Shown here: in pieces, positions 1 to 39,831 of the stretch | How the letters are laid out: each line of letters begins with the position of its first letter | Numbering within the stretch: the first letter of the stretch is position 1 | IMG/VR virus record: IMGVR_UViG_2802429220_000013 | Reading direction: 5' to 3' (one strand) | Source: a virus | Lineage: Duplodnaviria; Heunggongvirae; Uroviricota; Caudoviricetes | DNA: 39,831 bases | Program-made: the position numbers and the translations under genes | The notes under the pieces: model-generated | Database searches by the model: none | What the model was told of the DNA's origin: nothing | What the model saw: only the letters and a program-made list of their open reading frames with translations

Positions 1-1248
1 ATGGCACTGAATATACCATTCAGAAATGTGTACTATCGTTTTGCATCCAGTTACTCATTTCTCTTTTTTATTTCCTGGTCGCTGTGGTGGTCGTTATACG
101 CTATTTGGCTGAAAGGACATCTAGGGTTGACTGGGACGGAATTAGGTACACTTTATTCGGTCAACCAGTTTACCAGTATTCTATTTATGATGGTCTACGG
201 CATCGTCCAGGATAAACTCGGTCTGAAGAAACCGCTTATCTGGTGTATGAGTTTCATCCTGGTCTTGACCGGACCGTTTATGATTTACGTTTATGAACCG
301 TTACTGCAAAGCAATTTTTCTGTAGGTCTAATTTTGGGGGCGCTCTTTTTTGGCTTGGGGTATCTGGCGGGCTGCGGTCTGCTTGATAGCTTCACCGAAA
401 AAATGGCACGAAATTTTCATTTCGAATATGGAACAGCGCGCGCCTGGGGATCTTTTGGCTATGCGATTGGCGCGTTCTTTGCTGGCATATTTTTCAGTAT
501 CAGTCCCCATATCAACTTCTGGTTGGTTTCGCTATTTGGCGCTGTATTTATGATGATCAACATGCGTTTTAAATATCAGGATCAGCAGTGCGTAGCGGCA
601 GATGCGGGAGGGGTAAAAAAAGAGGATTTTATTGCAGTTTTCAAGGATCGAAACTTCTGGATTTTCGTCATATTTATTGTGGGGACGTGGTCTTTCTATA
701 ACATTTTTGATCAACAGCTCTTTCCTGTTTTTTATGCAGGTTTATTCGAATCACACGATGTAGGAACGCGCCTGTATGGTTATCTCAACTCATTCCAGGT
801 TGTACTCGAAGCGCTGTGCATGGCCATTATTCCTTTCTTTGTTAATCGGGTAGGGCCAAAAAATGCATTACTTATCGGTGTTGTGATTATGGCGTTGCGT
901 ATTCTTTCCTGCGCACTGTTCGTTAATCCCTGGATTATTTCATTAGTGAAGCTGTTACATGCCATTGAGGTTCCACTGTGTGTCATTTCCGTCTTCAAAT
1001 ACAGCGTGGCAAACTTTGATAAGCGCCTGTCGTCGACGATCTTTCTGATTGGTTTTCAAATTGCCAGTTCGTTGGGGATTGTGTTGCTTTCAACGCCGAC
1101 TGGAATACTTTTTGACCATGCAGGTTACCAGACGGTTTTCTTCGTAATTTCGGGTATTGTCTGCCTGATGTTGTTATTTGGCATTTTCTTCCTGAGTAAA
1201 AAACGTGAGCAAATGGTGATGGAAACGCCTGTACCTTCTGCAATATAG
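1..1248 (+). CDS. cscB: Sucrose:H+ symporter CscB (LacY-family MFS permease), host gene
   Basis: 415-aa ORF; near-identical along its whole length to my recollection of E. coli CscB; multiple hydrophobic segments. csc locus is known to lie next to argW in sucrose-positive E. coli. Confidence 0.85.
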   Translation: MALNIPFRNVYYRFASSYSFLFFISWSLWWSLYAIWLKGHLGLTGTELGTLYSVNQFTSILFMMVYGIVQDKLGLKKPLIWCMSFILVLTGPFMIYVYEPLLQSNFSVGLILGALFFGLGYLAGCGLLDSFTEKMARNFHFEYGTARAWGSFGYAIGAFFAGIFFSISPHINFWLVSLFGAVFMMINMRFKYQDQQCVAADAGGVKKEDFIAVFKDRNFWIFVIFIVGTWSFYNIFDQQLFPVFYAGLFESHDVGTRLYGYLNSFQVVLEALCMAIIPFFVNRVGPKNALLIGVVIMALRILSCALFVNPWIISLVKLLHAIEVPLCVISVFKYSVANFDKRLSSTIFLIGFQIASSLGIVLLSTPTGILFDHAGYQTVFFVISGIVCLMLLFGIFFLSKKREQMVMETPVPSAI

Positions 1249-1677
1249 ACGTAAACTCTTTCCGGTTGTTGTCGATAGCTCTATATCCCTCAACCGGAAA
1301 ATAATAATACCCAAATGCTTAGCGCGGCTAATAATCGCCTAATCCAAACGCCTCATTCATGTTCTGGAACAGTCGCTCAAATGTACTCATGATACGCGGT
1401 TCGCTGATTTCCAGGAAATTGTCGTAATTCAGCGACCTGTCCCGTGTATCACGGGCCTGCTAATCCATCAAGGAATGCATTGCGGAGTGAAGTATCGAGT
1501 CAAGCCAGATTTCGCGATCAGGATTCTGTGTGATGATTACATTGCCAGGCCCGGGGCTGTTTAGTCATCGCCGCACAGTGCTGAGATTTCAACCTGTTGC
1601 AGGGAAAATGAGTAGATTTAGGGCAAGTGTGCTGCCAAACCCAACTTTTACGCGGGGAAGGTAGATTTCGTTGGAAG

Positions 1678-1698
1678 GATAAATGGTGTCCCCTGCAG
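1678..1698. repeat. att core copy at the int-distal prophage junction (gataaatggtgtcccctgcag)
   Basis: Exact 21-bp direct repeat of 38743-38763; contains the last 15 nt of argW (…CCTGCAGGGGACACCA) plus 6 flanking bp; sequence diverges on both sides. Confidence 0.8.
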
Positions 1699-1756
1699 AC
1701 ATCTACTTGACGCGACAGGGGATTGATTAGAATGGTGTTTTTTAGATGTGAGAAAT

Positions 1757-1777
1757 ATTTTACCCGCTATTTTACCC
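1757..1777 (+). promoter_or_regulatory. Two direct copies of ATTTTACCC; candidate integrase/excisionase arm-type binding sites
   Basis: Same 8-bp motif recurs three times (one direct, two inverted) at 38588-38632 on the other side of the att core; inference from repeat pattern only. Confidence 0.35.
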
Positions 1778-1972
1778 ATTGGCGCGGCTTAAGAGCTTAT
1801 TTTTGAATTCACAATGGTCACGATATAACCATCTTGCTCGCCCGTGGATAACTTTGGCTTTTGGCAGGTCGCCGGACTTAATCCGGTCATAGATGAAGGT
1901 TTTACCGAAGCCAGTATCGGCCATGATGAATTTCAAATCAACCAGTGAATCAGGCTGTAGTTCGTGTTGCAT
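1772..1972 (-). CDS. AlpA-family excisionase-like DNA-binding protein (putative Xis)
   Basis: 66 aa; HTH pattern typical of AlpA/Xis family (…GKTFIYDRIKSGDLPKAKVIHGRARWLYRDH…); sits beside the att core and arm repeats; GGAG RBS. Confidence 0.55.
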   Translation of the reverse strand: MQHELQPDSLVDLKFIMADTGFGKTFIYDRIKSGDLPKAKVIHGRARWLYRDHCEFKNKLLSRANG

Positions 1973-2010
1973 GAGTGCTATCTCCGAATAGGGAATCGAA
2001 CCTGCAAATC

Positions 2011-2040
2011 AGGCAATAAAAAACCGCCATCAGGCGGTTT
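2011..2040 (-). terminator. Rho-independent terminator (hairpin aaaccgcc/ggcggttt with flanking T/A runs)
   Basis: 8-bp stem, 4-nt loop, followed on minus strand by TTTTTT; overlaps stop codon of the 55-aa ORF. Confidence 0.5.
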
Positions 2041-2197
2041 GGTGTTCTTTCAGTTCTTCAATTCGAATATTTGTTACGTCTGCATGCGCTATCTGCGCCC
2101 ATATCATCCAGTGGTTATAGCAGTCGTTGATGTCCTCTGCTTCGATAACCCTGTTGAATGGTTCTCCATTCCATTCACCTGTGACTCGGAAGTGCAT
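2030..2197 (-). CDS. Hypothetical small protein (55 aa), not in the supplied ORF track
   Basis: ATG preceded by GGAG 9 nt upstream; ends inside terminator hairpin; same orientation as the early-left operon. Protein MHFRVTGEWNGEPFNRVIEAEDINDCYNHWMIWAQIAHADVTNIRIEELKEHQTA. Confidence 0.35.
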   Translation of the reverse strand: MHFRVTGEWNGEPFNRVIEAEDINDCYNHWMIWAQIAHADVTNIRIEELKEHQTA

Positions 2198-2355
2198 TTA
2201 TCATCTCCATAAAACAAAACTCGCCGTAGCGAGTTCAGATAAAAGAAATCCCCGCGAGTGCGAGGATTGTTATTGTCTTTTCTTCGTGCATTTGTCGTAC
2301 TTTCGGCACCATCCAGATAGGCACATCCGTCCGCAATTAACACATATAGGCCACA

Positions 2356-2637
2356 TCATTTTTCCTCTTTTGGTTTATGAATCTGAATGGTTATGCCGCT
2401 TTGAGTGGTGACAACAATGACAGAACCAGGCTGAAGGCTGTTAAGATTGAATGCTTCGTAAAACGAATCCAAGGCCAGCGCTTTTTTATTCTTTCGGTTC
2501 CACCAACGCCATCCCTTGCTACAGGCTACACTGACAATCCACTGCCCACTCCTGTAAGCCATATAAAACCAGATGAGCAAAACCTGAAGGAATGCTATCC
2601 AGTCAATAATCGTATATTTCGCGAAGGAGTCCATCAC
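2356..2637 (-). CDS. Hypothetical small membrane protein
   Basis: 93 aa with two hydrophobic segments; start overlaps stop of upstream gene (coupled). Confidence 0.4.
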   Translation of the reverse strand: MMDSFAKYTIIDWIAFLQVLLIWFYMAYRSGQWIVSVACSKGWRWWNRKNKKALALDSFYEAFNLNSLQPGSVIVVTTQSGITIQIHKPKEEK

Positions 2638-3134
2638 TTCACCTCCTGCTGCGGTGCTGCTGGCATTTCACACCAGTGCGTAACTGAGTGCGGATCCGGA
2701 TATTCGGTGCCATCATCCCAGCGATTGCCATTCCACATTGCAGACCACATCTCACCGTCTTCATACATGACCATTACCGGAATTAACTTATCCGGCATTC
2801 GCTCACTACAGCTTATCCAACCATCCGGAGTTACCGGCACTGGCTTGGCGGTATAAAGCGGTGTTATATCTGCCAGAAAATTACATGCTTTATGCAGCCG
2901 CACCCACCGTTCGACTTCTGCTTTGTCAGAATACATACCAGTGAACGTGTTATATTCACGGTCAATTTGCGTGAAAGTTACCTTCCACGCCACCGGTTCT
3001 GCTTCCAGCGATGCCAGAGCAATCCGTGCCAGTTCTTCCGCTTCTTCTGCTGGCAGTACAACGTTGCTACCAGGTCCGTATGTTTCGCGCCACTGCCTGA
3101 TTGTCAGCAGTCGCTCTTTGGTAATAGTGGTCAT
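2634..3134 (-). CDS. DUF551-type phage protein
   Basis: Start chosen at internal ATG with AAGGAG RBS directly after the upstream stop; C-terminal …VTHWCEMP… motif typical of DUF551 proteins. Confidence 0.55.
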   Translation of the reverse strand: MTTITKERLLTIRQWRETYGPGSNVVLPAEEAEELARIALASLEAEPVAWKVTFTQIDREYNTFTGMYSDKAEVERWVRLHKACNFLADITPLYTAKPVPVTPDGWISCSERMPDKLIPVMVMYEDGEMWSAMWNGNRWDDGTEYPDPHSVTHWCEMPAAPQQEVK

Positions 3135-3135
3135 A

Positions 3136-3690
3136 TCACTCTCCTTTGATGCGAATGCCAGCGGCGCGGATAGATTTCCATTGTCCCCACATTCGGTTGA
3201 AGTCTGTGCCTGATAAGGTCGCGTTACGGTATCCAGTTTCAGTGCGCAATCCTTCAAGCGTCGATTTGGAGATACAAATTGAATGCATTACCCATGATTC
3301 AAACAAATCACGCTCCCGGGCTTCGCAACTTTGCTTACTCATCTCTTCGATACGTTCAGCCATCGCAGCACACTCTTCAAAGTTACTTAATGCTTTTCGC
3401 TCCCATTCGGAGCATTGTTTTCCAAGCTCGGCAATCAGTTTGTCTTTGCCTTCCAGCTCGTCCAGCAACGCCTGCACTACTTCTGGGTTGAAAGCTGCGA
3501 TATAACGAGCGTTGTTCTCTGCGTTTTTCTGTCCATCAAAGCCGGTCCATTTGATAACGTCTTCACATCGTTTATCACCGGGCGTATGCACCGCATACGT
3601 CCCAGTACCCGGCGAAATAAATGCGACCCATTCGCTTTGTGTTGCCTGTTTTGCTATCTCACGCAGTGCCTGATAGTCAATCTTGTTCAT
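3136..3690 (-). CDS. Ead/Ea22-like early protein
   Basis: 184 aa; N-terminus MNKIDYQALREIAKQATQ… resembles Ead/Ea22-like prophage proteins (recalled, not verified). Confidence 0.45.
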   Translation of the reverse strand: MNKIDYQALREIAKQATQSEWVAFISPGTGTYAVHTPGDKRCEDVIKWTGFDGQKNAENNARYIAAFNPEVVQALLDELEGKDKLIAELGKQCSEWERKALSNFEECAAMAERIEEMSKQSCEARERDLFESWVMHSICISKSTLEGLRTETGYRNATLSGTDFNRMWGQWKSIRAAGIRIKGE

Positions 3691-3691
3691 G

Positions 3692-3991
3692 TCACATCAC
3701 CCTGAATCCGTTGCATTTACGTAAAAAATCGCAGATATAGCCCTTCATTTTTTCGTGCCAATCTCGATCATTCCCATTGCACCAACCATCAGGTGGAGTC
3801 CAGTTTTCTATCAGAGCAGCCATTTTCTTTGCTTTTGCAGGAGTAGCTGTTGCGGTATCGCAGTAATGACGAGTGTCGATCAACGTATCCATACCATCGA
3901 TATCAAGTACGCAAAACCATGTGTGATTCGGCATTTCAACAGATGGTATTTGTTGCCCACGTCGACGTTTATCAATAAGACATACAGTCAC
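3692..3991 (-). CDS. Hypothetical early protein (99 aa)
   Basis: ORF tightly packed in early-left operon; Cys/Trp-rich; no recognisable motif. Confidence 0.45.
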   Translation of the reverse strand: MTVCLIDKRRRGQQIPSVEMPNHTWFCVLDIDGMDTLIDTRHYCDTATATPAKAKKMAALIENWTPPDGWCNGNDRDWHEKMKGYICDFLRKCNGFRVM

Positions 3992-4464
3992 TTGTTGCCT
4001 CCTTCACGTAGCTCGGCGGCAAAAGCTACTGCGTGATCATGATGTTCAAGTGTGTATGCACACTCCGCAAACATCTCCACCCCCTGCGCACGTACTTCAG
4101 CCAGGAATGCGTCGGTGGCCGGGGTTTTGATTTCGTTAAGTGCATCACTGAATCCACCTCTCTCCATACCTAGCTCTGCTTCGTAATCGGCATCGAATGC
4201 AGCGTCTTTGCAGAACTTCTTCAGCCCCGCATTCTCCACCGCCAGCGCTGAAAACTTCTCGTGTGCCAACTTAACAGCCGAATAAGCCTGCTTAATTGAC
4301 TCAATCGCTCTCTGCTGGTCTTCGGACAGAGCCGAAATCTTGGCCTCCGCTTCAGCAAATTTACGCACCAGATATTCAGCGTTTGTTTCGTTGACCTTTA
4401 AATCTCGTGGGATGCATTTGCCTTTCAGAAAACCATCCATCTCAATTAGTGTCATTTGTTTCAT
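3988..4464 (-). CDS. Hypothetical early protein (158 aa)
   Basis: ORF with overlapping stop/start with neighbours; predicted helical, acidic. Confidence 0.45.
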
Positions 4465-4625
4465 TTCTTCCCACTCCGCAACATCGCATTCAGATATTTG
4501 TTGTCATTAACAGAACCGAAACTCTTTCGCTTAAGTAATTCCTCTCTCGATGGCATTGGCTTTACGCGTTGGCGAATAATCATTTCTGCCGGAAGAATGC
4601 CGGGATTGTATGCAAGTCCTCTCAT
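4464..4625 (-). CDS. Hypothetical small protein (53 aa), not in the supplied ORF track
   Basis: Fills the gap between two tracked ORFs with ATGA-type overlaps at both ends; basic protein [54 protein letters not shown]. Confidence 0.3.
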
Positions 4626-4903
4626 GATTTACTCTCCACGAACTGGTCAATAGCCATGCTAAGTGACACACCTAAAGTCTCGATATGCTGCTGAATATCC
4701 TGTAGCGTCTGCGCCTGAGATAACAGGATTTCACGGTTGCATAACTCTTTAACCAGATGCTCAAACTTGCTGTAATAACCGATACGACTGAGCGTTTCTT
4801 TCCCTGCATTCTCGCCTTCTTTGATAATTCCTCTTTCGCTAAGAATCAGGTCGTGTTTGGTTCCGGTAATAACGTATTTTCCGAGGTCGATGTTTAGCTT
4901 CAT
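4622..4903 (-). CDS. Hypothetical early protein (93 aa)
   Basis: ATG with GGAG RBS; position in early-left operon. Confidence 0.45.
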
Positions 4904-4919
4904 TGTTAATTACTCCATG

Positions 4920-5234
4920 TTAATTTATTCGTATGCCTGCTCTTTCTTCATCGAGTTTTTTTAGCTTGTATCGCATAGCTCTTACTGAATAAATTGAGCG
5001 GCAGGTTGCAATTGCTATTTCTTCTGCGGAGAACTTACCGAAAAGTGATACTTCGGCTCTTGTCCATCGTCTTCCACGAAGTCGGCTAACAATGTCAGCG
5101 CCAATCCTTGTTGCTTTCGCCATTACTGCTTTTTCAGTCCTTTCCAGTTTTTCAGCGATAACTTCAACTGGCATTGTCGCCGCCACTTCGCGCAAGAAAT
5201 CGACTTCCCATTTCTCCCATGGAGTCTTTTTCAT
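4920..5234 (-). CDS. Hypothetical early protein with two repeated helix-rich motifs (possible DNA-binding)
   Basis: 104 aa; internal duplication of a W..E..FL/AEEIAIA… pattern; function not recognisable. Confidence 0.4.
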   Translation of the reverse strand: MKKTPWEKWEVDFLREVAATMPVEVIAEKLERTEKAVMAKATRIGADIVSRLRGRRWTRAEVSLFGKFSAEEIAIATCRSIYSVRAMRYKLKKLDEERAGIRIN

Positions 5235-5245
5235 AGGCGATACCG

Positions 5246-5728
5246 TTATTTGATAAGAAGTGAAGGTTTCCCAACTTTGAGTTGAGCGCCGGGGATATTT
5301 ATTCCTGCTTTTAGTTGGTGTTTGATTGCCAGTTTGTCGGCTTTAATTGTCGTTTCAAACTCAACGTATTCAGGAGGAAGGGCGCTTGAGTCGATGATTT
5401 CTACAGTTTCTGACGGTTTGCGGATTGTTACCTGGTGAATACCTGCTCTAATCTTTTTCTTGCCAACCATTTCAAGCGATGACGCTATATACGCCATAAT
5501 GCTGCCAATCTTATTTTGAATTACTGCGGCTCGCTCATTCAGTGACTTTGCCTCTTCCTTGAGGCGTTCAGCATAACCAGATTCATTTTTAATAATGGCA
5601 AGAAGTTGCTCTATTTTATCGGTAAATTCTCCTTCCATGCCTTCTATTGTGTCAGCAATCATCTCTGGTTCTAAATCTGAATCCATCAATTTTGCGTATT
5701 CATTGGCAATTTCATACAGTTTGCTCAC
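5246..5728 (-). CDS. Sipho_Gp157-like protein associated with the recombinase
   Basis: About 160 aa, coiled-coil rich, immediately downstream of recT. Start set at GTG with GGAGG 6 nt upstream (track begins at a TTG 6 nt earlier). Confidence 0.4.
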   Translation of the reverse strand: MSKLYEIANEYAKLMDSDLEPEMIADTIEGMEGEFTDKIEQLLAIIKNESGYAERLKEEAKSLNERAAVIQNKIGSIMAYIASSLEMVGKKKIRAGIHQVTIRKPSETVEIIDSSALPPEYVEFETTIKADKLAIKHQLKAGINIPGAQLKVGKPSLLIK

Positions 5729-6623
5729 TGGCAACCTCCAGTTTCGCTTTGCATTCTATGTAAATGGCTTGTACGTTCTGCTGCAATTTCATTCCAGATG
5801 TCAGGCGATATGCTTCTGCAAAATATCGCTTCAAATCATCCATGTTTTCTGCCTGAGCCATTTCATCGCAAAGAAGTTGTGCTTTATCCATTATTTCCTG
5901 CTGGCGTTTCCGTTCATCTTCGCGGATATCTTCCTCTGATTTGTGCGGCATAACTGGTTCGGTCCACACGCCTTCTTCTTCGTTTAGTACGTGAATAGCA
6001 CTATCAAGGCGTGATGCCTTAGGCCAATACTTGCTTGCACGCTTTACGACCGTCTTTCGCGCCATCTCATTCCAGTGATTTACCCATGGTCCTTTATCGC
6101 TGAATGCTGCCTTGCTTGTTTTCCTTACAGCCTCAATTTCAGCCAGACTCATCTCTTCCGTTAGATAATCACCTGCTGGCGTCTTAACTGTGCAGTAAAC
6201 GCCAACGATATCACCACGGTCACCGAAGGCGTTGTATTTATGGGTTGGTGCTTTATCAAGCCCGTTTGACTCATAGGTATCGTTAGCATGAACAAGTTTT
6301 GCCTGACCCCATGAGATAACACCAGACTCCATTGCAATATGGAGCAATCCCATATAGCTGATATCAAGGCACACCATGCCGTCGCGAGGAACCAGATAAG
6401 CCAGTTTGCTGGCCGGGTTTAAGGTGATGCCGATCGCCGCAACATTGATGATGGCGTTCTGTGCGCTGGTTGGATTTGCCAGTGCTGTTTTAGCCAGGTA
6501 ATCGTTTTTCTGGAAATACTGAATTGCAAACTGGCTTTCCTTAGCCCATGTCACCGTCTGTTCAGTCAATGCTCCGCAGAATAACTGCTCCTGCTGTTTA
6601 ACGAATTCAACGATATTGCTCAT
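5712..6623 (-). CDS. recT: RecT-family single-strand annealing recombinase
   Basis: 303 aa; motif GPWVNHWNEMARKTVVKRASKYWP matches the conserved RecT segment GPWVTHWEEMAKKTAIRRLFKYLP; GGAG RBS. Confidence 0.75.
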   Translation of the reverse strand: MSNIVEFVKQQEQLFCGALTEQTVTWAKESQFAIQYFQKNDYLAKTALANPTSAQNAIINVAAIGITLNPASKLAYLVPRDGMVCLDISYMGLLHIAMESGVISWGQAKLVHANDTYESNGLDKAPTHKYNAFGDRGDIVGVYCTVKTPAGDYLTEEMSLAEIEAVRKTSKAAFSDKGPWVNHWNEMARKTVVKRASKYWPKASRLDSAIHVLNEEEGVWTEPVMPHKSEEDIREDERKRQQEIMDKAQLLCDEMAQAENMDDLKRYFAEAYRLTSGMKLQQNVQAIYIECKAKLEVASEQTV

Positions 6624-6931
6624 GCAGCTTCTCCAAAAATGTGTCTGCGTTTGAATATTGCGAAGGCATATTCAGCCTTAACTCTTTCGGTTATTGCATC
6701 CCAGAACCATTCAGCGGCTTTTTTCTGATAGTTACAGTCATCATCTTCCAGCCAGTCGATAGCGTCCTTAGTGTGTTCATCTGGTTTATATGAGCGAAGC
6801 ATTTCGCTTATTGGGTCGCAACGTTTGCAGAGGCGATCAACTTCACTGTTGATTCGTTCGTAATCTTCATCAGTAAAACTTGCGATTATTTGCGATATTT
6901 CACGCTTATCATTCAGAGTCAGAATCATCAT
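6620..6931 (-). CDS. Hypothetical protein at the gam position
   Basis: 103 aa, acidic; lies between kil-like and recT where lambda has gam; no sequence similarity to lambda Gam recognised. Confidence 0.45.
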   Translation of the reverse strand: MMILTLNDKREISQIIASFTDEDYERINSEVDRLCKRCDPISEMLRSYKPDEHTKDAIDWLEDDDCNYQKKAAEWFWDAITERVKAEYAFAIFKRRHIFGEAA

Positions 6932-7012
6932 CTTTCTCCTGTTCTTTGTGCTGATTGAGCATTTCTTTCATCTGACGAATGAATTCTTCGTCTGACCAGT
7001 TATCTGTAAAAC

Positions 7013-7165
7013 TCATTTCCTGCGATACCACGGAAGGTTGATAGCTGATTTCATCGCTTTATTTGCTTCAAGCCACATTTTTGAATCACCAATAAACCTG
7101 GCTATTACTGCTTTGTTTTGTGCTGCACGAAGCATCTGGTGATTGATGGCTATTTCATTGCGCAT
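7013..7165 (-). CDS. kil: Kil-like small protein
   Basis: 50-aa ORF not in track; …IARFIGDSKMW… resembles my recollection of the lambda Kil motif IATFIGDEKMF; GGAGG RBS; overlaps cIII-like stop. Confidence 0.45.
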   Translation of the reverse strand: MRNEIAINHQMLRAAQNKAVIARFIGDSKMWLEANKAMKSAINLPWYRRK

Positions 7166-7284
7166 AACGCCTCCAGTTGTTTCTTTGCTGCTCTGATTAA
7201 TTGTTTAACTCGGCGTGATAATTCAGATTCGTGCGGGTAGAAAGCGGACATGACGCCGCTACCCGCGAGCTGAAAGTGCATCAT
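7150..7284 (-). CDS. cIII: cIII-like FtsH inhibitor
   Basis: 44 aa starting MMHFQLAGSGVMSAFYPHESELSRRVKQLIR…; AAGGAG RBS; pattern resembles lambdoid CIII proteins. Confidence 0.55.
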   Translation of the reverse strand: MMHFQLAGSGVMSAFYPHESELSRRVKQLIRAAKKQLEALCAMK

Positions 7285-7348
7285 GGGTAACTCCTTATAT
7301 TTGATTGCATAACGAAAACGCCTCGAATGAAGCGTTATTGGTATGCAT

Positions 7349-7374
7349 ATAAAAAGGCCCTCACACTGGAGGGC
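7349..7374 (-). terminator. Rho-independent terminator (tL-like) between the N-proximal gene and cIII
   Basis: Hairpin gccctc-cagtgt-gagggc followed by CTTTTTA on the minus strand. Confidence 0.45.
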
Positions 7375-7508
7375 AAAGAAGATTTCCAATAATCAGAACA
7401 AGTCGGCTCCTGTTTGGTTACGAGCGACATTGCTCCGTGTATTCACTCGTTGGAATGAATACACAGTGCAGTGTTTATTCTGTTGTTTATGTCAAAAATA
7501 AAGGCCGA

Positions 7509-8132
7509 CTATGCGGCCTCGGAAGGAAGTCCAATCATCTTATTCAAATCTTCTACCCGTAAAGCAGGAAGTGCTGTACTTGCTTTATCTGCTTCTTTTG
7601 GTAGCAATTCTTTGCTTTCAGGCCAAACCTCAATAAGTCGCTTAACTGTTGTGACTGAGTTCAAAGCAGCCCATACATTTGATTCGATATCCTTTTTCTT
7701 GGCTTCAAGTTTTTGTTGCAATGCGCAGATTTCATCAAACCTTTTTGTTATTTCGTGTTCTGCGCTAAACATGCATTTATCTTTGTTCGGAGTAGGGAGC
7801 AATATATCTTCGCCGTTGCCGTCTTTCCCATATGAAAGCCATCCAACCCTTCTGCCAGATACAGTCAGATAAATTGAAGTAGAACGAACATCGTATGAGT
7901 AAAATGAACATCCAATCTTTCCAAGTTCTTCACTTATAGCTACCAACTTGGATGATAACTGATTCACTTCCTCAGTTTTCTTTTTACCGCCAAACGCAAT
8001 AACTCTGGCGTCAAGTGCAAGCTGGTTCTTTAACTTTGTTACTTCTTCAAGTTCAGTGAAAACCCCAGACTTAATTAAAGCGTTACGAGCGATTTCCTCT
8101 TTCATTCTCGTAGTTAAGCGGATTGATGACAT
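7509..8132 (-). CDS. Hypothetical 207-aa protein immediately downstream of N (ral/sieB slot)
   Basis: Internal ATG with GAGAGGAATTAAT RBS 12 nt after the N stop; hydrophilic, no TM segments; no family recognised. Confidence 0.55.
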   Translation of the reverse strand: MSSIRLTTRMKEEIARNALIKSGVFTELEEVTKLKNQLALDARVIAFGGKKKTEEVNQLSSKLVAISEELGKIGCSFYSYDVRSTSIYLTVSGRRVGWLSYGKDGNGEDILLPTPNKDKCMFSAEHEITKRFDEICALQQKLEAKKKDIESNVWAALNSVTTVKRLIEVWPESKELLPKEADKASTALPALRVEDLNKMIGLPSEAA

Positions 8133-8143
8133 ATTAATTCCTC

Positions 8144-28828: not shown

Positions 28829-29521
28829 ATGTTATATGCATTTAAGCTGGGCAGAAAACTGCGCGGCGAGGAACCTTATTGCCCTGAAAAAGGCGGGAAA
28901 GGTGGCAGTTCTGATAAAAGCGCAAAGTATGCCGCAGAAGCTCAGAAGTATGCCGCAGACCTGCAAAATCAGCAGTGGCAGACGATCATGAAAAACCTTG
29001 CTCCGTTCACGCCGCTTGCGGAGCAGTATGTTAACCAGCTTCAGAATCTTTCCAGTTTAGAAGGTCAGGGGCAGGCACTTAATCAGTATTACAACTCTCA
29101 GCAGTATAAAGACCTTGCAGGTCAGGCTCGTTACCAGAGTCTTGCTGCTGCGGAGGCGACGGGTGGACTTGGTTCGACAGCCACAAGCAATCAACTGGCT
29201 ACGATCGCGCCGACTCTCGGTCAGTCTTGGTTATCAAACCAGATGAGCAATTACAACAATCTGGCAAACGTTGGGCTTGGTGCGCTGCAAGGTCAGGCAA
29301 ACGCCGGGCAGACGTACGCCAACAACATGAGCAGCATTGCACAGCAAAGCGCAGCTCTTGCCGCTGCTAATGCCAATAAACCATCAGGCCTTCAGACAGC
29401 AATTAGCGGCGGAACGTCAGGTGCGATTGCCGGTGCAGGTCTTGCCAGCCTTTTGGGAACATCAACACCTTGGGGCGCTGGCATTGGTGCTGGTATCGGA
29501 TTGCTTGGCTCGTTGTTTTAA
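28829..29521 (+). CDS. Ejection protein (P22 gp7-like)
   Basis: 230 aa; Gln/Ala/Gly-rich with C-terminal hydrophobic glycine-zipper segment; synteny. Confidence 0.7.
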   Translation: MLYAFKLGRKLRGEEPYCPEKGGKGGSSDKSAKYAAEAQKYAADLQNQQWQTIMKNLAPFTPLAEQYVNQLQNLSSLEGQGQALNQYYNSQQYKDLAGQARYQSLAAAEATGGLGSTATSNQLATIAPTLGQSWLSNQMSNYNNLANVGLGALQGQANAGQTYANNMSSIAQQSAALAAANANKPSGLQTAISGGTSGAIAGAGLASLLGTSTPWGAGIGAGIGLLGSLF

Positions 29522-29530
29522 GGGGTAATC

Positions 29531-30937
29531 ATGTCTACTTGGCAAGGAACAAACGGCGGATTGTTGGCTGGTATCGGCGGCGTCAACTCAAACGCTCCGA
29601 GCGTAAACGACATCGGCAATACGCTTCAGCTTATCAGGCAGAACAATGATATTGAGCGTTCAGGCGCTAACAATGTTGGGCTGACTGCTTTGCAAGGCCT
29701 TTCAGGTATTGCGGGGGTGTTTCAGCAGGAAAAGCAGGCTCAGCGGCAGAAAGAATTTCAGCAGGCATACGCTAATGCTTATGCGTCTGGTGATCGCGGT
29801 GCTTTGCGTCAGTTGGCTACTCAATATCCAGACCAGATTGAATCCGTTCGTAAAGGCATGGGATTCATTGATGAAGAGCAGCGTAATTCTATCGGCACCT
29901 TAGCGGCTGGCGCACGCCTTGCGTCATCGTCTCCAGAAGCAATGCAATCATGGCTGCAAAACAACGCCAAGGAACTGACTCGCGTCGGTGTTGACCCTAA
30001 CAGCGTTGCTCAGATGTATCAGCAGAATCCTTCAGGATTTGGTGAGTTTGTTGATCACCTTGGGATGGCTGCTCTCGGTCCGATTGACTACTTCAATGTT
30101 CAGGACAAGATGGCTGGTCGTGAGATTGACCGAGGCAGGCTGGCAGAGACAATCCGCAGCAATCAGGCTGGAGAGGCGCTTCAGGCGAGAGGGCAAAATC
30201 TTTCCTATCAGTCAGCAATGACTGGTCACAATATCGCAGCGCAACGCTTGGCTCTGGATCAGCAAGAGTTCGGGTTTAAGATGCAGCAAGCGCAGGAAAA
30301 GGCTCAGCAGTTGATTAGCGAAGCACCTAAGCTGTCAGTAAACATGGAAAAAGGCATCGAGACGGCTGTAAACAATGCCACAGCATCATCAAACTCAGCC
30401 AATTCCATGAGTGCGCTTGCTCAACAGTTCAGAGCAGAAAAACCAACGACAGGTTTGTTCGGTAACGCACAGAACATGTTCGCAAAACTTACCGGAAGCG
30501 ATACGACATTGCGTGATTTGCGCATTCGCCAAAATGCCCTTGTTAACAGTCAGGTTCTTAAATTCCTACCTCCCGGCCCCGCAACGGATAAAGACGTTGA
30601 GATCGTTCGTCAGGGTGCACCAACTGACATGGATAACCCTGAGACGGTCGCAAGATGGCTTGATGCTATGGCAAACCTTGAGCGACGAAACGCGCAGTTT
30701 AATGAGTTTAAAGCCGAGTGGATGAGCGCGAATGGCAACCCTGGACAATCGCGTAATGGCGGTCAGATATTGGGGTTGGATGTTAAAAAAGGTGAATCAT
30801 TGGGGAGTGCCGTTAAGCGGTATATGTCGATGAATACTGACGCAGCGCCAGCACAAGATTCGACACCTTCAGGAGAACCACGGAATCAGGTTGGATCATA
30901 TACCTCAAAATCAGGCATTCAATTTACGGTGGAATGA
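29531..30937 (+). CDS. Ejection protein (P22 gp20-like)
   Basis: 468 aa; synteny and size. Confidence 0.7.
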
Positions 30938-32781
30938 TGAAAGTAACTGCAAACGGTAAGACATTTACCTTTCCTGATGGTACGAGCACCGAAGATATTG
31001 GCACCGCCATTGATGAGTATTTTGCTGGTCAGGCTGTTCAGCAACAAACAGTTAATCAGGCCAATAATGCACCAACACGGGAAGAACCATCATTGATGCA
31101 ACAAGCTGGCGATTGGCTCACTGGTGGTCAAAGTGCAGGGCAAATTGCAGAACAGGCTGGTCGTGGTCTGGTAAACATACCATTTGACGTATTGCAGGGT
31201 GGCGCAAGTCTGATTAATGCAATCAGTCAGGGGCTTGGTGGACCCAAGGTTTTGGATGATGTTTATCGTCCAGTAGACAGACCGACAGACCCCTACGCGC
31301 AAGCCGGTGAAACAATTGGTGGGTATTTAGTTCCAGGAGTTGGAACGGCAGGAAGCATGGCTATTGGCTCACTGGCAGAGGCCACAAATCAGAAAGGCGA
31401 TTTCGCACAAAATGCAGCTAAAAATGCCGGAGTTAACCTTGCCACTCAGGGTGTTCTTTCCGCAGCAGCAAAGGGAATAGGGCGTGGAATAACGGCTATA
31501 AAAGGTGATATTGCGCCAGAAGTGGCGAAGAAAATTGCCACATCAGAATCGATGGGCGTGACACCAATGACATCTGATGTTATCCCGCCGAAAAATGCTT
31601 TCACTCGCGGCCTAACTCAGGATGCCGAGGGGGCTTTGCTCGGGACAGGCTCAAAGCGAGCGGAGCAATATGCAACGCGTAGTAAGTTGGTAAGTAATTA
31701 TTTTGACCGTTTTGGTGAGTACAACCCGGATGATGTGGTGAAATCTCTGACCACCACGTTAAGGGGACGGAAGGATGCCGCTGGCGCTGTTATCAATGAC
31801 GTTACCAATAAAATGGGTAATGCCGCAGTTGATACCACAAATACCATGAATGCTCTGAATACAGCGATCGCAAGACAGGAACGGCTTGGGACGTCTGCCA
31901 ATCAAAGCCTGCTTACATCCTTGCGTAACCTACGTGAAGAATTAGCAAACCCTGCAACTGATTTGGATGTTACGTTTGATCTCTTGCGTCAGCACAGAAC
32001 AGCATTTAGATCTAATGTTCAGGGAGATGCTATGGTCTTCCCCAACCAGGCAAAAGCAGCTACCAATATGGTAGAGAATGCAATGTCAAAAGATCTTCGT
32101 AACGCAGTTGCAAAAAACCTCGGTGCATCAGACGCAGCAAAATACCTTAAAGCAAATTCCGATTATGCAAACGTTTATAATAAGGTGCTTAATAAAAACA
32201 TTGCTAACAAGCTCAACAAGGCAAGCAGTGAAGCCAGTCCTGAACTTATAAATACCGTTGTATTAAGCAGAAAACCATCTGACGTGAAACGAATCTGGAG
32301 CGCACTGGATGATAAAGGGAAAGATGCTATGCGTGCAGCTTACGTCAGCAAAATAGCGGAAAAGGCCGGTGACTCTCCAGCCAAGTTCATCACTGAAGTT
32401 AATAAGCTGAAATCTCAGTCAGGCGGTGAAATTTACAACACTATTTTTTCAGGAAAGCACATGAAAGAGCTTGATGCTCTTCATGAAGTTCTACAGCAAA
32501 CAGCAAGGTCAGACACCGCAAATGTAGTAACTCAGACGGGGCAATCGCAAGCCAACAGGATAAGGACGATTGGCGCAACTGCGACTCTTGGCGTATCAAT
32601 GGGGCTTGAGGCTGGTTTCGGTGCAATGATGCGCTTGTATGAGTCCAAAGCAGCAAGGAATGCTCTCTTACGTCTGGCAAACACCAAAGCAGGAACACCA
32701 GCCTATGAAAGAGCGCTAAATAATGCTGCAAATGCGATACGCCCTATACTTTCAAGCCAAATTACAGCAGAACAGCAATAA
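30934..32781 (+). CDS. Ejection protein (P22 gp16-like)
   Basis: 615 aa; synteny and size; last gene of the rightward late block before immI. Confidence 0.7.
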
Positions 32782-32795
32782 AAGATAAGATATAA

Positions 32796-33281
32796 CTACC
32801 TGATATTACTGCTACTGTTGCATGTTACCGTGTTTCCAAATCCTGAATTGCAGTTTGTATATGTGTCAACGCGTGTTGGGTAAGGTTGAGTTATAACAGG
32901 CTGGCGCGCTTTTTGCTCGATCGCTTGCATTGTGTTTACAGCCTGATAATTCAATAAAGCCTGCTGGAATGCTTGGCTTTGTGCTATTTGTTGTGCTTGT
33001 TCTTGGCTTTGTAATTGAACATAAAGATTCTGAAGTTCAAGTCTTGCCTGTGTGTCACTTATCTTGCCTTCATCGACACCTTGCCCGAGCATCTTCGCAG
33101 CAAGGACATACAGCTTAGGTGTTGGTGCTGATGCCATGCGAGAGTCGTTCTTCAAGCTGGCATCAAGGCAATTAGCCATATCGCTAAGCTTTGGATAGCG
33201 TTGCTCGCAACTTGCCTGATAGTCGCTTACTTTTGCGCACCCAGCCAGCAGAAGCGGGATAATTAACAGTGATTTTTTCAT
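32796..33281 (-). CDS. Predicted outer-membrane lipoprotein (moron in the sieA slot)
   Basis: Start at ATG with AAGGAG RBS; signal peptide MKKSLLIIPLLLAGC with lipobox, +2 Ala; Gln-rich coiled-coil C-terminal region; opposite strand to late operon. Confidence 0.6.
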   Translation of the reverse strand: MKKSLLIIPLLLAGCAKVSDYQASCEQRYPKLSDMANCLDASLKNDSRMASAPTPKLYVLAAKMLGQGVDEGKISDTQARLELQNLYVQLQSQEQAQQIAQSQAFQQALLNYQAVNTMQAIEQKARQPVITQPYPTRVDTYTNCNSGFGNTVTCNSSSNIR

Positions 33282-33315
33282 ATAATTAACTCTCCTTAGT
33301 TTTGCGCAGGATACC

Positions 33316-33681
33316 ATGAAAAAAGTTAACATTGGAAACGTACCAAAGATGCTCGTACCGCTCTTTGAGAGCGGTACAATTGTGTTTTGTAGAGACTTTC
33401 CAGAATGGCAACGCCTGCATCAAAAACTTGGCGTTGACGTGCATGACTCGGACGCCAACGGAGCGTCTCATACAATGAGTAGCGAGAATGGTGTTTTGCA
33501 TGTGATAGGCGTGTTCAATGGCAAACTATCTACTATTGCCCATGAGTGCGCTCACATGGCATTCGATATCTGCTCAAGGGTAGGTGTTGATGTTGAACCA
33601 GGAAGAGCCAACGAGACTTACTGCTACTTAATGAGCAGGCTTGTTGAGTTCTGCGAGCGACATATCAAAAAGCCGGAGTGA
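33316..33681 (+). CDS. Hypothetical 121-aa protein with an HExxH motif (HECAH)
   Basis: ATG with AGGA RBS, divergent from the lipoprotein gene with 34 bp between starts; single HExxH motif; no family recognised. Confidence 0.5.
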   Translation: MKKVNIGNVPKMLVPLFESGTIVFCRDFPEWQRLHQKLGVDVHDSDANGASHTMSSENGVLHVIGVFNGKLSTIAHECAHMAFDICSRVGVDVEPGRANETYCYLMSRLVEFCERHIKKPE

Positions 33682-33694
33682 CCCGGCTTGATTA

Positions 33695-33874
33695 TTACTT
33701 TTTGCTGTCTGGAGTTCGCTTATCCAATACCCAGCCATGACCTGGCTTTGTTGTTGGTGGAAGCCTTTCGTTGTCCTTGACGGTGGCAAAATTGTCTTTC
33801 TTACCGCCGCGTGGGCCAACTTCTTGGTATATTCCGCCGTTTTTCCCTGTGTTTTCACCTGGTTTTTTCGCCAT
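33695..33874 (-). CDS. Hypothetical small basic Gly/Lys-rich protein (59 aa)
   Basis: Internal ATG with GAGG RBS; MAKKPGENTGKNGGIYQEVGPRGGKKDNFATVKDNERLPPTTKPGHGWVLDKRTPDSKK. Confidence 0.4.
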   Translation of the reverse strand: MAKKPGENTGKNGGIYQEVGPRGGKKDNFATVKDNERLPPTTKPGHGWVLDKRTPDSKK

Positions 33875-33973
33875 GATATACCTCAACATACACCCGCTAT
33901 TGGGCGATTAAATATTGATCTCATTTTATAAGTAGTCAATATGGCCCAGGTAAATGCAAAAATTAACTCACCG

Positions 33974-34225
33974 TCAGGTGGTTTTTTTGTACAAATCCTT
34001 CAGCGTATCAAACACCATCTTCTTAACAAGATCTGACTGCTCATCAGCGAGTCGTTCTGCATCGTCACGATATCCAGTCACAGGCGATGGTTTTGATAGA
34101 GCATCTTGGACGATTTGTAACAACTCGGAGTTCATTGATCTCCCATTCGCCTCCGCCCTGAATTTTAATTTCTCCCTTACTTCCATAGGCATACGGAAGT
34201 TAAAGTGCGGATCATCTCTAGCCAT
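33974..34225 (-). CDS. mnt: Mnt repressor (P22 immI)
   Basis: 83 aa MARDDPHFNFRMPMEVREKLKFRAEANGRSMNSELLQIVQDALSKPSPVTGYR… near-identical to P22 Mnt as recalled. Confidence 0.9.
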   Translation of the reverse strand: MARDDPHFNFRMPMEVREKLKFRAEANGRSMNSELLQIVQDALSKPSPVTGYRDDAERLADEQSDLVKKMVFDTLKDLYKKTT

Positions 34226-34247
34226 GCCATCACTCCAAGTTAGTGTG

Positions 34248-34299
34248 TTGACATGATAGAAGCACTCTACTATATTCTCAATAGGTCCACGGTGGACCT
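34248..34299. promoter_or_regulatory. Pant promoter with arc operator (atgatagaagcactctactat) and mnt operator (aggtccacggtggacct)
   Basis: -35 TTGACA and -10 TATATT spaced 17 bp; 21-bp arc operator and perfectly symmetric 17-bp mnt operator match P22 immI sites as recalled. Confidence 0.8.
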
Positions 34300-34315
34300 A
34301 TATTGTGAGGTGAAT

Positions 34316-34477
34316 ATGAAAGGAATGAGCAAGATGCCGCAGTTCAATTTGCGGTGGCCTAAAGAAGTATTGGATTTGGTACGCAAGGTGGCGGAAGAGA
34401 ATGGTCGGTCTGTTAACTCTGAGATTTATCAGAGAGTAATGGAAAGCTTTAAGAAGGAAGGGCGCATTGGCGCGTAA
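34316..34477 (+). CDS. arc: Arc repressor (P22 immI)
   Basis: 53 aa [53 protein letters not shown], one residue different from P22 Arc as recalled. Confidence 0.9.
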
Positions 34478-34479
34478 AG

Positions 34480-34550
34480 TTGAAGCCCCAACTGCTGGAA
34501 CAGTCAGGGCTTCGGTTGTCAGTAAATCCGTGGAGAAAAACCAACATGAA
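34480..34550 (-). ncRNA. sar: Possible sar-like antisense RNA across the arc-ant junction
   Basis: By synteny with P22 immI only; intergenic hairpin gaagccc…gggcttc is present; promoter and ends not verified. Confidence 0.25.
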
Positions 34551-35481
34551 TAGTATAGCAATTTTAGAAGCAGTGAACACCTCTTACGTACCATTCAACG
34601 GTCAGCAAATTATCACCGCCATGGCTGCCGGAGTTGCATATGTTGCGATGAAGCCAATCGTTGAAAACCTTGGAATGAGCTGGTCAACGCAGCAAACAAA
34701 ACTCATGAAGCAGATTAGCAAATTCAACTGTGTTCATATGAACATGGTTGCCGCTGATGGGAAGCTTCGTAAGCTACTCTGCCTTCCTTTGAAGAAGTTA
34801 AATGGATGGCTGTTCAGCATCAACCCTGAGAAAGTTCGTGCTGACATCCGTGATAAACTGATTCAGTACCAGGAGGAATGCTTTAGCGTGCTGCATGACT
34901 ACTGGACTAAAGGCCATGTAGTTAACCCACGCAAAGCTAAAAAGGCGTTGCCGGGTAAAATCACCACTGAACAGCAGGAAGCCATTAAACAACTCGTCAT
35001 GAGTCGCGGTCAGTCTCTGCCAAAAGAAAAACAGGCTAAGGCGATGATCACCATGTGGTCGTCACTGAAATCCCATTTTGGATGTTCGTACAAAGAAATC
35101 AGTGAGGAGCAGTTTACAGAAGCACTGTCACTTGCAGCTCGAGTTCCACTTGAAGGCGAGTTTATCGGCAAACAAGAGAAGAAAGCAAACGAGCTTTCTG
35201 CAAAAGAAGCAAACAGCCTTGTATGGTTATGGGATTATGCTAACCGTTCACAGGCATTATTCCGCGAACTGTATCCGGCGCTAAAACAAATTCAATCGAA
35301 CTATTCCGGCAGATGCTACGACTACGGTCATGAATTCTCGTATGTTATCGGAATGGCGAGAGACGTTTTAATAAACCACACACGAGATATTGATATTAAT
35401 GAGCCAGACGGACCAACGAATCTTTCCGCATGGATGAGACTTAAGAATAAAGAATTACCTCCTTCAGTACATAACTACTGA
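34546..35481 (+). CDS. ant: Antirepressor Ant (P22 immI)
   Basis: Start at internal ATG with GGAG RBS ([21 protein letters not shown]…); follows arc as in P22. Confidence 0.85.
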
Positions 35482-35500
35482 CAGATAACCAACGCAACGA

Positions 35501-35523
35501 CCCAGCTTCGGCTGGGTTTTTTT
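35501..35523 (+). terminator. Rho-independent terminator after ant
   Basis: Hairpin cccagc-ttcg-gctggg followed by TTTTTTT. Confidence 0.6.
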
Positions 35524-35581
35524 ATGCCCAAAATTCACCGTAGCCATGCTGCGGCGATTCATTGTATCTGGAGCAAATTAA

Positions 35582-37342
35582 ATGACAGACATTACAGCCA
35601 ATGTTGTAATTGGGATGCCTTCGCAACTCTTCACTATGGCTCGTTCTTTTAAAGCCGTAGCCAATGGCAAAATTTATATCGGTAAAATTGACACTGACCC
35701 GGTAAATCCAGAAAACCAGATTCAGGTTTATGTAGAGAATGAAGACGGCTCTCACGTTCCTGTATCGCAACCAATCATCATTAACGCTGCTGGTTACCCG
35801 GTATATAACGGACAGATTGCCAAGTTCGTAACTGTGCAAGGCCATTCTATGGCTGTTTATGATGCGTATGGTGCACAGCAGTTCTATTTTCCCAGCGTTC
35901 TAAAATATGACCCAGACCAGTTCAAATATCAGCTATCAGGTGCTGGGGGCGCATCGATGATTGGAACGGAAAGACAGGGTAATCTGCAAGAAGTTGCGAA
36001 TGCAATAAATACAAGTAAAAACATAGGTGAATTTAATTCAAATATAAATAATTTACTTGCTCATGTTACCGATTCAATTATTTCAGACGATTCATTTATT
36101 ATACCATCATTTGCCACTTTAAGTGGCGCTCCTGGATTTCTTACAGGGTTCATTGGAACTACGTATTCAAAGAATAAAACAATACGTAAATCCAGCAACA
36201 CATCTGCAACCCTTACCAACCAGGACCCTAATGCAGGAAGCCAAACTGTTGATGCCGTTGTTTATCAAGATCCTGCATGGCCTAATGGATCTGTTTTTCC
36301 GCAGAAAACAACTATAAAAAATATTACACTGGAGGGTAATTCAGCCTCAAGCAAGAACGATGCGGGAATATTTGTTCTTCAAGGTGGTGTTTTAGATATC
36401 GAGAACGTTGATGTAATCAATTGCCGAAATGCGTTTTGGGGAAAGGATATCTGGCAAAGCAGTATAGCGAGAGTGTTTTCTAATGATGGAAAAATCAGGA
36501 TTGATGGCGGCACGTCTGTAACTCTGAGAGGTTGCGGATTAGCGTCAAGTGACACCACCAGGCCTGGGGCATTTGATTTAAATAATCTAAAGTATTCCTC
36601 ACTGATAAACTGCACATCAGATAACACAACAAATACGGCATTCTCATTCAATGGTTGTCATGGGATTGTAGTAGATGCATGTGGTTGTGAGGGTGCAGGA
36701 ACAACAACCGCAGATACTGCTACAGCACTAAACTTTATCGATAACAACCATGGCATCATTGTTAATAGTTTTGTTTGCGTACCAGTTGTAGGCCAAGGGC
36801 CAGCAATTATAGCGTTTGGTTCTAATAACGATGTGATCATTAACAATCCAGAACTTGCATTTGGCATTACCTATAATGTTGATATTTATATTCACGGACC
36901 GGGTAATAGAATAACTATAAATGGTGGAAGATTTGGAGCAAATGGAGATGCTCTTCCGATTATTGTTGCGTCAGACAGTGCTGTAGGATCAATAGTCATA
37001 TACAATTCAAATAATGGCATTAGACATTTATACTCAGTGAAAGCAGCAGGAATTGTGACTCAAATACAGGAATTCAGGCCTATAGTTTCAGCTGTAATTG
37101 ATGGGACAACCGGAAACGTAACAAAGGGATATGGAGTTGACTCAGTTCAAAAAACAGGCGATGGGGCCTATACAGTACATTTCACAAGTCAAGTGGCAAC
37201 TGGATATTCAATCCAGCAATTAAGTTCGGTTGGATTTGTTCAGGTTGCATCATTTACTGATAACGCAATAGCATTTACGCTGCTGAATCCTAGCCTGACA
37301 GCTACTGATTCGTCATTCTCAATAAATATAAATGGCTGGTAG
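35582..37342 (+). CDS. Tailspike protein with P22-type N-terminal head-binding domain and divergent receptor-binding domain
   Basis: N-terminal ~115 aa ([59 protein letters not shown]…) parallels P22 gp9; remainder is Asn/Gly/Ser/Thr-rich, consistent with a beta-helix. Confidence 0.8.
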
Positions 37343-37423
37343 AAATGACATAATGAGACAAAACTCTGGTACACAAAGCTTTGCACTGGATTGCAAGTCT
37401 TTGTTCTATTCGATAGGGGTTAA

Positions 37424-37444
37424 GGTGGATCACTCCACCTTTTC
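37424..37444 (+). terminator. Hairpin plus T-run at the convergent tailspike/int junction
   Basis: ggtgga-tcac-tccacc followed by TTTT; overlaps the int stop codon. Confidence 0.4.
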
Positions 37445-38587
37445 ATCAAGCCAATCTGCCCACCACTGCATCATTTCTCTGCGCTTGTCGAGATACTGAG
37501 CGTGGTTGTAAATCCCGCGCACAGATCCGCCGTTGGCATGTGCCAGTTGCACTTCAATAGCATCAGCAGGCCATTCGTGCTCGTTCATAATCGTGCTGAA
37601 TTCATGCCTGAATCCGTGACCGCTTTCCAGCCCTTCATAGCCAATTTGTTTGATCACAAGCAATACCGCGTTCTCGCAGATTGGCTTCTTCTTATCGTTG
37701 CGCCCGGCAAAAACAAACTCTGAGACTGGTTTGGTGATTGAGCTTAGCGTAGTGAGAAGTTCAACCACCTGGTCTGACATCGGGACCACATGAATTTTGC
37801 GTCCCTTCATCACACTGGCGTCGATGGTGATAATCCTGTTTTCAAAATCGACGTTCTTCCATAGCATGGAACGAAGCTCTTTTGTTCTTAGGGCTGTGTA
37901 GCGTAAAACTTTGGTCGCAATGAGCGATACGATACTTCCTGAAAATGTTGCCAGTGCTTTGTTGAATGCCGGGATCTGGTCTGCAGGAAGAAACGGGAAG
38001 TTCTTCTTGCGGTATCCCTTCATGGCGTCAGCAAGGTCAGGTGCTGGGTTATATTTAGCCCTTCCGGTGACAATAGCGTAACGGAAAACCTCGCCGCATC
38101 TTCTGCGGGCTTTATTTGCTCGCTCCATTGCACCGCGATCTTCAAATCTGCGGATTACTTCCAGCAGTTGCATCGGCTCAATATCCTGAATCTCAAGACC
38201 GCCGATGATGGGTAAAATGTCGTCATCAAACATTTTTGCAAGTTCAGTCGCATACCCTACTGACCAGACTTGCTTCTTGTGTTCGTACCATTCCTTGTAA
38301 ATTGCACTAAAGGAATTGTTGTTAGACGAAGCCTTTTTCGCCTTTACCGGATCGATGCCAACCGAGATGTCTTTCCTCGCAGTCCATGCCTTATCCCTTG
38401 CTTCCTGCAAAGTCATAAGCGGATATTTTCCTACGGTCAGGATTTTCTCCTTACCGTCAATCTTGTAGCGAAGCTGCCATACCTTTTTCCCTGATACAGG
38501 GACATAAAGGTACAGGCCATTACCATCGAGAAGGCGGTATGGTTTTTCTTTCGGCTTTGCTGCTTCAATCTGCTTAACGGTGAGCAT
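37430..38587 (-). CDS. intS: Tyrosine integrase (IntS / CPS-53 type)
   Basis: 385 aa from ATG (MLTVKQIEAAKPKEKPYRLLDGNGLYLYV…), essentially identical to K-12 IntS as recalled; track ORF extends 12 codons further to a GTG at 38623; catalytic R…HxxR…Y residues present. Confidence 0.9.
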   Translation of the reverse strand: MLTVKQIEAAKPKEKPYRLLDGNGLYLYVPVSGKKVWQLRYKIDGKEKILTVGKYPLMTLQEARDKAWTARKDISVGIDPVKAKKASSNNNSFSAIYKEWYEHKKQVWSVGYATELAKMFDDDILPIIGGLEIQDIEPMQLLEVIRRFEDRGAMERANKARRRCGEVFRYAIVTGRAKYNPAPDLADAMKGYRKKNFPFLPADQIPAFNKALATFSGSIVSLIATKVLRYTALRTKELRSMLWKNVDFENRIITIDASVMKGRKIHVVPMSDQVVELLTTLSSITKPVSEFVFAGRNDKKKPICENAVLLVIKQIGYEGLESGHGFRHEFSTIMNEHEWPADAIEVQLAHANGGSVRGIYNHAQYLDKRREMMQWWADWLDEKVE

Positions 38588-38632
38588 GGGTAAAAATCCG
38601 GTGGGTAAAATTATTTTATCCACTTTTTACCC
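38588..38632. promoter_or_regulatory. Three copies of GGGTAAAA / TTTTACCC; candidate integrase arm-type sites between int and the att core
   Basis: Same motif as at 1757-1777; could alternatively be coding repeats if int starts at the upstream GTG. Confidence 0.3.
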
Positions 38633-38742
38633 GTCATGGAGTGCGGCTGTCAACGATCTGACGCGAACCATGACGAACTGTGAATCTACGGAAGGCTTGA
38701 TATTCAGGGGATTTTGCGGACTGGTACGGATGGAGGCGAACT

Positions 38743-38763
38743 GATAAATGGTGTCCCCTGCAG
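38743..38763. repeat. att core copy at the tRNA-proximal prophage junction
   Basis: Exact 21-bp direct repeat of 1678-1698, overlapping the 3' end of argW. Confidence 0.8.
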
Positions 38764-38823
38764 GAATCGAACCTGCAATTAGCCCTTAGGAGGGGCTCGT
38801 TATATCCATTTAACTAAGAGGAC
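38749..38823 (-). tRNA. argW: tRNA-Arg (anticodon CCU), host argW, intact
   Basis: 75 nt on the minus strand: GTCCTCTTAGTTAAATGGATATAACGAGCCCCTCCTAAGGGCTAATTGCAGGTTCGATTCCTGCAGGGGACACCA; cloverleaf with anticodon loop cuCCUaa. Confidence 0.9.
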
Positions 38824-38898
38824 AATGCGGCATGAGTATACCCGCTAATGCTCAGCGGGGTAAGTACACTGCCGCTCGATTGCTTAAACCCTCGCCAT

Positions 38899-39831: not shown

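Follow-up and report, generated by a model that had tools for sequence, protein, structure and literature searches.

An Nmad5-family gene behind N in the pL operon of a lambdoid prophage, and the exchangeable slot that it shares with ral

The window, a stretch of 39,831 nucleotides from a virus of the Caudoviricetes (IMG/VR record IMGVR_UViG_2802429220_000013) is that of a lambdoid prophage. Its immunity is that of lambda, with a lambda-type cI at 10216–10929, and its virion module is P22-like, recognised by a tailspike head-binding domain and a sar RNA. Its pL operon, on the minus strand, runs in the order N, a gene of 207 codons, cIII, kil, a 103-aa open reading frame (ORF), RecT and a Gp157-family gene. 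The 207-codon gene is the subject of this report, and the features around it are collected in Table 1. N itself opens with an arginine-rich stretch of the lambda type (MDAQARRRERR), and its C-terminal end (..KPRSEMGVTCVGRQKMKLGSKPLI) is also carried by N proteins with other arginine-rich motifs. The nutL boxB was detected by the scan as a hairpin on the opposite strand.

Table 1. Features of the pL operon around the 207-codon gene (positions are those of the window).
Feature	Coordinates	Strand	Evidence
pL promoter, TTGACA-17-GATACT	8651–8679	-	Consensus scan, 10/12 matches; pL annotated at the homologous place in HK542 records
nutL boxB hairpin GCCCTGAAGAAGGGC	8581–8595	-	Read from the sequence; nutL boxB annotated in EF120458
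N antiterminator gene	8144–8470	-	ORF and translation; annotated N in HK542
Ribosome-binding site GAGGA	8139–8143	-	Sequence; invariant in Nmad5 loci with upstream sequence printed
Nmad5-family gene, 207 aa	7509–8132	-	ORF list and translation; PF18757, PHROG 1965, HK542 gp33 identity, AlphaFold model
Cassette's own intrinsic-terminator-like hairpin with T-run	7491–7520	-	Scan; -11 kcal/mol, z = -2.9
Long conserved backbone hairpin, 14-bp stem, without T-run	7435–7466	-	-22.6 kcal/mol, z = -7.1
Backbone leftward terminator	7347–7374	-	Scan (stem 7374–7357 and T-run); -10.7 kcal/mol
Second backbone terminator-like hairpin, third such site overall	7317–7336	-	Scan; -9.9 kcal/mol
cIII	7150–7290	-	Pfam PF08134, E = 2e-30
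kil	7013–7165	-	Pfam PF06301, E = 2e-20

The longest mechanical ORF over the gene starts at a TTG (8192) and would encode 227 aa. All of the homologues aligned with the 207-aa protein (21/21) begin at the methionine of the ATG at 8132 (MSSIRLT...), so 207 aa is the correct product. The stop codon of N (TGA, 8146–8144) is abutted by GAGGA (8143–8139), which lies 6 nt ahead of the ATG (8132–8130), leaving 11 nt between stop and start; the spacing of 12 nt given in an earlier, sequence-only reading of this DNA agrees with this, the A of the ATG being the twelfth base after the stop, and that reading had the coordinates and the ribosome-binding site right as well. An intact ORF of 624 nt is kept in 76 of 80 related viral loci (pN/pS 0.52, a rough value), and these intact frames, together with the Pfam score given below, show that the coding signal is not due to chance. 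The gene is AT-richer than its neighbours (GC content 40%, where N has 50% and the whole window 47%). An antisense ORF at 7471–7872 (HK542c101 in EF120458), lying within the conserved frame, was judged spurious.

The protein is a full-length member of the Nmad5 family (Pfam PF18757, ‘nucleotide modification associated domain 5’; E = 1.6e-71, 241.1 bits against a cut-off of 27 bits), its residues 4–203 covering positions 1–206 of the 206 in the profile, and it also matches PHROG 1965 (E = 6e-82), a PHROG of unknown function. The statement that it resembled no recognised family must thus be withdrawn, RefSeq already using the Nmad5 name; because Nmad5 is a family with no established function, the homology does not overturn the rest of that proposal. 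Nmad5 was alone above noise in the Pfam scan, in which the Ral model (PF11058) was unmatched; NCBIfam gave no match, and none of the 5,027 PADLOC-DB models reached E<=1.

The gene is, moreover, already known. The gene region shares 98.8% DNA identity with phage HK542 (gp33/HK542c102) and with HK244 (HK24401); the gene is found in mEp235, Kapi1 and many Stx1/Stx2 prophages as well, and a 39,924-bp IMG/VR contig encodes a 100% identical protein. With near-identical copies deposited (HK542, HK244, mEp235, Stx1 prophages) and the family in Pfam, what had been noticed was a correct observation of a gene already catalogued. The RefSeq label ‘Nmad5 family putative nucleotide modification protein’ occurs in 211 of 5,426 complete E. 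coli genomes (3.9%). Beyond these, a profile search of 1.84 billion representative sequences recovered 2,299 Nmad5 clusters at E<=1e-3, and nearly all of the best-scoring 150 were stand-alone proteins of about 200 aa. Matches by tblastn fell in several lytic lineages, comprising 56 Pseudomonas records (Yuavirus included), many Dhillonvirus-type E. coli phages and N4-like phages. The literature on HK542 and HK244 held nothing on the gene, that on the Nmad1–6 families nothing beyond unrelated papers, and a 2025 paper on lambdoid phages does not mention it; the supplements of two phage accessory-gene screens contained no entry for it.

From pL (8679–8651) to position 7520 the transcribed strand was free of terminator-like sites in the consensus scans, which detected nothing promoter-like inside N either. 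The first terminator-like site after pL is a hairpin at the stop codon of the Nmad5 gene (7520–7501), which the sequence-only reading had overlooked: its stem (GAGGCCGCATAGTCGGCCTT) has 7 pairs, five of them G-C, it is followed by the tail TATTTTT, and its left arm encodes the last residues and the stop codon of the gene. Of the downstream variants listed for the 80 related loci, most have the hairpin. No compensatory changes were found in its stem among the variants inspected, and some weaken it; these variants being disruptive, covariation lends no support to the cassette terminator. Further downstream, the hairpin that had been described as 9 bp and perfect (7437–7464) is real but larger, its 14-bp stem including two G-U pairs, and none of 200 shuffled sequences folded as well. 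The exact 28-mer of this hairpin occurs in at least 120 viral contigs, and the 210-bp segment downstream of the gene, around the hairpin, matches 331 phage records. The terminator that had been placed at 7349–7374 was recovered by the scan, and the annotations of HK97 and phage 21 give a ‘terminator’ at the homologous place, but it is not the first after pL, a position taken by the stop-codon hairpin at 7501–7520.

Expression of the gene from pL even without antitermination by N, as had been proposed, is a fair inference, since the gene follows closely on N and stands ahead of every terminator-like site. N and the Nmad5 gene are thus probably carried together on an immediate-early, N-independent pL transcript that would be absent in the lysogen. 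Given that the gene has no promoter-like site of its own, its product would appear alongside N, from the first pL transcript, once infection or induction begins, and the repressed prophage would not make it. This predicted timing derives from consensus scans, to which Rho-dependent termination and the real efficiency of termination are invisible.

Comparison of the 80 related viral loci revealed the Nmad5 gene behind at least five types of N, with arginine-rich starts MDAQTRRRERR, GNAKTRRHERRRK, NARNRRRARR, NSRSRRRERL and SASRRRARR, or behind ral. At the left junction many loci have the intact N C-terminus seen in the window followed by 11 nt; in about 15, an N with a different C-terminus is followed by a remnant of approximately 60 nt, untranslated, of the 3′ end of a window-type N; in about 8 of the 80, ral and a terminator-like hairpin precede Nmad5; and others have shorter joints. 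The right junction lies just past the gene's own hairpin, which travels with the gene. Nmad5 is, in short, a portable cassette consisting of a ribosome-binding site, the gene and its own terminator-like hairpin.

Other cassettes are found at the same place. Phage 21 has ral, and HK97 has gp45, in the interval from N to this conserved backbone segment with its hairpin and terminator; lambda has sieB between N and ral. The earlier suggestion of a ‘ral/sieB slot’ was right, and phage 21 ral and HK97 gp45 now make it exact. The content of the slot was surveyed in IMG/VR, where the first 120 contigs matching the 28-mer of the hairpin exactly gave 95 usable loci, 86 of them with a recognisable N. 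Counted were the ORFs of at least 50 aa that lie between N and the hairpin on the same strand; the sample was not drawn at random, and genes on the opposite strand, such as lambda sieB, are ignored by such counts. Ral was the commonest occupant (32/86 loci, confirmed as PF11058, a Ral from the slot scoring 161 bits against that model), followed by HK97 gp45-like proteins (PHROG 1636, 16/86), Nmad5 and a 149-aa membrane protein (PHROG 3054), each in 9/86, and a 293-aa ORF (4/86). No ORF of at least 50 aa was present in 5/86 loci, and the remainder held several smaller ORF families and combinations. The slot, whose variability the sequence-only reading had suggested checking, varies greatly in content, with about a dozen cassettes of which Nmad5 is one.

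The company of ral invites the idea that Nmad5 is, like Ral, a dedicated anti-restriction or anti-defence protein, made right after injection and weakening a nuclease-based defence of the host; it might do so, for instance, by activating a DNA-modifying enzyme of host or phage, or by steering one to phage DNA that is still unmodified. This is the main rival to the interpretation developed below and has perhaps a minor share of the probability: Nmad5 occupies the exact ral slot of phage 21, where Ral is the most frequent occupant across the survey, its expression is predicted to be immediate-early, and it is sporadic among lambdoid prophages, as its incidence in E. coli genomes indicates. Sharing a slot with ral nevertheless says little on function, as the other occupants scanned are without assigned function, and the loci in which ral and Nmad5 stand in tandem indicate that the two genes are not simple alternatives. 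Nor does the protein match Ral or any PADLOC model, the accessory-gene screens do not list it, and the spread of the family over several lytic lineages (a matter of tblastn records, not of coverage per genus) looks unlike that of typical fast-turnover anti-defence genes.

The properties of the protein narrow the field further. With a GRAVY of -0.32 and a best 19-residue Kyte–Doolittle mean of 0.68, it is hydrophilic, as had been stated in contrasting it with SieB, and hydropathy gives no membrane-spanning segment of the SieB type. A SieB/Rex-type superinfection-exclusion gene, or a prophage defence gene of another kind that protects the lysogen, might be suspected from the position of sieB in lambda and from the apparent toxicity of a homologue when cloned (PMC11846954); a soluble, hydrophilic protein that has no membrane segment, is encoded behind a repressed pL with no promoter-like site of its own, matches no PADLOC model and belongs to a family abundant in strictly lytic phages is, however, a very improbable candidate for such a role. 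The calculated pI of 8.3 rules out a DNA mimic of the Ocr/ArdA type, which needs a strongly acidic protein, and this counts against an anti-restriction role of that particular kind.

The AlphaFold model is confident (pLDDT 84, pTM 0.69), and begins with three long helices, which are followed by a small beta-sheet, another long helix (residues 127–158) and, towards the C-terminus, short helices. The predicted fold matches no solved structure and no enzyme; its best named matches in BFVD (top match E = 5.6e-13, TM 0.76) are phage proteins that are uncharacterised or have an Nmad5 domain, the fold being common to other members of the family, and sequence searches of the PDB gave nothing significant with either the single protein or a 55-sequence profile. 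Conservation in the family peaks towards the C-terminus, in the pattern T-x-K-[KR]-L..WPE..ELLP...LP....DLN..IGLP. Across 55 diverse members L166, W170, E172, L176, P178 and N197 are invariant and T162, P171, E175, L196 and G201 nearly so, all of them being present in the 207-aa protein. The only polar positions among the invariant and near-invariant ones in these 55 members are R43, T162, E172, E175 and N197, the rest being mostly hydrophobic residues, glycine and proline, and the same members share no conserved constellation of His, Cys, Asp, Ser or Lys. Such a pattern would suit an interaction module better than an active site; E172 and E175, with N197 and R43, could nonetheless form a small catalytic site. 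A docking role for the C-terminal segment is something that we infer, because the model has low confidence over its last 25 residues.

The contexts of distant relatives give an indication of the processes in which the family takes part. A search for related loci gave none below 94% identity; annotated phages and contigs encoding homologues supplied the distant contexts. In Vibrio phage Athena1 the Nmad5 gene lies directly before the gene for replication protein O, and in the N4-like Salmonella phage FSL SP-076 the order is ThyX, Nmad5, exonuclease, primase, Sak4 and SSB. An Oceanospirillum phage has helicase, Nmad5, deoxyribosyltransferase and nuclease, followed by methylases; one metagenomic temperate phage has Nmad5, DUF7173, AAA_24 (Sak4-type) and DUF669, and another has DUF4406 and Nmad5, with an MT-A70 methylase and SSB further downstream. 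AAA_24 is the family annotated as Sak4-like in the FSL SP-076 context. Among metagenomic contigs, one has DUF2800 and one unassigned gene before Nmad5, with DNA polymerase A three genes downstream, two have Nmad5 and an Rv2179c-like protein followed by DNA polymerase A, and a further one has Nmad5 between an SNF2-type helicase and a ParB-like protein. In the Yuavirus relative vB_Pa-PAC5 the gene stands between aGPT-Pplase1 and a dU hydroxymethylase (annotated as thymidylate synthase). A helicase is directly ahead of Nmad5 in two contexts, and DNA polymerase A, besides following in the two contigs with the Rv2179c-like protein, is near Nmad5 in further contexts, the DUF2800 contig and vB_Pa-PAC5 among them. 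Distant members are mostly found in DNA-transaction modules (replication, recombination, base modification); against such a context, Dhillonvirus SM_S22 and one metagenomic phage carry a lone antisense Nmad5 gene inside the structural module.

Some of these neighbourhoods are those that would be expected of a genuine nucleotide- or DNA base-modifying enzyme, which is what the family name, the RefSeq product name and the paper on Tmn discussed below assume. Yuavirus Nmad5 adjoins thymidine hypermodification genes (PMC9476957), and the conserved acidic residues E172 and E175 would suit an enzyme. Synthesis of 5-NedU by Pseudomonas phage M6 has, though, been rebuilt in vitro from gp54 kinase, gp51 aGPT-Pplase2, gp53 rSAM and the gp52 PLP enzyme, and Nmad5 was not among the enzymes of this complete reconstitution of thymidine hypermodification (PMC8989533); in M6-like phages it lies at the edge of the hypermodification cluster, judging from the gene order in vB_Pa-PAC5. 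Lambdoid carriers, furthermore, have no other modification genes nearby, the neighbours in the window being N, cIII, kil, the 103-aa ORF and RecT, and neither a cofactor-binding or catalytic motif nor fold similarity to any enzyme was seen. The Pfam name is read here as ‘associated with’ modification genes and not as ‘catalysing’, and an enzymatic role is considered decidedly unlikely. The same contexts can be enlisted for an anti-restriction function resembling that of Ral, in that the distant neighbours include MT-A70, an adenine methylase, a deoxyribosyltransferase annotation and the related DUF4406, a hydroxymethylase and aGPT-Pplases, and in that Nmad5 stands beside modification genes and yet is dispensable for the chemistry in vitro (PMC8989533).

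Genetic evidence is available for a Dhillonvirus member. The substitution K296E in nmad5 of SM_S22 allows escape from the defence system Tmn, and reversion restores sensitivity, whereas deletion of the gene gives no escape; the gene could not be cloned and was apparently toxic (PMC11846954). K296 of this protein (SM_S22 CDS6) aligns with R165 of the window protein, in the near-invariant pair K164–R165 that precedes WPE. That escape from Tmn maps to Nmad5 (PMC11846954) is consistent with a counter-defence function, defence systems often sensing counter-defence proteins. A direct trigger of Tmn has been identified in RIIB of phage T2 (PMC13001434); homology between Nmad5 and RIIB was considered and rejected (hhalign probability 1.6% with T4 RIIB).

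The family to which the gene belongs, its make-up as a cassette and its equivalence in position to ral are secure. Taken together, these observations favour, with moderate confidence, the reading of Nmad5 as a non-catalytic, immediate-early accessory factor for phage DNA transactions or counter-defence. Its cassette occupies the exchangeable slot that in lambdoid phages separates N from the conserved leftward terminators, and from there the first pL transcript would yield it at the outset of infection or induction. The protein would most likely be no enzyme, because its invariant polar residues are few and the M6 chemistry proceeds without it, and would act as a helical adaptor whose highly conserved C-terminal segment docks onto DNA itself or onto machinery for replication, recombination or modification through which phage DNA passes when newly injected and when replicating. 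Its benefit may be accessory and conditional, probably one of counter-defence, rather than essential, and it is the same conserved surface that Tmn apparently reads in the Dhillonvirus relative. More speculatively, and in our view improbably, Nmad5 proteins could be widespread non-catalytic facilitators of modification or protection, early adaptors in which the conserved C-terminal segment brings DNA-modifying, replication or recombination enzymes of phage or host to incoming or replicating phage DNA; the lambdoid member would then be a Ral-like modification enhancer or nuclease shield, and Tmn would have evolved to sense the surface concerned.

The interest of the locus is that Nmad5, with about 2,300 representative clusters, is as yet a family without demonstrated function or solved structure, and that among its lambdoid carriers are laboratory phages with tractable genetics, HK542 and mEp235, in which it forms a clean, single-gene, promoter-less cassette behind N. 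The combination makes them a good place to test both the function of Nmad5 and its part in sensing by Tmn. The survey of the slot also supplies a short list of further uncharacterised immediate-early cassettes that alternate with ral, among them the HK97 gp45-like family, the 149-aa membrane protein and the 293-aa ORF.

Set beside known systems, the gene in the window is not distinguished by anything from the other lambdoid members (HK542, HK244, mEp235, Stx1 prophages), and it differs from the distant members of its family in its place directly behind N, where they have replication or base-modification genes as neighbours. The Dhillonvirus protein SM_S22 CDS6 resembles it in the C-terminal half (31% identity over 100 residues, E = 1e-12), but is 334 aa long, aligns over only its C-terminal 100 residues and is encoded antisense between head genes. 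T4/T2 RIIB and Nmad5 are alike as early phage proteins genetically linked to sensing by Tmn. HK97 gp45 (PHROG 1636) and the other occupants of the slot are positional alternatives to Nmad5 with unrelated sequences. Ral of lambda and phage 21 shares with Nmad5 the slot between N and the hairpin, both being small accessory genes of the pL operon, yet the two have no similarity of sequence or size (66 against 207 aa) and co-occur in tandem in some phages.

Among the 80 Nmad5 loci compared (L008–L087), the C-terminal end of the window's N protein (..KPRSEMGVTCVGRQKMKLGSKPLI; N gene 8144–8470, minus strand) recurred in N proteins whose arginine-rich motifs were of three different kinds. Phages with another N C-terminus carried, ahead of the Nmad5 gene, an untranslated remnant of approximately 60 nt of the window-type N 3′ end, which looks like the footprint of a cassette that spread through recombination inside N. 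A prophage of Escherichia coli O157:H7 TX 265-1 (L219, 3067–3939) has as its only RefSeq annotation before the Nmad5 gene a 69-nt ‘antitermination protein’ pseudogene fragment, which appears to be this N 3′ remnant, and an 800-nt gap is left without RefSeq annotation where the full N gene would be expected.

Nmad5 is one of several occupants of this position. Between N and the hairpin, in IMG/VR loci sharing the hairpin 28-mer (L100–L218), ral and Nmad5 alternated with further cassettes: an HK97 gp45-like protein (156 aa, PHROG 1636), a membrane protein (149 aa, PHROG 3054), a DUF7446 protein (80 aa), a 293-aa ORF, and ORFs of 98, 63, 67 and 91 aa. The hairpin itself is very stable (−22.6 kcal/mol, z = −7.1); at least 120 viral contigs contained its exact 28-mer, and 331 phage records, HK97, HK022 and phage 21 among them, matched the hairpin segment. 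Possible roles are RNase III processing or, as a palindrome, protein binding. Coordinates are collected in the table.

Further features of the window
Feature	Position	Strand	Location or source
LacY-family symporter gene	1–1248	+	left end
Hairpin, 14-bp stem, without T-run	7435–7466	−	between accessory slot and leftward terminator
Antisense ORF, 133 aa	7471–7872	+	entirely within Nmad5 gene
ORF, 173 aa	9193–9714	−	between cI and terminator-like site 8891–8870
Two tandem tRNA genes	16620–16772	+	late-regulatory region; Rfam
int-alpA sRNA match	18709–18771	+	Rfam
sar RNA (P22-type immI antisense RNA)	34478–34545	−	Rfam
Integrase gene	37430–38623	−	adjoins tRNA
tRNA gene	38752–38823	−	right end
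Formate/nitrite-transporter-family gene	38899–39831	−	right end

The counterpart of the antisense ORF is annotated in the HK542 record (EF120458) as HK542c101, probably a spurious call. Elsewhere, Nmad5 is itself the lone opposite-strand gene within a head-tail structural module: in Dhillonvirus (Escherichia phage SM_S22; L003, 4296–5300) and in a metagenomic siphovirus not related to it (L097, 6001–6606). In SM_S22 the Nmad5 gene and the end of the scaffolding gene overlap.

The window seems to run into host DNA on either side, with the symporter gene to the left and the tRNA and transporter genes to the right. Transcription of the integrase gene, which lies beside the tRNA, heads away from the tRNA and converges with that of the tailspike gene; the integrase gene is therefore at the prophage end opposite the pL operon, a layout unusual among lambdoid phages.

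The 173-aa ORF matched PHROG 2602, with no match in Pfam and none in PADLOC. Since it lies between cI and a terminator-like site, it should be expressed from the prophage. It may represent a prophage defence gene not yet characterised. Its position is the one held by rexAB in lambda. HK542 has two ORFs there, different from that of the window.

Follow-up and report, generated by a model that had tools for sequence, protein, structure and literature searches.

A predicted lipoprotein encoded in the sieA slot of P22-like prophages, a candidate superinfection exclusion factor

At the position where phage P22 carries the exclusion gene sieA, a P22-like E. coli prophage of the Caudoviricetes (IMG/VR record IMGVR_UViG_2802429220_000013; the window analyzed here is the whole stretch of 39,831 nucleotides) carries a different minus-strand gene, which raises the question whether the product of this gene substitutes for SieA or serves some other function. 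The gene (32796..33281, minus strand) runs from an ATG at 33281-33279 to a TAG stop codon at 32798-32796 and encodes a protein of 161 aa that begins with MKKSLLIIPLLLAGCAKVSDYQ. These are exactly the limits given in the first-pass annotation of this DNA, which also credited the gene with a ribosome-binding site of its own; the Shine-Dalgarno (SD) sequence AAGGAG indeed lies at 33297-33292, 10 nt before the ATG. A mechanically compiled ORF list contains a longer form of 178 aa that starts from an ATG at 33332. The start is placed at MKK because PGAP annotates the corresponding 486-nt form in an identical E. coli prophage, because this start is common to all homologues, and because the similarity between the upstream sequences of different contexts stops a few bases 5' of this ATG.

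The protein has 90 homologues, with 50-97% identity, across Enterobacterales (E. coli, Citrobacter, Serratia, Klebsiella aerogenes, Yersinia, Pectobacterium, Morganella, Providencia, Proteus and Tatumella), and a profile search identifies 242 relatives, counted as cluster representatives. It gives a full-length match to phrog_6067, a family of unknown function (E = 2.9e-109, residues 1-161 aligned with profile positions 1-161), and no other PHROG profile is matched at E <= 0.01. Scans against Pfam and NCBIfam yield no match at E <= 1, the PADLOC-DB 2.0 scan detects 0 defence families at E <= 1, and ten remote relatives scanned alongside against Pfam, NCBIfam and PADLOC give nothing meaningful. 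A sequence-profile search of the PDB returns chance matches only (E about 1), and in the literature library that was searched, neither its accession and locus tag nor keywords led to a paper that describes it. The median dN/dS among 55 distinct alleles is 0.05, which indicates strong purifying selection; codons 136-161, with a dN/dS of 0.006, are the most constrained part of the gene, and no diversifying selection is seen across the alleles. The view that 32796-33281 is a chance, non-functional ORF antisense to the late operon can appeal to the small size of the gene and its annotation as a 'hypothetical protein', and to nothing else; this view is already refuted by the conservation from E. 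coli to Proteus and beyond, the invariant cysteine pattern, the low dN/dS and the RNA-seq signal described below, and is extremely improbable.

Analysis of the genomic context identifies the slot. On its left border, the gene converges with a homologue of gene 16 (30934..32781, plus strand), which encodes an ejection protein with 68% identity to the C-terminus of P22 gp16 and has its stop codon 14 nt from the lipoprotein gene. The neighbour on the other side is a divergent hkcC-like ORF (33316..33681, plus strand), which encodes a 121 aa protein with an HExxH motif, 99% identical to P22, and overlaps the promoter region of the lipoprotein gene. It is followed by orf59a, mnt, arc, ant and the tailspike gene, which is the layout of P22 immI. 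In P22 itself (NC_002371), the order is gene 16, sieA on the minus strand, PsieA, an unannotated plus-strand ORF (hkcC), the mnt terminator, orf59a, mnt, Pmnt/Pant, arc, ant and gene 9 (for the layout including hkcC, see PMC2629481). Thus, the gene order bears out the earlier assignment of this minus-strand gene, antisense to the late operon, to the sieA slot, and comparison of the adjoining DNA makes the equivalence firmer than was originally claimed. The sequence upstream of the lipoprotein gene differs from that upstream of P22 sieA by 2 mismatches in about 135 nt, through CTAAGGAG including the SD (33292..33297, minus strand), which is common to P22 sieA, and from a few bases 3' of the SD on there is no similarity between the lipoprotein gene and P22 sieA. 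At the other border, the end of gene 16 is about 70% identical to P22, and the likeness stops at the gene 16 stop codon. The upstream identity that extends up to the SD and is followed by none shows that the lipoprotein ORF has taken the place of the sieA ORF precisely, ORF for ORF, with the P22-type promoter region and SD kept.

The gene is present in 186 of the 5426 complete E. coli genomes, always on the chromosome and nearly always in a single copy; the carriers include O104:H4 2011C-3493, where the gene is annotated 'lipoprotein'. With the gp7 homologue, found in 819-1249 E. coli genomes, taken as a rough proxy, about 15-23% of the E. coli P22-like prophages carry the lipoprotein. Frameshifted and chimeric copies of the gene occur as well. 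In P22-like prophages of several genera, the gene adjoins gene 16; in Yersinia ruckeri, it is the sole gene between gene 16 and the tailspike gene, and in Tatumella terrea, the order is mnt, a Rap1a-family gene and the lipoprotein gene, the latter converging on an SLT-containing gp16. Lipoproteins that are 97-100% identical are found beside at least four gp16 types (99, 69-77, 41-48 and about 34% identity; tblastn, 86 loci), several gp20 types and differing right-hand neighbours. The lipoprotein thus shows no linkage to a single gp16 or gp20 type, at least four gp16 types being present next to it.

Only about a third of the sequenced P22-like phages (22 of 66) have sieA (PMC10883804). A tblastn search for P22-type SieA over 86 lipoprotein loci found none. 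The lipoprotein loci combine mosaic flanks with constant adjacency to gene 16, and 84 of the 85 scanned have no SieA-like ORF (110-260 aa with at least three TM segments) within 3 kb. P22 SieA, the control for this TM scan, scores 3; SieA types B and C were screened via the TM scan, and P22 SieA by direct comparison. In the examined loci, the lipoprotein and SieA-like proteins are mutually exclusive.

The region equivalent to P22 PsieA spans 33308..33346 on the minus strand. The segment 33346-33316 is the counterpart of the promoter feature annotated in NC_002371, and TGGTATCCT at 33316-33308 is a candidate extended -10 element (TGnTATCCT). At 53 of 84 loci, including those whose more distal upstream sequence is unrelated, the element TCATGnTATCCTGnnnAAAACTAAGGAG stands 5' of the lipoprotein gene; among the remaining loci, 20 have the AAGGAG part only, and 10 have the gene immediately behind another mnt-operon ORF. 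A simple sigma-70 scan calls no promoter 5' of the lipoprotein gene, and the assignment is based on the identity to the P22 PsieA region and on the conserved TGnTATCCT element. P22 sieA together with 85 bp of upstream DNA confers full exclusion when placed elsewhere in the chromosome (Leavitt et al. 2024, PMC10883804), so that the PsieA region is an active promoter in P22. By comparison with P22, we infer that the corresponding region upstream of the lipoprotein gene has promoter activity in this host. A bidirectional terminator-like hairpin (33670..33689), located at the position of the P22 mnt terminator, would separate the mnt-orf59a transcript from the slot gene, and the lipoprotein gene therefore needs a promoter of its own in this window.

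Transcription of a close homologue in a lysogen is documented. The prophage Gally of E. coli LF82 encodes a 97.5%-identical copy of the lipoprotein (LF82_138 = GALLYPH_13), which in the LF82 lysogen grown overnight in LB has a normalised count of 70, compared with 15.6 for the prophage median and 13.7 for the adjacent gene 16, the moron cut-off set by the authors being 78 (PMC9928086). The gene is transcribed in uninduced lysogens in which the neighbouring structural and late genes are silent, and more strongly in other conditions: in macrophages at 6 h versus LB, log2FC is 2.55 (about 6-fold, q = 4.7e-27), with an increase already apparent in the non-LB control conditions (PMC9928086). The count in the lysogen implies transcription while the prophage is repressed. 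A location downstream of mnt, as the lipoprotein gene has in O104:H4, Proteus phage Brookers and Tatumella, also corresponds to lysogeny-type expression. The locus has the properties of a moron as defined in PMC2629481: it is non-morphogenetic, lies between genes 16 and 9, is variably present, has its own signals and, according to the Gally RNA-seq, is transcribed in the prophage. The hypervariable region between genes 16 and 9 is known as the 'ant moron' of P22-like phages (Villafane et al. 2008, PMC2629481).

These expression data bear on a possible function of the protein in the lytic cycle. In that case, the lipoprotein would either guard progeny virions from abortive ejection on debris or act in lysis and release in the manner of an o-spanin. 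Compatible with such a role, P22 sieA, which has the same promoter region, is up-regulated also on induction (PMC10883804). The transcription in uninduced lysogens with silent late genes is at odds with it, as is the position of the gene, which runs antisense to the late operon and does not belong to the lysis cassette; in Gally, this cassette contains an Rz gene of its own. Protection of progeny from abortive ejection is one of the roles proposed for Llp of T5, and the spanins include outer-membrane lipoproteins with periplasmic helices, which speaks for the idea; the slot gene, however, does not fit an o-spanin (Rz1-like), being far from the lysis genes, in antisense orientation and without a partner i-spanin gene. 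A lytic-cycle role is, accordingly, very unlikely.

The predicted localization of the protein follows from its N-terminus. The signal peptide and lipobox occupy residues 1-15 (33237..33281, minus strand), with the lipobox L12-A13-G14-C15 at 33248-33237 and Cys15 as the predicted lipidated first mature residue. The sequence MKKSLLIIPLLLAG|C, with K2 and K3, six non-charged residues and L-L-A-G-C, conforms to the PROSITE PS51257-type lipobox rule, which was applied in the form of a positive n-region, an uncharged h-region and [LVI][ASTVI][GAS]-C with the Cys between positions 15 and 35. G14 and C15 are invariant in 27 close homologues, C15 is near-invariant in 134 diverse family members, and 114 of these 134 fit the strict rule; the lipoprotein signal peptide with LLAGC and Ala at +2 that had been noted from the sequence is thereby upheld. 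The residues at +2 and +3 are Ala16 and Lys, and Asp at +2 occurs in 0 of the 114 lipobox-fitting members; thus, the Lol-avoidance signal (Asp at +2) is absent, which corresponds to an outer-membrane-type sorting signal. The signal peptide is the sole hydrophobic stretch of the protein. In a few relatives, an SPase-I type signal takes the place of the lipobox, and this, too, points to a periplasmic family. The slot gene product is thus predicted to be lipidated and located at the outer membrane.

The cysteine pattern of the mature part points in the same direction. G14, C15, A16, C25 and C38 are invariant in the 27 close homologues; the 134 diverse relatives all retain C25 and C38 and nearly all retain C15, Q22, Y58, L65 and A79, and C144 and C154 are nearly invariant in an alignment of 40 sequences. 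Exactly five cysteines in the mature part, the lipid Cys and four others, are present in 95 of the 114 lipobox-fitting members, a number consistent with two disulfides and thus with a protein in the oxidising periplasm. The protein is accordingly expected to contain disulfides, of which C25-C38 is probable. An AlphaFold model built from an alignment of 134 sequences (mean pLDDT 84.6) consists of three parts. In the N-terminal module (residues 16-100; 32982..33236, minus strand; pLDDT 92-98), which contains the invariant C25 and C38, the short helices of residues 18-70 and the start of a long helix pack into a bundle. The long helix extends over about 50 residues (76-125), and its distal part is rich in Gln (residues 84-125; 32907..33032, minus strand), as seen in the alignment, the composition and the model; residues 84-128, predicted to be helical, contain 33% Gln. 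The C-terminal beta-hairpin (residues 140-158, with strands 140-146 and 152-158; 32808..32864, minus strand) bears C144 and C154 in the motif T-x-C-x3-G-x4-C and coincides with the most constrained codons. Of the Gln-rich coiled coil described in the first-pass annotation, the Gln-rich predicted helix stands, whereas the coiled coil goes beyond the evidence. The Gln-rich extension is lineage-specific: remote relatives lack most of this stretch, and their hairpin is tied to the bundle via a short low-complexity linker. No more than three residues lie between the lipid Cys and the first helix in the model; the bundle should therefore rest on the membrane and the hairpin should face the periplasm. 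Fold comparison of the model gives no informative match. In view of the conservation, the signal peptide and the transcription from the prophage, the gene very probably is a real moron that is expressed in the lysogen and encodes a periplasm-facing lipoprotein.

Remote members of the family extend beyond P22-like phages. On one viral contig (L107), the gene for a 123 aa relative overlaps the end, at the stop codon, of a CI-like repressor gene, and this repressor gene is divergent from replication genes; on another (L090), a relative follows an integrase gene and converges on three genes of 244, 455 and 692 aa. The sizes of these three genes resemble those of gp7, gp20 and gp16; no Pfam or PHROG match marks them as ejection proteins. 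Other relatives are chromosomal and apparently non-phage, namely those from a Muproteobacteria MAG, Desulfatitalea and an Acidiferrobacteraceae MAG, with surroundings that include arginyl-transferase and an RND efflux operon, PEP carboxylase, or MlaD and TPR genes; no phage genes are seen around these three. Scans of genomes, metagenomes and viral sequences reveal no recurrent neighbour of the remote relatives, most of the metagenome loci being too short or from the same organism. The presence of ordinary chromosomal relatives suggests a periplasmic family of cellular origin, whose fold has a role of its own in cells. To judge by these contexts, temperate phages appear to have recruited members of this family on at least three occasions, each time into a position expressed in lysogeny. 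Homology to a known non-defence lipoprotein, which would have spoken against the function originally proposed, was not found, but the remote non-phage homologues on chromosomes weaken a phage-specific reading.

Given this provenance, the gene might be a captured cellular lipoprotein that brings no lysogeny-specific benefit, either a near-neutral passenger or a structural protein, such as an Lpp-like spacer or tether. The breadth of the family beyond phages, the lack of conserved neighbours and the existence of frameshifted and chimeric copies would be compatible with this possibility, and the long helix that, in the model, extends from an outer-membrane anchor recalls Lpp. Neutral prophage passengers, however, decay quickly, whereas within prophages this gene evolves under very strong purifying selection (dN/dS 0.05; hairpin, 0.006), and in several genera and the 186 complete E. 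coli genomes that carry it, it always occupies the same slot and has lysogeny-type expression signals. A passenger or structural role is, therefore, distinctly unlikely.

The function that we favour for the slot lipoprotein, tentatively and with a probability of about 0.4, is superinfection exclusion or phage defence. In this view, the gene is an ant-moron cassette that has taken the place of the sieA ORF and, driven by the P22-type PsieA region and ribosome-binding site, would be expressed in the lysogen. The mature lipoprotein would sit in the periplasm, anchored by its lipid, with a compact helical bundle, stabilized by the C25-C38 disulfide, almost directly on the anchor, and with the Gln-rich helix of about 50 residues projecting from the bundle and ending in the disulfide-locked beta-hairpin. 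In this position it may protect the envelope of the lysogen against incoming phages as a SieA substitute that acts from the outer-membrane or periplasmic side, the conceivable targets being an outer-membrane component needed for penetration by the tail needle or the ejection proteins, or the assembly of the gp7/gp20/gp16 conduit. The observations that speak for exclusion are the exact replacement of sieA, a proven exclusion gene, the mutual exclusivity with SieA-like proteins, the constant adjacency to ejection-protein genes despite the mosaic flanks, and the recruitment of the family into repressor and mnt operons elsewhere, together with the precedent of Llp and Cor. The estimate is kept at this level because the family has cellular homologues and displays no arms-race signature, and because the induction in macrophages and the Rap1a neighbour fit a non-phage role in the envelope equally well. 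The position in the slot is by itself weak evidence for exclusion, given that the ant moron holds unrelated genes of differing function, and the use of O-antigen as the primary receptor by P22-like phages leaves a block of a protein receptor in the style of Cor and Llp without an obvious target.

The same observations lend themselves to a different interpretation, namely, that the protein is an envelope factor of lysogenic conversion that is not directed at phages, alters the outer membrane or periplasm in favour of the host and contributes to stress or serum resistance (as Bor does), to protection from periplasm-acting toxins (T6SS effectors, colicins, lysozymes) or to host colonisation. The chromosomal non-phage homologues, the purifying rather than diversifying selection and the many functions of ant-moron genes (PMC2629481) are all compatible with this interpretation, and so are the Tatumella operon, where a gene of the Rap1a family (T6SS immunity) is located directly upstream of the lipoprotein gene, and the roughly 6-fold increase of GALLYPH_13 in macrophages, together with the level raised already in the non-LB controls (PMC9928086). 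On the opposite side, deletion of the whole of Gally left the survival of LF82 in macrophages unchanged (PMC9928086), the protein is not similar to Bor, TraT, lysozyme inhibitors or members of any immunity family, and the replacement of sieA along with the mutual exclusivity with SieA-like proteins would have to be coincidental. Such an envelope function is somewhat less probable than exclusion but a serious competitor of it. Returning to exclusion, its most specific form would make the slot lipoprotein the first outer-membrane-anchored exclusion factor against P22-like podophages, in which the helix and hairpin intercept the tail needle or the gp7/gp20/gp16 conduit on its way through the outer membrane, doing there what SieA does at the inner membrane, and a member of a wider, so far unrecognised family that was repeatedly recruited into the sieA slot, the mnt operon and a repressor operon; taken as a whole, this extended proposal is speculative and rather unlikely.

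The identification of this gene matters in either case. The lipoprotein fills the sieA slot in the O104:H4 outbreak strain and in the Crohn's-associated LF82, and its family, with more than 240 cluster representatives, is an unannotated periplasmic one that has no Pfam entry and yields a confident structure model. If phage exclusion is its function, barriers to DNA delivery that differ in mechanism would be seen to share one locus and promoter, the crossing of the envelope by podophage ejection proteins would become accessible to study from a second side, that of the outer membrane, and the gene would be relevant to host-range prediction in phage therapy. If, instead, it has a role in the host envelope, lysogenic conversion would gain a new factor, one that is transcribed more strongly in macrophages. 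To a specialist, the finding would come as no surprise; the gene is a clean and common candidate that can be tested cheaply.

One of the closest known systems is P22 SieA. The slot lipoprotein and SieA share the slot, the convergent orientation relative to gene 16 and antisense to the late operon, expression in the prophage, the promoter region and SD, and a similar length (161 aa vs 162-164 aa). SieA, however, spans the inner membrane with 3-4 TM helices, lacks a signal peptide and has the motif FxRYPxEAxxFNK on its cytoplasmic side, whereas the slot lipoprotein has a cleavable lipoprotein signal, no other hydrophobic segment and four periplasm-type cysteines; there is no tblastn similarity between it and P22 SieA, and the FxRYPxEAxxFNK motif is absent. 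The lipoprotein, if it excludes phages, must act from the outer membrane or the periplasm, not from the inner membrane. Llp of T5 and Cor of phi80, N15 and HK022 are outer-membrane lipoproteins that exclude phages by acting on FhuA, and they resemble the slot protein as phage-encoded, predicted inner-leaflet outer-membrane lipoproteins encoded near host-entry genes. They are much smaller, single-domain proteins, differ in fold and in the type of phage targeted, and have no PHROG or Pfam relation to the slot lipoprotein; moreover, the receptor that they act on is a protein used by siphophages, whereas the first binding of P22-like podophages is to O-antigen. Lambda Bor/Iss is likewise a lipoprotein moron expressed in the lysogen and encoded in or beside a lambdoid late region, but Bor confers serum resistance, not exclusion, and has another architecture. 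PF06291 and PF05818, which we take to be the Bor and TraT families, respectively, give no match to the slot lipoprotein at E <= 1, and no relation in sequence or fold to Cor, Llp, Bor, TraT or SieA was found. The Braun lipoprotein Lpp is a lipid-anchored outer-membrane protein that consists mainly of a long helix projecting into the periplasm, and the lipid anchor and long periplasmic helix of the predicted model recall this arrangement; the differences are that Lpp has no globular bundle, no cysteines beyond the lipid Cys, and a Lys end linked to peptidoglycan, and that the two share no sequence similarity. By sequence comparison, then, the slot lipoprotein falls outside the SieA, Cor, Llp, Bor and TraT families and within phrog_6067. 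The ant moron has been described as comprising ten types in sixteen genomes, with many unrelated genes (PMC2629481). The lipoprotein family is not among the phages named there, and a tblastn search for the lipoprotein in HK620 and epsilon34 gives no match; the lipoprotein gene is a further cassette of this region.

Close homologues of the lipoprotein encoded at window 32796-33281 (minus strand) fall into two alleles at the C-terminus, ending in ...VITQPYPTRVDTYTNCNSGFGNTVTCNSSSNIR vs ...TYIPPVQLQNNNVTTNCTTYGNQTRCQSY (alignment A1, residues 126-161), and the N-terminal domains are very similar across both. The presence of two C-terminal sequences on nearly the same N-terminal domain suggests, at the level of sequence comparison, that the hairpin end of the protein is exchanged by module shuffling. 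Separately, the copies of the gene in some E. coli genomes (P0079, P0081, P0021 and P0089) are frameshifted, truncated or chimeric; one of them is fused to an ERF-recombinase-like sequence.

Members of the same family are also encoded in other viral contigs. In the IMG/VR contig 3300024940_000010 (L107, positions 7627-8372), a CI-like HTH repressor gene, itself divergent from the replication genes, has its stop within a 4-nt overlap with the gene for a 123-aa member. Here the family has been recruited independently into the operon of a repressor. In the IMG/VR contig 3300037515_000246 (L090, positions 7992-12944), an integrase gene is followed by a 116-aa member that is convergent with genes of 130, 692, 455 and 244 aa. 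The sizes of the latter three resemble those of gp16, gp20 and gp7, respectively; profile searches with the L090 genes gave no match confirming these identities.

The prophage of Tatumella terrea contains a gene of the Rap1a family (PF18602, a T6SS immunity protein family; L091, positions 5604-5942), flanked by mnt and the lipoprotein gene, all in one operon. Given this arrangement, the ant moron, the variable gene region between genes 16 and 9 of P22-like phages, may include anti-T6SS immunity among its cargo as well.

The divergent neighbour of the lipoprotein gene, a 121-aa ORF (phrog_1365; window 33316-33681, plus strand), is apparently the 'hkcC' of older literature. It contains an HExxH motif (HECAH); a Pfam search with this ORF yielded no match. 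Its ATG lies within the -10 region of PsieA on the opposite strand, so that the back-to-back starts of the two genes are 35 nt apart. Just upstream of the PsieA region, hkcC contains a perfect 10-bp inverted repeat, GTACCGCTCT-TTG-AGAGCGGTAC (window 33355-33377), which could be a terminator or attenuator against late-operon read-through, or a protein-binding site. In Gally, the E. coli LF82 prophage, the hkcC position is occupied by an unrelated 139-aa ORF, GALLYPH_14 (LF82_139; L001, positions 4447-4866), which outside LB is among the top-transcribed Gally genes (log2 fpkm about 10-11), behind the C2 repressor gene.

Between mnt and the terminator, the minus strand encodes a homologue of P22 orf59a (window 33695-33889; 98% identity), which in Pfam scores weakly as YjzC-like (E = 0.0017, under the gathering score). 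P22 likewise has a counterpart of the hkcC-like ORF with 99% identity (NC_002371, positions 13861-14223), which is unannotated in the RefSeq record, and keeps the inverted repeat with one mismatch.

What the first reader, a model, noticed from the sequence alone, without database searches (positions are those of the whole stretch)
33316..33681. Small HExxH-motif protein divergently paired with the lipoprotein gene
The 121-aa ORF starts 34 bp from the lipoprotein start on the opposite strand, so they share a compact divergent control region. It contains a single HECAH sequence (HExxH zinc-metallopeptidase signature) in a protein far smaller than typical ImmA/IrrE or other metallopeptidases. It could be a minimal protease, an anti-repressor-type factor or a degenerate domain.
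Basis: partly seen in the sequence, partly recalled or inferred. Interest (0 to 1): 0.55.

Follow-up and report, generated by a model that had tools for sequence, protein, structure and literature searches.

The report
Small phage zinc-protease-like gene hkcC
The 121-aa ORF is a real, conserved phage gene (hkcC of P22/HK620, function unknown) that encodes a minimal zinc-metalloprotease-like protein; its conserved companion is the small convergent gene downstream of it, not the lipoprotein gene.

Summary
ORF 33316-33681 (+) encodes 121 aa, contains one HECAH, and starts 34 bp from the lipoprotein start. The window is a P22-like E. coli prophage, and the ORF is the orthologue (99%) of hkcC of HK620/P22, listed in the literature as "unknown function" and absent from the P22 reference annotation. 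It is under strong purifying selection. It belongs to a large, uncurated family (546 clusters, median 123 aa). Across 121 members the only invariant residues are H76, E77, H80 and E100, a complete gluzincin site. A confident AlphaFold model (pLDDT 89) shows the zincin core, with HExxH on one helix and E100 starting the next. So the "minimal protease" reading is supported. The ImmA/IrrE anti-repressor reading and the lipoprotein pairing are not. The lipoprotein is one of at least four alternative genes in the P22 sieA slot, driven by PsieA inside hkcC's first codons. The conserved partner is the convergent 59-aa YjzC-like gene (P22 orf59a). The two share a bidirectional terminator and travel together among unrelated phage types. 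Substrate and biological role remain unknown. This is a new, uncurated member family of a known superfamily; moderate interest.

The parts
33316..33681 (+). hkcC orthologue: 121-aa stand-alone zincin-like (gluzincin-type) protein
   Evidence: ORF. 99.2% identical to the HK620 hkcC and P22 ORFs. PHROG 1365 at E 1.7e-39, unknown function. Family of 546 clusters. Purifying selection. AF2 model with pLDDT 89.
33541..33555 (+). H76-E77-C-A-H80 codons: two zinc-ligand His and the catalytic Glu, within predicted helix 71-88
   Evidence: Sequence. H76, E77 and H80 invariant in 121 sequences. Helix assignment.
33610..33630 (+). N99-E100-T-Y-C-Y104-L: 'glutamate helix' motif; E100 is the predicted third zinc ligand
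   Evidence: E100 invariant, Y104 in 117/121, N99 in 88/121; H80-to-E100 spacing 18-23 with mode 20. Helix 100-116. An ungapped phmmer alignment places residues 76/77/80/100 on thermolysin 142/143/146/166 (weak, E 0.09-0.7).
33670..33689 (.). Hairpin overlapping the hkcC stop codon: terminator of the leftward mnt-orf59a transcript, annotated as bidirectional in HK620
   Evidence: Terminator scan on both strands. P22 'mnt terminator'. HK620 'bidirectional terminator tORF59A'.
33695..33874 (-). Convergent 59-aa partner gene (P22 orf59a / HK620 HkcD), a YjzC-family all-beta mini-protein; the start at MAKKPGEN is preceded by GAGG
   Evidence: 98% identical to P22 orf59a. PHROG 3202. Weak PF14168 YjzC hit plus homologues named YjzC. 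AF2 pLDDT 87 with three strands. Adjacent and convergent to HkcC homologues in many lineages.
33316..33346 (-). Equivalent of the annotated P22 PsieA promoter (P22 13861-13891), embedded in the first codons of hkcC and driving the leftward cargo gene
   Evidence: Coordinate transfer from the 97.8% identical P22 stretch. The SieA paper used the 85 bp upstream of sieA as PsieA (PMC10883804). By homology only; not tested.
32796..33281 (-). Neighbouring lipoprotein gene (161 aa, lipobox LAGC): interchangeable cargo in the sieA slot, not a conserved partner of hkcC
   Evidence: PHROG 6067, unknown function. No Pfam, NCBIfam or PADLOC hit. Slot occupancy. Homology to P22 begins at 33288, just upstream of its start codon.
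33355..33377 (+). Perfect 10-bp inverted repeat (GTACCGCTCT-TTG-AGAGCGGTAC) inside the coding region; specific to the P22 lineage; role unknown
   Evidence: Homologues encoding the same VPLFESG peptide do not keep it.

Best explanation
The ORF is the hkcC gene of a P22-like E. coli prophage. It encodes a stand-alone, roughly 120-residue zincin-fold protein with a complete gluzincin active site. H76 and H80 on one helix and E100 at the start of the next helix would hold a zinc ion, and E77 would act as the general base. It has no signal peptide or membrane segment (by inspection), so it should act in the cytoplasm as a zinc endopeptidase on one or a few specific proteins. It has no recognisable promoter of its own and lies in the sense orientation of the late operon, so it is most likely made during lytic growth by read-through of the late transcript (inferred). 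It is not a functional unit with the lipoprotein gene. That gene is one of several interchangeable cargo genes in the P22 sieA slot, and its promoter happens to lie in hkcC's first codons. The gene that travels with hkcC is the convergent 59-aa YjzC-like gene, which shares its terminator and in P22 belongs to the lysogenically expressed mnt operon. I infer that this small beta-protein is the protease's regulator (inhibitor) or its substrate, and that the convergent layout makes their expression mutually exclusive. Shown: gene reality, family, invariant site, predicted fold, linkage pattern. Inferred: zinc binding, catalysis, timing, and coupling with the YjzC-like protein. Unknown: the substrate.
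Confidence: 0.6

Rival explanations
1. An active protease that works independently of the YjzC-like neighbour: a host-takeover or anti-defence effector that cleaves a host (or rival-phage) protein during lytic growth. On this reading the convergent small gene is just co-inherited cargo.
For: Family members occur without YjzC in lytic phages at early or middle gene positions. In N4-like phCDa the gene heads a block of small genes; in Kurepalu-1 it lies between the ligase and RNA polymerase genes. Members also occupy the lysis-to-terminase moron slot. Zincin MPTase domains are a common theme in phage conflict proteins (PMC5512222).
Against: This does not explain why the two-gene cassette is kept intact through at least three different insertion contexts. 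No target is known, and there is no PADLOC or anti-defence annotation.
Confidence: 0.22
2. A SprT-like protease acting on DNA-bound or DNA-crosslinked proteins.
For: 2 of 121 family members hit Pfam SprT-like at E 1e-4. Two BFVD structural neighbours are named SprT-like.
Against: The window protein has no SprT-like hit. No His beyond the HExxH motif is conserved; the third invariant ligand is Glu. There is no zinc-ribbon or DNA-binding extension in the 121 aa.
Confidence: 0.07
3. A non-catalytic zincin fold: a zinc-binding scaffold, pseudo-protease or binding factor.
For: No activity has ever been shown. The protein is very small, with a minimal substrate-binding region.
Against: The catalytic base E77 is invariant along with the three ligands in 121 diverged sequences. 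A purely structural zinc site would not need E77.
Confidence: 0.07
4. An ImmA/IrrE-type anti-repressor protease that cleaves Mnt, Arc or the C2-type repressor of the immunity region.
For: It is located next to mnt/arc/ant. BFVD lists 'IrrE' proteins only at E>0.03.
Against: No Peptidase_M78 hit. HK620 keeps hkcC although its mnt and ant have decayed. Homologues in other phages sit among tail, lysis or replication genes without a repressor neighbour.
Confidence: 0.03
5. One reading: a protease plus lipoprotein pair under one divergent control region, for example a protease/inhibitor pair like the Listeria metzincin and TIMP-like lipoprotein.
For: The 34-bp divergent arrangement. A phage-derived metzincin/lipoprotein-inhibitor pair exists in Listeria (abstract of PMC8235301, listed).
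Against: The lipoprotein is present in only 18/80 P22-like loci and 19/298 matching E. coli genomes, and in no diverged locus. HkcC has no signal peptide whereas the lipoprotein is exported, so they would be in different compartments. There is no metzincin HExxHxxGxxH motif.
Confidence: 0.01

Closest known systems
hkcC of phage HK620 and the unannotated equivalent ORF of phage P22 (ant moron / immI region)
   Same: 99% identical protein. Same position between gene 16 and the tailspike gene. Same downstream orf59a/HkcD gene and shared terminator.
   Different: The left neighbour differs: a lipoprotein here, sieA in P22, hkcB in HK620. The literature lists hkcC only as 'unknown function' (PMC2629481).
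Gluzincin metallopeptidases (MEROPS clan MA(E), e.g. thermolysin M4); zincin-like MPTase domains of phage and plasmid polyvalent proteins (PMC5512222)
   Same: HExxH on one helix and a Glu ligand on the next. The His-to-Glu spacing of 20 equals that of thermolysin (H146 to E166; residue numbers from established knowledge). [quoted passage not shown]
   Different: A stand-alone protein of about 120 aa with no further subdomain. No statistically significant sequence or fold match to any characterised member. Not part of a multidomain polyvalent protein.
Minimal stand-alone zincins (PDB 3e11 'predicted zincin-like metalloprotease', 114 aa) and SprT-like small phage proteins
   Different: Only weak similarity. 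The third ligand is Glu, not a further His as I recall for SprT/Spartan-type sites.
ImmA/IrrE (Peptidase_M78) anti-repressor proteases
   Same: Small phage- or element-borne HExxH proteases near immunity genes.
   Different: No family hit, smaller size, and no conserved repressor partner.

Membership tests
hkcC orthologous group (P22-like phages) | Near-identical sequence and conserved position between gene 16 and the tailspike gene, followed by orf59a | tested here: met
   99.2% identity to the HK620 and P22 ORFs; synteny shown.
Zincin-like metallopeptidase superfamily, gluzincin type | HExxH motif located in an alpha-helix | tested here: met
   H76-E-C-A-H80 lies in predicted helix 71-88; invariant in 121 sequences.
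Zincin-like metallopeptidase superfamily, gluzincin type | Third zinc ligand is a Glu on the following helix, about 18-25 or more residues after the motif | tested here: met
   E100 is invariant; spacing is 18-23 with mode 20; it lies at the start of helix 100-116. The 3-D distance to the two His was not measured (no access to coordinates).
Zincin-like metallopeptidase superfamily, gluzincin type | [quoted passage not shown] | tested here: met
   Predicted strands 21-25, 49-56 and 59-66, plus a short strand 11-13, and helix 28-37 (pLDDT 89); definition read.
Zincin-like metallopeptidase superfamily, gluzincin type | Statistically significant sequence or structure match to a characterised member | tested here: inconclusive
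Zincin-like metallopeptidase superfamily, gluzincin type | Zinc binding and peptide-bond hydrolysis | not testable with these tools
   Needs biochemistry.
ImmA/IrrE (Pfam Peptidase_M78, COG2856) | Match to the family model | tested here: not met
   No Pfam hit for the protein at E<=0.1, and no M78 hit among the 121 members.
ImmA/IrrE (Pfam Peptidase_M78, COG2856) | Conserved adjacency to its cognate repressor gene | tested here: not met
   Contexts vary (tail, lysis and replication genes), and HK620 has lost mnt and ant but kept hkcC.
SprT-like (PF10263) | Match to the family model | tested here: not met
   The window protein has no hit; only 2/121 relatives hit, at E 1e-4.
Metzincin plus lipoprotein-inhibitor pair | Extended HExxHxxGxxH motif, a secreted protease, and conserved pairing with the lipoprotein | tested here: not met
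   The sequence is HECAHMAFDIC, with no signal peptide by inspection. The lipoprotein is present in only 18/80 and 19/298 related loci.
YjzC family (PF14168), for the partner gene 33695-33874 | Match to the family model | tested here: inconclusive
   19.1 bits against a cut-off of 25. However, homologues at 41-64% identity carry PF14168, and UniRef names closer ones 'YjzC family protein'.

The most novel reading that the evidence does not exclude
HkcC and the YjzC-like protein form a previously unrecognised two-gene phage module that moves between unrelated phage types. In it, a minimal zinc protease made in the lytic phase and a small beta-protein made in lysogeny antagonise each other (as protease and inhibitor, or as protease and substrate). 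The convergent layout and shared terminator would enforce mutually exclusive expression, for example to switch off a prophage-encoded function when the phage goes lytic.
Probability: 0.2. Interest if true: 0.65.

Novelty: new member of a known kind. Interest (0 to 1): 0.4.

Why it matters
P22 is one of the most studied phages, yet this gene is missing from its reference annotation and is labelled 'hypothetical' in all the E. coli genomes and nearly all the phage records seen here. Recognising it as an intact minimal gluzincin gives a concrete, testable biochemical function to a family of several hundred sequence clusters found in temperate and lytic phages of many hosts. It also points to a specific candidate partner, P22 orf59a (YjzC family), whose function is likewise unknown. 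If the protease targets host or prophage proteins, it would add to the small set of phage proteases involved in host takeover or counter-defence. It also corrects a tempting but wrong gene pairing: the lipoprotein is better viewed as a candidate superinfection-exclusion cargo in the sieA slot.

Tried and rejected
1. I first recalled that this might be the P22 ORFan pid. The paper places pid between orf25 and orf80 at nt 40357-40998, so it is not.
2. Pfam, NCBIfam and PADLOC gave nothing usable for HkcC or the lipoprotein, and only a sub-threshold YjzC hit for the partner; the lone NCBIfam hit (a lantibiotic model, E 0.026) is chance.
3. The close-homologue profile (A2) gave no hit against the PDB. 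Foldseek against the PDB gave only noise. The afdb50 library was unavailable.
6. The BTP1/Salmonella prophage transcriptome paper does not cover this locus, and the SieA paper does not mention hkcC or orf59a. No expression data were found.
7. Literature searches for characterised small phage zincins found only general treatments.
8. The lipoprotein-pair, ImmA/IrrE and 'chance ORF' readings were considered and rejected on the linkage, family-scan and selection data.

Full report
**What is there.** The ORF at 33316-33681 (+) is 121 aa long with an ATG start. It contains a single H-E-C-A-H at codons 76-80, nt 33541-33555. The oppositely oriented lipoprotein gene most likely starts at 33281 (MKKSLLIIPLLLAGC, preceded by AAGGAG). 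PHROG 6067 aligns from that Met.

**Where it is.** The surrounding genes identify the immI / 'ant moron' region of a P22-like phage. These are a gp16-type DNA-transfer protein, Mnt, Arc, Ant and a tailspike with the P22 head-binding domain. Window 33288-34299 is 97.8% identical to P22 nt 13834-14844. The 1.1-kb segment 32790-33900 is 100% identical to a prophage in E. coli strain 41.

**What the gene is called.**
- The ORF is 99.2% identical to hkcC of phage HK620 and to the equivalent ORF of P22.
- In the P22 reference record the ORF is not annotated. The stretch shows only 'sieA promoter' at its 5' end and 'mnt terminator' at its 3' end. Other records call it hypothetical or 'similar to hkcC'.
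- The epsilon34 genome paper lists hkcC and 59a as the two genes of unknown function in the P22 ant moron (PMC2629481).
- My first idea, that it might be the ORFan pid, was wrong. pid lies elsewhere in P22.

**Is it a real gene?** Yes.
- Among 37 distinct near-identical alleles in 80 viral contigs there are 29 synonymous and 3 non-synonymous variant codons.
- Where dS is not saturated, dN/dS is 0.07-0.09 in the three closer pairs and 0.26-0.28 in two pairs near saturation.
- A profile search of 1.8 billion representative proteins found 546 clusters at E<=1e-3. Almost all are stand-alone proteins, with a median length of 123 aa in the 121 sampled.

**What the protein is.**
- *Invariant residues.* In an alignment of 121 members at 23-74% identity to the window protein, the only invariant columns are H76, E77, H80 and E100. 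G49 and Y104 are nearly invariant.
- *Spacing.* The distance from the second His to the Glu is 18-23 residues, with a mode of 20.
- *Thermolysin alignment.* A weak phmmer alignment covers query residues 66-113 and thermolysin residues 132-179. Both stretches are 48 residues long, so it is ungapped. It puts residues 76/77/80/100 on thermolysin 142/143/146/166. Those are thermolysin's zinc ligands and catalytic Glu (established knowledge).
- *Predicted fold.* AlphaFold2 gives a confident model (pLDDT 89, pTM 0.83). It has strands 11-13, 21-25, 49-56 and 59-66, and helix 28-37. Helix 71-88 carries HExxH, and helix 100-116 begins at E100. This matches the published description of the zincin-like metallopeptidase core. 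[quoted passage not shown] The first C-terminal helix carries HExxH and the second carries the Glu ligand (PMC5512222).
- *Similarity searches.* They agree in kind but are weak in strength.
  - PDB sequence hits have E 0.04-0.7, and all are to zincins or HExxH-bearing domains. They include myroilysin, BMP1/tolloid, a Lys-endopeptidase and the HExxH-bearing C1 domain of the N4 virion RNA polymerase.
  - Foldseek against the PDB found nothing.
  - In the viral structure library there are 26 matches at E<=1e-3 with TM-score up to 0.83. All are small, mostly uncharacterised proteins of very diverse phages. The few that are named are 'SprT-like', 'Metalloprotease' or 'IrrE'.
  - Pfam and PADLOC do not cover the protein; NCBIfam gave only a sub-threshold chance hit, and its PHROG family (1365) is of unknown function. 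Two of 121 relatives touch Pfam SprT-like at E 1e-4.
- *Conclusion.* This is an uncurated family of minimal gluzincin-type zincins. Because the catalytic base E77 is invariant along with the three ligands, an active enzyme is more likely than a structural zinc site.

**The lipoprotein is not its partner.**
- Homology with P22 starts at 33288, just upstream of the lipoprotein start codon. So the lipoprotein gene occupies exactly the slot of P22 sieA and inherits its 5' region.
- The annotated PsieA (P22 13861-13891) maps to about 33316-33346, inside the first codons of hkcC. The SieA study used the 85 bp upstream of sieA as the promoter (PMC10883804).
- In 80 P22-like viral contigs with a near-identical hkcC, the slot holds this lipoprotein in 18, sieA in 13, hkcB in 8 and none of these in 41.
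- Morganella prophages have a SIEA-family gene, Rap1a or others in that slot.
- Only 19 of the 298 complete E. coli genomes that match any part of the query (lipoprotein + hkcC + orf59a-like gene) carry all of it.
- No diverged homologue has the lipoprotein next to it.
- HkcC has no signal peptide (by inspection), whereas the lipoprotein is exported, so they would not share a compartment.

**The conserved neighbour is the small convergent gene.**
- The gene at 33695-33874 (-) encodes 59 aa. It corresponds to P22 orf59a and HK620 'HkcD'. Its stop codon lies 13 bp from the hkcC stop codon, and the two genes share a terminator hairpin at 33670-33689.
- It belongs to the YjzC family and is predicted as a compact three-stranded mini-domain with pLDDT 87.
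- It is adjacent and convergent to the HkcC homologue in 70/80 loci retrieved with hkcC and in 80/80 viral loci retrieved with the partner itself.
- More tellingly, the pair also occurs in diverged lineages that place it in different genomic slots:

| Lineage | Slot |
|---|---|
| P22-like, Morganella and Proteus prophages | Between gene 16 and the tailspike gene |
| Xenorhabdus, Klebsiella oxytoca and metagenomic siphovirus-like prophages | Between the tail chaperone and tape-measure genes |
| A Pasteurellaceae prophage | After replication genes |

- HK620 keeps the pair although its mnt and ant genes have decayed.
- The link is not universal.
  - The 40%-identity paralogues lack the partner. 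These are epsilon34 gp70, ST64T orf-129 and loci L006-L013, placed between the lysis cassette and the terminase or Dec genes.
  - Members in lytic phages also lack it.
  - YjzC-family genes occur without HkcC in 15 sampled loci.

**How it probably works.**
- *Timing (inferred).* No promoter-like site precedes hkcC. Only 28 bp upstream of the start codon are shared between phages with different left-slot genes. The gene is in the sense orientation of the late operon, and P_late polymerases are known to transcribe through this moron into the tailspike gene (PMC2629481). In other phages the homologue follows same-strand late genes within a few bp. I therefore infer expression during lytic growth.
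- *The partner in P22.* orf59a lies downstream of mnt in the leftward, lysogenically expressed unit that ends at the shared terminator.
- *Best-supported model.* HkcC is a cytoplasmic zinc endopeptidase of the lytic phase with a narrow, still unknown substrate range.
- *Speculative step.* The YjzC-like protein may be its inhibitor or substrate, with the convergent layout keeping their expression mutually exclusive.
- *Main alternative.* HkcC may be a stand-alone host-takeover or anti-defence protease, with the neighbour being merely co-inherited cargo.

**Novelty and score.** The gene itself has been known as an ORF of unknown function since the HK620 and P22 annotations. I found no publication or curated family that assigns it to the zincins. 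Small zincin domains are common in phage conflict proteins, so a specialist would find this useful rather than startling. I rate it a new (uncurated) member family of a known kind, with interest 0.4. The cassette hypothesis is the part that could raise its importance.

Noticed in passing
window 32796-33281 (-) and 33282-33346: The 161-aa lipoprotein gene (lipobox LAGC; PHROG 6067, unknown function; no Pfam, NCBIfam or PADLOC hit) sits exactly in the slot of the P22 superinfection-exclusion gene sieA. It inherits sieA's upstream region and annotated promoter. At least four alternative genes occupy this slot in related prophages (this lipoprotein, sieA, hkcB, and SIEA-family or Rap1a-like genes), which makes the lipoprotein a candidate prophage-expressed exclusion or defence factor.
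   Followed up: partly
window 33355-33377 (+): A perfect 10-bp inverted repeat with a 3-nt loop, followed by a T-rich run, lies inside the hkcC coding region, just beyond the PsieA-equivalent. It is present only in the P22/HK620-type sequence. Homologues encoding the same VPLFESG peptide do not keep it, so it looks like a superimposed DNA- or RNA-level signal (attenuator or operator?).
   Followed up: partly
loci L193-L196 (metagenomic contigs), gene at 3001-3198: A distant YjzC-family member (59% identical to the partner protein) sits in a four-gene same-strand operon: AAA ATPase, Peptidase_S8, YjzC, pP_pnuc_1. This looks like a conflict or defence system, and it is a second case of a YjzC-like protein encoded next to a protease.
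   Followed up: no
L015 2501-2890 (epsilon34 gene 70); also ST64T orf-129, phage L and loci L006-L013: Many P22-like and lambdoid phages carry a 38-42% identical paralogue of HkcC between the lysis cassette and the terminase or Dec gene, without the YjzC-like partner. Some phages (ST160, SE1, ST-35) have both copies. This window has only the immI copy.
   Followed up: partly
P22 reference records BK000583 / NC_002371, nt 13861-14226: The hkcC ORF is not annotated in the P22 reference genome, although it is intact there and 99% identical. The stretch is labelled only with the sieA promoter and the mnt terminator.
   Followed up: yes
L198 2965-3327 (Pseudomonas phage phCDa gp24); L199 2851-3165 (phage Kurepalu-1 gp34): Family members in strictly lytic phages lie at early- or middle-gene positions. 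In N4-like phCDa the gene heads a block of small, unannotated same-strand genes that diverges from the terminase cluster. In Kurepalu-1 it lies between the DNA ligase and RNA polymerase genes. This suggests a role in host takeover rather than in lysogeny. Coliphage N4 itself carries a zincin-type HExxH domain in its virion RNA polymerase (PMC13434306, PMC5512222); whether phCDa's does was not checked.
   Followed up: no
window 30934-32781, 34480-35481 and 35582-37342: The prophage is mosaic relative to P22. The gp16-like protein is 74% identical, Ant 70%, and the tailspike shares only the N-terminal head-binding domain (72%) before switching to an unrelated receptor-binding part. The hkcC-orf59a-mnt-arc segment between them is about 98% identical to P22.
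   Followed up: no
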